The position numbers were made by a program, and so were the translations under genes. Below, piece after piece: positions 1 to 64,000 of a stretch of 64,000 nucleotides of DNA. Source of the DNA: Ulvibacter litoralis (GTDB lineage: Bacteria; Bacteroidota; Bacteroidia; Flavobacteriales; Flavobacteriaceae); assembly GCF_900102055.1 (NCBI RefSeq), contig NZ_FNBA01000001.1:581085-645084 (forward strand), written 5' to 3'. The notes beneath the pieces were generated by a model. It saw nothing but the letters and a program-made list of their open reading frames with translations, searched no databases and had not been told where the DNA came from. Numbering within the stretch: position 1 is the first letter of the stretch; every line of letters begins with the position of its first letter.

Positions 1-178
1 AAGCTGGGGGAGCTTTTTCATAAATAGTATTTTACATTGGAAAGCAAATGTAGGAAAATTCTTATTGATATGGAAATTTCTTACGTTTACTGTTTTTAAT
101 TAGGCTTGTTTCACAAAAAAACGAAAAAACTTGGAGATTAATCTATAGACTATGTTAAAATAAAAAGAAAACATAAAT

Positions 179-829
179 TTAGTCACCAAATCTATTCAAA
201 AGCGCTAAAAACTGGTCTCTAGAAACCTCCTCAGCCCCAAGGCTTTCTAAATGAGCGGTATACACCTGACAGTCTATTACGTGGTATTCTTTTTGTCTAA
301 GTTTCGATACCAAATGACAAAACCCAACTTTAGAGGCATCGCTTTGTTTGCTAAACATACTTTCGCCACAAAAAACCTTTTTTTCTTTTAAATCAATGCC
401 GTACAGTCCGCCTACCAAGGCACCGTCTTTCCACACCTCAACAGAAATTGCAATTCCTTGATTGTGTAATTGAATGTAGGCTTCTTGCATTTCGGCTGTA
501 ATCCAAGTTCCATTTTGTCCGTTTCTTTTTGCGGTGGCACAGTTATGTATTACTTCGGAAAAAGCAGTATTATAGGTTACTGTAAATACATTTTTAGTAA
601 TTGTTTTCTGAAGGCTTTTCGAAACCTTTAACTGCTCAGGATATAATATCATTCTTGGATCTGGACTCCACCATAAAATAGGTTGATCGTCTTCATACCA
701 AGGGAAAATTCCGGAGTTATAAGCTAGCAGTAACCGCTTTGTAGATAAATCGCCTCCTATGGCTAACAACCCATCATCATCTGCTTTGGAAGGTTCTGGA
801 AAGGCAAGAGCTGAAGACAAGTAAAACAC
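179..829 (-). CDS. aat: leucyl/phenylalanyl-tRNA--protein transferase
   Basis: 216-aa ORF. The GESMFS and IFPWY motifs and overall length are typical of the L/F-transferase family. Confidence 0.8.
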   Translation of the reverse strand: MFYLSSALAFPEPSKADDDGLLAIGGDLSTKRLLLAYNSGIFPWYEDDQPILWWSPDPRMILYPEQLKVSKSLQKTITKNVFTVTYNTAFSEVIHNCATAKRNGQNGTWITAEMQEAYIQLHNQGIAISVEVWKDGALVGGLYGIDLKEKKVFCGESMFSKQSDASKVGFCHLVSKLRQKEYHVIDCQVYTAHLESLGAEEVSRDQFLALLNRFGD

Positions 830-1005
830 TTATATAATATGGTGTTAGCAGTTAATTTTTAAAATAAAAAGGCTGTCTATAGTTGTACTTATAATCTATT
901 TGTAGAATCGAGCGAAGTCGAGACCTATGCAACAGTTAGGAACTGTGCTCAAACGGACATAAAAACGTACTATACAGACAGCCTTTCGTTTACTGTTTTA
1001 TAGAT

Positions 1006-1383
1006 TTAAAACGGTAAATCGTCGTGATCTTCTTCGTTTAAATTGCTCGCTGGCTCAAAAGCATCAACTGGAGGCATTGGAGGCATTCCAGCGCTATTAG
1101 CAGATTGATCAATATTTTCGATTCTCCAACCTGTAATAGAGTTGAAATATTTAGTTTCACCTTGAGGGTTTACCCACTCACGGCCTCTAATATTGATACT
1201 TACTTTTACGTTTTGTCCAACTTGGTATGAATTTAACAAATCTGTTTTATCTTGAACAAACTCAATAAGAATATGCTGTGGGTATTGTTCTTCGGTAGTA
1301 ATTACCAGCTCTCTCTTTCTAAAACCATTGTTTCCAAACGTTTTAGTTTCATCTATCATTTTAATTTTTCCTTGTAAATCCAT
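1006..1383 (-). CDS. DUF3127-family small protein with an OB-fold-like core and an acidic SSB-like C-terminal tail (DDLPF)
   Basis: 125-aa ORF. The central region (VGQNVKVSINIRGREW...YFNSITGWRIE) looks OB-like. The last residues EEDHDDLPF mimic the SSB C-terminal tip. Confidence 0.55.
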   Translation of the reverse strand: MDLQGKIKMIDETKTFGNNGFRKRELVITTEEQYPQHILIEFVQDKTDLLNSYQVGQNVKVSINIRGREWVNPQGETKYFNSITGWRIENIDQSANSAGMPPMPPVDAFEPASNLNEEDHDDLPF

Positions 1384-1404
1384 CTTATTCGTTTCTATAA
1401 TTAT

Positions 1405-2235
1405 TTATTTTTTTACTAAAAGTTTCCATGCTTCGGAAACATTTCCGTTACAAAGCTGCTGTTGTGCTAAAATATGTATTTCTTCCGAAGCATTTACAAA
1501 AGTGTTTGCTTCTTCAGGCAAATTTTCAACATTCGCCAACATTCCTAAATCATTTCCTGTTAATATCGCACTGTTTTTAATCGCTTCAGGTAAAGCATCT
1601 ACACCAATACCAAGCGTTGTAAGAGGTTTTGGCACTTCAAACATTCCTTCTTTGGCACGATTGTACCAATTCCCACCCATTCTAGCTACCGTATCAATTT
1701 TTACAGGATCAATTTTTCCTTCGGAATCTAAAATAGTTTCATCTATATGTAACTGAACAACCTCGCAAATAACAAGGTTTCCTGCACCTCCATTGTCCCC
1801 AAGAGAAATCACTTCATTTACTTTACATTCAAATTGAACAGGAGATTCTGCCACGCGGGGTGGTTTTACTGCTACTGAAGCTGCTTCAGTAAACCCAGCT
1901 TTTTCAAACTCATTAACTCCTTTGGCATATTCTGTAGAAGACAAAGACATTTGTTGCACCATGGCATAACTTACAATGTTTATAACAACCTCTTTGTTAA
2001 TAAGTACATTTTCTAGGGTGTGTTTTGTAGTATTATCACGAACTCTTCTCGCAGGAGAAAAAATTAGAATGGGCGGATTAGCACTAAACACATTAAAGAA
2101 GCTAAAAGGCGATAAATTTACATTGCCTTCAGCATCAACAGTACTTGCAAATGCAATAGGACGAGGAGCTATGGCGCCTAAAAGGTACCCGTGCAATTGC
2201 CCTGTAGATATGTCTTTCGGATTAATTGATTTCAT
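1405..2235 (-). CDS. flavin reductase-like (FMN-binding split-barrel) family protein
   Basis: 276-aa ORF. The N-terminal HGYLLGAIAPRPIAFASTVDAEGNVNLSPFSFFN is the characteristic flavin-reductase domain signature. Confidence 0.7.
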   Translation of the reverse strand: MKSINPKDISTGQLHGYLLGAIAPRPIAFASTVDAEGNVNLSPFSFFNVFSANPPILIFSPARRVRDNTTKHTLENVLINKEVVINIVSYAMVQQMSLSSTEYAKGVNEFEKAGFTEAASVAVKPPRVAESPVQFECKVNEVISLGDNGGAGNLVICEVVQLHIDETILDSEGKIDPVKIDTVARMGGNWYNRAKEGMFEVPKPLTTLGIGVDALPEAIKNSAILTGNDLGMLANVENLPEEANTFVNASEEIHILAQQQLCNGNVSEAWKLLVKK

Positions 2236-2380
2236 GGATTACAAAAGTAGCCAAACTATAAAGTTTCTAAAAATTTGTGTACACAATAATATTAACATAT
2301 TTGCATTATATTTATCCACTAAGGTTTTAACCCCACCGTATAAAATTAATGAAGGTTAAAATCGGAAATCGCTTTTCTGT

Positions 2381-3535
2381 ATGCAAAACAATACTACACT
2401 TACCCGTTGGGTATTTATTTTTTCTTCACTTTGTATTATTGGACTTATTTTATGGAATACATATTCATTTTTTAATCAACTAAAAGAAAACGAACGAACC
2501 AAAATGCAGATTTGGGCTACCGCTCAGACCGAACTTCAGAACGACGATAAGGATGCTGTAATTAGCGACACTTCATTAGAAGTAATTAAAGCGAACACCA
2601 CAACTCCTATGCTGGTATATAGTCATCGGGAACAAATTTACACCGAGCGAAATTTGGACAAAAGAGATGTAAATACGCCTGAAAAAATTGAAAATCTCGT
2701 AGTGCAATTTAAGTCTGAATACAAGCCTATTGAGATAAAATATAATGATGAATTATTAGCAACTATTTACTACGGAAACTCTCCCATTATTAAAAAGCTA
2801 AAGTATTATCCTGCTGTATTAATTTTAATAATCTTCTTATTTATTGCTGCAATTTATCTTTTTTATAAGACTTCTAAATCGGCCGAACAAAACAAATTGT
2901 GGGCTGGAATGGCAAAAGAAACTGCACATCAAATTGGAACACCTTTATCCTCGCTTGTAGGTTGGACCGAAATTTTTAAAACGGAAAATATAAATCAAGA
3001 ATACATCGTCGAAATGGAAAAAGACATTCACCGTCTGGAAACCATTACAGAACGATTTTCGAAAATTGGATCGATCCCAAAACTTGAAAAAACAGATTTA
3101 ATTGCTGAAACAAAAGCTACTTTTGACTATCTTAAAAGGCGTAGTTCTAAATTAATCAAGTTTGAATTAGACGTTCCTGATGATGAAATTTACGTAAAAC
3201 TGAATTCTCAATTGTATAGTTGGACCATAGAAAATATGGTAAAGAATGGCATTGATGCAATGAGAGGGAAGGGAACCATTACCGTCTCCATTGAAACAAA
3301 TGCAAAATACGCAATGGTTCGCATAAGTGATACGGGAAAAGGAATAGCCAAACGAGATTTTAAAAAAATATTTCGTCCTGGCTACACAAGTAAAAAGAGA
3401 GGTTGGGGACTCGGTTTGTCCCTCTCTAAACGAATTATATCTGAATACCATAACGGTAAAATACGCGTGTTAAAAAGTAGCCCAGAAACTGGAACTACTA
3501 TGGAAATAGCATTACAATTTAATAAATTGACATGA
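2381..3535 (+). CDS. sensor histidine kinase with two TM segments, an H-box and an HATPase_c domain
   Basis: 384-aa ORF with hydrophobic segments near residue 12 and residue 145. The H-box is HQIGTPLSSLVGW. The C-terminal region has G-rich ATP-lid motifs (DTGKGI, GWGLGL). Confidence 0.8.
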   Translation: MQNNTTLTRWVFIFSSLCIIGLILWNTYSFFNQLKENERTKMQIWATAQTELQNDDKDAVISDTSLEVIKANTTTPMLVYSHREQIYTERNLDKRDVNTPEKIENLVVQFKSEYKPIEIKYNDELLATIYYGNSPIIKKLKYYPAVLILIIFLFIAAIYLFYKTSKSAEQNKLWAGMAKETAHQIGTPLSSLVGWTEIFKTENINQEYIVEMEKDIHRLETITERFSKIGSIPKLEKTDLIAETKATFDYLKRRSSKLIKFELDVPDDEIYVKLNSQLYSWTIENMVKNGIDAMRGKGTITVSIETNAKYAMVRISDTGKGIAKRDFKKIFRPGYTSKKRGWGLGLSLSKRIISEYHNGKIRVLKSSPETGTTMEIALQFNKLT

Positions 3536-3873
3536 ATACCATAGAACAAATACTACATATCGCAAAGCTAAAAAACAATTGCCCTGTATGTTATGCTACA
3601 GATGGTTTAGAGATTTCGTTTATCCAAGAAGAACACGAAAATAAATATTACAACAAAATAAAAAAGGAAGTTTCAGAAACCCTGTATTGTCATAGTTGTA
3701 AAAATATTATTTATCCTGTAAACTGGAATGAAGATATTGAACGTGTGTATCAATATCATAAAAAACAAGCAAAACCAAAAAGTGCACAAATACAATTAAA
3801 ACCTATTACGTATTCAGTCGTAATTGGCATTCTACTCGTTCTTTTTGTGGTTTTTTATGTAGCTAGCCTATAG
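3532..3873 (+). CDS. small zinc-ribbon (2x CxxC) protein with a C-terminal TM anchor, translationally coupled to the upstream HK
   Basis: 113-aa ORF whose start overlaps the HK stop (ATGA). It has CPVC and CHSC pairs and a hydrophobic C-terminus (VVIGILLVLFVVFYV). Confidence 0.45.
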   Translation: MNTIEQILHIAKLKNNCPVCYATDGLEISFIQEEHENKYYNKIKKEVSETLYCHSCKNIIYPVNWNEDIERVYQYHKKQAKPKSAQIQLKPITYSVVIGILLVLFVVFYVASL

Positions 3874-3880
3874 CGTATTT

Positions 3881-4273
3881 CTAAGCCATGTTTTTTTGAA
3901 TTGCCGTAGCCAAAGCTATAAATTCTTCTGAAGACATAGCAACTTTGTGAGAAAAAGTCATTTCTTTCATCTCATTTAACGGAATTAAATGAACGTGAAC
4001 ATGTGGCACTTCCAATCCAACAACTGCAACTCCTACTCGTTTACAAGCAACCGTTTTTTCCAAAGCGATGGCAACCTTTCTAGAAAACTTCATCAGTTTT
4101 ATATAAGTTTCTTCATCTAGGTCGAAAATTTTATCCACCTCGACTTTAGGAACACATAATGTATGTCCTTTCGCATTTGGATTGATGTCTAAAAAAGCTA
4201 TAAAATGTTCGTCCTCTGCTACTTTGTAACAAGGAATTTTACCTTCAATTATTTGTGTAAAAATAGACACCAT
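3881..4273 (-). CDS. HIT (histidine triad) family hydrolase
   Basis: 130-aa ORF with an HVHVHLIP histidine-triad motif. Confidence 0.85.
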   Translation of the reverse strand: MVSIFTQIIEGKIPCYKVAEDEHFIAFLDINPNAKGHTLCVPKVEVDKIFDLDEETYIKLMKFSRKVAIALEKTVACKRVGVAVVGLEVPHVHVHLIPLNEMKEMTFSHKVAMSSEEFIALATAIQKNMA

Positions 4274-4750
4274 TTAGTCTCTTGTAATTTCTAAAATTTC
4301 AAAATTTATAACTCCGTTTGGGATTTGTATTTCGGCTACATCCCCTACTTTCTTACCAAGCAATCCTTTTCCGATAGGTGAATCTACTGAAATTTTTCCA
4401 GTTTTTAAATCGGCTTCACTTTGCGCCACCAATTTATAATTCATTTCCATCCCGTTGGCTTGATTTTTAATCTTCACATTAGAATGCACTAAAATTTTAG
4501 AGGTATCTAAAACAGACTCATCTATTAAACGAGCATTGGCATATACTTCTTCCAATTTAGAAATGCGCATTTCTAGCATTCCTTGTGCCTCTTTTGCAGC
4601 ATCATATTCTGCATTCTCACTTAAATCTCCTTTATCACGAGCTTCCGCAATTGCTTTAGAAGCATTCGGACGCTCCACATCTTTAAGCTGATTAAGTTCT
4701 TCTCTCAACTTTTTTAAACCTTCTGCTGTATAATAAGATACTTTACTCAT
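4274..4750 (-). CDS. greA: transcription elongation factor GreA
   Basis: 158-aa ORF with an N-terminal coiled-coil (YTAEGLKKLREELNQLK) and a C-terminal FKBP-like domain, both typical of GreA. Confidence 0.9.
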   Translation of the reverse strand: MSKVSYYTAEGLKKLREELNQLKDVERPNASKAIAEARDKGDLSENAEYDAAKEAQGMLEMRISKLEEVYANARLIDESVLDTSKILVHSNVKIKNQANGMEMNYKLVAQSEADLKTGKISVDSPIGKGLLGKKVGDVAEIQIPNGVINFEILEITRD

Positions 4751-4824
4751 AGTTTATTCGTTTTTGTTGTACAATGTCCTTTAAATACCACATTTTCAAT
4801 TTAAAATGACGTCTGTCTCTATAA

Positions 4825-4866
4825 ATACAAAAAATCCCATTGCGAGACGGGATTTCTTTTACACAA
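4825..4866 (-). terminator. intrinsic-terminator-like hairpin plus T-tract in the greA 5' leader (candidate attenuator or leader sRNA)
   Basis: On the minus strand the sequence reads GAAATCCCGTCTCGCAATGGGATTTTTTGTATTT, a GC-containing stem followed by a U-run. It lies about 75 nt upstream of the greA start codon. Confidence 0.4.
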
Positions 4867-4930
4867 ATATACTAAAAAATAACTTATTACATATTTTGTA
4901 CTACTTTTGAACTTAAATTTTAGACCCCTA

Positions 4931-5365
4931 ATGAAACGTATTATATTCTCCCTGTTTTTATCCTTAACACTTTTAAGCTGTAATAAAGATGATTCTCCTA
5001 ACGACAACAATCCCTTCTTGTTAAGTCCGATTGTTAGCGTAAACTTAAACCTAAACTTACCGCAATACAATGACTTAAAATTTCCTGGAAATAGTATTGT
5101 TCTTCCCGGAGAAGGCATTCGAGGCATTGTGGTGTATTGTGTAAATTCTGAATTTTACACCGCCTTCGACCTAAGCGACCCAAATCATGTGCCTAGCTCT
5201 TGTTCGGGGATGACAATTTCTGGTATTGAAACCACGTGCCCTTGTACTTCAGATTCTAATAAATACGATATTGTTACAGGACAGCATAGATCCAATCCAG
5301 ATTTATACCCTATGCAACAATATCGCTCTATTAGAACAGGTGACAATATTCAAATCACCAATTAA
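4931..5365 (+). CDS. hypothetical lipoprotein (lipobox LLSC), Cys-rich
   Basis: The ORF runs 4907..5365. The likely start is MKRIIFSLFLSLTLLSCNKDD. The mature part carries several Cys/His residues (CVNSEF...SSCSGM...CPCTSD). Confidence 0.5.
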   Translation: MKRIIFSLFLSLTLLSCNKDDSPNDNNPFLLSPIVSVNLNLNLPQYNDLKFPGNSIVLPGEGIRGIVVYCVNSEFYTAFDLSDPNHVPSSCSGMTISGIETTCPCTSDSNKYDIVTGQHRSNPDLYPMQQYRSIRTGDNIQITN

Positions 5366-7539
5366 AATTTTACAGTAGCACCCACTAAAAAATTAATTTC
5401 AGCCTGCGGATAATAGCCTGCTCCTTCTATGGTCGTAACTTGTCCAGGAACGCTCCAGTCATCATCGTAGGTGTAGAAATATCCATTAGACACATACTTT
5501 GTGCTAAAGATGTTATTTACCAGTCCAGAGAATACTATTGATTGTACAACAGGCACATTGTCTAACGTATAGAAAATATTAAAGTCGTGGATAAAGTAAC
5601 TCTCCAATTTTGAAGCATCGCTGTCAATATTTCCCATATATTGCTCGCCTACAAACTTTGATAGTAATGAAAACTGCAACTTGTTAATAGGACTGTATTC
5701 AATTCTATTTCCAGCCACAATTCCGGGAGAGAAAGAGGTATTTGTAGTTCCTAGATTTACCAAACCACCATCTCTAGCAGTCACAAAGTCTAAATTTTTA
5801 TTCGTGCTTAAAGCAATGTTTGGAAACACACGTACTTGATTGGAAATACGCACTTCTGCATCCACTTCAAGTCCTAAACGATAACTTTTACCACTAGTAG
5901 CACGAATAGGCGCTCCTACATCATCTAGCGCTCCAGTAAGCACCAATTGATCTTTATAGTTCATATAAAAAAGGTTGGTATTTACTTTAACAGCTTCAGA
6001 AGCAGTTCGCCATCCTAATTCAAAATCGTCTAATTTTTCAGCCGTAAAAATGCCTTGTTCAAAATCGCTTTTACGAGGCTCTCTGTTTGCTTTTCCGTAG
6101 GAGAAATAAAACTGATTGGCATCGTTTAACTGAAATGAAGCCCCCGCTTTTGGGTTGAAAAAACTATACTTTTCACGAACTACTAACGGAAGTAAATCGG
6201 AGGTAATTCCGCTCGTTCTATAACTTACAAAACGTCCTTGAAGATCTCCAAATACACTCCATTGGTCATTTAAACGATAGGTCATTTTTCCGAAGACAGT
6301 GAATTCATTTTTATCTCCATTTCCACTATAATAACGGTCTCTAATCTCAGAACCTCCTGCATTTTGAGCCCAAATCACTTCTCCAAAATGATCCCCTCCG
6401 TAATAACTATAAAAAATTCCTCCCGTTACATCTACCCGAGTGTCTTTGTACGTTACGTTCGCATTGGCTGCGTAAAAGTTGTTGTTTAACCAACGACGAC
6501 GTATTAAATCTGTAGTATTTATGGTTTCACCCCCTATTTCGATTGGCTCAAACCCGTAATCTTCAAAAGATTCGTCTTCTTTATATTGCTCAAAATACCC
6601 TCTTCCGTAGGTATAATTAAGTGCTAGATTGGTGCTCCATTTATTATTGAAACGTTGATTCCAAAGCAACTGATAATGATCTTGCGAATAGTGATCTACT
6701 TCTTGGTCGTAAAACTGATCGTTGCCATCGGCATCGGTATAAGCCCCTGAAGGATTATAGGTTCTGTCGTCTCGCAACTTTGTTGAATCAATTCCATTCC
6801 ATGCTTGATACGTCTCTTCAGTTCCTCCAAAGGTGATGGCTTTAATTAAGGTGTTTTTTCCAACGTACGATCCTTGTAAGTAATACGATTTTAAATCACT
6901 TGTCGCTCTATCAATATACCCGTCTGACTGGATGGTAGACAACCGTCCCGCCAACTCGATGTGATCGCTTAACAATCCTGTGCTAAACTTTACATTGTGT
7001 TTGCGCGTGTTATACGAACCAATTGCATTTGAAATTTCGCCGTATGCCTTTTCTGAAACACCATCGGTAAGCATGTTTAAACTTGCTCCAAAAGCACCAG
7101 AACCGTTTGTTGACGTTCCAACACCACGTTGCAACTGCAAGCTTTGAACTGATGACGTAAAATCGGGTAAGTTTACAAAAAACGACCCCTGACTTTCGGC
7201 ATCGTTAAACGGAATTCCGTTTAACGTAACATTTACTCGTGAAGCATCGCTACCACGCACACGAATGTATGTATACCCTACACCAGCACCTGCATCACTC
7301 GTGGTGACAACCGATGGTAAGTACGAAAGCATATAAGGAATGTCTTGCCCTAGGTTTCGCTTCTCAAGCTCTTCTTTTTCTAAATTTGAATGGGTAATGG
7401 GCGAATCTGCATCTACCCGAACTGATTGAATTAATACTTCCTCTAGTTTTTCTACGGAAGTAGAATCTTTAACTTTTTCTTGCGAATAGCCATTTGCTAT
7501 TGCTGTTAAAACGGTAAGTGAAATGAATAATTTTTTCAT
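5362..7539 (-). CDS. TonB-dependent outer membrane receptor, likely a thiamin/TPP-regulated transporter
   Basis: The long ORF has a probable true start at MKKLFISLTVLTA (signal peptide). It contains a plug domain and a beta-barrel, and ends in the aromatic residue F. A TPP riboswitch lies immediately upstream. Confidence 0.85.
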   Translation of the reverse strand: MKKLFISLTVLTAIANGYSQEKVKDSTSVEKLEEVLIQSVRVDADSPITHSNLEKEELEKRNLGQDIPYMLSYLPSVVTTSDAGAGVGYTYIRVRGSDASRVNVTLNGIPFNDAESQGSFFVNLPDFTSSVQSLQLQRGVGTSTNGSGAFGASLNMLTDGVSEKAYGEISNAIGSYNTRKHNVKFSTGLLSDHIELAGRLSTIQSDGYIDRATSDLKSYYLQGSYVGKNTLIKAITFGGTEETYQAWNGIDSTKLRDDRTYNPSGAYTDADGNDQFYDQEVDHYSQDHYQLLWNQRFNNKWSTNLALNYTYGRGYFEQYKEDESFEDYGFEPIEIGGETINTTDLIRRRWLNNNFYAANANVTYKDTRVDVTGGIFYSYYGGDHFGEVIWAQNAGGSEIRDRYYSGNGDKNEFTVFGKMTYRLNDQWSVFGDLQGRFVSYRTSGITSDLLPLVVREKYSFFNPKAGASFQLNDANQFYFSYGKANREPRKSDFEQGIFTAEKLDDFELGWRTASEAVKVNTNLFYMNYKDQLVLTGALDDVGAPIRATSGKSYRLGLEVDAEVRISNQVRVFPNIALSTNKNLDFVTARDGGLVNLGTTNTSFSPGIVAGNRIEYSPINKLQFSLLSKFVGEQYMGNIDSDASKLESYFIHDFNIFYTLDNVPVVQSIVFSGLVNNIFSTKYVSNGYFYTYDDDWSVPGQVTTIEGAGYYPQAEINFLVGATVKF

Positions 7540-7667
7540 TCGTAAATAATAATTACGAATAAAAGGGGCGTTATTCTTTGTTAAGGTTAAATAAATTGTT
7601 TGCTTCCGCAGATACGATATCATTGGTTCGCATGGTCTAAAAAAATATCTGAAAGACATTCTCTTAG

Positions 7668-7752
7668 ACTTGGTTTCCTAAACAGCATTACCTGTTCAAG
7701 GTTCTATGGGTATAATCTCAGCTTTTTACGGCACCCCTTTGAGATGCCGCAA
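7668..7752 (-). ncRNA. TPP (thiamine pyrophosphate) riboswitch
   Basis: The minus strand reads ...GGGGTGCCGTAAAAAGCTGAGATTATACCCATAGAACCTTGAACAGGTAATGCTGTTTAGGAAACC. This contains the conserved THI-element blocks GGGGTGCC, GCUGAGA, ACCC, GAACCUGA..GG.UAAUGC and AGGAA, in the correct order and spacing. It sits in the leader of the TonB-dependent receptor. Confidence 0.8.
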
Positions 7753-7838
7753 ATATAACACAACTTTATTTTAATAGACATCCTTTTTTTATCAAAACCT
7801 TAATACTCGCCTGTTTTAATTGTGATTATTTTTGAAAG

Positions 7839-10289
7839 ATGCAGCAACCAAAAAACAAACTTACCCTAAAAATCATCCTTAGCTATTTGGTAATCTTAGC
7901 GTTGGCTGTATTTGTAAGTGCTTTTATTTATTCTGAATACAAGGCGTATATTCAGAATGCTTCCGAAAATTCATTGGACCAAAAGTTTATTGAAACTGGA
8001 ATGTTAATCAATTTGGTGTATGAAACGGATGGTTTTTCTCGCATTGCACTACTTACCGAAAAAGAAGAAGATTTTATAAAATACACCACGAAAGTGGATT
8101 CGCTTTACAATCAAATAGAAAACATTAAAAAACTCACCTCTAGTGCCTTTCAACTCAAACAATTGGATAGCGTAAAATCATTGTTGGAAGAAAAAACGCG
8201 AAACATAGAACAACTTCGTGTGTTAACGATTACCAGTAATAAAGATTCTTCGCTAGACGATATTCTGGATGAGATTAAAAAATTGGAAGAGACCATGGGA
8301 AAAAACTCCCTAGAAACCATGATTAAAAATCCTTCCATACTTTCTAAAAAAGAACGGAAAGTTTGGCAGTCGTATGTTGATTGGTTAAACGCAAGCACCC
8401 TCACCGACACCACAAAACTGAACACCAAAATGGTCGATTCTATGTTGGTCGCTTCGCGCTTTATTGTTTCTGAAGCTAAAAAAGAAAATTCGCGTATTCG
8501 GCAATCGTTGCAACAAAAAGAAAACGAATTGATTCGAAATGACCTTACCATTTCGGAACAATTACGTCAAATTATCGCAGCCTTAGATTTTGAAATTAGT
8601 AAAAACAACAATCTAGAGAAAGAACATCGCCTCGCCTCGATTCAACGCACTTCGTACACATTAAAGTTAGCGAGTATTGCAGCAGCGCTTATTATGCTAT
8701 TGTTTACCTACCTTATTCTCACTGACTTTTTTAAGGCTGAAAAATTTAAAACCAATCTCGCTGAAGCCAAACAATATTCTGAAGATTTATTAAAAAGCAG
8801 GGAGCAACTCATTTCTACGGTGAGTCACGATTTAAAAACGCCACTAAATACAATTTTAGGCTATACAGAGCTCATTGAAGACACGCCTCTTTCAGAAAAA
8901 CAACAACATTACAGCAGTCAAATTAGCACAAGCGCTACATTTATTTCGAAGTTGGTAAACGACTTGTTAGATTTTTCAAAACTGGAAGCTGGAAAACTCA
9001 CTATTGATGCGATTCCCTTTTCGTTGGAAAATTGCATTAACGACATTGCAAAAGCTTCAGAAGACATGTACGCTCAAAAAAATGTGTCGCTTTTGGTATC
9101 TATATCTGAAACTGTTCAGAACACATTTTACATTGGCGATCCGCTTCGCATTCAGCAAATAATACACAACCTTGTTGGAAACGCCTTTAAATTCACGGAA
9201 GAAGGCACGATTGAAATTTCAGTAACAGAGCACAAACAAACTGCTGAAACTGCCGTGCTTCAAATTAGTGTAAAAGATACGGGGATTGGTATTTCAAAAG
9301 AAAAACAACAACTTATTTTTAAAGAATTTACGCAAGCGGAAGAAGACACCGCGCCTAAATATGGTGGCTACGGATTGGGACTAGCCATTTCAAAAAAACT
9401 TAGTCAGTTACTCAACGGAAGTCTTACCGTAACCAGTAAACTAGAAGAAGGAAGTACCTTTACCTTAGAACTTCCTTTGAAAAAATCGAATCGAATCATT
9501 CCTAAAAAACAAGTTTCAAAGCAACAGGGCTTTTCAAAAATAAAAGGATTAATTCTAGACGACGATGCTACAATGCTGGAACTTCTTGGCGAAGTTTTAG
9601 CGCTACTCAATGTTGAAACGGAATTATATACCACTTTTACAGAACTTCAGAAAAGAGCGACATCCGACTTCGATTTTATACTTACCGATATTCAAATGCC
9701 CGATATGGATGGATTTACAGTCCTAAAAAAAATACAACAAGGCACCCTTTCGGCTTATTCACAACAGCCTATAATTGCTATGACAGGAAATAGGGCTATT
9801 GAAAAGAAAGTATACCTTGAAAAAGGGTTTTCAAACATGCTTCTGAAACCCTTTAGTAAAGATCAACTCGCGAAGCTATTAAGCGAGTTATTTCCCTCTA
9901 AAATTGAAATTAAAGCTGAAAATTCTGAAATACTTCAATCACCCAAACATGCAAATGAAGAATATAGTCTAGCGTTGTTATCTTCTTTTGTTGGAGACAA
10001 AGCGGCCTTAAAAGAAATTTTAAGTGAGTATTTAAATCAAACAAAAAAGAATCGGATTGAACTAGAAGAAGCTTTTCAAACAAAAGACTTTGAAACGATT
10101 AATTCAATAGCACATAAAATGCTTACAATGAAGCGTCAAATTGAAGCAAAACACATCCTACCAATCCTAGAACGACTTGAAAAAGCAACTTCAGAAACAA
10201 TTTCTGACAGTGAATTAAAAACGCTTTCAGAAACATTAAAAAAACACCTCAACAACCTTGTCACAGGACTTGAAAAGGAAATTTCTTAA
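7839..10289 (+). CDS. hybrid sensor histidine kinase / response regulator (TM - coiled coil - TM - HisKA - HATPase_c - REC - Hpt)
   Basis: 816-aa ORF. H-box SHDLKTPLNTILGYTELI. HATPase motifs DTGIGI and GYGLGL. REC domain with ILTDIQMPDMDG. The C-terminal part has an Hpt-like helix (AHKMLTMKRQIEAKH). Confidence 0.85.
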   Translation: MQQPKNKLTLKIILSYLVILALAVFVSAFIYSEYKAYIQNASENSLDQKFIETGMLINLVYETDGFSRIALLTEKEEDFIKYTTKVDSLYNQIENIKKLTSSAFQLKQLDSVKSLLEEKTRNIEQLRVLTITSNKDSSLDDILDEIKKLEETMGKNSLETMIKNPSILSKKERKVWQSYVDWLNASTLTDTTKLNTKMVDSMLVASRFIVSEAKKENSRIRQSLQQKENELIRNDLTISEQLRQIIAALDFEISKNNNLEKEHRLASIQRTSYTLKLASIAAALIMLLFTYLILTDFFKAEKFKTNLAEAKQYSEDLLKSREQLISTVSHDLKTPLNTILGYTELIEDTPLSEKQQHYSSQISTSATFISKLVNDLLDFSKLEAGKLTIDAIPFSLENCINDIAKASEDMYAQKNVSLLVSISETVQNTFYIGDPLRIQQIIHNLVGNAFKFTEEGTIEISVTEHKQTAETAVLQISVKDTGIGISKEKQQLIFKEFTQAEEDTAPKYGGYGLGLAISKKLSQLLNGSLTVTSKLEEGSTFTLELPLKKSNRIIPKKQVSKQQGFSKIKGLILDDDATMLELLGEVLALLNVETELYTTFTELQKRATSDFDFILTDIQMPDMDGFTVLKKIQQGTLSAYSQQPIIAMTGNRAIEKKVYLEKGFSNMLLKPFSKDQLAKLLSELFPSKIEIKAENSEILQSPKHANEEYSLALLSSFVGDKAALKEILSEYLNQTKKNRIELEEAFQTKDFETINSIAHKMLTMKRQIEAKHILPILERLEKATSETISDSELKTLSETLKKHLNNLVTGLEKEIS

Positions 10290-11644
10290 AGCTCGATTTG
10301 ATATTGTTCTAGTTTATTGTAAAGTGTTTTGCGGGTAATATTTAATAATTTTGCGGCGCGAGATTTGTTATTGCCGGCTTCTTTTAAAGCATTGATAATA
10401 AGTTGTTTTTCATTCGAATTTTTAGAAAAATCTTTCGGCGCTGCTTTCTTTTCAGAAGCTTCCATGACTTCTCTCGGAATCACATCCAACGGAATTAAAC
10501 TTGAGTTGGTAAGCAGTACAGACCGTTTTATTACATTTTTGAGTTCTCGCAAATTTCCAGGCCACGCGTATCTTTTAAAAGCTTCTTCCACTTGCTTTGA
10601 GAGTCCGATCACGTTTTTTCCCAACGAAGCATTGGCTTGTTCTAAAAAATAATGTGTAAACAGAAATAGATCTTCGGTACGCTCACGAAGCGAAGGAATC
10701 TGAATCGAAAATTCATTCAAACGGTGGTACAAATCTTCTCTAAAATTTCCTTCCGAAACGGCTTTCACCAAATCTTCGTTGGTCGCCGTTACAATGCGAA
10801 CATCCACTTCAATTTCTTTACTACTTCCAACCGGTTTAATTTTTCGTTCTTGAAGCGCACGTAACAATTGTATCTGGTTTTCGTACGAAAGATTTCCTAC
10901 TTCATCTAGAAAAAGAGTTCCGAGATGTGCGGCTTCAAAATGTCCTTTTTTATCGGTAATGGCTCCTGTAAAACTTCCTTTAATGTGTCCGAAAAACTCA
11001 CTTGCAGCAATCTCTTTCGGAATAGCACCGCAATCTACTGCTACAAAATTCTTGTCTTTACGATCACTAAAATTATGAATCGCATTGGCAGCAACCTCTT
11101 TTCCCGTTCCACTTTCACCTTGCAACAACACGTTCATTTGTGTAGGCCCCACCAATTTGAGATACTCATTAAACTTTTTAGAAACCCCACTATTTCCTGC
11201 TACAAAACCAGATTTTACCGTCTCTATTTCTTTCGCGGGTTGCTTTTTTTCTTCGGAAACATTTACGGGCACCTCTTTGTTTTCCGTTTCTAAAGCTTGC
11301 TCTATAATCATCACCAACTCTTCTGGGCGAAAGGGTTTTGATATATAATCTAACGCTCCTTTTTTAATAGCTTCTACGGCAGTTGAAACTTCTGCGTAGC
11401 CTGTCATTAAAATAGTTTGAGTTTTCTTGGCGTTTTTTCTTGAAAAATCTAGCAGTTCCAATCCCGAGCCATCTGGAAGTTGTAGATCGGTAATTAAAAG
11501 CTGATACTTTTGAGTTTCAATCTGAGTCTTCGCTTCTTCACTATTCGTGGCTATTTGAACCTCAAATTGACGACGCTCTAAAAAGTTAGCGATCATTTTT
11601 CCGAAGGCAATATCGTCTTCAACAATAAGAATTTTATTTTTCAT
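10286..11644 (-). CDS. sigma-54-dependent Fis-family response regulator (NtrC-like: REC - AAA+ - HTH)
   Basis: 452-aa ORF. The REC N-terminus is ILIVEDD...LLITDLQLPDGSG. Walker A is GESGTGKE. The GAFTGA-like loop is GSFTGA. The C-terminal Fis-type HTH is AAKLLNITRKTLYNKL. It is convergent with the hybrid HK and overlaps it by 4 bp. Confidence 0.9.
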   Translation of the reverse strand: MKNKILIVEDDIAFGKMIANFLERRQFEVQIATNSEEAKTQIETQKYQLLITDLQLPDGSGLELLDFSRKNAKKTQTILMTGYAEVSTAVEAIKKGALDYISKPFRPEELVMIIEQALETENKEVPVNVSEEKKQPAKEIETVKSGFVAGNSGVSKKFNEYLKLVGPTQMNVLLQGESGTGKEVAANAIHNFSDRKDKNFVAVDCGAIPKEIAASEFFGHIKGSFTGAITDKKGHFEAAHLGTLFLDEVGNLSYENQIQLLRALQERKIKPVGSSKEIEVDVRIVTATNEDLVKAVSEGNFREDLYHRLNEFSIQIPSLRERTEDLFLFTHYFLEQANASLGKNVIGLSKQVEEAFKRYAWPGNLRELKNVIKRSVLLTNSSLIPLDVIPREVMEASEKKAAPKDFSKNSNEKQLIINALKEAGNNKSRAAKLLNITRKTLYNKLEQYQIEL

Positions 11645-11704
11645 AACTCCAGTGTGGTTCCGTAAAAATAAGGAGTATATACCTGTGAACTATTTAAAAT
11701 TATC

Positions 11705-11735
11705 ATAAAAAAAGGGAGCCCTATTGGGCTCCCTA
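11705..11735 (-). terminator. rho-independent terminator downstream of the small secreted-protein gene
   Basis: GGGAGCCC-TATT-GGGCTCCC perfect stem, followed on the minus strand by TTTTTTT. Confidence 0.7.
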
Positions 11736-11766
11736 AGAAGTATTGAATCTAATTACCTGTAGTGAA

Positions 11767-12117
11767 CTACATTTTAATAAATTCCCCTTTACTGTTAAGA
11801 TACACGGTTTGATTTGTGCTTTCTAAGTCAGTAGCATCACTACCAGCTGTAAGAACTAGTTTGTATACTCCTTTATCATTTTTGGCTGCGCTTGAAATCG
11901 TTGCTCCTTTGTAGGTTTTTTCTACGGAAGCTTTTACTTCTTGCGGTACGTCTGAAGCTTTTACGTCTTTAAAATCTTGAACATCATCAGCTGGTGCTTG
12001 AAGTGTCATTTCTTTTACAGGCGCTTCATTCATTGCGGTTGGTTGTTTCTTTTCTTGTGCATTTACAGCTGTTACAACTCCTAATGCGAATACTGAGGCT
12101 ACAATTAACTTTTTCAT
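11767..12117 (-). CDS. small secreted protein, PepSY-like (beta-lactamase-inhibitor-like) fold candidate
   Basis: 116-aa ORF. The signal peptide is MKKLIVASVFALGVVTAVNAQ. Two KGxxIS.../KGEFIK beta-hairpin-like segments are present. The family call is tentative. Confidence 0.4.
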   Translation of the reverse strand: MKKLIVASVFALGVVTAVNAQEKKQPTAMNEAPVKEMTLQAPADDVQDFKDVKASDVPQEVKASVEKTYKGATISSAAKNDKGVYKLVLTAGSDATDLESTNQTVYLNSKGEFIKM

Positions 12118-12157
12118 TTTTTTTTGATTTTAAAATTTATAGTTTTCAATTTATTTC

Positions 12158-12184
12158 TGATTAGCTTATTGAAAAATTAGTGCC
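12158..12184 (-). promoter_or_regulatory. possible sigma-54 (-24/-12) promoter element upstream of the PepSY-like gene
   Basis: Minus strand TGGCAC-taat-TTTCA lies about 40 nt upstream of the start codon at 12117. The -24 GG/GC is perfect, but the -12 is TTTC rather than TTGC. The adjacent gene is a sigma54 activator. Confidence 0.25.
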
Positions 12185-12290
12185 AAAGAAAATTAGTCGT
12201 CATCAAATCACACAAGTAGCTGATTTAAAGTACTTTTAAAGAATTTGTAGTATTGTGCCGAAAATATAGAAGTGTATAAAACAGAGTACA

Positions 12291-12311
12291 ACTGTGTAAA
12301 ATTTACACAGT
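12291..12311. repeat. perfect 10+1+10 palindrome ACTGTGTAAA-A-TTTACACAGT
   Basis: Seen directly. It lies 15 bp after the arfB stop, in the region upstream of the PepSY-like gene. It could be an operator or a terminator stem. Confidence 0.5.
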
Positions 12312-12325
12312 TTGTGGATAGTATG

Positions 12326-12730
12326 TTAATCGATACTTGGAGGTTTACGGTTTGCTTTTTTTAAAGCATGTCCTTTTTTAGAACGCAACCTTCTTTCAAT
12401 AGCACTTTTTGAAGGTTTTGATTTTTTACGAGGTTTGGCAACTTTTAAGGCATCCTTCAGTAAGGTAACCAATCGTTCTATCACAATAGCTTTGTTGCGA
12501 TGTTGACTTCTCGTTTCGCCACATTGCAAACTTAGGATTCCATCTTGTGAGATTCGATTGCTTAATTTCTCCTGTAACCGCTCTTTTTCCAGCTCCGTAA
12601 ATGCTTCCGAAGCAACAATAGAAAAGCTCAATTCAATTTTTGTAGCCGTTTTATTAACGTGTTGTCCTCCGGGACCACTGCTGCGCACCGCTTTAAAAGC
12701 AAGCTCTCTATAAAGCGTATCAAGTTCCAT
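12326..12730 (-). CDS. arfB: alternative ribosome-rescue factor ArfB (peptidyl-tRNA hydrolase, RF-like GGQ protein)
   Basis: 134-aa ORF with a GGQ motif (SGPGGQHVNKTATK) and a basic C-terminal tail (KPRKKSKPSK...RSKKG). Confidence 0.85.
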   Translation of the reverse strand: MELDTLYRELAFKAVRSSGPGGQHVNKTATKIELSFSIVASEAFTELEKERLQEKLSNRISQDGILSLQCGETRSQHRNKAIVIERLVTLLKDALKVAKPRKKSKPSKSAIERRLRSKKGHALKKANRKPPSID

Positions 12731-14259
12731 TAAAGGGTTGGGCTGTGTTCCTTGGTGAGTAGATCGTTTACTGTTTTAACTGGATTAAATGTTATTTGAG
12801 GTACTTCAACAAAAGCTGTATTCCAATTTGCCATTGCTCCATTCCAAAGACCTGGTAATTCCAAAGCTTTTAATGGAACACCATCTTGTGATTTGTTGGT
12901 TATAAACCCAGAAAAAGGATCTGTAAATCGTGTTAAATCGAATTTCTTGCCAGTATAATCACGAACGCCACAAACAATATCTACTGGATTAAAGTGAGTT
13001 GCTTCAGAGGCTATCGCCTTTTGATGTTCATCCTGTAAATCTATTTGTGATAGTTCCACAATTTGCAACGAAGTTTCACCATAAGCATCTTTTACCCAAA
13101 AAGGACCGCCCCCTGGAGCTCCGGTATTTTTCACCATTCCACAAATACGTATAGGCCTATTTAAAATGGTAATAATTGCTTCAGCAGTTGATGGAATGTC
13201 TTTAATATTTAATGCATTCCACAGAAATGATTTGATTTCTCTTAAAGACTCTTCTGTGTAGTCACTGTTAAGCAACATATTTAAGTATCCAAAAACCTTA
13301 TCTTGAAGCCACAAAAGCTTACCGGCTAATACTTTTTTATAGTATGCCGTTTTATCTACTAACTCTTCTGTAACAACGTTGTCTATATTTTTAATGAAAA
13401 TAATATCCCCATCAACATCATTTAAATTTTCAATTAAAGCGCCATGCCCAGAAGGTCTAAAAATTAAATTGCCGTCTCTATCACGAAGCGGTTCGTTTTT
13501 TAGATTTACTGCAATGGTGTCGGTTTCTTTTTTCTGAAAAGAATAGGAAATATGAAACTCAGTCTTTGTTTTTTTACTTACCCTTTTCTTAACACCTTCA
13601 AATTCGGCCTTAAAAAAAGGAACATGCTTTTCTGCGAAGGTAAAATGTAAAAATGCCTCATCTCCAGCGGAAGCATAGAATGCAGCTTCATACAATTGTT
13701 CTTCAAAAGCAGTCGTTGAATATTTTGTGTATTTATGAAATGGAATTAACCCTTTTGGAAGACTATTAAAATTTAGTCCTTTTCTACCCAACATCATATT
13801 CACAAAAAGATAGGCGCGCATTTCTTTGGTGCCATGTCTGTATTCTGGATAGTTTTCTCTAATTTTTTTTCGAACCGTATTTACAAAAGCAAAGTCTTTC
13901 AGGGACTTTATAAAAATTGCCATCTGTTTATTACGCTCTTTTTTTAAATAGCTATTTAGCCGGTCTGTTTCTGGATTAAAATGATCTAGAAATTCATGTA
14001 AAAAACGAAACATTCGTGTAGCAGCACCTGAGGCCGGAACAAATTTCACCAAATCTAAATCAACTTTACGTGATTCAAATAAAGCAACTAATTTTTGCTG
14101 GTCACTTTCTCCAATAACTTCAATCCCATTTCCTACAGAAGCGGCAGTAACAATAGTAGCATAAGGAATTCCGCGTTTAAACGTCTCTATTTGTCCTTCT
14201 ATTTGCTCTAAACACAGTCCATGCCTCTCAATTTGTTCTAGGTCTTTATTTGTTAACAT
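12730..14259 (-). CDS. DUF4301-family protein (uncharacterised); candidate nucleotidyltransferase-like enzyme
   Basis: 509-aa ORF. The Gly-rich motifs VPASGAATRM, FRPSGHGAL and GAPGGGPFW recall the G-x-G-T-R-(L/M) loop of sugar-nucleotide pyrophosphorylases. The ORF overlaps the upstream kinase gene by 7 bp and shares 1 bp with arfB. Confidence 0.55.
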   Translation of the reverse strand: MLTNKDLEQIERHGLCLEQIEGQIETFKRGIPYATIVTAASVGNGIEVIGESDQQKLVALFESRKVDLDLVKFVPASGAATRMFRFLHEFLDHFNPETDRLNSYLKKERNKQMAIFIKSLKDFAFVNTVRKKIRENYPEYRHGTKEMRAYLFVNMMLGRKGLNFNSLPKGLIPFHKYTKYSTTAFEEQLYEAAFYASAGDEAFLHFTFAEKHVPFFKAEFEGVKKRVSKKTKTEFHISYSFQKKETDTIAVNLKNEPLRDRDGNLIFRPSGHGALIENLNDVDGDIIFIKNIDNVVTEELVDKTAYYKKVLAGKLLWLQDKVFGYLNMLLNSDYTEESLREIKSFLWNALNIKDIPSTAEAIITILNRPIRICGMVKNTGAPGGGPFWVKDAYGETSLQIVELSQIDLQDEHQKAIASEATHFNPVDIVCGVRDYTGKKFDLTRFTDPFSGFITNKSQDGVPLKALELPGLWNGAMANWNTAFVEVPQITFNPVKTVNDLLTKEHSPTL

Positions 14260-14828
14260 CCATTTTTTTCCTTAATCAATTCTTGTATAATTTTAACTGC
14301 GGAATCAAAACGTTGACTTTTTGAACCCGTTAAAACTTCATAACGGAGGTTATAGTTGGTTAGTTGAGTTTCAAAAATACAAAACATTTTTTCTCTTTCG
14401 TCCGGTCTATCACGTAAATCATCGATTTCCCAAGGCACGTCTATGCCCGTAAGAAAATACAGACTATACTTGCTTTCATTGATGCAAGTATCAATTTCAG
14501 GCGGACAAAACCCATTGTAATAAAATTCAGAATATGTTTTGATTTCCAGCAAGTTAGTGTCCAAAAACAATACCTTGTTAGCTTTTTTTGCAGCTTCATT
14601 TTCTGCCTTCATTTGTCCTTCAGCAATGGGAATTAAGTCAATTATTTCGCATTTTTCTCCTTTTTCATCCCATTTTTTTTGCAAATACCCACGCATAAAT
14701 TCTGGAACCCATAACGTATTGAAGTAAATAGCCAACTGTTTTGCCAATGTTGTCTTCCCTGTTGACTCAGGTCCGAACAAGACTATTTTTAAACAAGTAC
14801 TGGGTTGTTGTTTAAGTGTTTCTTCCAT
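14253..14828 (-). CDS. NadR-type ribosylnicotinamide kinase domain protein (AAA/P-loop ATPase/kinase involved in NAD metabolism), stand-alone RNK domain
   Basis: 191-aa ORF with Walker A GPESTGKTT and a size and layout matching the C-terminal RNK domain of NadR. It is sandwiched between pnuC and DUF4301. Confidence 0.65.
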   Translation of the reverse strand: MEETLKQQPSTCLKIVLFGPESTGKTTLAKQLAIYFNTLWVPEFMRGYLQKKWDEKGEKCEIIDLIPIAEGQMKAENEAAKKANKVLFLDTNLLEIKTYSEFYYNGFCPPEIDTCINESKYSLYFLTGIDVPWEIDDLRDRPDEREKMFCIFETQLTNYNLRYEVLTGSKSQRFDSAVKIIQELIKEKNGC

Positions 14829-15421
14829 GCGAGGTAACCAAAAATGGCGATAAAAGTAAAAATAAAATATTGAATACTTGTAAATGTAAAGCCCTTATAA
14901 AAGTATAGCGGAGCCGAAATAATATCTCCGACAATCCAATACAACCAGTTCTCTATTTTGCGCTTTGCCATCAGCCACATTCCTACAAAAAAGATAGCCG
15001 TAGTGAAGGTATCTACATACGCAGTCCAACTATTCCATTTGTCGAAAGCGGTGTATACTAGAAACACAAAAAGTAAAGTCGCACTAAAAATAAGTACTGA
15101 ATACAAATGCTCTTTTTTAGTTGTTTTACTGATAGGCGTAACATGCGACGCATCTATCTTACGAGTCCAAATATACCAACCATATACACTCATTATAAAG
15201 TAATACCCATTAATCATCATGTCTCCTAAAAGGGTCCATTTAAATAATAAATAGACAAAAATAGCAGTGCTAATCATCCCTGTTGGAAACACCCAAATTT
15301 TGTTCTCTTTAGAAAACCAAACAGATAGAAACCCAAAAATAACAGCTACAATTTCTAAAACGATATCTAACGTCTCATATTCATTGTACTGTCCGAATAA
15401 AAAATCAAAAATGGGGCTCAT
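14789..15421 (-). CDS. pnuC: nicotinamide riboside transporter PnuC
   Basis: 210-aa polytopic membrane protein of PnuC size. The hydrophobic helices are Trp-rich (WVFPTG, YGWYIW, WLYWIVGD). It overlaps the kinase gene by 40 bp. Confidence 0.7.
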   Translation of the reverse strand: MSPIFDFLFGQYNEYETLDIVLEIVAVIFGFLSVWFSKENKIWVFPTGMISTAIFVYLLFKWTLLGDMMINGYYFIMSVYGWYIWTRKIDASHVTPISKTTKKEHLYSVLIFSATLLFVFLVYTAFDKWNSWTAYVDTFTTAIFFVGMWLMAKRKIENWLYWIVGDIISAPLYFYKGFTFTSIQYFIFTFIAIFGYLAWKKHLNNNPVLV

Positions 15422-15665
15422 AATCGCTTCTATCAGATTTTACAATTTTAATATACAGCAAGCCTCTTTCAACAGCTTCTAAGGCAGTTTTCATTTCCTT
15501 CTGAAGGATATTCATCACTGCATCATACTCGCCATACACTTGTGTACTTAACGGATTCTCAAGCACGGTTAGTCCCGAGCTTCGTAAGCTCTTTATGAAG
15601 TCAATAATCGCAGGTTCGTAATTATCCTGCAAAGGGGTTAATGTTAACTCGACTGATATATTCAT
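15405..15665 (-). CDS. MTH1187/YkoF-family (thiamine-binding, DUF77) small protein
   Basis: 86-aa ORF with the ferredoxin-like ACT-type fold signature of the YkoF/MTH1187 family (ISVELTL...YEPAIIDFIKSL...VLENPLSTQVYGEY). Confidence 0.55.
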   Translation of the reverse strand: MNISVELTLTPLQDNYEPAIIDFIKSLRSSGLTVLENPLSTQVYGEYDAVMNILQKEMKTALEAVERGLLYIKIVKSDRSDYEPHF

Positions 15666-15668
15666 TCT

Positions 15669-16367
15669 TTATTTTTTTATCTTTTCAAAAACGGTTCCCA
15701 TCACCACCAGATCCGCACCCGCAGTATACGCTTCTTGTTTTTGACGCTCCGTTCTAATTCCGCCACCAACCAACAAAGGTATGGAAATAGCTTTTTTAAC
15801 TTCGGAAATTATTCTTGGGTGTACCGGAATTGTAGCACCACTCCCCGCTTCCAAATAAATTAATTTTGCACCCATATACTCGCCAGCCAATGCTGTGTGC
15901 ACAATTGCGCCTACATCCTCTTGAGACATAGGCTCTGTATTACTTACTCGAGCTACCGCCGATTGATTCCCCCCATCGAGCAGCAAATAGCCTGTTGAAA
16001 TAATTTCTAATGCTGTTTGCTGAAGCTTGGAAATTGACTTTACTTGTTGCCCTATCAAATACTCGGCATTTCTACCTGAAAGTAACGACAAAAAGAGAAG
16101 TACGTCTGCTTCAGAAGTAACTTGTGTATAGTCGCCCGGAAATAAAAAGATAGGCAATGTACTTGCTCGCTTTAATGCGTTTACAGTAGCTTCGGTAGCA
16201 CCTTCAACAACAGTACTTCCGCCCACAAAAAGATGTGTTGTTTCCTTCGGAAGTTGTTTCAGAAATACATCTGCTTCCGCAATAAAAAACTTATCTGGAT
16301 CTATTAATATGGCTAAGAATTTTCGATTCTCAGAAATACCTTTCAGCAGTGCTTGGTAACATTCCAT
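15669..16367 (-). CDS. geranylgeranylglyceryl phosphate synthase family protein (PcrB/GGGPS-like TIM barrel)
   Basis: The ORF runs 15669..16400, with a probable start at MECYQALL. The C-terminal phosphate-binding motif is GGGIRTERQ...ADLVVMGTVFE, as in GGGPS/PcrB. Confidence 0.7.
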   Translation of the reverse strand: MECYQALLKGISENRKFLAILIDPDKFFIAEADVFLKQLPKETTHLFVGGSTVVEGATEATVNALKRASTLPIFLFPGDYTQVTSEADVLLFLSLLSGRNAEYLIGQQVKSISKLQQTALEIISTGYLLLDGGNQSAVARVSNTEPMSQEDVGAIVHTALAGEYMGAKLIYLEAGSGATIPVHPRIISEVKKAISIPLLVGGGIRTERQKQEAYTAGADLVVMGTVFEKIKK

Positions 16368-16375
16368 CCTCACCC

Positions 16376-17005
16376 TTATTGTAGCAATGCGTACGCACAA
16401 GTAAACCCTTCGAACTCCAAAAAGTGAACATCGTAATTAACAGTTACGGCTTCAAATGAAACTGTAGAGGTGGTATGCAAGTTATCGAGGCTAAAATCTT
16501 CTACATAGATATTCTGAATAAAACTCACGCCAGGATGCGCAAAACTTTTATACAACGACTCCTTAGCGCACCAAACCAAGGTTAGCTTTCGCATAATGGC
16601 ATCTTCATTAGCAAGAGTGCGATATTCCTCAATGGGCGTAAACTTATGTGCGATTCGTAAAATTTTAGAACGTTGCTTTTCAATGTCGATTCCAACCTCC
16701 AAATCACTAATCACAATAGCCGAAAAAATAAATGAATGTGTAATCGAAATATGCTTTCCATTGTGCAAATGCGGCTTTCCATTTTCATCGTAAAACAAAT
16801 CGAAATCTGTATAGCCTTCCGCAGCCAATAAATGGCGTACACTCATAAAACCACGACGATGTAGGTCGCTTTTCATCCCAAGTACGCGATTTTCACAATG
16901 TTGTGTTAGTGGTATTCCTTCCGAAAGTTCTTCAAAAGACTCTTCTATCTTCCAAATGAGGACTTTAGTGGTTGGACTAAGTGTTATAGTTTTGTAAAGA
17001 GGCAT
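16376..17005 (-). CDS. 4'-phosphopantetheinyl transferase (Sfp-type)
   Basis: 209-aa ORF with PPTase motifs GKP, FNISHS-like (ISITHSF) and WCAKESLYK. Confidence 0.75.
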   Translation of the reverse strand: MPLYKTITLSPTTKVLIWKIEESFEELSEGIPLTQHCENRVLGMKSDLHRRGFMSVRHLLAAEGYTDFDLFYDENGKPHLHNGKHISITHSFIFSAIVISDLEVGIDIEKQRSKILRIAHKFTPIEEYRTLANEDAIMRKLTLVWCAKESLYKSFAHPGVSFIQNIYVEDFSLDNLHTTSTVSFEAVTVNYDVHFLEFEGFTCAYALLQ

Positions 17006-17088
17006 AATTATATGATAGATATTATGTACTTTTGCAGTCGAAAATTAAATTTTAACATTCCCGTTACTTGGGAATAAAGATACTAAAT

Positions 17089-18405
17089 ATGTCAACGAAC
17101 ACAGTACCCTACACCGCGTTTAAAGTAAAAGATATTTCCCTAGCAGATTGGGGACGTAAAGAAATTGAGCTAGCTGAAGCAGAAATGCCCGGACTAATGT
17201 CGCTACGCGAAGAGTATAAAGACGAACAACCTCTTAAAGGAGCTCGTATTGCTGGATGTTTACACATGACCATCCAAACAGCTGTTTTAATTGAAACTTT
17301 ACAAGCTTTAGGTGCAGAAGTTACTTGGAGTTCTTGTAATATATTTTCTACACAAGATCAAGCAGCAGCAGCAATTGCAGCTACCGGAACAGCAGTTTAC
17401 GCTTGGAAAGGATTAACAGAAGAAGAATTTGAATGGTGTATTGAACAAACACTTTTCTTTGGTGAAGATCGCAAACCACTAAACATGATTTTAGATGATG
17501 GTGGTGATTTAACAAATATGGTATTGGACAAATACCCAGAATTAGCAGCAGGTATCAACGGGATTTCGGAAGAAACTACAACAGGAGTTCACCGTTTATA
17601 CGAGCGTGTAAAAAATGGAACACTTCCAATGCCAGCTATCAATATTAACGATAGTGTTACTAAATCTAAATTCGACAACAAATACGGATGTCGTGAGAGT
17701 GCTGTAGATGCGATTCGTCGTGCTACAGACATCATGCTTGCTGGAAAACGTGTAGTTGTATGTGGATATGGTGATGTTGGTAAAGGAACTGCAGCTTCTT
17801 TTAAAGGTGCTGGTTCTATTGTAACCGTTACCGAAATTGATCCAATTTGTGCGCTTCAGGCGGCTATGGACGGTTTTGAAGTAAAACGTTTGGAAACCAT
17901 TCTTCCAACTGCAGACATCGTAATTACGACTACTGGAAATAAAGACATCGTTCGTGGAGAGCATTTTGAAGCAATGAAAGACAAAACTATTGTTTGTAAC
18001 ATTGGTCACTTCGATAATGAAATTGCAGTTGCTTGGTTAAACGACAACCACGGAAGTACGAAAGTAGAAATCAAACCTCAAGTTGATAAATACACCATCG
18101 ACGGAAAAGATATTATTTTATTAGCTGAAGGTAGATTGGTAAACCTTGGTTGTGCAACAGGACACCCAAGTTTCGTAATGAGCAACTCGTTTACAAACCA
18201 AACGTTAGCACAAATTGAACTTTGGAAAAACAAAGAAGCTTATGGAAACGAAGTGTATATGTTACCAAAACACTTAGACGAAAAAGTAGCACAATTGCAC
18301 TTAGCTAAAATTGGCGTTGAGCTTACAGAGCTTACCGAAGAACAAGCAGCCTATATTGGTGTAACTGTTGAAGGACCGTTCAAACCAGAATACTACAGAT
18401 ACTAG
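17089..18405 (+). CDS. ahcY: adenosylhomocysteinase
   Basis: Highly conserved SAHH sequence: the NAD-binding [14 protein letters not shown], and the C-terminal YRY. The probable start is ATG 17089 (MSTNT); the listed ORF begins at an upstream TTG. Confidence 0.95.
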
Positions 18406-18430
18406 ATCAATTCATTTATAGAAATTTGAA

Positions 18431-18470
18431 AATCCCAAGCAGTTATTGTTTGGGATTTTTTTATTTTGGG
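18431..18470 (+). terminator. rho-independent terminator of ahcY
   Basis: AAAATCCCAAGCAGTTATTGTTTGGGATTTTTTTATTTT. Confidence 0.75.
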
Positions 18471-18482
18471 CAATTACTACGT

Positions 18483-18570
18483 CGCGAAAAGCTACGCAGT
18501 ACCGCGCTTTACACTGTATCTTTTTCTCGTGCCTCTAAAAAGGATGCCGTTTCAATCGCTAGTGCAAACC
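18483..18570 (+). repeat. dispersed intergenic element, copy 1 of 3 (variable hairpin followed by a conserved GGATGCCGYTTC box)
   Basis: Shares AGTACCGCGCTTT, a CTRTATCTTTTT segment and AGGATGCCGTTTCAATCGCT with the copies at 28024..28108 and 41785..41872. Confidence 0.6.
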
Positions 18571-18574
18571 ACTT

Positions 18575-19117
18575 CTATTTTGCTTTTAAAAATACTTCTA
18601 TGTAATGTGTTGTTGTTAAATACTCATTTCTTAGATTAGAAACATATTTTTCTACTTCTTCAAAATTTTGATGTTCCTCATTAAGGCAGTCATTTAAATG
18701 ATCGTCTGTTACTGTCAGGGCAAGATACCACTTCCCGCTTCTAGTGACCTCTAAACTTTTTAAAACAGGAGCATGCCCTTTATCTTCAAGTGCTGCATCT
18801 ACGAGAACTGGAACAAGATTAACCGTTTTTGTTTCTTTATTAACTTCATAAAAAGTTAGATAACACGTTTGTCCATTAATAACCACAGGAATGTTTCCAT
18901 TAAAATCATCGTAGTTAAGTTGGTACTTGGCATTTATGTAATAATAAAACTCATTGGCTTCTTTAGGATCATCAAAAACATAGCTAAATTGATTGGGAAG
19001 GTTATTAACAAACTTCTTTGCTTTCACAATTTTCCCTTCCTCTAAATTGGGCGCAACCCGAAGCGGAATACAAGAGGTAGTAACCAATAAAAGAATGATA
19101 ATAAAACGAACTAACAT
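18575..19117 (-). CDS. hypothetical lipoprotein
   Basis: 180-aa ORF with signal peptide plus Cys (LLLVTTSCIPL). Confidence 0.4.
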   Translation of the reverse strand: MLVRFIIILLLVTTSCIPLRVAPNLEEGKIVKAKKFVNNLPNQFSYVFDDPKEANEFYYYINAKYQLNYDDFNGNIPVVINGQTCYLTFYEVNKETKTVNLVPVLVDAALEDKGHAPVLKSLEVTRSGKWYLALTVTDDHLNDCLNEEHQNFEEVEKYVSNLRNEYLTTTHYIEVFLKAK

Positions 19118-19154
19118 AGATTCATAGCTTATTTTTTACAGCAAAAAGAAGCAC

Positions 19155-19490
19155 CTACTTCGCCTTTCTAAAAATGTAACTCATCCACACAGGATCATTA
19201 TCATCAGACACTACAGATTGTCGGTCTACAAACTCCCAATTGGCGCTATTCATATAATTAAGCAGTGTAGAAGTTTCTTCAATATCTTCAATTTCCTTTA
19301 CGGTTATAGTTTTGCCTAGTAGTGACGTTTGTTCTTCTACTTTAATACGTTTCACTTTTCCTCGATTGTTCGCTTTCTGAACGACAATAATTTCCAAGAA
19401 ATCATATTTCTGTATCTCTTGCGCAAAAGTTTCCGAAGTAAAAAAAAGAGAAAACGCAAAAACGAGTAACAAGGTACTTATTCTTTTCAT
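19155..19490 (-). CDS. hypothetical small secreted protein
   Basis: The probable start is MKRISTLLLVFAFSLFFTSETFAQ, with a signal peptide. Confidence 0.4.
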   Translation of the reverse strand: MKRISTLLLVFAFSLFFTSETFAQEIQKYDFLEIIVVQKANNRGKVKRIKVEEQTSLLGKTITVKEIEDIEETSTLLNYMNSANWEFVDRQSVVSDDNDPVWMSYIFRKAK

Positions 19491-19547
19491 AGTGGTAATT
19501 TTTAGTTGCAATTAAGGTACAATTAATCTTTGTAATAGCAACAAACA

Positions 19548-19593
19548 CAAAAAAAGGCACAAAAAAACCCTGTTAGATATACTAACAGGGTTT
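19548..19593 (-). terminator. rho-independent terminator after rpmA
   Basis: Minus strand: AAACCCTGTTAG-TATAT-CTAACAGGGTTTTTTTGTGCCTTTTTTT. Confidence 0.8.
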
Positions 19594-19616
19594 CAATATT
19601 GTAAAGAAAGTGTTTC

Positions 19617-19877
19617 TTAAGCCTCGAAAGGAACTATAGAAACGTATGATTTGTTATCTTTCTTTTTAGTGAATTTTACCAAACCATCCACTTTAGCGTG
19701 AAGCGTGTGATCTTTTCCACCATACACATTTTCACCTGGGTGATGTGTATTACCTCTTTGTCTTACGATGATGTTCCCGGCAATAGCAGCTTGACCACCA
19801 AATATCTTAACACCTAGACGTTTCGATTCTGATTCTCTACCATTCTTAGAACTACCAACTCCTTTTTTATGAGCCAT
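19617..19877 (-). CDS. rpmA: 50S ribosomal protein L27
   Basis: [25 protein letters not shown]-terminus. Confidence 0.95.
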
Positions 19878-19921
19878 TTTCTTAAGATTTTATATTGTTA
19901 AACTTATAGTGTTTAAAGCAA

Positions 19922-20569
19922 TTACGCTTTACCACCATCTAATTCGTCTTGCCATTTTTTAAGCTCGTCCCACTTACCATCGGCAGCCAATTGTGCTTGT
20001 GCTGGCCAAGTATCTGTTACGTGGTTACCACGAACATCAGCAATAATTTCTGATATTTTCGCAGCATCTGTTTTTGCTAAATCTGCAAAAGTTACAATTC
20101 CTGCCGCGTTAAGCGTTTCAGCAATTTTAGGTCCAATACCTTCAACTTTTTTAAGATCATCTGCTTTTCCAGAAGCTTTTGCTTTAGGAGCTGCTTTTGG
20201 CGCAGCTGCTTTTGCTTTTGGTGCAGCTTTTGCTTTTGGAGCTGATTTAGTTGCTCCAGAAGCTACAATGCTTTCAATAGTGATTTCAGTAAGAGCTTGA
20301 CGGTGTCCGTTTTTCACACGGTATCCTTTTCTTCTTTTCTTCTTGAAAACAATAACTTTGTCACCTTTAAGGTGTTTCACGACTTTTGCTCCTACTTGAG
20401 CGCCGTCTATAGCCGGGGCGCCAATAGTTACTTTGTCACCGTCGCCAATAAGAAGTACATTGTCAAAAGACACTGATTTACCTTCTTCAGTAGCTAAACG
20501 ATTTACAAAGACTTTTTGGTCTTTTGCAACTTTAAATTGCTGCCCTGCTATCTCTACAATTGCGTACAT
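19922..20569 (-). CDS. rplU: 50S ribosomal protein L21 with a long C-terminal extension (AKP-rich linker plus helical HhH-like domain)
   Basis: The N-terminal 100 aa are canonical L21 (MYAIVEIAGQQFKV). Then come KAAPKAKAAAPKAAPKAKA repeats. The last roughly 75 aa are DLKKVEGIGPKIAETLNAAGIVTFADLAK... Confidence 0.9.
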   Translation of the reverse strand: MYAIVEIAGQQFKVAKDQKVFVNRLATEEGKSVSFDNVLLIGDGDKVTIGAPAIDGAQVGAKVVKHLKGDKVIVFKKKRRKGYRVKNGHRQALTEITIESIVASGATKSAPKAKAAPKAKAAAPKAAPKAKASGKADDLKKVEGIGPKIAETLNAAGIVTFADLAKTDAAKISEIIADVRGNHVTDTWPAQAQLAADGKWDELKKWQDELDGGKA

Positions 20570-20684
20570 AGCGTAACGTTTAATTAAATTAGTTAATAAT
20601 TATATCCCTTAGAACGAATCTTACTTCGCATAAGAGGGGTGCAAATATAATTTTAAAAAAGGAAATTACAAAGGGTTTAGAATC

Positions 20685-21134
20685 TTATTTTTCAGGATGT
20701 TTCGTAGCGTTCCAAGAATCCTTTAAGAGTTGCATAAATGCCAAGGTAAGTACTAAGGTAGTAGAAAAACCCATCATGATTAAAGTCACAATAATAATGA
20801 GGCCTCCTTTATTGTAATTTAAGCTCCAAGAATCTAATATAGCATGTGCAAATTCTGTGTCTATTTGGAAAATATACAATGCCATAAAAATAGAAAATAA
20901 GATTGTTGCAATTGCTCCAGTAACCAATCCTAACTGAAAACCATCTTGGTAAAAAAAAGACTTGCCACTCGCTTTGTACTTTTGCATTGCTATTAAAATC
21001 CCAACACCAAAGATAATTCCGTTTGCCACACTCAAAACGGGAAATTCATGCAGCCCTACAACTTTCAGTAGTAAAAAATAAACAATGAGAACCACCGCAG
21101 TTCCTATTCCATATTTTATTGCTATTTTCCCCAT
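20685..21134 (-). CDS. DUF4199-family small membrane protein
   Basis: 149-aa ORF with 4 TM segments. The MGKIAIKYGIGTAVVLIVYFLLLK N-terminus is typical of this Bacteroidota family. Confidence 0.5.
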   Translation of the reverse strand: MGKIAIKYGIGTAVVLIVYFLLLKVVGLHEFPVLSVANGIIFGVGILIAMQKYKASGKSFFYQDGFQLGLVTGAIATILFSIFMALYIFQIDTEFAHAILDSWSLNYNKGGLIIIVTLIMMGFSTTLVLTLAFMQLLKDSWNATKHPEK

Positions 21135-21208
21135 AATAGAAGTATTTATGACTCCTATAAATTTCGGAAAAAAATTTTAAAAACACTGATAATTAACACT
21201 TTATTGTC

Positions 21209-22087
21209 TTAATTTCTCCTTTTATTAGCTAAATACACGCCTGTTAAGATTACAAATGCAGCTACTATTTGAAGAAAACGAAACGTCTCCCCATCTAACA
21301 ATCCCCAAACAACTGCAACAATGGGCATGGTATAGGTTACTGAAGAAGCAAACACAGGACTCGATGCCTGGATTAGCTTATTAAACAAAATTTTTGCTAT
21401 TGCAGTACCAAAAATTGATAGAATTACTAAATATAAAAGTGACGTATGCACCACTTCCGATTGTATGATTTCTGCCGTAAAGAATCCTGAATATATCAAA
21501 ACGAGCGTTGCAGGAATAACTAGAACGGCAAAAGTCCCAACGCTAATTGCCACAGCAGAGAGCTGCTGCAAATGCTTTTTTACAATATTTACATTTAACG
21601 CATAACAAACCGACGCTATCAATACCAACCCCGCATACCAGTAATTTTGATCAGGATTAATTTCGGAGCCCGCCCAAACCAACAGACAACTTCCAATTAA
21701 CCCAACCACAACGCCCAACGCCTGTTGTCTAGACGATACAACACCAAACACGATTGCCCCTAAAAGCAGTGTCATAATTGGAGTGGTCGAATTTAAAATA
21801 GAAGCAATTGCACTGTCTATCTCTGTTTCAGCAAAAGCAAAAAGAAAAGCGGGAATAAAGGTTCCTAAAAAAGCTGAAATAGAAATCCACTTCCATTCTC
21901 TCTTTCGAATGCCTTTCAACTTAGGAAAACTAAACATTATTAAAAAAATAGCCGCAAACAGCGTGCGCAGTGCCCCTAATTGCATTGGAGTTAATCCTAC
22001 TAACGCTTTTTTAATAAGTATAAACGAGCTTCCCCAAATGAGTGAAAGAACGCAGAGGAAAATCCATTTTAACTGAGTATTTTTCAT
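21209..22087 (-). CDS. EamA/DMT-family transporter
   Basis: Ten-TM protein with two EamA halves. The probable start is MKNTQLKW. Confidence 0.75.
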   Translation of the reverse strand: MKNTQLKWIFLCVLSLIWGSSFILIKKALVGLTPMQLGALRTLFAAIFLIMFSFPKLKGIRKREWKWISISAFLGTFIPAFLFAFAETEIDSAIASILNSTTPIMTLLLGAIVFGVVSSRQQALGVVVGLIGSCLLVWAGSEINPDQNYWYAGLVLIASVCYALNVNIVKKHLQQLSAVAISVGTFAVLVIPATLVLIYSGFFTAEIIQSEVVHTSLLYLVILSIFGTAIAKILFNKLIQASSPVFASSVTYTMPIVAVVWGLLDGETFRFLQIVAAFVILTGVYLANKRRN

Positions 22088-22145
22088 TTGCTTTAAAAAA
22101 AGCAAAAGTCGCTAAAATTTTAAGAAGGACTGTAAAAATGAAGGG

Positions 22146-22703
22146 CTACTTTTCCCAAGTAAAAGTTTCCATTACGTGCCGAATGTCGTTACGCAAATAC
22201 ACTACTGCAGGATAAATAGAATCGAAATTAGGTTTTGCTTCAAAATAAAGCGATCCCGACACAAAATGATTCACACTGTCGGTGACATAAAAATGCGATT
22301 GCGAGGCAGCATTTCCATTAATCATATAAAACATTCCGTAGACTTTTTCATCCGTGTTTACAAAAGGCTGTTCTGGAATACTTTCAGCTTTAATATTATG
22401 ATCGTATGCCAATTTTTGAGCATCATATAATAAGGAGTCTAAATTATTATGTGCGACATCTTGATAGGTTAAATAGATGGTCGCATTCATTTTAGGATAC
22501 GAAACATTAAACGCACAGTTTGCATTGCTTTTTAACACAGCTTCCTCATTGATCTCGAAAGAATATGGGCAATTTGTCGCTATACCTTTATAGGTCGCTT
22601 TTGGGTACTCTAGCCGAAGCATTGCATTAGGCTTCACCAACACATCGTCGTTACAAGCCACTAAGAGAACACAAAAAAGTGTGATAAAAAATAATCTGAA
22701 CAT
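22146..22703 (-). CDS. gldD: gliding motility lipoprotein GldD
   Basis: 185-aa lipoprotein (LLVACNDD) immediately downstream of gldE. The gldE-gldD and ssb-mutY synteny matches Flavobacterium. Confidence 0.7.
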   Translation of the reverse strand: MFRLFFITLFCVLLVACNDDVLVKPNAMLRLEYPKATYKGIATNCPYSFEINEEAVLKSNANCAFNVSYPKMNATIYLTYQDVAHNNLDSLLYDAQKLAYDHNIKAESIPEQPFVNTDEKVYGMFYMINGNAASQSHFYVTDSVNHFVSGSLYFEAKPNFDSIYPAVVYLRNDIRHVMETFTWEK

Positions 22704-22704
22704 A

Positions 22705-24003
22705 CTATTGGATAGAAAGTTTTACTTGTTTTATACGTTTGTTATCAAACGCTTCAATAGTAAACGTATAATTATGGAAGGTTATTACTTCGTCCTTTTT
22801 AGGAAATCCTTTCGAAATCTCTAACAGAAAGCCTGCAATGGTTTCAGCTTCCCCTTTTTCGTCTTCAAAAACCTGAGAATCTTCAATTTTAATCACTCGG
22901 TAAAAGTCTTTTAAAGCTGTTTTACCTTCAAACACAAAATTATTATCATCAAGTTTCGAGAACACAAGATCTTCATCATCAAACTCATCACTAATTTCCC
23001 CTACTATTTCTTCTAAAATATCTTCCAATGAAATCAAACCACTGGTACCGCCATATTCATCTACAACAATTGCCAAGTGCATTTTTCGCTCTTTGAATTC
23101 ATTTAGCAAGTCATCCAACTTTTTATTTTCAGGAACAAAGTAAGGATCCCGTTTAAGTTCTTGCCAATCTAGATTTTTTCTATCTATAAAAGGCATTAAA
23201 TCTTTTACATATAAAATCCCGGTGATATTATCAATGTTATCTTTATACACAGGAATTCTTGAATACCCTCTTTCAATAATTTCCGGCATGATATCTTTAA
23301 AACCCAATTCTTCATTCAATGCAAAAATATCCATCCGGTTTTTCATCACCTGTTTGGTGTCTGTATTCCCAAAGGTGACAATACCTTGTAATATTTTCTG
23401 CTCTTCGTGGGTTGTATCTTTCTCATCAGTAAGCTCTAGTGCTTGCGATAATTGATCTACACTAAGATTCGATTTTTGTTTCCCAAACTTTTCGTGAATA
23501 TAAATAGTCGCCGAACGCATGGGCATACTTATAGGAGTTAGCAACGCATCCAATACATTTAAGGGGTACGCCATAAAACTAGCAAACTTAACCTTATTTC
23601 GACTTGCATATATTTTAGGTAGTATTTCACCAAACAATAATATAAGAAAGGTTACTACACCCACTTCTACTATCGATCTTAAGTAGTATTCAGTGGTAAT
23701 ACCAGAAAATAAAATATCTGTCAGCGAATCAAAAAGTAAAACGATGGCAATATTTATAAAGTTATTTGCCACCAATATGGTAGCCAATAACTTTTTAGGC
23801 TTATCAAGAAGTTTCTGAATGATTACCTCTTTACGAGAGGGCGTATCACTATTAATATCGGTTGGCGTAAGCGAGAAAAATGCCACCTCGGCTCCAGAGA
23901 TTAACGCAGAACACAACAATAAAACAAGTAAAAAAACGATACTTGTAATGTACGTATAATTTAAAATTGTTATAAAAATTAAACTGGGAGGCTCTATATC
24001 CAA
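22705..24003 (-). CDS. gldE: gliding motility-associated protein GldE (DUF21 TM domain + CBS pair + CorC_HlyC)
   Basis: 432-aa ORF. N-terminal TM helices, then CBS pairs, then a C-terminal transporter-associated domain (EDSQVFEDEKGEAETIAGFLLE). Confidence 0.8.
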   Translation of the reverse strand: MDIEPPSLIFITILNYTYITSIVFLLVLLLCSALISGAEVAFFSLTPTDINSDTPSRKEVIIQKLLDKPKKLLATILVANNFINIAIVLLFDSLTDILFSGITTEYYLRSIVEVGVVTFLILLFGEILPKIYASRNKVKFASFMAYPLNVLDALLTPISMPMRSATIYIHEKFGKQKSNLSVDQLSQALELTDEKDTTHEEQKILQGIVTFGNTDTKQVMKNRMDIFALNEELGFKDIMPEIIERGYSRIPVYKDNIDNITGILYVKDLMPFIDRKNLDWQELKRDPYFVPENKKLDDLLNEFKERKMHLAIVVDEYGGTSGLISLEDILEEIVGEISDEFDDEDLVFSKLDDNNFVFEGKTALKDFYRVIKIEDSQVFEDEKGEAETIAGFLLEISKGFPKKDEVITFHNYTFTIEAFDNKRIKQVKLSIQ

Positions 24004-24024
24004 AATACTATAGTTCGTTATACA

Positions 24025-24486
24025 TTAAAATGGTAAGTCGTCATTATCATCTCCACTTTCTGGATGATGAACCGTTTGTTTGCTTTGAGTTGGAGCCGAT
24101 TGTTGTGATGGATTGGTATTTGTGTTACCCATCGGCGCTCCACCTTCAGTTTTAGGCGTTAAAAAAGTAAAATCTGTACACTGAATTTCTGTACTGTAGC
24201 GATCGTTTCCTTTTTCATCTTGCCATTTGCGAGTTTTTAAACGTCCTTCAATATAAACTTTATCTCCTTTTTTAAGATATTTCTCACAGACTTCAGCTCC
24301 TTTGTTACGAACCACAATATTATGCCACTCTGTATTACTTACTTTCTCACCAGTAGTTCTATTAGTATAGGTTTCATTTGTAGCCAAAGGAAAACGTCCA
24401 ATACTACCACCACCTTCAAAATAATGCATTTTAACCTCATCTCCCGTATGCCCAATTAGCATCACTTTGTTTAACGTTCCACTCAT
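24025..24486 (-). CDS. ssb: single-stranded DNA-binding protein
   Basis: OB-fold (MSGTLNKVMLIGHTGDEVKMHYF...TEWHNIVV), a Gly/Pro/Gln-rich linker, and a DDNDDLPF tail. Confidence 0.95.
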   Translation of the reverse strand: MSGTLNKVMLIGHTGDEVKMHYFEGGGSIGRFPLATNETYTNRTTGEKVSNTEWHNIVVRNKGAEVCEKYLKKGDKVYIEGRLKTRKWQDEKGNDRYSTEIQCTDFTFLTPKTEGGAPMGNTNTNPSQQSAPTQSKQTVHHPESGDDNDDLPF

Positions 24487-24546
24487 TTTTACTTAATTAA
24501 TTTTAACCACAAAGGTATATTTTGTACTTTAAATATAAGTGTTTTT

Positions 24547-25635
24547 TTAGAGTTTAAAAACTGAAAACTCTGAAATAAAATTTTCAATCAATACAGGCAC
24601 AGCATACTCCTCAATTTCAGCAATAGCAACTTCCGTTTTTTCAGGAAATGATGCCTTTACATCAAAGCCATTACTTTCAGCAATCCAAAATCGCGTGTAT
24701 AAATGCTGATGCGATAGCTTGTGTATTATTAAGGTGTCATTATACAACGAAATATCTTCAACACACAATTCTTCCGAAAGCTCTTTAAACTCATTCATCA
24801 CAATTAATTCAGCATACGTAAGATCTTTTTTTGTTTCAATTAACGGAAACTCATACAACTGTTGCCAAATTCCTTTACCACTTCGTTGTTGCAAAATGGT
24901 TTTATGTGCTTCGGAAAGTACCACGATATAATTAAAATACCTTTTTCTTACCGTGGTCTTTTTCAATTTCACAGGCAAAGTCCCAACTAATTCTGAAGCA
25001 TACGCATCACAAATGCTATTAAATATACAGCTTTTACAATCTGGATTCTGCGGCACACAGTATCGTGCACCAAACTCCATACTAGCTTGATTAAAGGTGC
25101 CTGGGTCTTTTTCATCGACCAACTCTTGTGCTAAAGCTTTAAATTGCTTTATTCCTTCGGTTGTATTAACAGGAGTGCTTATTCCAAAAACACGAGAAAG
25201 CACCCTGTACACATTCCCATCTACTACTGCAGCAGGCTCATTATAACAAATCGATGCTATAGCACTAGCGGTATAATCACCCACTCCTTTTAATGTAAGA
25301 AGTTCTTTATAAGTAGTAGGAAACACCCCATGTAGTTCATCTACAATATATTTAGCTGTAAAATGTAAGTTTCTCGCCCTAGAATAATAACCTAGCCCTT
25401 GCCATAATTTTAAAATTTTTTCTTCGGAAGCTGCTGCCAAATCTTCAACTGTAGGAAAAGCCCTTAAAAAACGTTCATAATAGGGCAAACCTTGCGCTAC
25501 ACGGGTTTGTTGAAGAATAATTTCAGACAACCAAATAGCATATGGATCACGTGTACTTCGCCAAGGAAGCTCCCGTTTATGAACCAAATACCACGAAATG
25601 AGATTTTTACGAAAAAAAGTGGGCTTTAACAACAT
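24547..25635 (-). CDS. mutY: A/G-specific adenine DNA glycosylase MutY
   Basis: HhH-GPD domain, a 4Fe-4S Cys cluster (CxxxxxxCxxC...C) and a C-terminal NUDIX-like domain. Confidence 0.9.
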   Translation of the reverse strand: MLLKPTFFRKNLISWYLVHKRELPWRSTRDPYAIWLSEIILQQTRVAQGLPYYERFLRAFPTVEDLAAASEEKILKLWQGLGYYSRARNLHFTAKYIVDELHGVFPTTYKELLTLKGVGDYTASAIASICYNEPAAVVDGNVYRVLSRVFGISTPVNTTEGIKQFKALAQELVDEKDPGTFNQASMEFGARYCVPQNPDCKSCIFNSICDAYASELVGTLPVKLKKTTVRKRYFNYIVVLSEAHKTILQQRSGKGIWQQLYEFPLIETKKDLTYAELIVMNEFKELSEELCVEDISLYNDTLIIHKLSHQHLYTRFWIAESNGFDVKASFPEKTEVAIAEIEEYAVPVLIENFISEFSVFKL

Positions 25636-25681
25636 TTAACAAATTTAGGGGATATCTGATTATATTTTAATGGATTAACGT

Positions 25682-25713
25682 TTGATTTATTGATTTTAAA
25701 ATTCTTATATTTG
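25682..25713 (+). promoter_or_regulatory. Bacteroidota-type promoter (-33 TTG / -7 TAnnTTTG) for the HU-family gene
   Basis: TTG at 25682-25684 and TATATTTG at 25706-25713, 21 bp apart and about 50 nt upstream of the start codon. Confidence 0.35.
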
Positions 25714-25761
25714 CCCTCTTGAAAAAAAACCTATACTTATTAATAATAAAAAAAAATTAGA

Positions 25762-26052
25762 ATGACGAAAGCAGATATTGTAGCGAAAATTTCAGAAAAA
25801 TTAGGAATGGAAAAAGGAGATGTTCAAGCTACTGTTGAAACCTTCATGGAAGAAGTTAAAACTTCTTTAGAAAGTGGTGACAACGTATACCTTAGAGGTT
25901 TCGGAAGTTTTATTATCAAAACTAGAGCTGAAAAAACGGGAAGAAACATTTCAAAAAACACTACAATTAAAATCCCCGCTCATAACATCCCAGCTTTTAA
26001 ACCTGCAAAAGTATTTGTAGAGGGTGTTAAAACAAACGTTGAAGTAAAATAA
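25762..26052 (+). CDS. HU-family DNA-binding protein
   Basis: 96-aa ORF with the HU/IHF signature (GFGSF...RTGRN...I.I....FKP). Confidence 0.9.
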   Translation: MTKADIVAKISEKLGMEKGDVQATVETFMEEVKTSLESGDNVYLRGFGSFIIKTRAEKTGRNISKNTTIKIPAHNIPAFKPAKVFVEGVKTNVEVK

Positions 26053-26101
26053 TCTAAATAATAATCCGTCCGCCTTTGGTGGACACTAAAATGTATTTTA
26101 T

Positions 26102-26191
26102 ATGCCAAGTGGTAAAAAAAGAAAAAGACATAAGGTAGCAACGCACAAGCGTAAGAAAAGAAGACGCGCGAATCGCCACAAGAAAAAGTAG
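26102..26191 (+). CDS. unlisted small ORF encoding a 29-aa highly basic peptide (MPSGKKRKRHKVATHKRKKRRRANRHKKK), candidate small ribosomal protein (bS22-like)
   Basis: Translating 26102..26191 by hand gives 19 Lys/Arg/His out of 29 residues. It sits between the HU gene and a strong terminator, and is reminiscent of bS22-type 30-aa ribosomal peptides. Confidence 0.4.
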   Translation: MPSGKKRKRHKVATHKRKKRRRANRHKKK

Positions 26192-26215
26192 TTTCCCAAC
26201 TACTTTTTCTTTTTA
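26183..26215 (+). terminator. rho-independent terminator (HU / small-peptide transcript)
   Basis: AAAAAGTAGTT-TCCC-AACTACTTTTTCTTTTT, an 11-bp stem plus T-tract. The stem overlaps the small-ORF stop codon. Confidence 0.8.
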
Positions 26216-26397
26216 CTAGCAATTAGTAAATTAAAACGTTCTTTGAAAATGAAATTGTAGTACTTTTCTACCTAAAAAGTAACCCACAATTTCGACGGGT
26301 TTTTCTTGACTTTACAATCAAGACAACAAAAACCTGTGATAAATTATTGTTTAATCCATTTGTCAGCCGTAGGCTGATGGATATAAATTAATTACAA

Positions 26398-27948
26398 GTG
26401 AACTACGAATTATTCATTAGATCCAGTTCACGAGAAGTTGATTTTGCCCTTTTAAAAGATGGAAGACTAGTTGAACTTAATAAAGAAGAAGAGGACAACA
26501 AATTTTCGGTGGGAGATGTATATCTCGCTAAGATCCGAAAAACAGTCCCTGGTCTCAACGCTGCATTTGTAAATGTTGGCTACGAAAAAGATGCTTTTTT
26601 GCATTACCATGACCTTGGACCAAAAGTCCTTACTTTATTAAAGTTCATAAAACGTGTAAGCACAGGTAAACTTAAAGAGTATTCTTTAAAAGATTTCCCA
26701 TTAGAAAAAGAGATTGATAAACACGGAGGCATTAACGACTCTGTGAAATCTAATCAATCTATTCTGGTACAAATTGTAAAAGAACCCATTTCCACAAAAG
26801 GACCACGAATTAGCTCAGAGCTTTCAATAGCTGGACGCTATATTGTACTGGTTCCTTTTTCAGACCGTGTTTCTGTTTCTCAAAAAATAGAATCAAAAGA
26901 AGAAAAAGAAAGGTTAAAACGCTTAATTACAAGCATTAAACCAAAAGGATTTGGCGTAATAATACGTACGGTAGCAGAGGGCAAAAAAGTAGCAGAACTG
27001 GATAGAGATTTACAAAATCTCACAGATCGCTGGACAGCGATGTGTAAAAAGCTACAAGGAGCACACCATCCTTCTAAGGTGTTAAGCGAGTTAAGCAGAG
27101 GGTCATCTATGATTCGAGATGTATTTAACGATTCATTCTCGGCCATTCACATAGACGACGAAACCCTTTACTTACAAATAAAAGATTATGTGCAAGAAAT
27201 TGCACCGCATAAAGAGAATATTGTTAAGTTTTATGACTCGAAAGTTCCAATGTTTGAAAAATTTGGAATCGAACGTCAAATCAAAACATCCTTTGGTAGA
27301 ACCGTATCGGGAAGCAAAGGAGCCTACTTGGTGATTGAACACACGGAAGCCATGCACGTCATAGACGTAAATAGTGGAAACCGCAGTAACAAATCCAAAA
27401 CACAAGAAGGAACAGCACTCGAAGTAAATCTAATTGCCGCTACAGAGGTAGCAAGACAATTACGATTACGAGATATGGGAGGTATTATCGTTGTAGATTT
27501 TATTGATTTAGCCTCGGCGGCCAATAGAAAACAACTTTTCGATCATCTTCGTGAAGAGATGAAAGACGATAGAGCCAAACATAAAATATTACCGCCAAGT
27601 AAATTTGGCTTGATACAAATTACCCGCCAACGCGTTAGGCCTGAAATGAATATTAAAACGCGTGAAGAAAATCCAGAAAACCTGGAAGGAGAAAACGCAG
27701 AAATTGAAGCGCCTATTGGAGTGGTAGACAAAATTAATGAAGAGGTAAAACGCCTTTTCAAAAAAGACTATAAAAAGATTACATTAAACGCACATCCTTT
27801 TATAGCAGCCTTTTTAACAAAAGGAATTCCATCAGTGCGAACCAAATGGTTTTTGGAGCACAAAAAATGGGTGAAAATTCAACCTAGAGACGCTTACACG
27901 TATCTGGAATATCATTTTTACGATAAAAATGGTGAAGAGATTAACTAG
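26398..27948 (+). CDS. rng: ribonuclease E/G family (RNase G-like)
   Basis: 516-aa ORF with an S1 domain (GDVYLAKI) and the catalytic DNase-I-like region DVNSG...DFIDL, which holds the conserved Asp pair. There is no long C-terminal scaffold, so it is RNase G-like. Confidence 0.85.
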   Translation: MNYELFIRSSSREVDFALLKDGRLVELNKEEEDNKFSVGDVYLAKIRKTVPGLNAAFVNVGYEKDAFLHYHDLGPKVLTLLKFIKRVSTGKLKEYSLKDFPLEKEIDKHGGINDSVKSNQSILVQIVKEPISTKGPRISSELSIAGRYIVLVPFSDRVSVSQKIESKEEKERLKRLITSIKPKGFGVIIRTVAEGKKVAELDRDLQNLTDRWTAMCKKLQGAHHPSKVLSELSRGSSMIRDVFNDSFSAIHIDDETLYLQIKDYVQEIAPHKENIVKFYDSKVPMFEKFGIERQIKTSFGRTVSGSKGAYLVIEHTEAMHVIDVNSGNRSNKSKTQEGTALEVNLIAATEVARQLRLRDMGGIIVVDFIDLASAANRKQLFDHLREEMKDDRAKHKILPPSKFGLIQITRQRVRPEMNIKTREENPENLEGENAEIEAPIGVVDKINEEVKRLFKKDYKKITLNAHPFIAAFLTKGIPSVRTKWFLEHKKWVKIQPRDAYTYLEYHFYDKNGEEIN

Positions 27949-27952
27949 TATT

Positions 27953-27992
27953 AAAAGCCTTTTCAATTTAATTTGAAGAGGCTTTTTTTTTG
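27953..27992 (+). terminator. rho-independent terminator after rng
   Basis: AAAAGCCTTTTCAATTTAATTTGAAGAGGCTTTTTTTTT. Confidence 0.7.
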
Positions 27993-28023
27993 CACTTTAT
28001 TGGGCATTCCCTATTTCCGTTGC

Positions 28024-28108
28024 ACTTCAGTAGGTCGGGTCATCCACTATATCTTTTTTGTCCCCTTCTGCGACAAAAAAGGATGCCGCTTCTACCCCTA
28101 ATGCAAAT
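28024..28108 (+). repeat. dispersed intergenic element, copy 2 of 3
   Basis: CTATATCTTTTTTGTCCCCTTCTGCGACAAAAAAGGATGCCGCTTCTACCCC. The hairpin is TTTTTTGTC/GACAAAAAA, followed by the conserved GGATGCCGCTTC box. Confidence 0.6.
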
Positions 28109-28174
28109 CTTTATTAGATCTCGTTTTAGCATTCAATATGTATAATCAAACACAGAAAACAGTAACTTTGCTGT

Positions 28175-28651
28175 GTGGAAAAAAGTAAGTCTTATTCTGT
28201 TACTGAAGCTACCCAACGCTTAGAACGCTATTGTGCCTATCAGGAGCGTTGCCATAAAGAAGTACAGCAAAAACTTCGAGACATGCGAATGATTCCGGAG
28301 GCTATAGACCAAATAATTCACCACTTACTTCAGCATAATTTTTTAAACGAAACACGCTTCTCACAAGCCTTTGCCAGAGGTAAATTTAGAACTAAAAAAT
28401 GGGGCAAAAACAGAATCGTACGGGAACTAAAGCTTCGCGCTATTTCCAAATACAATATTACCATTGCCTTAAAAGAAATTGAACCTTCAGAATACCTTCA
28501 AACATTTGATTTACTTTCAGAAAAACGTGTAAATCAGTTGGCTTCCGAAGAAAACCTTCAGAAAAAACGAAAAAAACTCGCAGATTATTTACTCTACCGA
28601 GGTTGGGAAAGTGAGTTGGTTTATGAAAAGTTACGGGAACTCATTCCGTAG
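28175..28651 (+). CDS. recX: recombination regulator RecX
   Basis: 158-aa ORF made of three-helix repeat units (LRYCAYQERCHKEV, FLNETRFSQAFARGKF, YLLYRGWE), typical of RecX. Confidence 0.75.
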   Translation: MEKSKSYSVTEATQRLERYCAYQERCHKEVQQKLRDMRMIPEAIDQIIHHLLQHNFLNETRFSQAFARGKFRTKKWGKNRIVRELKLRAISKYNITIALKEIEPSEYLQTFDLLSEKRVNQLASEENLQKKRKKLADYLLYRGWESELVYEKLRELIP

Positions 28652-28659
28652 CAATTTTA

Positions 28660-29175
28660 CTACAAATTAAAAGTCGCACCCACGTTTACAGAAAGCTGAT
28701 TGTTTAGCTCTTCCGAAGGTGTTAACACGCCCGTTTTATAACTCGCAAACGGAATATTTATTTCAGAAAAAAGCCCGAAACCGGTGCTAAAAAAGTATCG
28801 TGCTCCCAAATGACCTCCAAAATTTTTAATTCCTAAGTGCAAGCCTGGGTACACATCTAGGTGATCGTCTACGTTGATCACACTTCCGAGATTTGCATTA
28901 AAACGCGCTTGCACATCAAATCGATCGCCAAACTCAGCAACAACGATTTCTTCTCCTTGAAGGTTCCGAACTTTTTCAACGCCTAACAAATAAACAGACG
29001 CTACTCCTACTGAAATATTTTCTCCCAAACCATAATCCAAACTCGCCATAATACCTGTCCCATCTTGCTGCAAATTAGCACCAACTTGAAATTTTACATC
29101 TCCCTTTCCGTGAAATGCTTGCGCATGTAAACCACTTACAAACAACATGATAAAAATTAAAACGAATCCTTTCAT
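28660..29175 (-). CDS. small outer-membrane beta-barrel protein
   Basis: 171-aa ORF with a signal peptide (FVSGLHAQA), alternating amphipathic beta strands and a C-terminal GATFNL. Confidence 0.55.
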   Translation of the reverse strand: MKGFVLIFIMLFVSGLHAQAFHGKGDVKFQVGANLQQDGTGIMASLDYGLGENISVGVASVYLLGVEKVRNLQGEEIVVAEFGDRFDVQARFNANLGSVINVDDHLDVYPGLHLGIKNFGGHLGARYFFSTGFGLFSEINIPFASYKTGVLTPSEELNNQLSVNVGATFNL

Positions 29176-29215
29176 TTTCTAAAGGTGTTAGTTCAAAACA
29201 AATATACTGCTTTTT

Positions 29216-30076
29216 TTAAATGGCTTTATGGGTTCTAAGAATGGCTTGTTCGTTTTTCCAATCGATCCACTTTTGCCCTTTTAGCTTGCGCATCAATGTA
29301 TCAAAGTAACGCATCACAATAATATTATAGACAGCTCGAGCAAGATTTTTAGGACGCTTCGGAATGGAACGCAAGCTCATAGAAAAACCGGGGGTAATGT
29401 ATTTCATATAATGCCAATAGCCTTCTGGCATGTACAGCATATGTCCGTGTTCCAAATAGGTTTTATAGCCCTCTGCCTTTTCTAAAGCGGGCCATTTTTT
29501 ATAATCTGGATTTGAAAAATCGATATCCTCACGGGTAATGATTGAATGCGGAATTTTATATAAAAAATCATTTTGCTTCTGATCAAACAAAATCACTTCC
29601 TTTCTTCCTTCAAACTGAAAATGAAAAATATTTGCCAAATCAATATCGTAATGCATGAAAGTATAGGAGTCAGTTCCGCCGAAAAAAAGCATTGGTAACT
29701 TCTTCATCAACTTCATACCTAAATCTGGAAACTTAAAATCCTTCTGAAGCTCTGGTACTTCTTTCAAAATATTCCATAGAAAGATTCGGTATTTTGTAGG
29801 CTCCTTCTTCAGTAAAGCTACATAATCGTTCATTTTCATGGTGGTATGAGGCTCGTTGAAACCATCTTCATGACTTACTGGACGATTGTCGTACAGAGGC
29901 ACTGTTTTCTCACCAGCTACTTTTGCCATAAAATCAAGGTTCCACTTGGTAAATGCAGGCCAATCCTCAACAAACCGCTCTATAATAACCGGTTTTTGAG
30001 GTTTGTAATAGCGTTCCAGAAAATCTTCTTTCGAAATGGTTTTTACTCTCTCTATTTCTCGTAATTTCATAGGCAT
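29216..30076 (-). CDS. cupin-like (JmjC/cupin_8-type) domain protein
   Basis: The ORF runs 29216..30142, with a likely start at MPMKLREI. A double-stranded beta-helix signature with candidate iron ligands (HYD...H) is present. The terminator hairpin at 30129..30165 lies upstream of this start. Confidence 0.5.
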   Translation of the reverse strand: MPMKLREIERVKTISKEDFLERYYKPQKPVIIERFVEDWPAFTKWNLDFMAKVAGEKTVPLYDNRPVSHEDGFNEPHTTMKMNDYVALLKKEPTKYRIFLWNILKEVPELQKDFKFPDLGMKLMKKLPMLFFGGTDSYTFMHYDIDLANIFHFQFEGRKEVILFDQKQNDFLYKIPHSIITREDIDFSNPDYKKWPALEKAEGYKTYLEHGHMLYMPEGYWHYMKYITPGFSMSLRSIPKRPKNLARAVYNIIVMRYFDTLMRKLKGQKWIDWKNEQAILRTHKAI

Positions 30077-30128
30077 AGTAACATGTAAATTTACGAAAGT
30101 TGTTCCGATTCGGTTTTTAAAAAAAGCA

Positions 30129-30165
30129 TAAAAAAAAGGCACATCTTAGATCTGCCTTTTTTTTA
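30129..30165. terminator. bidirectional terminator hairpin between bioB and the cupin gene
   Basis: AAAAAAAGGCACATCTTAGATCTGCCTTTTTTTT, with A/T runs on both sides. Confidence 0.7.
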
Positions 30166-30181
30166 TATGAACACTTATAAT

Positions 30182-31276
30182 TTATTTTGTGACTTTACGC
30201 TTCGCTTTAGCCTCTTCATTACGCTCTATAGTGTGTCCTGGACGCGTCCAACGTGGTTTTTCACCCAAGGGTTTATACTGAGAAGCTTCGGCCTCTACAG
30301 ACTCCGGCTGTGCTTTTTTAGCAAAAGGCTTCATAGGCTCTAAACCTAATAACTTAAACATTTCCATATCTTGATTTACATCAGGATTTGGCGTGGTAAG
30401 CAACTTATCGCCTGCAAAAATAGAATTCGCTCCTGCGAAGAAGCACATGGCTTGTCCTTCACGACTCATATCCGTTCTTCCTGCCGACAAACGAACTTGT
30501 GTGTTTGGCATTACAATTCTAGTCGTTGCAACCATTCGGATCATTTCCCAGATTGAAATAGGTTCAATTTCTTCCATGGGAGTTCCTTCAACAGCCACTA
30601 ACGCATTAATTGGAACTGATTCTGGTTGCGGACTTAAACTCGCAAGTGCGACTAACATTCCTGCGCGGTCTTCTACTTTCTCCCCCATTCCGATAATTCC
30701 ACCGCTACAAACAGTCACATTGGTTTTACGAACGTTGCCAATAGTATCCAATCGATCTTGATACGCTCTAGTAGAAATCACATCTTTGTAATAATCTTCT
30801 GAAGTATCTAAATTATGATTGTACGCGTACAAACCAGCTTCTGCTAAGCGTTTTGCCTGATTCTCTGTAATCATCCCCAGTGTACAACACACTTCCATAT
30901 CTAGTTTGTTAATGGTACGCACCATTTCCAATACTTGATCAAATTCTTCACCATCTTTCACATTTCGCCAAGCAGCTCCCATACACACTCTAGAACTTCC
31001 AGAGGCTTTAGCACGTAACGCTTGCGCTTTTACTTGTTGCACTCCCATAAGATCGTTTCCTTCCACATTGGTGTGGTAACGTGCTGCTTGCGGACAATAC
31101 CCACAATCTTCTGGGCAGCCTCCTGTTTTTATAGATAGCAAGGTGGAAACTTGCACCTGATTTGGGTTGTGATTTTTACGATGTACTGTAGCTGCTTCGT
31201 ACAGCAACTCCATCATTGGTTTATTATAAAGATTTAGGATTTCTTCTTTGCTCCAGTTATTTTTAATCTCGCTCAT
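30182..31276 (-). CDS. bioB: biotin synthase BioB (radical SAM) with a roughly 45-aa Lys-rich C-terminal extension
   Basis: CPEDCGYCPQ radical-SAM cluster motif, a YNHNLDTS region and extra C-terminal residues (...EEAKAKRKVTK). Confidence 0.95.
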   Translation of the reverse strand: MSEIKNNWSKEEILNLYNKPMMELLYEAATVHRKNHNPNQVQVSTLLSIKTGGCPEDCGYCPQAARYHTNVEGNDLMGVQQVKAQALRAKASGSSRVCMGAAWRNVKDGEEFDQVLEMVRTINKLDMEVCCTLGMITENQAKRLAEAGLYAYNHNLDTSEDYYKDVISTRAYQDRLDTIGNVRKTNVTVCSGGIIGMGEKVEDRAGMLVALASLSPQPESVPINALVAVEGTPMEEIEPISIWEMIRMVATTRIVMPNTQVRLSAGRTDMSREGQAMCFFAGANSIFAGDKLLTTPNPDVNQDMEMFKLLGLEPMKPFAKKAQPESVEAEASQYKPLGEKPRWTRPGHTIERNEEAKAKRKVTK

Positions 31277-31291
31277 AAAGTTTTACTCCAA

Positions 31292-32710
31292 TTATTTTGT
31301 CGTCTTTGTATCGTCAATTGTTTGGTCCGACTTGCTTGTATCTAGTTTTTTTCCTTGCAGGTATTCTGGCAATTCCATTCCCGCCATATTGAACATCTCT
31401 TGCAAAGGAGGAACAGATCCGTACATTCCAGAAATAAAGTTAGAAGTGGCTGTTTTACCATCTTTCCCAGCTCCATTTTCCCAAACGGTAATTTTATCAA
31501 TTTTAATATTTTTAATAGCTTCTGCTTGAAGTCCGACAAGCTCTGGTAATTTGTCTGCAATTAATAGTAATGCCGCATCTTTAGAATTATTTCCTGCTGC
31601 TTTTACAATTCGATCCAGACCTTCTGCTTGTTTGGTTAGTATTTCAAAAATTCCTTGTGCTTCTGCTTGCGCCTTAAACAAAATTGCATCCGCTTCCCCT
31701 TTGGCGCGTCTTCTAATTTTTTCAGCTTCAGCTTCCGCGTCAATCTCTACCTTTTGTTTGTCAATTTCTGCAGGGATAATGATATCTGCTAATTGCGTAC
31801 TACGTTCTCTTTCTGCTCTTGTATTTTCAGCTTCTTTCTCAGCAATGTATGATTCTTGCAATGCTTTTGCCGATTGTACTTTTTCCGAAGCAATAGCAAC
31901 GCGTTCTGCTTCCGCTTCTCTTTGACGACGTAAGGAGTCGGAATTTGCTACATTAATTTTTGCAATGTTTTCTCCTTCTACTGCTTGTGCATTTGCGGCT
32001 GCTACTTGCGTACGTTGGTCTTGTACTGCATTTGCTTCACCAATAGATCCATCTCTGTTTTTTTCAGCTACCGATTTACGTGCTGCGTTAATTGCATGTG
32101 CAGCTGCCTCTTTTCCTAACGCTTCAATGTAACCAGACTCATCTACGATATCTGTAATATTTACGTTGATTAATTTAAGACCTACTTTTTTCAGCTCAGA
32201 CTCAACACTGTTAGAGATATTGTTCAAAAACTTATCTCTATCGTTGTTAATTTCTTCAATATCCATAGAAGCAACTACCAAACGTAATTGTCCGAAAATA
32301 ATCTCTTTAGCTAACTCTTGAACTTGCTCTAACCCTTGACCCAGCAATCTTTCCGCAGCATTTTGCATGATACCCGGCTCGGTTGAAATACCAATAGTAA
32401 AACGAGAAGGTACATTTACACGAATGTTTTGTTTACTTAAGGCATTTACCAAGTTAACCTCAATTGAAATTGGCGTAAGATCTAGATATTCATAATCCTG
32501 AATAACAGGCCAAATAAAGGCTGCTCCCCCATGAATACATCTGGCCGAATTACCTGTACCGACTTTACCGTACACAACTAAAATTCTATCGGAAGGACAA
32601 CGCTTGTACCTACGAATGAAGGTTACTAAAATTATAAAAACGAATAAGATCGCAAATCCGATGGCAATTAAAGGCGCCAAACCTTCTATTTGTAGTGCTA
32701 AATTTATCAT
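31292..32710 (-). CDS. flotillin / SPFH (band-7) family protein
   Basis: 472-aa ORF with an N-terminal TM, an SPFH domain and a long EA-rich coiled-coil (AEAEAEKIRRRAKGEADA). Its stop is 15 bp from the bioB start. Confidence 0.85.
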   Translation of the reverse strand: MINLALQIEGLAPLIAIGFAILFVFIILVTFIRRYKRCPSDRILVVYGKVGTGNSARCIHGGAAFIWPVIQDYEYLDLTPISIEVNLVNALSKQNIRVNVPSRFTIGISTEPGIMQNAAERLLGQGLEQVQELAKEIIFGQLRLVVASMDIEEINNDRDKFLNNISNSVESELKKVGLKLINVNITDIVDESGYIEALGKEAAAHAINAARKSVAEKNRDGSIGEANAVQDQRTQVAAANAQAVEGENIAKINVANSDSLRRQREAEAERVAIASEKVQSAKALQESYIAEKEAENTRAERERSTQLADIIIPAEIDKQKVEIDAEAEAEKIRRRAKGEADAILFKAQAEAQGIFEILTKQAEGLDRIVKAAGNNSKDAALLLIADKLPELVGLQAEAIKNIKIDKITVWENGAGKDGKTATSNFISGMYGSVPPLQEMFNMAGMELPEYLQGKKLDTSKSDQTIDDTKTTK

Positions 32711-32711
32711 A

Positions 32712-33293
32712 TTAAGAATGGTGTTTTTTTACAATTAAAATTCCGTTATCTGTTACATCTACAACCATCACAATGGTGTTTTGTACTAAATCTTCAGTTT
32801 CATTGGTCATCGCATCTAACTCTCTCAAGCCGCCCTGAACCTTTATAGAAATTTTCCCAATAGTACTTTTATTTGCGCCAACCGTAAGATAAACTTCCCC
32901 TACTTGATGCAGTGCATTTTTCATTTGTAAAGAGCCGCTGCTGTTTAATTTTCCTAAGTAATAGAAGATGGAAGCCATTACAAGCATCATTAACAACCCG
33001 CTCACTACAGAAAGAAGCACTGTAATGGTTCTAGAGGCTCCTTCATCAATACATGCAATACCAACCCATCCAAAAATGGTAAAGAATCCCACTAAATTTT
33101 TAAACGATAAAAACTGAAAGCCAATCCCTGTATCGGCGTCTATCTCTGCATCTACATCTCCTAAATCATCAACTTCGCCTCCAATAAAAGTAAGAATAAG
33201 CAAGACTATGAATATGCCTGAAGCGACTATCGCTATGAGCCAATAAATTTTTTCAAAAAAGATTAAATCTGCAAACCACTCAGCCATATACAT
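32712..33293 (-). CDS. NfeD-like membrane protein (flotillin-associated, YuaF/YqiJ type)
   Basis: 193-aa ORF with N-terminal TM helices and a C-terminal OB-fold-like domain (GEVYLTVGANKSTIGKISIKVQGG). It directly abuts the flotillin gene. Confidence 0.7.
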   Translation of the reverse strand: MYMAEWFADLIFFEKIYWLIAIVASGIFIVLLILTFIGGEVDDLGDVDAEIDADTGIGFQFLSFKNLVGFFTIFGWVGIACIDEGASRTITVLLSVVSGLLMMLVMASIFYYLGKLNSSGSLQMKNALHQVGEVYLTVGANKSTIGKISIKVQGGLRELDAMTNETEDLVQNTIVMVVDVTDNGILIVKKHHS

Positions 33294-33358
33294 TTACTTT
33301 TTATAAAACAATGAGGTAATATAGGTACTTTTTATATGTATCACAATAAAAGGTTTTG

Positions 33359-34543
33359 TTACTTAGAAACAATTATACTTACCGCATTGCCCCCAAAACC
33401 GACTGCATTGACTAAAATGGTTTTTAATTGCTTCGGAAACTGTTTTTCATTGTTGAAATATGGATTTTCTATAAATTGATTGTGTTTCAACATTAGCACA
33501 GCCATTTCTAAACTAAGCATTCCTGAAGCTCCAAAAGTATGTCCCACCAACCATTTATTAGAGGTTAATAGGGGCATTTCATTTCCGAAAACCTCTTTAA
33601 TTGCATTTAATTCTGAAACATCTCCTTTTACTGTTCCCGGTGCGTGCATTACAATAGCATCTACGTTTTGCAAGTTTGCTTTTTGTAGTGCCATTTTCAT
33701 TGATTTCTGAAAGCAACTTGCATTTTCTGAAATAGAACTATTGTGTGTTAGCTTTTCTGAAGCAAATCCGTAACCAGAAATAATGGCCTGCGTATGACTG
33801 AAAACACCTTTTTCTAAAACCGCTACGGCTGAAGCTTCTCCCAACACCATTGTATTTTTTTCTTTCTGAAATTTCATCGACTCACAGGCCAAATCATTTT
33901 CAGAATTGGAATATAATTTCATCGCTTTCATTTGAGCAATGGTAAAAGGGGTCAATGCTGCTTCGCTTCCGCCCACCACAAATGCGTCTGCCATATCGGC
34001 TTGCAACCAAGCAATTCCGTTAAGCACTGCGTGTAAAGCGGTCGAGCAGGTTACTGAATGCCCAATGGTAACTCCGTTGGTATTCAATTCTTGTCCCACC
34101 CAAGACGAAATATTTCCTAAAGTTGTGGTTGGTGATGTAAAAGCTGAAACTTTTTCTCCTCGCAAAAACTGCTCGTGAAAACCTTCAAACAACGATGTTG
34201 CTCCTCGGGAAGAACCAATATTAACACCTATGTTTTTGCCTTCAAATTGACCTAAAAAAGCTTCTTTTGAAGCCATAATTGCCAAAAGCACCGACCTGTC
34301 TAGCTTTTTGTAAGTCGCACTAGAACGTTTCATCTGTTGCAGAACAGCTTCAGCTTCCGAAGAAATTTCAGAAACCCACACTTTTATTTCCGAAGAAATT
34401 GGCTTTATAAAAGGGTCGCTAACAATAAAACTTTTCTTTTTAAAAAGGGGACGCCAATTTCGATAACTTTGCCACACTTCTTCTTGGGTAGTTCCTAAGG
34501 CAGAAATTGAAGCTATATTTGAAATAGAAATAGGTGTATCCAC
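33359..34543 (-). CDS. beta-ketoacyl-[ACP] synthase family protein (KAS I/II-like, divergent)
   Basis: 394-aa ORF with active-site Cys (HSVTCSTAL), His motifs (MHAPGT, VGHTFGASG) and a C-terminal GFGGNAVSIIV. Confidence 0.75.
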   Translation of the reverse strand: MDTPISISNIASISALGTTQEEVWQSYRNWRPLFKKKSFIVSDPFIKPISSEIKVWVSEISSEAEAVLQQMKRSSATYKKLDRSVLLAIMASKEAFLGQFEGKNIGVNIGSSRGATSLFEGFHEQFLRGEKVSAFTSPTTTLGNISSWVGQELNTNGVTIGHSVTCSTALHAVLNGIAWLQADMADAFVVGGSEAALTPFTIAQMKAMKLYSNSENDLACESMKFQKEKNTMVLGEASAVAVLEKGVFSHTQAIISGYGFASEKLTHNSSISENASCFQKSMKMALQKANLQNVDAIVMHAPGTVKGDVSELNAIKEVFGNEMPLLTSNKWLVGHTFGASGMLSLEMAVLMLKHNQFIENPYFNNEKQFPKQLKTILVNAVGFGGNAVSIIVSK

Positions 34544-34609
34544 TTTTTTTATTAATTTAATGCAAAAATAGTGGTTCTACCGTTTTAAAGTGTCCTTAAT
34601 AGAAATAAT

Positions 34610-35050
34610 ATGGAAGAAAATACAAAGACAGAAAATTGGTTTAAACGAAACTGGAAATGGGCAGTACCAACAGGTGGTTGTCTTTTAACTATTTTATTTA
34701 TTATTGGTTTTGCCGGAACGATGGTTTTAGGCGTTAGCTCTTTATTTACAAGCTCTGAGCCCTATAAAGAAGCACTAACAAAGGCGCAAACCAGTCAATT
34801 AGTGATTGACATTCTTGGAGAACCCATTGAAAAAGACGGCATTGCAAAAGGAAGTGTTAATTATACCAATGGTGATGGATATTGCAACCTAGATATTCCT
34901 ATAAAAGGACCTAATGGAACCGCTATTATTACCGTTATTGCTGAAAAACAAACCGACGTTTGGAACTATGAAACCCTAGAATTACGAGTTCATGATACCG
35001 GAGAAATCATCACTTTGCTTGAAAACAATGAGGTCTTAGACGATTGGTAA
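34610..35050 (+). CDS. hypothetical membrane-anchored protein (Coa1-like fold candidate)
   Basis: 146-aa ORF with a single N-terminal TM (VPTGGCLLTILFIIGFAG) and then a soluble domain. Its end overlaps the bioA 3' end by 15 bp. Confidence 0.35.
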   Translation: MEENTKTENWFKRNWKWAVPTGGCLLTILFIIGFAGTMVLGVSSLFTSSEPYKEALTKAQTSQLVIDILGEPIEKDGIAKGSVNYTNGDGYCNLDIPIKGPNGTAIITVIAEKQTDVWNYETLELRVHDTGEIITLLENNEVLDDW

Positions 35051-36301
35051 ACAGCTTTCGATTGCCGTGTATATTGTTTGTAATTCGGAATCTGAAATAA
35101 CAAAAGGTGGCAATATGTAAATTGTATTTCCTAACGGACGAAGAAATACCCCCGCTGTCATAAAATGCGAAAACAATTCATTTCGAAGGTTTCCGTAACG
35201 CTCCATTTCGATGTTTAAATCGAGTGCAAAAATGACTCCCAACTGTCTCACGGATGCCACTTTTGGATGTTGTATTATTTTTTCTGAAAAGGCTCGATGT
35301 GCATTTTCAATTCGATGAATTGACCCTTGAATCGCTTCTGAAGTTAACAAATCAATTCCTGCGATAGCCGCCGCACACGCTAACGGATTTGCACTATAGG
35401 TATGTGCGTGAAAAAAGCCTTTGGCAATTTCGTTGTCTAAAAAAGCATCAAAAACGGTTTGTGTGCAACTCGTAATACTCATTGCAGCAACACCCGCAGT
35501 AAGTGCTTTACTCAAACACATAATATCAGGTTTTGTCTCTAGATATTCTGAGGCAAAGTTTTTTCCTGTTTTTCCAAATCCCGTCATCACTTCGTCTGCA
35601 ATACACAAAATATCATTTTGTTTGCAAAGCTTCAGCAGTTGTTCTAACCCTTCCGCAGAATGAAATTTCATTCCTGCAGCTCCTTGCACTAAGGGTTCGT
35701 AAATAAAAGCAGCACAATCATTTTCAGAAATAATGGTTTTCAATTTTGAAAGCACTTCAACATTGTTTTCAGCAGTTGGCACTGGAATTCGTTCCACCTT
35801 CAGAAAAAAGTCTTCGAAAGGCCCGTTATACACCGAAAGACTCGAAACACTCATTGCTCCAAACGTATCGCCATGAAATCCGTCGTCAAAAGCAATTAAG
35901 GTATTTCGCTTCGTTCCTTTATTAAAATAATACTGAAACGCCATTTTAATTGCGGCATCTACCGCTGTCGAGCCGTTGTCATTAAAAAATATTTTTTGCT
36001 GATTAGACGGTAAAATCGCCATCAATTTTTCAGAGAGTTGTACCGCAGGTTCGTGCGTAAATCCTGTAAAAACGACTTGATCCAGCTGTTGCATTTGTTT
36101 GCAAACAGCTTCAATAATAGTATCGTTGCAATGTCCGTACATGGCGGTGTACCAAGAGGCAATGCCATCGATGTAAGTGTTTTTGTTCTCATCGAACAAC
36201 AACGCGCCTTTCGCTTTTACAATTCCGATAGGGTCGCTACTGGTTTTGTGCTGTGTTAACGGATGCCAAATGTGTTTTCTATCTCTTTGTTGTAGGCTCA
36301 T
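35036..36301 (-). CDS. bioA: adenosylmethionine-8-amino-7-oxononanoate aminotransferase BioA
   Basis: Class-III aminotransferase fold with the PLP-lysine region (CLSKALTAG) and BioA-like length of 421 aa. Confidence 0.9.
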   Translation of the reverse strand: MSLQQRDRKHIWHPLTQHKTSSDPIGIVKAKGALLFDENKNTYIDGIASWYTAMYGHCNDTIIEAVCKQMQQLDQVVFTGFTHEPAVQLSEKLMAILPSNQQKIFFNDNGSTAVDAAIKMAFQYYFNKGTKRNTLIAFDDGFHGDTFGAMSVSSLSVYNGPFEDFFLKVERIPVPTAENNVEVLSKLKTIISENDCAAFIYEPLVQGAAGMKFHSAEGLEQLLKLCKQNDILCIADEVMTGFGKTGKNFASEYLETKPDIMCLSKALTAGVAAMSITSCTQTVFDAFLDNEIAKGFFHAHTYSANPLACAAAIAGIDLLTSEAIQGSIHRIENAHRAFSEKIIQHPKVASVRQLGVIFALDLNIEMERYGNLRNELFSHFMTAGVFLRPLGNTIYILPPFVISDSELQTIYTAIESCLPIV

Positions 36302-36340
36302 ACTATTGTCTTACTGAACTGGTGTTGCTCTTTTTTTATG

Positions 36341-36451
36341 GTGCGACCCTGAAACGAGTTCAGGGTGACGTAGTTTCTATTTTTTACCGTCTTCATACAA
36401 CCGTCATGCTGAACTCGTTTCAGCATTTCACTAAAATATGTCTAATGTTTC
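36341..36451. repeat. about 105-bp structured direct repeat, copy A, overlapping the GIY-YIG gene 3' end
   Basis: GTGCGACCCTGAAACGAGTTCAGGGTGACG...GCTGAACTCGTTTCAGCATTTCACTAAAATATGTCTAATGTTTC. About 85% identical to copy B at 36724..36823. It contains two internal hairpins. Confidence 0.8.
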
Positions 36452-36757
36452 AAGTTTAGGATTCGTTTCTCTTATTAGATTTAACTTCCATCCTTTATGC
36501 CAATTTTTCAATTGCTTTTCTCTTGCAATTGCTTGTTCAATATCACTAAACTCTTCAAAATAAATCAAATCTTTGAGATTGTATTTGCTTGTGAATTTAG
36601 AACCAACTCCTTCTATATGTTCTAAAATTCTCTTTTGAAGGTTAGCTGTAACTCCAATATAAAAAGTTGTTCTGTACTTATTTGTCATAATATATACAAA
36701 ACTTCTTTTCATCATTTTTTGTTTGTGTGACCCTGAAACAAGTTCAGGGTGACGCAT
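36431..36757 (-). CDS. GIY-YIG nuclease-family small protein (COG2827-like), inserted cassette
   Basis: YIMTNKYRTTFYIGVTANLQKRILEH is the GIY-YIG motif. The likely true start is MMKRSF at about 36718. Both ends lie inside the direct repeats, and the C-terminus KLETLDIF-stop is encoded by the repeat. Confidence 0.8.
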   Translation of the reverse strand: MRHPELVSGSHKQKMMKRSFVYIMTNKYRTTFYIGVTANLQKRILEHIEGVGSKFTSKYNLKDLIYFEEFSDIEQAIAREKQLKNWHKGWKLNLIRETNPKLETLDIF

Positions 36758-36823
36758 GATTTCATGTTATAGTCGTCCTGCTGAACTCGTTTCAGCATCT
36801 CACTAAAATATGTCTAATGTTTC
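36724..36823. repeat. about 105-bp structured direct repeat, copy B, overlapping the bioD 3' end and the GIY-YIG 5' end
   Basis: GTGTGACCCTGAAACAAGTTCAGGGTGACGCATG...GCTGAACTCGTTTCAGCATCTCACTAAAATATGTCTAATGTTTC. It supplies the bioD C-terminal RLETLDIF-stop. Confidence 0.8.
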
Positions 36824-37423
36824 TAATCTTGAAGCATACTCTCGCACTACATTCGCATCAAAATAAGGCTCTTCTTCAATTCGTCCGAGAATGGCTACTC
36901 CACTCATTTCTGCAATAATAGTTTCGGTGGAAGGATTTTCGTCTCCGTTAAACAAGATTCCGAAAATGGATAGACCGCGTTGTTTCAATACCTCGATGGT
37001 TAGTAATGTATGATTGATACTCCCTAAATAATGACGAGAAACAACAATCACTTTATCTTTCGGCTGAATCAAATCCAGGACCGTTTCTGAATTATTGATC
37101 GGCACTAAGAGTCCGCCAGCACCTTCAATCACTAATTTATTTTGAGTCGTAGGTCTTTTGATTTTTTTAGCTTCAATAGTAATACCATCTAATTGCGCAG
37201 CTGCGTGCGGACTCATAGGGGTATTCAAATTGAAGGCACTTGGATGAAATTTTGTTTTTGTATTGCTCACAAGCGCTTTCACTTTATGTGTGTCACTTGT
37301 ATCCAAATCGCCAGCCTGAATGGGTTTCCAATAATCTGCTTGCAATGTTTCTGTGAGTATTGAAGCAGCAATTGTTTTACCCACATCGGTACCAATACCC
37401 GTAATGAAATACGTTTCTTTCAT
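36803..37423 (-). CDS. bioD: dethiobiotin synthase BioD
   Basis: The likely start is MKETYFITGIGTDVGKT (P-loop). The ORF runs 36803..37450. Confidence 0.85.
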   Translation of the reverse strand: MKETYFITGIGTDVGKTIAASILTETLQADYWKPIQAGDLDTSDTHKVKALVSNTKTKFHPSAFNLNTPMSPHAAAQLDGITIEAKKIKRPTTQNKLVIEGAGGLLVPINNSETVLDLIQPKDKVIVVSRHYLGSINHTLLTIEVLKQRGLSIFGILFNGDENPSTETIIAEMSGVAILGRIEEEPYFDANVVREYASRLETLDIF

Positions 37424-37455
37424 TCGCCAAAAGTAAATAAAGACGAGCATTTGCC

Positions 37456-38622
37456 CTATATATCGAGTCTATTAATTGCGCTTTTTAGCGCTTCCATCAA
37501 GCGCGTAATTTCTGCTTCGGAATGGGACGAATGAATACAAATGCGCAAGCGTTCTTTTCCTTCTGAAACTGTGGGAGAAAGGATCGCTTTTACAGAAAAA
37601 CCTTGTTGGTGTAATGCTTCTGAAACTGCTTTTACACGATTATTTCCAGGAAGCAAACAACAATGTATGGCTGTTTCACTTTTTATAAAGTAGTTCTGAA
37701 GTGTATATTTTTCAATATTTGATTGCAATATTGCTATATTCAAATTTAACTTTATTATGTTTTTAGTACTTACTAACTGTTCATATGCAGCTTTTATTGT
37801 GGCCACCGAATGGGGCGGCAGTGCGGTTGTGTAAATAAAGCTTCTTGAAAAATTTAATAAGTAGGTAATTAAGTCCGAACTTCCTAAAACGACAGCACCG
37901 TGACATCCTAACGCTTTTCCGAAGGTGACAATACGCGCAAAAACAAAAGCCTCTAAACCGAGTTCTTGTACGAGTCCGCGCCCTTTACCTACAACTCCGA
38001 CAGCGTGTGCTTCATCTACAACAAGATGAAATGAATGTTCTGTGCAATAGGCTGAAAATGCATTTAGATCTGGCATATCGCCATCCATAGAAAAAACAGA
38101 TTCCGTAACCACATACACTTCGACATCTTTGGCATTTGGCTGAGCGTTTTGTAACTGAATAATTTTTTGCTGAAGATCGGCCAAGTCGTTGTGCTTAAAC
38201 TTCACTGCTTTTGCATGACTTAGTGAAATTCCGTCCCGAATGGACGCATGACTATACTCATCGTAAAAAATACAATCTCCTCGTTGGGGCACACTGCTGA
38301 AAAAACCCAGATTAGCATCGTAGCCGCTGTTAAAAATTAATGCTGAGTCTATGTTGTGAAAAGAAGCTATAAAGGCTTCAGCGGACTTAAAAAGTGGATG
38401 ATTACCCGAGAGTAAGCGAGATCCTGTGGCGCCATTTACTTCAAGTCGTTCTTCTGCTAAAATTTTAGAAGCTCTTTTAAAAATGGCTTCAGAAGTACTG
38501 AATCCTAAATAATCATTGGAAGAGAAATCGATCAAGCCTTCTTCGTTAGAAAGACGACGCAGCGATTTGTTTTCGATGCGTTTCTGTAATTTGGATTGAA
38601 GCTTTTTCGGAATGGATTTCAT
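37456..38622 (-). CDS. bioF: 8-amino-7-oxononanoate synthase BioF
   Basis: Class-II aminotransferase. The PLP-lysine region is SMDGD...TFGKALG, and the protein has BioF-like length. Confidence 0.85.
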   Translation of the reverse strand: MKSIPKKLQSKLQKRIENKSLRRLSNEEGLIDFSSNDYLGFSTSEAIFKRASKILAEERLEVNGATGSRLLSGNHPLFKSAEAFIASFHNIDSALIFNSGYDANLGFFSSVPQRGDCIFYDEYSHASIRDGISLSHAKAVKFKHNDLADLQQKIIQLQNAQPNAKDVEVYVVTESVFSMDGDMPDLNAFSAYCTEHSFHLVVDEAHAVGVVGKGRGLVQELGLEAFVFARIVTFGKALGCHGAVVLGSSDLITYLLNFSRSFIYTTALPPHSVATIKAAYEQLVSTKNIIKLNLNIAILQSNIEKYTLQNYFIKSETAIHCCLLPGNNRVKAVSEALHQQGFSVKAILSPTVSEGKERLRICIHSSHSEAEITRLMEALKSAINRLDI

Positions 38623-38653
38623 TTGTCAAATTTAAGTATCTTTCCTGAAAGGT

Positions 38654-39190
38654 TTGTTTATGATTAGCTATAAAAAAGCATCGAGTGTTTCGGAATTACA
38701 ACAAATTATAAACCTTCAGAGAGACAACGTACCTGAAGGCATTTCTTCCGAAGAAAAAGAAACAGAAGGATTTGTTACCGTGGTTCACACACTGGAGCTC
38801 CTAACAGCTATGAATACTGTTTGTCAGCACAGTATAGCTATAGAAAATGATACGGTAGTTGGATATGCACTTTGCATGCACCCTTCGTTTGGAGATGAAA
38901 TTGACGTATTAAAACCGATGTTTTCAGAAATACAAAAAACAATAGACCCTACCACTTCTTGGATGGTAATGGGACAAATTTGTATCGACAAAAATTTCAG
39001 AAAAAAAGGAATTTTCAGAAGACTGTACGAACATATGTCAACCTCTATTCGTCCTGAATTCACCACAATTATTACCGAAGTTGACGCAACAAACACTCGT
39101 TCGTTGGCGGCACATTATGCGATTGGCTTTAAACTGATGTCAACCTATACAGCCGACAGAAAAGAATGGGTTTTAATTCGCTTGAACTAA
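38654..39190 (+). CDS. GNAT-family N-acetyltransferase
   Basis: 178-aa ORF with acetyl-CoA binding motif A (QICIDKNFRKKGIFRRL). Confidence 0.7.
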   Translation: MFMISYKKASSVSELQQIINLQRDNVPEGISSEEKETEGFVTVVHTLELLTAMNTVCQHSIAIENDTVVGYALCMHPSFGDEIDVLKPMFSEIQKTIDPTTSWMVMGQICIDKNFRKKGIFRRLYEHMSTSIRPEFTTIITEVDATNTRSLAAHYAIGFKLMSTYTADRKEWVLIRLN

Positions 39191-39717
39191 AATATAACTT
39201 CAGGCGCTTCAAGATCTACCCACTCAGAGTCTCTCGGATTTGTAGCGGCATCCAATAAATCGACCTTCAGTTGAATTGCCAACTCCTTTCCAAATTGCAT
39301 GGCACCGTTAAAATCGTAGAATCCAGCTACTAATAAATTTTTATTTTTGTTATACCACACCTTCACCTGATAATGCGAATCGCCTCTTTTAAAAACAGAA
39401 ACATACTCAATACTTTTAAAATTTTTCCAATTCCCTATAGAAAAAGGACCGATACGTCGAACAACCTTGTATCGTCTTGTGATAAAATCGAAGTGAAAAT
39501 CGCGAACGCGAGAAAAGAAAAGTCCGACTAAAAAACAGAGATATGCAATAAAAAACCACGACATAATATTGCCCGGATTATTCGGAACATTGGGTCTTGG
39601 CGGCTCAGTCACTCCTTTATACAGACACACAAACATGGCCGTATATCCTAGGGCTGCAATTATTTTTTGCCATAACGGGCGTGATCCATAAAAGGAAATA
39701 TGAGCATCAAATTTCAT
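39187..39717 (-). CDS. hypothetical membrane protein
   Basis: 176-aa ORF with two predicted TM helices. Confidence 0.4.
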   Translation of the reverse strand: MKFDAHISFYGSRPLWQKIIAALGYTAMFVCLYKGVTEPPRPNVPNNPGNIMSWFFIAYLCFLVGLFFSRVRDFHFDFITRRYKVVRRIGPFSIGNWKNFKSIEYVSVFKRGDSHYQVKVWYNKNKNLLVAGFYDFNGAMQFGKELAIQLKVDLLDAATNPRDSEWVDLEAPEVIF

Positions 39718-39815
39718 GTACAGTTTTATCGAAATTTAAATAAGAATTAAAGTATAAAAAAACCCCAAACTCCTTACGGAATTTGGGATTTATATTTAAA
39801 ATGTACTACAGAAAC

Positions 39816-40094
39816 TTAGTCTGCCAATACAATTATTTTATTATTGTTCATTTCAACAGTACCACCACTAATTTGTAGTGACCATTCGCCTTCCGCTACT
39901 TTTGTAAATTTACTTTCAAAACCAGCAGCAATCGTTGGGTTACCTTTAAATCGAACTACACCCGCATCTAATAAAGACACAATAGGAGCGTGATTGTTCA
40001 TCATTTGAAAAGAACCTTCCATTCCAGGCACAGTTACCAAGTCAACTTCACCTGATACTATTGACGCTTCTGGAGTTACAATTTCTAAATACAT
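39816..40094 (-). CDS. atpC: F0F1 ATP synthase epsilon subunit
   Basis: MYLEIVTPEASIVSGEVDLVTVPGMEGSFQMM beta-sandwich N-terminus. Short form (92 aa). Confidence 0.85.
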   Translation of the reverse strand: MYLEIVTPEASIVSGEVDLVTVPGMEGSFQMMNNHAPIVSLLDAGVVRFKGNPTIAAGFESKFTKVAEGEWSLQISGGTVEMNNNKIIVLAD

Positions 40095-40137
40095 AGTTTA
40101 TATTGCTTTGGCTTTAAGCTTTTAGCTTTAAGCGTTA

Positions 40138-41724
<1,587 letters not shown>

Positions 41725-41784
41725 TTAAAATTGCAACGGATTTAATAAAAAATTGCAGGGTTTTTTTTAGAAGGGCTACTTCTT

Positions 41785-41872
41785 CGCCAAGCTTCGAAGT
41801 ACCGCGCTTTCAGCTATATCCTCGATACCTATCGAGGGATGCCGCTTCTATCGCTGCCCCAAACATTACAAA
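41785..41872 (+). repeat. dispersed intergenic element, copy 3 of 3
   Basis: AAGTACCGCGCTTTCAGCTATATCCTCGATACCTATCGAGGGATGCCGCTTCTATCGCTGCCCC. The hairpin is CCTCGATA/TATCGAGG, followed by the conserved GGATGCCGCTTC box. Confidence 0.6.
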
Positions 41873-41930
41873 CAAAAAAAATCGCCTATTAATAAGAATA
41901 GGCGATTTTTAATTATTTTATAAATATTGG

Positions 41931-43778
41931 TTATTCTACCGTAACCGATTTCGCTAAGTTTCTAGGCTGGTCTACATTACGATCTAATAGCACCGCAATA
42001 TGGTACGACAATAGTTGTAAAGGGATTGTAGTCACTAATGGCGTTAACATTTCTGGTGTTTTAGGAACTACCATTACATAATCTGCCATTTCAGTTACAG
42101 CGGTATCTCCTTCAGTAACCACAGCAATAATAATTCCCTTTCGAGACTTAATCTCCTGAATATTACTTACCACTTTATCGTAATGATCACTATTAATAGC
42201 AATCACAACCACCGGCATATTTTCGTCGATAAGTGCGATTGGCCCGTGTTTCATTTCGGCAGCAGGATACCCTTCTGCGTGGATGTATGAGATTTCTTTT
42301 AATTTCAAGGCACCTTCTAAAGCTACCGGGAAATTACACCCTCTTCCTAAGTATAGGAAATTAGACGCATTTTTAAACACCTCTGCTATCTCCTTAATCT
42401 TTTCGTTGCTCTTTAATGCTTCCTCAACACGCGTAGGGATTAATTCCAATTCGTGTAAGTACAACATGTAATCACGTTTAGAAATAGTTCCTTTTGTTTT
42501 AGCCAGTTTTAAAGCTATCATGGTAAGCACCGTAATCTGTGTTGTAAATGCTTTGGTAGAAGCTACACCAATTTCCGGTCCTGCATGGGTATAGGTTCCA
42601 CTATGCGTTTCACGAGAGATTGAAGATCCTACTACGTTACAAATTCCGTAAACAAAAGCGCCTTTTTCTTTCGCTAATTTAATAGCCGCAAGTGTATCTG
42701 CTGTTTCTCCACTTTGAGAAATAGCAATTACCACATCTTTTTCCGTAATAATTGGATTTCTATATCTAAACTCGGAGGCATATTCTACTTCAACAGGAAT
42801 ACGAGTTAAATCTTCAAAAACATATTCAGCCACCAATCCAGCATGCCAAGAAGTACCACAAGCAATTATGATAATTCGATCCGCATTCAGAAATTTCGGA
42901 ATATAATCTTCTAAACCTCCTAAGTGAATAAGACCTTGATCTGCTAATAAACGACCACGGTATGTATCTTTAATAACAGAAGGTTGCTCGTAGATCTCTT
43001 TCATCATAAAGTGATCGTACCCGCCTTTTTCAATCTGCTCTATATTAAGTTGTAACTCATGAATATGTGGCGTTACCAACTTATCATTTTTAATTTTACG
43101 AACCTTTACATCTCTTCCTAATCTAACAATTGCCAACTCCTCATCTTCTAAGTAGATCGCATTATTTGTGAATTCAATAAAAGGAGAAGCATCACTCGCA
43201 ATGAAAAACTCATCATCACCAATTCCGATAGCCAATGGACTTCCAAGTTTTGCAACAACAATTTCATCTGGTTTATTTCTATCAAATACAGCAATAGCAT
43301 ACGCTCCAACTACTCCATTTAAAGCAATTTGAACTGCTTTTCCAAGCTTTACATTTTCTTTCTTCTTAACTTCTTCAATAAGGTTAACAAGAACTTCTGT
43401 ATCTGTATCGGATTTAAAAGTATATCCTCTATTTTGTAATTCTTTTTTAATAGACGCGTAATTTTCAATAATACCATTATGGATAATTACTAAATCTCCA
43501 CTATTAGAATAATGCGGATGTGAATTCACGTCATTTGGAACTCCGTGAGTTGCCCATCTTGTGTGGCCAATTCCAAGATTCCCTTTCATCGTAATTTCCT
43601 TTTCAGCACGAGCCTCAAGATCAACTACTTTTCCTTTTGTTTTGCTTAACTGAATATCCGTACCATCAAACAATGCGATACCAGCACTATCGTACCCTCT
43701 ATATTCTAGTCTTTTTAATCCATTAATGATAATTGGATATGCTTCTCTTTTACCTATGTAACCTACAATTCCACACAT
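41931..43778 (-). CDS. glmS: glutamine--fructose-6-phosphate aminotransferase
   Basis: MCGIVGYIG N-terminal nucleophile, two SIS domains and a C-terminal ...VTVE. Confidence 0.97.
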   Translation of the reverse strand: MCGIVGYIGKREAYPIIINGLKRLEYRGYDSAGIALFDGTDIQLSKTKGKVVDLEARAEKEITMKGNLGIGHTRWATHGVPNDVNSHPHYSNSGDLVIIHNGIIENYASIKKELQNRGYTFKSDTDTEVLVNLIEEVKKKENVKLGKAVQIALNGVVGAYAIAVFDRNKPDEIVVAKLGSPLAIGIGDDEFFIASDASPFIEFTNNAIYLEDEELAIVRLGRDVKVRKIKNDKLVTPHIHELQLNIEQIEKGGYDHFMMKEIYEQPSVIKDTYRGRLLADQGLIHLGGLEDYIPKFLNADRIIIIACGTSWHAGLVAEYVFEDLTRIPVEVEYASEFRYRNPIITEKDVVIAISQSGETADTLAAIKLAKEKGAFVYGICNVVGSSISRETHSGTYTHAGPEIGVASTKAFTTQITVLTMIALKLAKTKGTISKRDYMLYLHELELIPTRVEEALKSNEKIKEIAEVFKNASNFLYLGRGCNFPVALEGALKLKEISYIHAEGYPAAEMKHGPIALIDENMPVVVIAINSDHYDKVVSNIQEIKSRKGIIIAVVTEGDTAVTEMADYVMVVPKTPEMLTPLVTTIPLQLLSYHIAVLLDRNVDQPRNLAKSVTVE

Positions 43779-43788
43779 AAATTAATTA

Positions 43789-45393
43789 TTAATTAGGTTT
43801 AGTATAATAAACTTGGAGTTTTAATCTTTTTTCTTCGTTGGCTGTATTATTACCAAACAATACCGTTCCTCGATGAGAGAAAACACTAGAAGTAGGCACC
43901 GCTTCTAATTCTGAGTCAGTTCCGATATCAATTGGGGTTTTGATACTATTAAAACCTGGTGTTAGTACATTTTGAGTAACCACAAGTGCCAACGGGACGT
44001 TTGTAGAATCATGTAGTACTATATTATTAAGGTGGTGTGTAATTCTAATTTTGTAATACTCACCATTTTCATCACTTCCACGTTGTAATTTACCTAAATG
44101 TCCTGTTACAGCGTCTGACGCTTCTTCATATACAGTATTATCATTACCATAGTCAAGTAATACTGATTCGTTTGCCACATCATATATAAGTAAACGGTCT
44201 GGTTCAGCTGTTCCTCCTGTAACTTTATCTTGATCTACATAAAAGATAAGATTTGCTTCATTAACAAGCCATTGCTCAAGTCTCATTTCGTCAATCTCAT
44301 CTGACACCCCGTTACCATCAGCATCTTCAGTTCCAAATAAGTTTATAATAGTAGCAACACCAGCACCTGGATGTACATATAACGTTTCTTCTCCATTAAT
44401 CATGTCTGAATTTTCTAAAGCGGCCGCGATTGTAGGATTAAAATCATTATCGAAAAGATTTACATTATTACCCGTAAAAGAAAGAGATAAAACCCCCTCC
44501 TCTCGTTCAACTTCTTCTCCAGCAGCTGGCTCTTCTTCGTCTTGATACGTATAAAACAATGTTACAGATGCATTTGCGATATTAAATAGAAAAAGATTTC
44601 CGTCGGTTCCTAAATCGTCTGTTTTAAAATAAAGCCCTCTAAAGTAATCTTTAAAGTTGTTGTTGTTTGCCAATACTGAATTTCCTCCTTGTGTAAGAAT
44701 TTTTTCTTCAAAAAAGGCTACAGGCAATTTAACTCTATATCCTGGCGCCACTAAAGTTTCGTCTGGATCTTCATCTTCATCGTCGCCGTCGGCAGTTAAT
44801 AAAAGATGCCCTTCATTGGAAGGTAAAAAACTTTCCTCTTCGTAAATCAACTCTCCTACATTACTACCTCCTTCAAATACGTCTCCTAAATTAGAATAGT
44901 ATTTTTGGCGATCTTGAAGCCCTGTTGTTGGGTCAAAATCACGCAAGTAATAATTAGATTCGTATATCTTTAAATTGATAGGGTTTGTTCCATACACTGA
45001 ATCTATAGTATAGGTAGTAACCTCATCTGAAGTCGTAGCATCGCTAAAATATGGAATGTATAAAACCACACTGTCAAGTTCTGTTTCATATCCAAAGTCT
45101 GGATCAGGTGTTCCTAATACCACTTGAGACACCAAATCCACTTTCGTTTTACCGTATATCGGGTCCGAATATGTCCCAAGCTGGTACACTGGCAATCCGT
45201 TAGATTGTACAGCCTCCAATTTTTTACTAAACGCTACAACAGTGTTATTTGTTTTAGACAGCACATTAATGGGTTGCCCCCCAATAACGTCTGACCCTAA
45301 GCTACTAAAATCTTCTTGACAAGATGCTAAGCCAATAATTAAAAATAGTATTGCCAACAGTTGAGGCAATGTATTCTTGAATTTCATACGCAA
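43789..45393 (-). CDS. DUF4270-like lipoprotein adjacent to glycogen synthase
   Basis: 534-aa ORF with lipobox LIIGLASCQED and an acidic Asp/Glu-rich central region. The Bacteroidota DUF4270 family is often found next to the short glycogen synthase. Confidence 0.45.
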   Translation of the reverse strand: MRMKFKNTLPQLLAILFLIIGLASCQEDFSSLGSDVIGGQPINVLSKTNNTVVAFSKKLEAVQSNGLPVYQLGTYSDPIYGKTKVDLVSQVVLGTPDPDFGYETELDSVVLYIPYFSDATTSDEVTTYTIDSVYGTNPINLKIYESNYYLRDFDPTTGLQDRQKYYSNLGDVFEGGSNVGELIYEEESFLPSNEGHLLLTADGDDEDEDPDETLVAPGYRVKLPVAFFEEKILTQGGNSVLANNNNFKDYFRGLYFKTDDLGTDGNLFLFNIANASVTLFYTYQDEEEPAAGEEVEREEGVLSLSFTGNNVNLFDNDFNPTIAAALENSDMINGEETLYVHPGAGVATIINLFGTEDADGNGVSDEIDEMRLEQWLVNEANLIFYVDQDKVTGGTAEPDRLLIYDVANESVLLDYGNDNTVYEEASDAVTGHLGKLQRGSDENGEYYKIRITHHLNNIVLHDSTNVPLALVVTQNVLTPGFNSIKTPIDIGTDSELEAVPTSSVFSHRGTVLFGNNTANEEKRLKLQVYYTKPN

Positions 45394-45407
45394 TTAAAAT
45401 AAGTTTA

Positions 45408-46217
45408 TTACTGAAGTACTTTTGTTTCGTAAAAGTCTAAATATGCGTGAGAAAACTCATCCATATTGTGATACTTTAACACAGGTTTATCAAGATTGTT
45501 AATATATTCTTCTAATTCTTCAGGGATCTCTTTAGACCCAACAATGATAGCATCAGAATTTTTAATAGCAATCTTCATCAAATTGACATAATTAGGCAAT
45601 TCTAACTCCTCAATAGCTTCATCGTCTATTGCATCGTATCTAATTTTATCAATCGCACCCATATTTAACGTACCATCAAAGCCTTGATTGTACACAGAGG
45701 TAACTATTTTACTATTCTCGAATAATGGCTCATTACCATAGTAATTGCGAAGGTAAAGTGGCAAGAAAGAAGCCAACCATCCGTGAACATGAATAATGTC
45801 TGGAGACCAGTTTAATTTTTTTACTGTTTCAATAACACCTTTCGCAAAGAAAATAGCACGTTCGTCATTATCTGAATAAAACTTTCCATCTTCATCTGCA
45901 AATGTTGCTTTTCTCTTAAAATAATCTTCATTATCAATAAAGTACACTTGCATGCGCTCTTTAGGAATTGAAGCAACTTTAATAATTAACGGCATGTCTA
46001 AATCATTAATTACAAGATTCATCCCCGAAAGGCGAATTACTTCGTGCAATTGGTGTCTACGCTCGTTAATGTTTCCATAACGTGGCATAAAGATTCGTAT
46101 CTGTCCGCCATTATTGTTAACCATTCTAGGAGCTTCAAACGACATCGAAGAAATCTCGGTCTCTGGAAGATAAGGTATTACTTCGGAAGACACATACAAG
46201 ACTCTTTTATCTTTCAT
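45408..46217 (-). CDS. glycogen/starch synthase family protein (short Bacteroidota form, GT5 N-domain)
   Basis: 269-aa ORF. MKDKRVLYVSSEVIPYLPETEISSMSF matches the GT5 N-terminal motif (K-V-L-x-V-S-S-E-x-x-P). Confidence 0.75.
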   Translation of the reverse strand: MKDKRVLYVSSEVIPYLPETEISSMSFEAPRMVNNNGGQIRIFMPRYGNINERRHQLHEVIRLSGMNLVINDLDMPLIIKVASIPKERMQVYFIDNEDYFKRKATFADEDGKFYSDNDERAIFFAKGVIETVKKLNWSPDIIHVHGWLASFLPLYLRNYYGNEPLFENSKIVTSVYNQGFDGTLNMGAIDKIRYDAIDDEAIEELELPNYVNLMKIAIKNSDAIIVGSKEIPEELEEYINNLDKPVLKYHNMDEFSHAYLDFYETKVLQ

Positions 46218-46322
46218 CTATTTTATTTTTATGGGTGTTTGATTTAAAAAACACGCAAAATTACGAAAATTTATGTAGATTGCCTGTAATATATTAATAT
46301 TGCGGGTCATTAATTCAAAATT

Positions 46323-47168
46323 ATGGGTGTCTATACCAACCGCGAATCTCTTTCAAATGCCCTTTTACCCTTCAGAAAAGGAAAAAAAATTGGCTTTATC
46401 CCAACGATGGGCGCTCTGCACAATGGGCACCTATCCCTTGTAAAACAAGCACTTAACGAGAATGATTGTGTGGTAGTAAGTATTTTCGTAAACCCTACAC
46501 AGTTTGACAATAAAAAGGATTTAGAAAAATACCCTAGAAACTTAGACGCAGATGTTAAATTTCTATCCCAACTAGAAGGAACCCTCTTTGTTTTTGCACC
46601 AGAAGCCTCTAATTTATATAATGGCCCAGTCATTTCTAAAAAATATACCTTCGGAAACATTGAACATGAAATGGAAGGAAAACACCGAAAAGGACATTTT
46701 GACGGTGTGGGTACCGTAGTAAATTTATTGTTTCGAGCCGTAATGCCCGATCAAGCTTATTTTGGAGAAAAAGATTTTCAGCAATTGCAAATCATTAGAA
46801 AATTAGTGGCTATTGAAAAGCTTCCTATTCGCATTGTAAACTGTCCAATTGTTAGAGAACCCAACGGTTTGGCAATGAGCTCAAGAAACAAACGCCTCAC
46901 AGAACAACAATTTAACGACGCAGTTCTTATCAACAAGACACTTTCCGAAGTAAAAGAAAAATTTAGCGCCCTTTCCATTCCAGCATTAAACAAATTGGTT
47001 GTGGAACGGTTTTTGAAAAACACTTCATTAAAAATCGAATATTTTGAAATTGCGAACGAACGAACTTTAAAAACTGCAAAAAGAAAATATAAAAACAGCA
47101 GTTATAGAGCTTTTATAGCTGTCTATGCCGGCGAAATTCGCTTGATAGACAACATGGCATTATCATAA
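46323..47168 (+). CDS. panC: pantoate--beta-alanine ligase
   Basis: IGFIPTMGALHNGHLSLV HIGH-type motif. 281 aa. Confidence 0.95.
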   Translation: MGVYTNRESLSNALLPFRKGKKIGFIPTMGALHNGHLSLVKQALNENDCVVVSIFVNPTQFDNKKDLEKYPRNLDADVKFLSQLEGTLFVFAPEASNLYNGPVISKKYTFGNIEHEMEGKHRKGHFDGVGTVVNLLFRAVMPDQAYFGEKDFQQLQIIRKLVAIEKLPIRIVNCPIVREPNGLAMSSRNKRLTEQQFNDAVLINKTLSEVKEKFSALSIPALNKLVVERFLKNTSLKIEYFEIANERTLKTAKRKYKNSSYRAFIAVYAGEIRLIDNMALS

Positions 47169-47247
47169 TTTAAGCTATATATTTTCAACGAATCGCATTT
47201 TCAAGGTCAAAATTTAGAATTGTAAACCCTTTTAGTATCTTTGCCCC

Positions 47248-47595
47248 ATGTTAATACACGTAGTAAAATCTAAAATTCACCGAGTAAAAGTTACTGGTGC
47301 AGACCTCAACTATATAGGCAGTATCACTATTGATGAAGATTTGCTGGACGCCGCCAATATTATTGAAGGTGAAAAAGTGCAAATTGTAAACAACAATAAT
47401 GGAGCACGTCTTGAAACATACGCTATTCCAGGACCTCGTGGAAGTGGCGAAATAACCCTTAATGGCGCTGCAGCTCGTAAAGTTGCCCCAGGTGACATCC
47501 TTATTTTAATCACCTACGCTATTATGGAACAAGAAGAAGCGAAAGCATTTAAACCTTCTCTTGTATTCCCAAACGACGATAATTTACTCACATAA
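47248..47595 (+). CDS. panD: aspartate 1-decarboxylase
   Basis: [29 protein letters not shown], with the Gly-Ser self-cleavage site. Confidence 0.95.
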
Positions 47596-47596
47596 C

Positions 47597-48562
47597 GTGA
47601 ACAAATTTCTTGGTAAATTTTTAAAAATTGCCTTACCCTTAGGGTTAGGTGTCTTTTTAATTTGGTATATCTATACCTCATTTACCCCCGAACAACTCGC
47701 CGAAACACAATCCTATTTCAGTAAAGCGAACTATGGTTTTGTACTTCTATCTGTTTTGTTCAGTATTTTAAGTCATATCTCGCGTGCGTATCGGTGGAGT
47801 TTTATACTAGAACCTCTAGGATACCGTCCAAAATTAGCAAACAGCTTCATGGCTATTTCTGTAGCCTACTTAATGAATCTTTTAATTCCGAAGAGTGGAG
47901 AAGTATCACGCGGAATTATACTCGACAAATATGAAGATGTCCCGTTCGAAAAAGGGTTCGGCACCATTATTTCTGAAAGAGTGGTAGATCTTATTTTCTT
48001 ACTTGCCTTTGCCTTAATGGCGCTAATTTTAAAATTTGACCTTCTTTCTGAATACGTCACAAATAGCATCCCGTCTAATGCAATTTACCTTCTTGTTATA
48101 GGTGGAATCTTGTTGGGTCTTGTCATTATCGCTTTTCTGAAGTTTTCCAAATCGAAAACGAACTTAAAACTTAAAAGTTTCGTCATCGGGCTGAAAGACG
48201 GCGTTTTTAGCATTCTTAAAATGAAGAAAAAGGGGGCTTTTATTTTTCATACGTTTGTAATTTGGGGACTCTACCTACTTTCGTTCTACACCGCTTTATA
48301 TGCACTCCCAGAAACCTCTCATATTGGCTTCGGAACCATTATTATTGCCTTTGTTGTTGGTAGTTTTACCTTCGCTTTTACCAACAGTGGTTTTGGGACT
48401 TATCCAGCCGCATTAGCAGGTATTTTAGCCGTATTTGGTGTCGCTAAAACAGCAGGCGTTGCTTTTGGTTGGATTGTTTGGACTTCAAACATTGCTTCCA
48501 TTTTAGTAATAGGCTGTTTATCCCTAGTATTATTACCTATTTACAACGCTTCAAAAAAATAA
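47597..48562 (+). CDS. lysylphosphatidylglycerol-synthase-like TM domain (flippase-like, UPF0104) membrane protein
   Basis: Polytopic membrane protein. The likely GTG start is just after the panD stop (VNKFLGKFLKIALPLGLGVFLIW). The listed ORF begins upstream, overlapping panD. Confidence 0.55.
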   Translation: MNKFLGKFLKIALPLGLGVFLIWYIYTSFTPEQLAETQSYFSKANYGFVLLSVLFSILSHISRAYRWSFILEPLGYRPKLANSFMAISVAYLMNLLIPKSGEVSRGIILDKYEDVPFEKGFGTIISERVVDLIFLLAFALMALILKFDLLSEYVTNSIPSNAIYLLVIGGILLGLVIIAFLKFSKSKTNLKLKSFVIGLKDGVFSILKMKKKGAFIFHTFVIWGLYLLSFYTALYALPETSHIGFGTIIIAFVVGSFTFAFTNSGFGTYPAALAGILAVFGVAKTAGVAFGWIVWTSNIASILVIGCLSLVLLPIYNASKK

Positions 48563-48626
48563 GCAGTAGCTGAAAATAGTCCGATTATAAATTTTGTTAT
48601 CTTTCAGATTGAAAAAAACATCAATT

Positions 48627-49775
48627 ATGAAAAACATACTTGTACTATTTATTTGTCTTTTGGGAAGTTTAGGTGCTTCAGGACAAATAATTTACGAAGA
48701 ATTCAATTCTACTAAACTAGGCGAATCTAGACGGTTAAAAATTCAATTACCTCGAAACTACGACAGCAATACCGAGAAAGTGTACCCAATTGTTGTGGTT
48801 CTTGATGCCGATTATCTATTTGAGCCTGTTGCAGGAAATGTAGATTACTTTAGCTATTGGGAAGACATGCCCGAATCTATTGTGGTAGGAATTATGCAAG
48901 GAGATACGCGCTATGACGATTGCTCCTACGACGAAACAAATTATTTTCCAGCAGATAAAGGTGCCGACTTTTTTGAATTTATCGGACTAGAATTGATTCC
49001 GCACATCGATAAAACCTACCGTACTGCAAAATTTGTAATCGCTGTAGGACACGATTTTACTGCAAACTTTATCAATTATTACTTATACAAAGACCCACCA
49101 TTATTTAACGGGTACATTAATTTAAGTCCAGATTTAGCTCCTGGAATTGATATGAGCCTTCCAGAACGTATTCCACACGTAAAGTCTAAAATATTTTATT
49201 ACTTGGCTACAGGAACAGACGACATTCAAGGACTTATGGAAACTGCTGAAGAACTCAACACTTCTTTAAAAGGTCTGAAAAGTGACACGTTTACCTATTT
49301 TTACGACAATTTTGAGGGCGCTACGCATTACTCCTTAGTAGCTCGAGGAATTCCAAATGCATTGGAAAAAATATTTGCGGTGTACAGACCTATAAGCAAA
49401 AAAGAATATACCGATGTGTTAATGAAAACCGAAACTCCTATTCATGAATATTTAAAAGAAAAATACAAAACGATTGAAGACCTATTCGGACTTACCAATC
49501 CAATTCGTATCAACGATTTTATTGCAACTGGACGTGCTTCTGAAAAAAGAAAACAATTAGAGTCGCTAAAAGAAATTGCCGAATTGGCTAAAAAACAATA
49601 TCCCGATTCTGTGTTAGGAAATTACTTTCTAGGACGCTATTATGAAGAGTCTGGAGAACCAAAAAAAGCAATGCGAACTTTTCAATCTGGTTTTGACAAA
49701 GAGGAAGTAGATTTTATAACCGTAGACTTATTATTAGAAAAAGCAGATAAAATAAGAACCGATTTCGGGTATTAA
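48627..49775 (+). CDS. secreted alpha/beta-hydrolase (putative esterase family) with a C-terminal TPR-like helical region
   Basis: The likely start is MKNILVLFICLLGSLGASGQ. It has a PIVVVLDADY esterase-family N-terminus and an HD catalytic candidate (VGHDF). Confidence 0.55.
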   Translation: MKNILVLFICLLGSLGASGQIIYEEFNSTKLGESRRLKIQLPRNYDSNTEKVYPIVVVLDADYLFEPVAGNVDYFSYWEDMPESIVVGIMQGDTRYDDCSYDETNYFPADKGADFFEFIGLELIPHIDKTYRTAKFVIAVGHDFTANFINYYLYKDPPLFNGYINLSPDLAPGIDMSLPERIPHVKSKIFYYLATGTDDIQGLMETAEELNTSLKGLKSDTFTYFYDNFEGATHYSLVARGIPNALEKIFAVYRPISKKEYTDVLMKTETPIHEYLKEKYKTIEDLFGLTNPIRINDFIATGRASEKRKQLESLKEIAELAKKQYPDSVLGNYFLGRYYEESGEPKKAMRTFQSGFDKEEVDFITVDLLLEKADKIRTDFGY

Positions 49776-49946
49776 TTTCTTTTCCTTCTGAAAAATAAAA
49801 AAGCTGTCTAAAAAGTAATTTTTAAGTCTGTTCGAACACAATCGAGAACTTAAATTTATGATGGTCAATCAGATTCGACCCCACTCGACCTGATACATTG
49901 ATAAATCATTTCTTTTTAAACAGCTTCTTTTACAACTGGTTAGTTA

Positions 49947-52900
49947 TTAGTTTTTAATTAGTTGTTTTGTTATCGTTCCTACTGAAGATTTTAAAACCAC
50001 AAAATACGTCGCACTAGATAATGTTGAAACGTCTATCGTTTTATTCTCTTTTGTTTGTTCCAAATTTGAGTGCAATAACACTCTTCCTGTCGCATCATAA
50101 ATATCAATCTCTTGTAACAATACTCCATAAGGCACACTAATAGTTAATTGGTCCTGTGCAGGATTTGGAAACAAGCTTATTCTATTTAACATATTATCGG
50201 TTGTTCCTAAAATTTCAGATTTAAACTGAAGTATAAATCGGTTGTTATAGGTTCCTGCTGTGGCTGTAAATTGATAATCACTCTCCGATAAGTTGGTTGT
50301 AATTCCTAAATACGTATCTACTAAATAAACGGTGGAAGCTTCTAACGCCAAGCCTTCCATATTTGCAATGGAAATAATATACGGCAAGCCTTCATCTACT
50401 TCTAATTGTGTAGAAAATCCGAGAGGAATATAACTGTCAGCATCAAAAGCTTCTCGCGATTGGATGCTAAATTCGCCACTTCCATCTTCTAGATGCGAGT
50501 ACAACGAAACTACCGTTGCCAACCTTCTACTATCGTATCCATTATCGATACCTGCGGTAGCATTTTCAGTAAAACCAATTAAAGCCGTATTTTGCATCGT
50601 ATAGGTTCTATTCTGAACTGAAAGCCAAATTTTATTTACTTCGGAATCATCAAAACGAAGTGTATTGTTATTAGACAATCTACGCATCGAATTGGTAAAT
50701 AGTGCCGATCCTGAAGCAGTTGCTTTAATTCCAAACCCTTGCCCTGTTGAAATAAAGCCGTCAGGTTCAGAATCTACTCCTGAAGGATCACTGGCAGCAG
50801 CAACACCTCCCATTAAATTATACATAGAAATATCCTCCATGCTAAAATTCATTCCGTTATACCCCGGAAGTGAAGCATTTGGAGACGTAAAATGTTCCCA
50901 AAAATAAACCTCATCTACCATTGCATTTTGATTAATAAAATCGGTAGCGGAGATGGATGAAGCATACGGATTTGCTAAAATATTCGGACTGTCATTTTTT
51001 GTGGTGTTATACGCTACTGGAAACGAAATGTCCCCATTATTCAAGGTTCCTTCAGAATATACCAAATCGTACGAGGTGTCTCCATCGGTGATCGACGCTT
51101 GAGGCCAAACTAAAAACCCTTCCGAAGCATTAATAACCCCAGTGTATAGCGACCAATTATCTCCATTGTCGTCTGCAAAATTTTCAGCATCAGGAAATGC
51201 AGCTGCAACCGTTGCATCTGGAACAAAATTAGCAGTAGTATGATGTAAAACTCTAAAAGCATTTCCGAAGACATCGTCTCTTGTTTCCGAATCCATCGGA
51301 CTCCCAAGTACCATAAAATCTCTTGGTTTTAGAACTGGTGTGGTTACATTTACATTGATATCGCCATTATTAAGTGCTATGGCGTCAGCATCACGTTGCA
51401 CTAAATTTCCTTGATGATTTACATTTAGGGTTCCATTTACATTTACCCCATACCCTACTTCAATATAATCATCTGCCTCAACGGTCACTACTACTCCGGT
51501 GTCGATATACAATGAACACGCAGAGAAACTACCAAAATCTTCTGTGTTATAATTCACTCGAATAATTGCATTAGTCGTTAAATTTGGCTCGGTTGGCGAC
51601 CATATTCCAGAAATAAATTCGGTAGTAGCATTACAACTAGCCAAAGGCGCTTCAATGGCTTGAATTCTGAAAGTAATTTCATTCGCTAAATCCGCTCGTT
51701 TTGATAAACGTATATAATATGTGGTTCCTGCAGTTAAACTAAAAAACAATCCGTCATCAGAAAAACAACTCAATTCTGTACCACCACAACTATCAAAAAG
51801 AGAGACACCTTCTGAATTTGAAATATTTGACACTTCTATATTTCCATCTACAGGCATTACAAACTCATACCAAAAATCTAAATTAACAATAGATGTATTA
51901 TCACAACTAGCATTCATACTTTCGGTGGCTCTTCTAAAATCGTTGGTATATTCTGAATAGGTTACAACCCCCACATCTATAAACGAAGCTGAAGCGCAAG
52001 TATCGTTTTCTAATGCTTCAAAAGCCTGCAAATCAAAAGAAGAGTTATTTGCAAAAAGGGTTCGTTCGGCATAGCGCAATACATAGGTTGTACTTTCAGT
52101 TAAGCCATAAAAGAAATCATTCCCAGTAAAACAATACAACTCTGTTCCCTCACAGGCATCGTACAAAGTAAAGGTTTCAGTATTTGCGGCATCAGTAATA
52201 CGAATATTACCCGTAACAGGCATGGTAAACTCATACCATACATCTAAAAAATCAATAGAAGTTGAGGTTTCACAATTGGTCACAAAATCGGGAGCTGTAG
52301 GACTAGCAGCACTAAAATCAGCGCTTACTGTTGTAGTGGCAGCCGTAGTAACCGAAATTGTTTCCTTATTTTCACAATCGTCATTTGCGATACTAGTATA
52401 TGCCTGAATATCAAAATCAGAGCTATTCGCGAAAAGTGTTCGCTCCGCATATCGCAACACGTAAGTGGTGTCTTCAGTTAAATTATAAAAGAAATCATTC
52501 CCAGAAAAGCAGTGTAACTCTGTGCCTTCACAGGCGTCATACAAGGTAAAGGTCTCTGTATTTGCAGCATTTGAAATTTGAATATTACCCGCAACAGGCA
52601 TGGTAAACTCATACCATACATCTAAAAAGTCAATAGAAGTTGAAGTTTCACAGTTGGTCACAAAATCGGGAGCAGTAGGACTAGCCGAACTAAAATCGGC
52701 ACTTACTGTTGTAGCCGCAGCAGTAGTAACTGAAATTGTTTCCTTATTTGCACAATCGTCATTTGCGATACTAGTATATGCTTGAATATCAAAATCAGAG
52801 CTATTCGCGAAAAGTGTTCGCTCCGCATATCGCAACACATAAGTGGTGTCTTCGGTTAAATTATAAAAGAAATCATTCCCAGAAAAGCAGTGTAACTCTG

Positions 52901-53966
52901 TGCCTTCACAGGCATCATACAAGGTAAAGGTCTCTGAACTTGCGGCATTTGAAATTTGAATATTACCCGCAACAGGCATGGTAAACTCATACCATACATC
53001 TAAATAGTCGGCAGAAGTTGAGGTTTCACAACTGGTTATAAAGTCTGGAGCGGTAGGAGTTGCCGCGCTAAAATCTGTACTTACGGTTATAGGTGCAGTC
53101 GTCGTAACGGAAATTGTCTCTCTATCTAAACAATCATCATTTGCGATACTGGCATATGCCTGAATATTAAAATTGGAGTCGTTTGCATAAAGGGTTCGTT
53201 CTGCATATCGCAACACATAAGTCGTACTCTCCGTTAAATTATAGATGTATCCACCACCAAAAAAACAGCGTAATTCTGTTCCTTCACAAGCATCGTACAA
53301 CGTAAATGACTCCGTACCCCCTGCATTTGAAATTTGAATATTTCCATCAACTGGCATCGTAAATTCATACCAAACATCTAAATAATCGGTAGAAGTTGAG
53401 GTTTCACAACTGGTTATAAAGTCTGGAGCGGTAGGAGTTGCCGCGCTAAAATTGGCATTTACTGTTGTCGTGGTAGCTGTCGTAACCGAAATGGTTTCCC
53501 GATCGGAACAATCGTCATTTGCAATAGTAGCATATGCCTGAATATTAAAACTAGAGTTATTTGCGTATAGTGTACGCTCTGCATATCGCAGCACATAAGT
53601 CGTACTCACCGTTAAATCATAGATGTATCCACCACCAAAAAAACAGCGTAATTCTGTTCCTTCACAAGCATCGTACAACGTAAATGACTCCGTACCTCCT
53701 GCATTGGAAATTTGAATATTTCCATCAACTGGCATCGTAAACTCATACCAAACATCTAGATAGTCAGCCGAAATTGAGGTTTCACAGTTGGTTAGAAAAT
53801 CTGCCGCAGTAGGAGTCGCTGTTCCAAGAGCAGCCGATGTGTTTGTTGTCCCCGTTGTTGTTACGGTAATGCTAATTCTATCAGCACACGCATCATTAAT
53901 GGGGGTTTGCGCAAAAGTTTGAAAGGAACTAAAAAAAAGAAAAAGTAGTAGTAAAGGTGTTTTCAT
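49947..53966 (-). CDS. giant secreted T9SS substrate: signal peptide, 6x 126-aa Cys-containing tandem repeats, a beta-helix-like region and a C-terminal Por/T9SS sorting domain
   Basis: 1339-aa ORF with signal peptide MKTPLLLLFLFFSSFQTFAQ. The repeats begin at aa 24, 150, 276, 402, 528 and 654. The C-terminal 80 aa (FPNPAQDQLTISVPYG...YFVVLKSSVGTITKQLIKN) match the T9SS CTD. Confidence 0.85.
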   Translation of the reverse strand: MKTPLLLLFLFFSSFQTFAQTPINDACADRISITVTTTGTTNTSAALGTATPTAADFLTNCETSISADYLDVWYEFTMPVDGNIQISNAGGTESFTLYDACEGTELRCFFGGGYIYDLTVSTTYVLRYAERTLYANNSSFNIQAYATIANDDCSDRETISVTTATTTTVNANFSAATPTAPDFITSCETSTSTDYLDVWYEFTMPVDGNIQISNAGGTESFTLYDACEGTELRCFFGGGYIYNLTESTTYVLRYAERTLYANDSNFNIQAYASIANDDCLDRETISVTTTAPITVSTDFSAATPTAPDFITSCETSTSADYLDVWYEFTMPVAGNIQISNAASSETFTLYDACEGTELHCFSGNDFFYNLTEDTTYVLRYAERTLFANSSDFDIQAYTSIANDDCANKETISVTTAAATTVSADFSSASPTAPDFVTNCETSTSIDFLDVWYEFTMPVAGNIQISNAANTETFTLYDACEGTELHCFSGNDFFYNLTEDTTYVLRYAERTLFANSSDFDIQAYTSIANDDCENKETISVTTAATTTVSADFSAASPTAPDFVTNCETSTSIDFLDVWYEFTMPVTGNIRITDAANTETFTLYDACEGTELYCFTGNDFFYGLTESTTYVLRYAERTLFANNSSFDLQAFEALENDTCASASFIDVGVVTYSEYTNDFRRATESMNASCDNTSIVNLDFWYEFVMPVDGNIEVSNISNSEGVSLFDSCGGTELSCFSDDGLFFSLTAGTTYYIRLSKRADLANEITFRIQAIEAPLASCNATTEFISGIWSPTEPNLTTNAIIRVNYNTEDFGSFSACSLYIDTGVVVTVEADDYIEVGYGVNVNGTLNVNHQGNLVQRDADAIALNNGDINVNVTTPVLKPRDFMVLGSPMDSETRDDVFGNAFRVLHHTTANFVPDATVAAAFPDAENFADDNGDNWSLYTGVINASEGFLVWPQASITDGDTSYDLVYSEGTLNNGDISFPVAYNTTKNDSPNILANPYASSISATDFINQNAMVDEVYFWEHFTSPNASLPGYNGMNFSMEDISMYNLMGGVAAASDPSGVDSEPDGFISTGQGFGIKATASGSALFTNSMRRLSNNNTLRFDDSEVNKIWLSVQNRTYTMQNTALIGFTENATAGIDNGYDSRRLATVVSLYSHLEDGSGEFSIQSREAFDADSYIPLGFSTQLEVDEGLPYIISIANMEGLALEASTVYLVDTYLGITTNLSESDYQFTATAGTYNNRFILQFKSEILGTTDNMLNRISLFPNPAQDQLTISVPYGVLLQEIDIYDATGRVLLHSNLEQTKENKTIDVSTLSSATYFVVLKSSVGTITKQLIKN
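51627..53897. repeat. in-frame 378-bp tandem repeat array (6 units; units 1-5 nearly identical, unit 6 diverged) inside the giant T9SS protein gene
   Basis: The artefactual plus-strand ORFs 52222..52407 and 52600..52785 are near-identical and 378 bp apart. Protein repeats are NDDC(S/L/A/E)(D/N)(R/K)ETISVTT...DVWYEFTMPV.GNI...TLYDACEGTEL.CF...YVLRYAERTL(Y/F)AN.S.F(N/D)IQAY.SIA. Confidence 0.9.
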
Positions 53967-54297
53967 ACGATAGTTTTTAGAAAAAATTAAAAAACAGCTT
54001 ACTTAAAAAAACAACTCCAACCATAAGGAAGAAGCTATTTACTGTGAGGAGTTTAGACGACCAATATTATAAAAAAAGAAAAGAAAATTGCTCACTGAAA
54101 TCTAAGAGAGATAAAAAGTACCTGTTTTCAGTTAGGAAAAATCGTACACAAAAAACCCTTTTACAATAAAGTAAAAGGGTTCTAATTTGGTTAGTCACTA
54201 AATCTTATAAACAAATGTAAACTTTAACACTTGCAATATAGAGTTAAGTATCATAGCATGATATACGTATAATCACGTATTTACTACGTGTATGCTC

Positions 54298-54948
54298 TTA
54301 GAGTTCTAAAATCACATTTCTATTCGATATCACCCAATTAATCAACGAATTACTTCCCTTTTCTAGGTTTAATTTCACAATAATATTGCTTCGGTGTTTT
54401 TCAATGGTTCGAGTTGAGACACATAATGATTCTGCTATTTCGTTATTTTTCTTTTGAAGTGCGGCTAATTTTAAAATGGTTACTTCGGAAGGTGTTAATA
54501 GGCTCAATTTTTTTACTTCTTCGGAAGCTTCATTAACAATACTATTTCTAAAAGAGGAACTAAAATAAACGCGATTGTTCAAAACCGATTCCATACATTT
54601 TTCAATCTCCAAAAAGGAATCTTCTTTTAATAGATACCCTTCAATTTGAAGCGTTTTTGCCTGTGCAATATAGGACGTCTCTTTATGAAATGACAATACA
54701 ATAAACTTTGTTGTAACCCCTTTTTCCTTTGCTTTTTTAATCACCTCAAAACCGGTTAACAAAGGCATATCTATATCTAACAAGGCCAACGTTGGCTCAT
54801 TTGTTAGTATTTCTTCTAGAGCTTTCATTCCGTTTGAGACACTATTTATAACCCAATACCCATTTTCTATTAACTCGTCATTCAAGCCTTTTAAAAGTAT
54901 TGGATGGTCGTCTGCAATTAGTATGGATACCTTTTTCTTCTCAATCAT
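54298..54948 (-). CDS. LuxR/NarL-family response regulator
   Basis: REC domain (ILIADDHPILLKGL...LLDIDMP) and a C-terminal LuxR HTH (EIAESLCVSTRTIEKHRSNI). It overlaps the upstream HK by 4 bp. Confidence 0.9.
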   Translation of the reverse strand: MIEKKKVSILIADDHPILLKGLNDELIENGYWVINSVSNGMKALEEILTNEPTLALLDIDMPLLTGFEVIKKAKEKGVTTKFIVLSFHKETSYIAQAKTLQIEGYLLKEDSFLEIEKCMESVLNNRVYFSSSFRNSIVNEASEEVKKLSLLTPSEVTILKLAALQKKNNEIAESLCVSTRTIEKHRSNIIVKLNLEKGSNSLINWVISNRNVILEL

Positions 54949-56969
54949 TTAAACGTAGGAATTATTAATTGGATTGTTGTTCCTTGATTATTTTTACTGC
55001 GAATATCTAAGCTCGACTTTATAATTTTGGCGCGCTCCATTAGGGTTTTCATCCCTAGACTTGTGGCTAGCTTTAGTTTTTCAGAATATTCAAAACCTTT
55101 TCCATTATCTACAATTATGGCCTCAACGGCATTGTTTCGGTACTCAATAGTTACTGAAGCCGATTTTGCTTCAGCATGTTTTACCATATTATTTAAAACT
55201 TCTTGTAAAATTCTATAAAGATGTAACGATGTTTCTTTCGATAATAAATCGTCTATATTTTCAATTTCATTGGTGAAAAATATATTCGTGTTTGCATCTA
55301 CTTCATTAACCATCGATATAATTGCCTCTGTAATCCCTAGTTTTTCTAACGTGATGGGATGCAATCCTCTAGAGATACTACGTAATTCTTCCAACGTATT
55401 TCCCGCCAGGCAATCTATTTCAAAATCGCCAAAGCGTTTGGCTTGCTTGGTTAACAACATTAATTTTTGTCCAACACTATCGTGAAGTTCACGAGCTACT
55501 CTTGTGCGTTCTTCTTCTTGCGCTTTTATTAAGTCTTGTGAAAAGTCTTCTTGTAATTTTTGACGTTTTCTCGCGGCATTTCTAGATCGTGCCAAAACAA
55601 CAACGGCAAAAAATGCCAACATTCCTATACCCCCAAAAAGAATTAACTGATTTTTAATTTTATTTTGTGCATCTAACAGCGCAATATCACGCTGTTGTGC
55701 TTGAATTTTAGCATCTCTCTTCTCTGTTTCATAAAGAGTTTGGTAATACGACAACCCTCTTACTTTTTGAACATTTCCAATCGAGTCTTTTAATGCTTCA
55801 TAATTTTTAAAATGAGCATACGCTAAAGTATTATTCCCAAGAGCTTCATACACATCGGCTAGAAACTTTTCTCCTCGTTGAATTTCCTCAAAATGTGAGC
55901 CTTCTTTTTTAATAGAAAGATGCTCCTTACCGTATATTAAAGCATTAGCATAATCTTTTTTCGCAAAAGCTAAGTGTTTTAAAGCGTCTAGATAGGGCTC
56001 TTTATTTTTTCCTTGCGTGTTTTGTTCTGGAGACTTCTCAATTTCTTTTATATAAGATTCGGCAACAGAAACACTGTCTATTTTCGAATAAGCAATAGAC
56101 AGTCCTGCTAATAACATGGCTTCGTAATATTCCGGACTTCTCGATTTTTTTGAAGCGTCTAAGGCTAATTTTAATTCTTTAATTTGCTCTTCATTATTTC
56201 CTTGTTTACCAGCGTCTGTTGCAGCATTGTAATAAAAGGAAACCAAATGTCCCTCACTTTTAATTTTTTTGGCAAGTACAATAGCTTCATCTCTTTCTGC
56301 TTTTGCTTCTTTAAAAAAATTATTCTGACTGTATAACACTGACAAGGAATTCCTCGAGCTAATAATATTGAAGGTGTCATTTGTTTTCTGAAAAATCTTT
56401 CGAGCTTCTTGTAGCAATCGAGATGATTCAGAAAAATCTCCCCAATTACTCAATGTAGCTGCTTTGTATAGCTTTGCCAAACCTACAAACCGATCGTCTT
56501 TCGCTTTTACAGCATTCGTTTCAGCCAAATCATAATATCCAATGGAGTTGTCATAATCTTCAAGAAAAAAGAAACTATCGCCGCCTTCAATATAAAATTT
56601 CGCCAACGCTGTATAATCTTTAGTTTTTTCGGATGTTTCTAAAAAATCTAAAAAAAGTTGCTTTCCCTTTTCTGGATTTCCTTTAATATTATTCTGAAAA
56701 AAAATAAGGTTCGCTGTTTGCCAAGTTGCAATACCAATCGAATCTATTTCTAAAGCGTATTGAACCGTAGCTTTAACAATTGAATCATTTTCAAAATTTG
56801 TATTGGAAGAGATATAATTAGACAAACTGTCCATTAATTGAAGCTTTTCCCCTTTATGAGATTGCTCAATTTTAAGAAGTAATGTGGCTATTTCTTTTTC
56901 TGAATCATCCTCTTGACCAGAAACGATCGTACAAAGTAATAGCACGAAAAATAATATCGTTTTTTTCAC
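54945..56969 (-). CDS. TPR-repeat sensor histidine kinase (signal peptide - TPRs - TM - HisKA_3 - HATPase_c), partner of the LuxR regulator
   Basis: 674-aa ORF. HisKA_3 H-box ELHDSVGQKL. The ATPase domain includes DNGKGF. There are multiple TPR-like helices before the TM (GGIGMLAFFAVVVLA). Confidence 0.85.
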   Translation of the reverse strand: MKKTILFFVLLLCTIVSGQEDDSEKEIATLLLKIEQSHKGEKLQLMDSLSNYISSNTNFENDSIVKATVQYALEIDSIGIATWQTANLIFFQNNIKGNPEKGKQLFLDFLETSEKTKDYTALAKFYIEGGDSFFFLEDYDNSIGYYDLAETNAVKAKDDRFVGLAKLYKAATLSNWGDFSESSRLLQEARKIFQKTNDTFNIISSRNSLSVLYSQNNFFKEAKAERDEAIVLAKKIKSEGHLVSFYYNAATDAGKQGNNEEQIKELKLALDASKKSRSPEYYEAMLLAGLSIAYSKIDSVSVAESYIKEIEKSPEQNTQGKNKEPYLDALKHLAFAKKDYANALIYGKEHLSIKKEGSHFEEIQRGEKFLADVYEALGNNTLAYAHFKNYEALKDSIGNVQKVRGLSYYQTLYETEKRDAKIQAQQRDIALLDAQNKIKNQLILFGGIGMLAFFAVVVLARSRNAARKRQKLQEDFSQDLIKAQEEERTRVARELHDSVGQKLMLLTKQAKRFGDFEIDCLAGNTLEELRSISRGLHPITLEKLGITEAIISMVNEVDANTNIFFTNEIENIDDLLSKETSLHLYRILQEVLNNMVKHAEAKSASVTIEYRNNAVEAIIVDNGKGFEYSEKLKLATSLGMKTLMERAKIIKSSLDIRSKNNQGTTIQLIIPTFK

Positions 56970-57154
56970 GGGGAGTAAATCAATTAGTTAGTACTCACAA
57001 ATATATCACTTTTAAGCTCAATCCCTTTTAAGTATAAATACGTATATTCTAAGTTAAAAAAGAGGGTTTCAATTTGCAAATTCAAAATCTGGAATAATGC
57101 GATTTAATTTTCTTTACTACGCAGGTAAATATTGCTACTTTAGCTGAACGAATT

Positions 57155-58516
57155 ATGGCAAAGACTAAAACAACTTTTTTCTGTCAAAACTGTGGCGCTC
57201 AGTTTGCAAAATGGCAAGGACAATGTACCTCATGTAAGGAATGGAACACCATTGCTGAAGAAGTCATTCAAAAAGCCGAAAAAGCAAGCTGGAATCCCTC
57301 TGAAGCTCCTTCAAAGCGAGTGGCAAAACCACAAAAAATAAGCGACATTACTACGGCTTCCGAAGCGCGTTTAAACACCAAAAACAACGAATTAAACAGA
57401 GTGCTTGGTGGCGGACTCGTACCAGGATCGCTCACCCTTTTAGGAGGGGAACCTGGAATTGGAAAAAGTACGTTAATGCTTCAGATTGCCTTGCAATTAC
57501 CGTACAAAACACTCTATGTTTCGGGAGAGGAAAGTGCACAACAAATTAAAATGCGCGCCGAACGTATTCATCCAAATTCTGAAAATTGTTACATTTTAAC
57601 CGAAACAAAAACACAACATATTTTCAGAAATATAGAACAAATGAACCCCGATATCGTGGTGATAGATTCTATACAAACCCTACACACCGATTATATTGAA
57701 AGTAGTCCTGGAAGTATTTCTCAAATTCGTGAAACTACGACCGAACTTATAAAATTTGCCAAAGAAACAGCGACTCCTGTGATATTAATTGGTCACATTA
57801 CCAAAGATGGAAACATTGCCGGACCTAAAATATTGGAGCACATGGTCGATACCGTACTTCATTTTGAAGGAGACCGCAACCATGTGTATCGTATTCTTCG
57901 CGCCAATAAAAACAGGTTTGGTTCTACCAACGAATTGGGAATTTATGAAATGCAAGGAAGCGGTTTACGTGAAGTATCGAATCCTTCCGAAATTCTAATT
58001 TCCAAAAACGACGAAGACCTCAGCGGAACCGCCATTTCGGCAACGTTAGAAGGCATGCGTCCGCTTATGATCGAAATTCAGGCGCTGGTAAGCAGTGCTG
58101 TGTATGGTACACCGCAACGAAGTGCTACAGGATACAATGCCAAACGTCTCAACATGATTTTAGCCGTTTTAGAAAAGCGCGCCGGATTTAAACTAGGCGC
58201 AAAAGATGTCTTTTTAAATGTAACTGGTGGAATCACAGTAGACGACCCAGCCATCGATCTTGCCGTGGTCGCAGCAGTTTTGTCTTCAAATATTGATATT
58301 GCCATCGATAAAACGATGTGCTTTGCTGCCGAGGTCGGACTTGCAGGCGAAGTGAGACCCGTTACTCGTGTGGAACAACGTATTCTTGAAGCCGAAAAAC
58401 TTGGATTTACCTCTATTGTGATTTCAAAATATGCAAAGCTTCCGAAGCAAAACTACAACATCAACATTATTAAAGTAGCCAAAGTACACGATGTGGTGCA
58501 CCATCTTTTCGGATAA
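57155..58516 (+). CDS. radA: DNA repair protein RadA/Sms
   Basis: N-terminal zinc finger CQNCGAQFAKWQGQCTSC, Walker A GEPGIGKST, a KNRFG motif and a C-terminal Lon-like domain. Confidence 0.95.
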   Translation: MAKTKTTFFCQNCGAQFAKWQGQCTSCKEWNTIAEEVIQKAEKASWNPSEAPSKRVAKPQKISDITTASEARLNTKNNELNRVLGGGLVPGSLTLLGGEPGIGKSTLMLQIALQLPYKTLYVSGEESAQQIKMRAERIHPNSENCYILTETKTQHIFRNIEQMNPDIVVIDSIQTLHTDYIESSPGSISQIRETTTELIKFAKETATPVILIGHITKDGNIAGPKILEHMVDTVLHFEGDRNHVYRILRANKNRFGSTNELGIYEMQGSGLREVSNPSEILISKNDEDLSGTAISATLEGMRPLMIEIQALVSSAVYGTPQRSATGYNAKRLNMILAVLEKRAGFKLGAKDVFLNVTGGITVDDPAIDLAVVAAVLSSNIDIAIDKTMCFAAEVGLAGEVRPVTRVEQRILEAEKLGFTSIVISKYAKLPKQNYNINIIKVAKVHDVVHHLFG

Positions 58517-58605
58517 TACTGCGTTAAATAATTCAGTATTAACAATTTCTTAGGCGAAAGTAAACACAGGAGCGAGTATCTTTAAGAGACTCTAAAACTC
58601 GTACT

Positions 58606-59970
58606 ATGTCTATTTTCTCAAAAATTAAACAGACTATTTCGCTCATGCAGGAAGTAGATCTAGATGCTTTAGCTAAAATTTCAAAAAAAATAAACATTCC
58701 TGAAGTCATGTCAGCCGTGGGTGAATTGGACGATACCCAATTAAAAGGCTTGATGAAAATGCTGAAAACACAAGGAAAAAGAGGGCAACACAAATTACCT
58801 CCTATCGATGGCGATTTTTACGACCTCAGCCTAAAACTGAGTCAGGAAGAACGCGATATTCAGATAAAAGTACGCAATTTCATGGAAGATGAAGTAAAAC
58901 CCATCGCCAACGAATATTGGAATAAAGCCGAATTCCCACACCATATCATTCCTAAAATCGGTGCGCTTAATATCTGCGGAATCGCATATGAAGGTTACGG
59001 TTGCCCCAATCAATCTTTTTTAATGGAAGGCGTACTCGCCATGGAACTTGCCCGCGTAGATGTTTCTATTTCCACTTTTTTCGGGGTTCATAGCGGCTTG
59101 GCAATGGGCTCTATTTATCTCTGCGGAAGCGATGCTCAAAAAGAAGAGTGGCTTCCTAAAATGCAGCGTATGGAAGTGATTGGTGCGTTTGGCTTAACCG
59201 AACCCAATGTGGGATCTGCCGTTGCTGGTGGCATGGAAACTACCTGCTATAAAGAAGGAAACGAATGGATTTTAAACGGCGAAAAAAAATGGATAGGAAA
59301 CGCAACTTTTAGTGATATTACAATTATTTGGGCAAGAGAAAAAGAAACCAATCGCGTAAAAGGTTTCATTGTTCGAAAGGAAAATCCAGGCTTTAAAGCC
59401 GAAAAAATGGAAGATAAAATGGCCCTTCGTACCGTTCAAAATGCGAAGATAACACTCACCGATTGTCACATTCCTGAAAGTGATCGTCTTCAAAAGTGTG
59501 ATAGTTTTAAAGACACTGCCAAAGTGCTTAAAATGACACGTGCTGGTGTTGCGTGGCAAGCGGTGGGTTGCGCTAGAGGTGCCTACGAAAGCGCCTTAAA
59601 ATACACCAAGAAAAGAGAACAATTTGGTCGTCCCATTGCGGCTTTTCAACTGATTCAAAATCATTTGGTAGAAATGCTCGCAAACCTTACTGCCATGCAA
59701 ACCATGTGTTTCCGTCTTTCAGAATTACAAGACCAAGATCTTCTTACCGACGAGCAAGCTTCGTTAGCCAAGGTATTTTGTAGCATGCGAACTCGCGATG
59801 TGGTAAGTCGTGCACGCGAAGTCATGGGTGGCAACGGAATTTTACTTGAGTACGACGTTGCGCGTTTTGTAGCAGATGCCGAAGCCATTTACTCTTACGA
59901 GGGCACCAAAGAGATCAACACCTTGATTGTTGGTCGTGCAATTACAGGATATAGCGCCTTTGTAGGTTAA
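58606..59970 (+). CDS. acyl-CoA dehydrogenase family protein (glutaryl-CoA dehydrogenase-like) with a roughly 65-aa N-terminal extension
   Basis: The core runs from DFYDLSLKLSQEERDI through ...YEGT..INTLIVGRAITG and is typical of GCDH. The first 65 aa have no ACAD counterpart. The true start may be downstream. Confidence 0.8.
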   Translation: MSIFSKIKQTISLMQEVDLDALAKISKKINIPEVMSAVGELDDTQLKGLMKMLKTQGKRGQHKLPPIDGDFYDLSLKLSQEERDIQIKVRNFMEDEVKPIANEYWNKAEFPHHIIPKIGALNICGIAYEGYGCPNQSFLMEGVLAMELARVDVSISTFFGVHSGLAMGSIYLCGSDAQKEEWLPKMQRMEVIGAFGLTEPNVGSAVAGGMETTCYKEGNEWILNGEKKWIGNATFSDITIIWAREKETNRVKGFIVRKENPGFKAEKMEDKMALRTVQNAKITLTDCHIPESDRLQKCDSFKDTAKVLKMTRAGVAWQAVGCARGAYESALKYTKKREQFGRPIAAFQLIQNHLVEMLANLTAMQTMCFRLSELQDQDLLTDEQASLAKVFCSMRTRDVVSRAREVMGGNGILLEYDVARFVADAEAIYSYEGTKEINTLIVGRAITGYSAFVG

Positions 59971-61004
59971 GATGCCGGATTCGGAATGCGTGCGTGAACT
60001 TGGTTTATTTCTTTTAAAATTTCTTCGGAAAGGGTTACGTGTACGCTTTCAATATTTTCGGAAAGTTGTTGCATTTTAGTTGCGCCAATAATTGTGGACG
60101 TTACAAAGTCTTGTTGCCGAACAAACGCTAATGACAACTGTGCTAAACTGAGTTCGTGTTTTTTAGCAATGTCATTATAAGCGCGAATTGCTTCAAAAGA
60201 GCCTTCACCGTGATATCGTACATAATTTGGAAACAATGTAACACGTGCATCTGAAGGGGTTGCGCCATTGAGGTATTTTCCGGTAAGTTGTCCAAAAGCA
60301 AGTGGCGAATACGGTAAATACCCAACATTTTCTTGCAACAATACTTCCGAAAGGCCAATTTCATCTCTCCTATTGAGCAAGTTATACGCATTTTGAACCG
60401 ACACCATTTTCGTGGCTCCTTTACGCGATTCTTCCATGTAGCGCATCAGTCCGTAAGGCGTTTCGTTGGAGAGTCCGATGTGTTTAATTTTACCCTCTTT
60501 TACAAAACTTTCGAGACGCTCAATCACTTCGGAAAAGTTATCCTTCCAAGCTTCATTTTCACTATGATCGTACTCCCGAACTCCAAAAATATTGACCGCA
60601 CGCTCGGGCCAATGCAGCTGATACAAATCTAAATAATCTGTTTGCAAACGCTTTAAACTTTTATGCAATGCGTCTTCCAAAGAAGCTTTGCTAAAATCTA
60701 AAGAGTCTCTTAAATAGGCAAATCCGCGCGATGGACCTGCAATTTTAGACGCCAAAACCACATTTTCTCGTTGGCCTGTTTTAGCCAGCCAAGTCCCTAT
60801 GAATTTCTCGGTAAGACCCTGCGTTTCTTTACTTGCTGGAGCAGCATACATTTCGGCAGTATCTATAAAATTAACTCCTTTATCAAAGGCAAAATTAAGT
60901 TGTTCGTGCGCTTCTTGTTCGGTGTTTTGTTGCCCAAACGTCATGGTTCCAAGGCATATTTCACTAACGTCAAGATCGGTATTGGGTAATTTTGTGTATT
61001 TCAT
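59967..61004 (-). CDS. aldo/keto reductase (Tas-like NADP-dependent oxidoreductase)
   Basis: LGTMTFG...FIDTAEMY N-terminus. 345 aa. Confidence 0.85.
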   Translation of the reverse strand: MKYTKLPNTDLDVSEICLGTMTFGQQNTEQEAHEQLNFAFDKGVNFIDTAEMYAAPASKETQGLTEKFIGTWLAKTGQRENVVLASKIAGPSRGFAYLRDSLDFSKASLEDALHKSLKRLQTDYLDLYQLHWPERAVNIFGVREYDHSENEAWKDNFSEVIERLESFVKEGKIKHIGLSNETPYGLMRYMEESRKGATKMVSVQNAYNLLNRRDEIGLSEVLLQENVGYLPYSPLAFGQLTGKYLNGATPSDARVTLFPNYVRYHGEGSFEAIRAYNDIAKKHELSLAQLSLAFVRQQDFVTSTIIGATKMQQLSENIESVHVTLSEEILKEINQVHARIPNPAS

Positions 61005-61047
61005 GTAAGCGTTTAAAAGCGATTTCTAGTACAACAAACTGCGACTC

Positions 61048-62001
61048 CTAAATCTCGTTTAATAATTTGTTTATTTCGTCAAGTTTTGGCGTTAAAATCA
61101 CTTCAATACGTCTGTTTTTAGCGCGTCCTTCCGAAGTATTATTTGGAGCAATCGGTGCGTATTCGCCACGCCCTGCTGCTGTCAGGTTGTCTTTTAAGAT
61201 AGATCCATTTTGCGTTAAAATAGTAACCACTGCGGTAGCTCTTTTTGCAGAAAGATCCCAGTTATCTTGTAGTGTTCCATTACCACCATACGGTACGTTG
61301 TCTGTATGCCCTTCAATTAAAACGGCAATCTCTGGATTGTCGGCCAATACTTTTCCTAACGCCACTACGGCTTCTTTTCCACGACTGTTCACGGCCCAGC
61401 TTCCACTTTCAAACAACAATTTGTTTTCCATAGAAACATACACTTTTCCGTCGCGTTGCTCTACGGTTAAGCCATTGCCTTCAAAATTGGTAAGCGCTGC
61501 CGAAATTGCATTTTTCAAGGCCTTCATTTTTGCATCTTTTGACGCAATGATTCCTTCCAATTCATCTACACGTTGTGAACGCGCAGCCAAATCGCTTTGA
61601 AGCTGCTTCAATCGCTCCGCTTCTGCCGTTAATGCTCTTTCTTTTTCCTCTAGTTGGGTTAACAGGTTTCTGTTCAGTTCTAAATTTTCAGTAAGCGAAG
61701 AAGAACTGTTTTTTTCCAAGGCATCGTACGAATCTTTCAATCGTTTGTAGTTACTTTCTGAAGCAGACAAATCCATCGCCAACCTACTTTTTTCAGCATT
61801 TAATTCGTCTAATTTTTTCTGAAGATTCGCCAATGTATAGGTATCTGCGTTGCCTTCAGCGCCATCTAACTGCGACATTAAATCTTCATTTTCAGACTTA
61901 AGGGATGCGTATTTGTCTTTTAAATCTTCGTAGATTTTTGAAGAGACACAAGAGGTGGTCATTGCAACAAGTGCAATTCCGAAGAAAATATTTTTAATCA
62001 T
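61048..62001 (-). CDS. OmpA-family lipoprotein with a long N-terminal coiled-coil (MotB-like C-terminal peptidoglycan-binding domain)
   Basis: Lipobox AMTTSCVSS and heptad-rich residues 25-160. The C-terminal OmpA domain has NRRIEV and GHTD motifs. Confidence 0.8.
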   Translation of the reverse strand: MIKNIFFGIALVAMTTSCVSSKIYEDLKDKYASLKSENEDLMSQLDGAEGNADTYTLANLQKKLDELNAEKSRLAMDLSASESNYKRLKDSYDALEKNSSSSLTENLELNRNLLTQLEEKERALTAEAERLKQLQSDLAARSQRVDELEGIIASKDAKMKALKNAISAALTNFEGNGLTVEQRDGKVYVSMENKLLFESGSWAVNSRGKEAVVALGKVLADNPEIAVLIEGHTDNVPYGGNGTLQDNWDLSAKRATAVVTILTQNGSILKDNLTAAGRGEYAPIAPNNTSEGRAKNRRIEVILTPKLDEINKLLNEI

Positions 62002-62043
62002 TTAAATGCTATTGTAGGTTACTATTGGGTTTTAATTTTTAGA

Positions 62044-62808
62044 CTATGCAAAAGAGAGCTCCACCAAATGCGGACAGTGATCACTATGCATCGCTTCTGG
62101 TAATATAACGGCGCGTTTCAAGTTTTCTTGTAAAGGTTGCGACACCATATTGTAATCGATACGCCATCCTTTATTGTTTGCGCGAGCATTAGCCCTGTAG
62201 CTCCACCATGTGTAATGGTCGGGCTCTTTATTAAAATGACGGAACGAATCTATAAATCCGCTCTCCATGAAATTTCCAATCCATTCGCGTTCAACAGGTA
62301 AAAAGCCAGACACATTTTTGTTGCGAACTGGATCGTGAATATCGATTGCTTCGTGACAAATATTATAATCGCCACAAATCACCAAATTCGGAATTTCTTT
62401 TTTCAGCTCATTAATATAGTCTTGGAACAATGCCATAAATTCAAATTTATGCTCCAAACGGGCAATATTGGTTCCACTTGGCAAATACAAACTCATTACT
62501 GAAACATTTTCAAAATCGACACGAATGTTCCGGCCTTCAAAATCCATAGACGGAATTCCTGTTCCGTAGGCAATATTTTTAGGCTTCTCTTTGGTAAAAA
62601 TAGCAACGCCACTGTAGCCTTTTTTCTGAGCACTAAACCAATAATGATGGTAACCAGCCGCTTCAATTTGATCTACTTCCACTTGATCCATATTGGCTTT
62701 GGTCTCTTGAATGCAAATAACATCTGGATTGGCTTGTTGCAGCCACTCGATAAAACCTTTGCGCATGGCTGCTCTAATTCCGTTAACGTTGTACGATATA
62801 ATTTTCAA
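62044..62808 (-). CDS. xth: exodeoxyribonuclease III
   Basis: MKIISYNVNGIRAA...CIQETK. An EEP fold with the catalytic DH near the C-terminus (SDHCP). Confidence 0.9.
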   Translation of the reverse strand: MKIISYNVNGIRAAMRKGFIEWLQQANPDVICIQETKANMDQVEVDQIEAAGYHHYWFSAQKKGYSGVAIFTKEKPKNIAYGTGIPSMDFEGRNIRVDFENVSVMSLYLPSGTNIARLEHKFEFMALFQDYINELKKEIPNLVICGDYNICHEAIDIHDPVRNKNVSGFLPVEREWIGNFMESGFIDSFRHFNKEPDHYTWWSYRANARANNKGWRIDYNMVSQPLQENLKRAVILPEAMHSDHCPHLVELSFA

Positions 62809-62985
62809 AATGATTGATTGTATTGCCCTTTTTGTGTGATCTTACCTGTAAAAACAAGCTAAAAAGGAATTGCTATTAAAAACTACTAATTTAAATAACA
62901 TTGTATTTTTACACGGTACAATCGCAGAACTATTTTTAAAAAACAATCAACAAAATAAACTGCGCTGTGAGTAGTTCTATAAGTA

Positions 62986-64000
62986 ATGAAAATATACCTG
63001 TTCCTTTTTGCGTTTTGCTTGGCTTCTTTAGGCTATGCTCAAGATACTACGGCTACGTATCGCACGAAGAGAATTGCGGTTACCGACACCATCGTTTTAG
63101 ACACGGTAAGTATTAATCCTGCTCGTTTTGAAATGAAGGATCACTTCGGAAAGGTAATAGACACCACACAATATACCGTAGATTATAAAAAGGGAGTTGT
63201 CTTTCTTTCTGAAAGTTTGCAACAAACAACCGACACCTTGGTCATCGATTATTTGCGCTACCCGAATTTCTTAACCCGTAATTATTTTACGGTAGACCCT
63301 AAAGTGATTGTTCCCAATACAGGCAAAATAGACCGTTTGTATTCGTTACAACAAAGCAACTCTAACAAAACCTTTACCCCTTTTGACGGTTTAAATACCG
63401 CAGGTAGCATTTCGAGAGGAATTACCATCGGAAATAATCAGAATGCAGTAGTAAATTCTGAATTAGACCTTCAAATTACAGGAAAATTAAGCGACAAGGT
63501 TTCTATTAGAGCCTCCATTCAGGATGCTAATATTCCCACGCAAGAAGGTGGTTATTCGCAAAGCTTGGACGAATTTGATCAAATTTTTATCGAACTCTAC
63601 AGCGACAATTGGAACATTCGCGCAGGTGATGTTGATTTGCAAAATAGCAACAGCTACTTCGGACGTTTCAACAAAAAAGTACAAGGTATTTCGTTGAGCG
63701 GTTCTGTAACACATAAAAGTGGCGCCAAAACAACGGCGTATGCTGCTGGTGCTTTAGTGAGAGGTGTGTTTGCTAGAAGTGCTTTTGTGGGACAAGAAGG
63801 AAACCAAGGTCCATACAAATTAGTAGGTCCTAACGGAGAACTCTTTATTTTAATTGTCTCGGGAAGTGAGCGTGTTTATGTGAATGGATTGTTGTTAGAG
63901 CGAGGCGAAAACGAAGATTACGTTATCGATTACAACGCAGGGGAACTTAAGTTTAATGCGACCTATCCGATTACTGAAAACATGCGAATTTCGGTCGAAT
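62986..64000 (+). CDS. 5' part of a large secreted protein continuing beyond the window (possibly a SprA-like T9SS/gliding cell-surface protein)
   Basis: An open frame from ATG 62986 runs to the window edge with no stop, so it is not in the ORF table. Signal peptide MKIYLFLFAFCLASLGYAQ. The beta-rich sequence contains RGITIGNNQNAVVNSELDLQITGKLSDKVSIRASIQD. Confidence 0.45.
   Translation, partial: MKIYLFLFAFCLASLGYAQDTTATYRTKRIAVTDTIVLDTVSINPARFEMKDHFGKVIDTTQYTVDYKKGVVFLSESLQQTTDTLVIDYLRYPNFLTRNYFTVDPKVIVPNTGKIDRLYSLQQSNSNKTFTPFDGLNTAGSISRGITIGNNQNAVVNSELDLQITGKLSDKVSIRASIQDANIPTQEGGYSQSLDEFDQIFIELYSDNWNIRAGDVDLQNSNSYFGRFNKKVQGISLSGSVTHKSGAKTTAYAAGALVRGVFARSAFVGQEGNQGPYKLVGPNGELFILIVSGSERVYVNGLLLERGENEDYVIDYNAGELKFNATYPITENMRISVE

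Follow-up and report, generated by a model that had tools for sequence, protein, structure and literature searches.

The spacer between bioD and bioA in the biotin operon of Ulvibacter litoralis very probably carries a hairpin-ssn-hairpin module of the Ssn/SRM type. The window, which is the whole 64-kb stretch of U. litoralis DNA that was analysed, contains on its minus strand bioF, bioD, ssn (encoding a 93-aa GIY-YIG protein) and bioA, in this order (Table 1). Both the GIY-YIG protein and BioD match U. litoralis database entries at 100% identity. Ssn proteins, of about 90-100 aa, consist of a single GIY-YIG nuclease domain; their substrate is single-stranded DNA, in which they bind CGTC-tagged hairpins and cleave immediately 5' of the tag, and the typical layout of their loci is hairpin-ssn-hairpin (Chenal 2025, Nat Commun, PMC11893778). 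A sequence-only reading of this DNA had recognised a small GIY-YIG gene bounded by hairpin-bearing repeats and had placed it in a repeat-plus-nuclease type. That description holds; the reading overlooked that the Ssn/SRM system has been published (PMC11893778), and the U. litoralis locus is a fresh example of it.

Table 1. Features of the ssn locus and the surrounding biotin genes (positions within the window)
Feature	Position	Strand	Description
bioA	35036..36301	-	adenosylmethionine-8-amino-7-oxononanoate transaminase; downstream in operon; TIGR00508 E=5e-162
direct repeat copy A	36331..36451		in coding direction: ssn's own ETLDIF-stop tail, hp2A, 31-nt linker, hp1A, 9 more repeat nt (36331-36339)
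hp1A	36345..36370	- (coding strand)	CGTC-tagged hairpin CGTCACCCTGAACTCGTTTCAGGGTC; consensus-perfect
hp2A	36402..36427	+	CGTC-tagged hairpin CGTCATGCTGAACTCGTTTCAGCATT; T after the palindrome, where 97% of 411 relatives have C
ssn	36431..36712	-	single-domain GIY-YIG nuclease, 93 aa, Ssn family; PF01541 E=5e-17; 100% to P0001
direct repeat copy B	36715..36823		in coding direction: ssn-type tail ETLDIF-stop, hp2B, 19-nt linker, hp1B
hp1B	36729..36754	- (coding strand)	CGTC-tagged hairpin CGTCACCCTGAACTTGTTTCAGGGTC; consensus-perfect; ends 16 nt ahead of the ssn start codon
hp2B	36774..36799	+	CGTC-tagged hairpin CGTCCTGCTGAACTCGTTTCAGCATC; first stem base C, not the near-invariant A, giving a 7-bp stem
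bioD	36803..37423	-	dethiobiotin synthase, 206 aa; TIGR00347 above cutoff; 100% to U. litoralis BioD P0121
bioF	37456..38622	-	8-amino-7-oxononanoate synthase; opens the local operon; Pfam PF00155; TIGR00858 E=6e-103 (344 bits, below the curated cutoff of 426 bits)

PF01541 is the sole Pfam domain of the nuclease, at residues 20-93 of the maximal ORF. Repeat copy B had been read as the 5' end of the nuclease ORF, which applies only to this maximal frame starting at ATG 36757. The true start is ATG 36712 (MKRSF), matching the database entry and the onset of the conserved N-terminus of the homologs; the hairpin therefore falls in the 5' leader. Longer database entries of ssn carry hairpin-coded extensions upstream of the conserved N-terminus. 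Across 49 homologs, 24 columns are invariant and 26 near-invariant; among the invariant ones are R28, E65 and N78, and at least 90% of the homologs have Y7 and Y18. The residues at the catalytic positions (Y7, Y18 and E65) are all present in the U. litoralis protein. In the 94-aa SsnA of N. meningitidis, Y6, Y17 and E64 have been mutated (PMC11893778), and our Y7, Y18 and E65 match them by a one-residue offset, not by alignment to SsnA. A BLASTP search gave 40% identity (E=4e-28) to a gene at locus L264 that has exact Neisseria-type NTS hairpins on both sides. The published homology criterion for SsnA-type proteins is E<1e-10 (PMC11893778), and their clade in CDD is cd10448. The dN/dS values of ssn (0.04-0.24) indicate purifying selection. 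A search of PDB sequences returned weak UPF0213 matches only (E about 2e-3) and no Ssn structure, and a marginal, partial PADLOC match to UzuA (E=0.005) was discounted as evidence.

The two repeat copies that flank ssn are about 110-120 nt each and lie in direct orientation with two hairpins per copy. Each flank is a hairpin dimer (hp2-linker-hp1), one dimer repeating the other in direct orientation. Two modules are conserved between the copies: one of 50 nt (36402-36451 and 36774-36823) with 96% identity, and one of 40 nt (36331-36370 and 36715-36754) with 88%. The linkers between the modules differ in sequence as well as in length (31 vs. 19 nt). In a gapped alignment, the two 151-nt stretches containing the copies have a mean column identity of 81%. 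Given this value and the two conserved modules, the earlier estimate of two copies of about 105 bp with about 85% identity is a fair one for a two-module repeat. The repeat core CTGAAACGAGTTCAG occurs four times in 64 kb at no more than one mismatch, every time at the ssn locus. When up to three mismatches were allowed, 8 matches in 64 kb were found against 1.8 expected, and 8 were reached in 0 of 100 shuffles. Direct repeats of about 100 nt formed by hairpin dimers also surround ssn in L146 (98%), L201, L197, L137, L207 and L204. On the downstream side, the bioA start lies 29 nt past the end of copy A. The nuclease stop is not immediately before bioA, as had been proposed, since a 129-nt stretch with two hairpins separates ssn from bioA.

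The presence of two hairpins in each repeat copy, also proposed in the sequence-only reading, was confirmed. Their common format comprises a CGTC tag, an 8-bp stem starting with an A-T pair, a loop of 5 nt and a C that follows the stem, except for the T of hp2A and the mismatched first pair of hp2B. Folded as single-stranded DNA, each forms the 8-bp stem (7 bp in the 36774 copy) and the 5-nt loop, with z-scores from -2.9 to -4.0. The hp2 copies lie 3-4 nt past a stop codon, hp2B past the bioD stop and hp2A past the ssn stop, from which it is separated by 3 nt. The two hairpins adjoining ssn (hp1B and hp2A) are inverted, and both CGTC tags face away from the gene. Of 80 metagenomic homolog loci, most have a tagged hairpin just 5' of ssn and an inverted one just 3'. 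Across 411 unique hairpin instances, Watson-Crick pairing is kept at the five free stem positions in 94-99%, and alternative pairs replace each other (T:A 292 and C:G 102; C:G 203 and G:C 171; T:A 357 and C:G 49). Because both hp2A and hp2B have a rare substitution at a near-invariant position, the hp2 copies may, to judge from their sequences, be lost to recognition by the nuclease.

The other 63 kb of the window contain no such hairpin. The sequence-only reading had called for a search for further copies, and hairpins and nuclease genes ending in ..ETLD.. turned out to be widespread elsewhere. Among the matches listed in a pattern scan of genome contigs, dispersed solo hairpins occur in other Flavobacteriaceae and in many phyla. 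Among the same matches, Bacteroidota, Sphingomonadales, Patescibacteria, spirochaetes and others have the 26-nt hairpin pattern, in either orientation and in unrelated settings.

The termini of bioD and ssn indicate the direction of sequence transfer. As had been noticed, bioD ends with RLETLDIF and a stop codon inside copy B, and the nuclease gene ends with KLETLDIF and a stop codon inside copy A. Identity of the two tails at the DNA level starts at the GAA (E) codon, and the last codons of bioD (ETLDIF plus stop, 36803-36823) are within copy B. NPxLxTLxx is the nuclease C-terminus in more than 100 homologs. BioD relatives have unrelated tails such as EYASILEPRLK (tails of 120 homologs). bioD therefore took its tail from the element and not the reverse. 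The polarity is opposite to that of the sequence-only reading, in which the repeat already overlapped the bioD terminus and was then duplicated, since LETLDIF is native to the nuclease family. Along with the upstream dimer come the final 21 nt of an ssn frame, which now continue the bioD frame, and the last six residues of BioD and its stop codon are therefore supplied by the element. A fusion at a stretch of microhomology shared by the native BioD tail TTTGAAGCA and the ssn tail CTTGAAACA was also considered and rejected, because a 7/9 match is too weak.

We compared the bioD-bioA junction among relatives, a comparison that the sequence-only reading had also called for. The close relative L132 (BioD 81%, BioA 86%, identical gene order) has an empty junction with a 22-nt spacer and a normal BioD tail. 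The junctions of L131 and L128 are also empty. A palindrome at the empty site of L132, ACTGAAGTAATTCAGT, was considered as a possible scar or target of the element; it has no CGTC tag and is absent from other empty sites. In the sister lineage L001 (BioD 88%), the junction consists of a repeat, 44 nt and a repeat. The alignment of these 44 nt to the ssn core was unconvincing as evidence of a remnant, and L001 is therefore described merely as being without ssn. The order bioD-ssn-bioA is present in the divergent lineages L003, L005-7, L134, L135, L138 and L139. Two junction types can be distinguished: a hairpin directly on the bioD stop (...LTSP-stop), and an ssn tail followed by a hairpin dimer. 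Several other genera have the former, simpler join at an occupied bioD-bioA junction, which the sequence-only reading missed; the arrangement is thus not a one-off recent event. Hairpin-ssn-hairpin units are located elsewhere within his and trp operons. One ssn located in a his operon is 79-80% similar to the U. litoralis copy, as close as any bio-located copy, and the three his-located copies and the trp-located one share HHDW/RHDW/KHDW where bio-located copies have mostly HK[GEA]W. Identity of ssn follows that of BioD and BioA (L005-L135: 88% vs. 94 and 91%), which favours long vertical residence at bioD-bioA in some clades. In L139, an in-frame hairpin is present inside bioF.

The hairpins do not resemble transcription terminators. 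No terminator-like site was found on the minus strand in 35900-38800, the sequence behind the stems, read in the coding direction, is not rich in T, and there is no U-tract. For ssn, neither a recognisable terminator nor a sigma-70-type promoter of its own was detected. Of 46 loci, 29 have ssn in the orientation of both neighbours and 4 have it opposed. The earlier suggestion that the operon transcript reads through the unit is plausible in view of this co-orientation and the lack of a terminator-like site on the coding strand. The arrangement suggests that ssn is probably transcribed within a bioF-bioD-ssn-bioA message, in which the hairpins would be stable stem-loops without U-tracts. In RNA folding, each hairpin pair can form one long stem (z = -4.2 and -5.9). 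We do not favour this long stem as a selected structure because covariation is seen inside individual hairpins and because hp1 and hp2 of a dimer have different stem sequences. A search of Rfam at gathering and permissive thresholds gave nothing relevant to the locus; its matches were two Flavo-1 RNAs at other places in the window and miRNA-like hits attributable to chance.

By homology to the characterised enzymes, U. litoralis Ssn would bind the CGTC-tagged hairpin only as single-stranded DNA and in the CGTC-reading orientation. Cleavage would follow a few nucleotides to the 5' side of the tag, as with the published enzymes. Candidate roles are restriction or trimming of single-stranded DNA in recombination or uptake, as in Neisseria, and the upkeep or spread of its own hairpins. 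As to history, we infer that the unit would have entered or been rearranged at bioD-bioA after the split from the L132 lineage, the event being tandem or duplicative and leaving the upstream copy truncated. Sister lineage L001 has no ssn core; about 44 nt take its place, and the repeats are kept.

A different history is that ssn is a long-resident, domesticated part of the operon, passed down vertically since an early ancestor of the flavobacteria. The empty sites would then reflect precise deletion, and the repeat in U. litoralis would be only a tandem duplication in place that needs no mobility. The occupied bioD-bioA junctions of the divergent lineages, the parallel divergence of ssn and BioD/BioA, the motif shared by his- and trp-located copies but mostly replaced in bio-located ones, and dN/dS far below 1 all agree with such residence. 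Against it, the closest relative with full synteny (L132) is empty with a normal BioD tail, the junctions are of two different types, and an ssn from a his operon is as similar as any bio-located copy. Dispersed solo hairpins and hairpin arrays, among the matches listed, also speak against it, because they imply some copying mechanism. We consider purely vertical residence unlikely, although it retains a real chance of being correct. E. coli REPs affect mRNA stability, and the hairpins might primarily be RNA elements of the biotin operon (stabilisers, attenuators or elements of translation coupling), both junctions needing one RNA signal and the ORF being incidental. Their stable RNA folds, their position shortly past the bioD and ssn stop codons and the recurrence of the units within bio, his and trp operons fit this idea. 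However, there is no match to an Rfam family, and neither a U-tract nor a terminator call on the coding strand. The 26-nt pattern extends across phyla in unrelated contexts and both orientations (among the matches listed), L132, L131 and L128 run the operon without hairpins, and the ssn ORF is strongly conserved. A primary RNA role is accordingly very improbable; an RNA side-effect of the hairpins on the operon may exist.

The GIY-YIG domain itself brings to mind free-standing homing endonuclease cassettes of the phage T4 Seg/Mob or I-TevI type, which cut a specific double-stranded DNA target and are copied in by repair; such a cassette would have invaded the operon, and the direct repeats would be a by-product. 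Presence of ssn does vary among relatives at one intergenic site, and there is a weak match to the group I intron endonuclease model TIGR01453, but it is sub-threshold (28 bits, cutoff 56). The protein has just 93 aa and no DNA-binding domain, and its clade occurs in 1 of 2.9 million viral contigs (IMG/VR). Strong purifying selection on ssn across genera and the constant association with structured, covarying hairpins also argue against homing, and the characterised relatives leave double-stranded DNA untouched (PMC11893778). We regard homing as extremely improbable.

The hairpin-ssn-hairpin module of U. litoralis leaves the understanding of the Ssn system unchanged. It provides a clean annotated Ssn/hairpin example for Bacteroidota. 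It also gives natural substrates and variants for recognition rules, including the two hairpins substituted at near-invariant positions. The element remodels host genes free of cost: the C-terminus and stop of BioD are derived from it, and in other genera the bioD stop is within the hairpin. Motif-based genome surveys probably under-count Ssn-associated repeats, because the hairpin class of this locus escapes the published SRM motif. A bolder proposal is that Ssn is the missing enzyme of 'orphan' CGTC-tagged REPs and that flavobacterial ssn is a cassette entering and leaving hairpin dimers. It is based on the direct repeat-ssn-direct repeat of U. litoralis, the empty site in L132 and the repeats without the gene in L001, and as a whole we hold it to be quite unlikely. 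As a further step, the units may show a preference for biosynthetic operons (bio, his, trp), in which they are co-oriented and lack a promoter that can be recognised. If so, nuclease dosage would be tied to starvation-induced transcription, and the processing of single-stranded DNA would be coupled to nutrient state.

Several known systems were compared with the locus. Homing endonucleases (I-TevI, Seg, Mob), in which a nuclease domain is joined to a DNA-binding domain and which reside in phages or introns, differ from this 93-aa protein, which has no second domain and scores 28 bits against a TIGR01453 cutoff of 56, and the G+C-rich stem plus U-run of intrinsic terminators or attenuators is absent from the ssn locus. 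As with Rickettsia palindromic elements (RPE) and other intragenic REPs, reading frames tolerate the hairpin repeats inside them or joined to them, examples being the BioD tail, the bioD stops within hp1 (...LTSP-stop) in other genera and the bioF hairpin of L139. Unlike RPE, the fused piece in U. litoralis is mainly the 3' end of the nuclease gene and not the palindrome itself. The REPIN-RAYT system consists of GTAG-tagged REPs and a single-copy HUH tyrosine transposase. It resembles the U. litoralis module in having one conserved nuclease gene that persists vertically and has hairpin repeats of its own on either side, in the occurrence of hairpin dimers and BIME-like arrays, and in recognition of a single-stranded DNA hairpin, which is predicted for U. 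litoralis Ssn. The fold is different (GIY-YIG, not HUH/Y1), as is the tag (CGTC, not GTAG). GIY-YIG enzymes are not known to have any strand-transfer chemistry.

The similarity to the Neisseria Ssn/SRM system includes a single-domain GIY-YIG protein of about 94 aa and a gene flanked 5' and 3' by inverted CGTC-tagged hairpins. With NTSvar (CGTCATACTCGGG-N5-CCCGAGTATC), the hairpins share CGTC, a stem starting with AT, a short loop and C after the stem. The U. litoralis stem (A[TC][GC]CTGAA) is AT-richer than that of the Neisseria SRM. The published SRM string HGTCWYN(0-2)YYVSBRHN(0-5)WNVSBRGN(0-2)RNCYNB had 0 matches in the window or the four hairpins, whereas a canonical NTS used as control matched. 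The string fails at the G+C-demanding stem positions; tag and general format are in agreement. Under the operational criterion of its authors, the U. litoralis gene would be classed as an Ssn homolog without SRMs. While a Neisseria genome has hundreds of hairpins, the window has four, all at ssn. The U. litoralis unit is also distinct in lying inside a biosynthetic operon, where it gives the upstream host gene its stop and last codons. The main text of Chenal 2025 mentions neither Bacteroidota nor operon contexts (PMC11893778).

The CGTC-tagged REP superfamily was described by Di Nocera, De Gregorio and Rocco in 2013 and reported from Bacteroidetes and Alphaproteobacteria (PMC3733652). Its members have an unpaired CGTC (or TGTC) tag, an 8-9 bp stem starting with an A-T pair, a 4-5 nt loop and a short tail. 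All four of our hairpins have this format, hp2B with a mismatched first pair. Frequent heterodimers of two different units and occasional in-frame copies inside genes are also shared (PMC3733652). CGTC-tagged REPs have many dispersed copies within one genome. In the 64-kb U. litoralis window the ssn locus alone carries hairpins, and dispersed solo copies occur, among the matches listed, in other Flavobacteriaceae and many phyla. The 2013 REPs seemingly have no transposase dedicated to them, and no associated enzyme gene was found (PMC3733652); in contrast, the repeats of U. litoralis and of most homolog loci bracket a GIY-YIG gene. Chenal 2025 does not cite Di Nocera 2013 (PMC11893778, PMC3733652). 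The ssn locus links the CGTC-tagged REPs described in 2013 as being 'without a transposase' with the Ssn nucleases of 2025.

All four genes of the biotin locus were assigned by Pfam and NCBIfam, and the GIY-YIG protein and BioD are each 100% identical to Ulvibacter litoralis database entries. The maximal GIY-YIG ORF begins at 36757. Because the database entry and the homologs begin at the later ATG at 36712 (MKRSFVYIMTN...), we placed the start of the gene, ssn, there; longer database entries have hairpin-coded extensions upstream of it. Elsewhere in the window, a 378-nt unit is repeated in tandem five to six times at 72-84% identity, probably as a repeated domain within the gene of a large surface protein. 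The Flavo-1 RNA motif (RF01705) has two matches that barely exceed the gathering score (44 and 42.7 bits against 42) and that also form direct-repeat family D10.

Features of the ssn locus and of related loci (L-numbers, loci of other genomes, metagenomes or viral contigs; hairpins read from the tag)
Feature	Source	Position	Strand	Remark
bioF	window	37456-38622	minus	
bioD	window	36803-37423	minus	
ssn (GIY-YIG)	window	36431-36712	minus	93 aa
bioA	window	35036-36301	minus	
Repeat module, 50 nt	window	36402-36451 / 36774-36823		96%, direct
Repeat module, 40 nt	window	36331-36370 / 36715-36754		88%, direct
hp1A	window			CGTC-ACCCTGAA-CTCGT-TTCAGGGT-C
hp1B	window			as hp1A, but loop CTTGT
hp2A	window	36402-36427		CGTC-ATGCTGAA-CTCGT-TTCAGCAT-T
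hp2B	window	36774-36799		CGTC-CTGCTGAA-CTCGT-TTCAGCAT-C
378-nt tandem units	window	51811-53835		
Flavo-1, 44 bits	window	18496-18567	minus	
Flavo-1, 42.7 bits	window	28029-28106	minus	
hisA-ssn-hisF	L133, L136, L140	about 3950-4320		flanking hairpins
trpD-ssn-trpC	L141	1050-1510		flanking hairpins
NTS-gene-NTS unit	L264	7785-8165		viral contig
Hairpin within bioF	L139	2276-2303		CGTCATTCTGAACTTGTTTCAGAATC, in frame
Palindrome at bioD stop	L132	3605-3625		ACTGAA-GTAA-TTCAGT
TAACTTTG motif	L128	2505-2522		just upstream of bioA start
TAACTTTG motif	L131	3690-3708		just upstream of bioA start

The sequence-only reading had described a repeat flanking the nuclease gene, and this repeat is real. Its two modules lie in direct orientation, joined by a linker whose length differs between the copies (31 and 19 nt). 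Both the copy on the bioA side (A) and that on the bioD side (B) contain two hairpins, hp1 and hp2, which are near reverse complements of one another. Folded as ssDNA, every hairpin has a 5-nt loop and a stem of 8 bp, except for one with 7 bp; folded as RNA, the hairpin pair of one copy can make a single long stem. Within the 64-kb window, the 15-mer core of the repeat has sites at the ssn locus only, and searching generically for perfect hairpins with a tag led to these sites alone. No Rfam model covers the ssn-flanking hairpins.

The same reading had assigned the repeat originally to the bioD terminus; this polarity is reversed. The nuclease C-terminus reads NP-x-L-x-T-L plus two residues in more than 100 homologs, with N84 and T89 invariant and P85, L87 and L90 conserved in at least 90%. 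In BioD homologs, EYA is followed by unrelated C-terminal tails of 7-12 residues (e.g. SILEPRLK, EKLKSSL). ETLDIF-stop is therefore native to the nuclease gene, and on this sequence comparison its occurrence at the end of bioD is a nuclease 3'-end fragment joined in frame to bioD.

An empty bioD-bioA site was found in relatives. L132 (BioD 81%, BioA 86%, gene order identical) has the tail IFEAKLK*, a 22-nt spacer and no hairpins, and the junction is also empty in a Rasiella (L131, BioD 73%) and an Ulvibacter MAG (L128-130, BioD 69%). L001 (BioD 88%) shares the fused-tail arrangement of U. litoralis: its tail (…TFHALNIF*) is followed by hp2, the linker, hp1, about 44 nt in place of ssn, and a second tail-hp2 where the contig stops. 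In L003 (BioD 72%) and L005 (BioD 73%), the first hairpin sits directly on the bioD stop (…RHPELDSRSH* and …LTSP*, respectively), and the second abuts bioA in L003 and lies about 60 nt before it in L005; the LTSP ending also occurs in several other BioD homologs. The junction thus comes in at least two types, plus presence/absence variation. The identity of ssn roughly follows that of BioD and BioA (88% vs. 94% and 91% between L005 and L135) and its dN/dS is 0.04-0.24, so ssn is functional and, in some clades, long resident at this junction. Because the junction differs and L132 keeps a normal BioD tail, we favour that the unit was gained or rearranged in the U. litoralis/L001 lineage. At the empty site of L132, a small palindrome overlaps the bioD stop codon; its stem core, CTGAA/TTCAG, is that of the hairpins, the CGTC tag is missing, and it may be a scar, a target or chance.

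The metagenome scan gave 80 ssn homolog loci (51-80% identity), most with a tagged hairpin just 5' of ssn and an inverted one just 3'. Among the closest relatives, ssn lies in the order bioD-ssn-bioA (L134, L135, L138, L139, and from BioD look-ups L003 and L005-7), hisA-ssn-hisF or trpD-ssn-trpC, and ssn units recur within amino-acid and cofactor biosynthesis operons, including his and trp. Both neighbours are co-oriented with ssn in 29 of the 46 loci with enough flank, and both are opposed in 4. Direct repeats of about 100 nt (hairpin dimer plus linker) flank ssn in L146, where they are 98% identical over 102 nt, and in L201, L197, L137, L207 and L204; in the last two the repeat extends into the ORF 3' end. 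The U. litoralis architecture is therefore typical and not a one-off accident.

An exact scan of species-representative genomes was made with the 26-nt pattern common to hp1 and hp2. Among the matches listed are Flavobacteriaceae, Chitinophagales, Pedobacter, Roseivirga and many Sphingomonadales, as well as Patescibacteria, Treponema, Sulfurovaceae, Elusimicrobiales and others. Most of the matches listed are solo hairpins or dimers with no nuclease gene nearby; a few flank a GIY-YIG homolog at 377-nt spacing, as in flavobacteria. The hairpin is structurally constrained: across 411 unique instances, for which nothing but the tag and GAA/TTC served as anchor, Watson-Crick pairing holds in 94-99% at each of the five free stem pairs, with several pair types at three of the five. 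The stem begins with A in 403 instances and is followed by C in 398 (97%). Both hp1 hairpins are consensus-perfect; hp2A departs in having T, not C, after the stem, and hp2B in having C, not A, at the first stem position. Both assemblies of the closest relative break within an hp2 hairpin (L001 3926, L002 928), which would follow from several copies of the hairpin in that genome or community. The CGTC-tagged hairpin within bioF of L139 codes for LRHSELVSESH and lies in a variable linker; at this place the U. litoralis BioF has unrelated sequence. Rickettsia RPEs likewise have intragenic copies.

Beside the observed anatomy, homology, covariation, selection and context of the ssn locus, its working may be proposed from characterised enzymes. 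By analogy with these, the nuclease would recognise the hairpins in ssDNA and nick 5' of CGTC, and at the gene-adjacent hairpins the predicted cuts fall outside ssn, on opposite strands, within the dimer linkers. From its context, ssn is probably transcribed together with the bio operon. The ssn flanks gave neither a terminator-like site nor a match to a sigma-70-type promoter in a scan that does not cover Bacteroidota promoters. The TAACTTTG motif of the empty-site relatives L128 and L131 resembles the Bacteroidetes -7 promoter element, TAnnTTTG. In the window, bioA has no such motif in front of it, in keeping with a dependence of bioA on read-through there. Speculatively, the direct repeats might derive from tandem units with truncation, or from a circular hp1-ssn-hp2-linker intermediate recombining with a solo dimer.

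The hairpins follow the stop codons of bioD and ssn at a distance of 3-4 nt; they might influence mRNA stability or translation termination. A purely RNA-regulatory role as primary function is unlikely, given their cross-phylum, context-independent distribution and the empty sites in relatives. A homing-endonuclease cassette is also unlikely: the nuclease lacks a DNA-binding domain, characterised relatives are ssDNA-specific, and the flavobacterial ssn clade is nearly absent from viral contigs, with a single one (L333) carrying it. By contrast, at least 120 contigs of viruses or prophages (L213-L332, IMG/VR) carry the exact Neisseria-type hairpin NTS. Some hold arrays of it, such as the 13 copies of L222, and the complete NTS-ssn-NTS unit occurs once among them (L264). 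A serious partial alternative is a domesticated, vertically inherited operon resident. This alternative is compatible with identification as Ssn; only the history differs.

The kind of system has been known since 2025. SsnA is a 94-aa single-domain GIY-YIG protein (CDD cd10448) that binds NTS (CGTCATTCCCGCGMAVGCGGGAATCYRG) in a single orientation and exclusively as ssDNA, and cleaves a few nt 5' of the tag; such a hairpin lies near 71% of Ssn homologs, on both sides in 42%, and NTS-ssnA-NTS was likened to an insertion sequence (Chenal et al. 2025, PMC11893778). For binding, the position just behind the stem was most critical (PMC11893778). The window hairpins share the format of the published NTSvar, CGTCATACTCGGG-N5-CCCGAGTATC. 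The window nuclease is likewise single-domain and of fitting size; its Tyr, Tyr and Glu are offset by one residue from those mutated in SsnA. Scanning viral contigs for the exact NTS motif gave the L264 unit, whose product aligns with the window nuclease over 93 residues at 40% identity (E=4e-28). None of the four window hairpins is matched by the degenerate SRM string of that study, though it matches the NTS control. The mismatch falls on G+C-demanding stem positions, and the window class is therefore a sequence variant that the published search would overlook. The hairpins and the GIY-YIG gene are most likely members of the published system, to which this locus adds a Bacteroidota example, co-oriented residence within biosynthetic operons, a host-gene C-terminus and stop codon donated by the element, and natural sites of three kinds: full, gene-less and empty.

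The window hairpins also match the format of the CGTC-tagged REPs, with an unpaired CGTC tag, an 8-9 bp stem beginning A-T, a 4-5 nt loop and frequent heterodimers, reported from Bacteroidetes and Alphaproteobacteria with no associated enzyme (Di Nocera et al. 2013, PMC3733652). Chenal et al. (PMC11893778) do not cite that work (PMC3733652). The window locus makes explicit that the Ssn-associated hairpins are the CGTC-tagged REPs, which were without a known enzyme in 2013.
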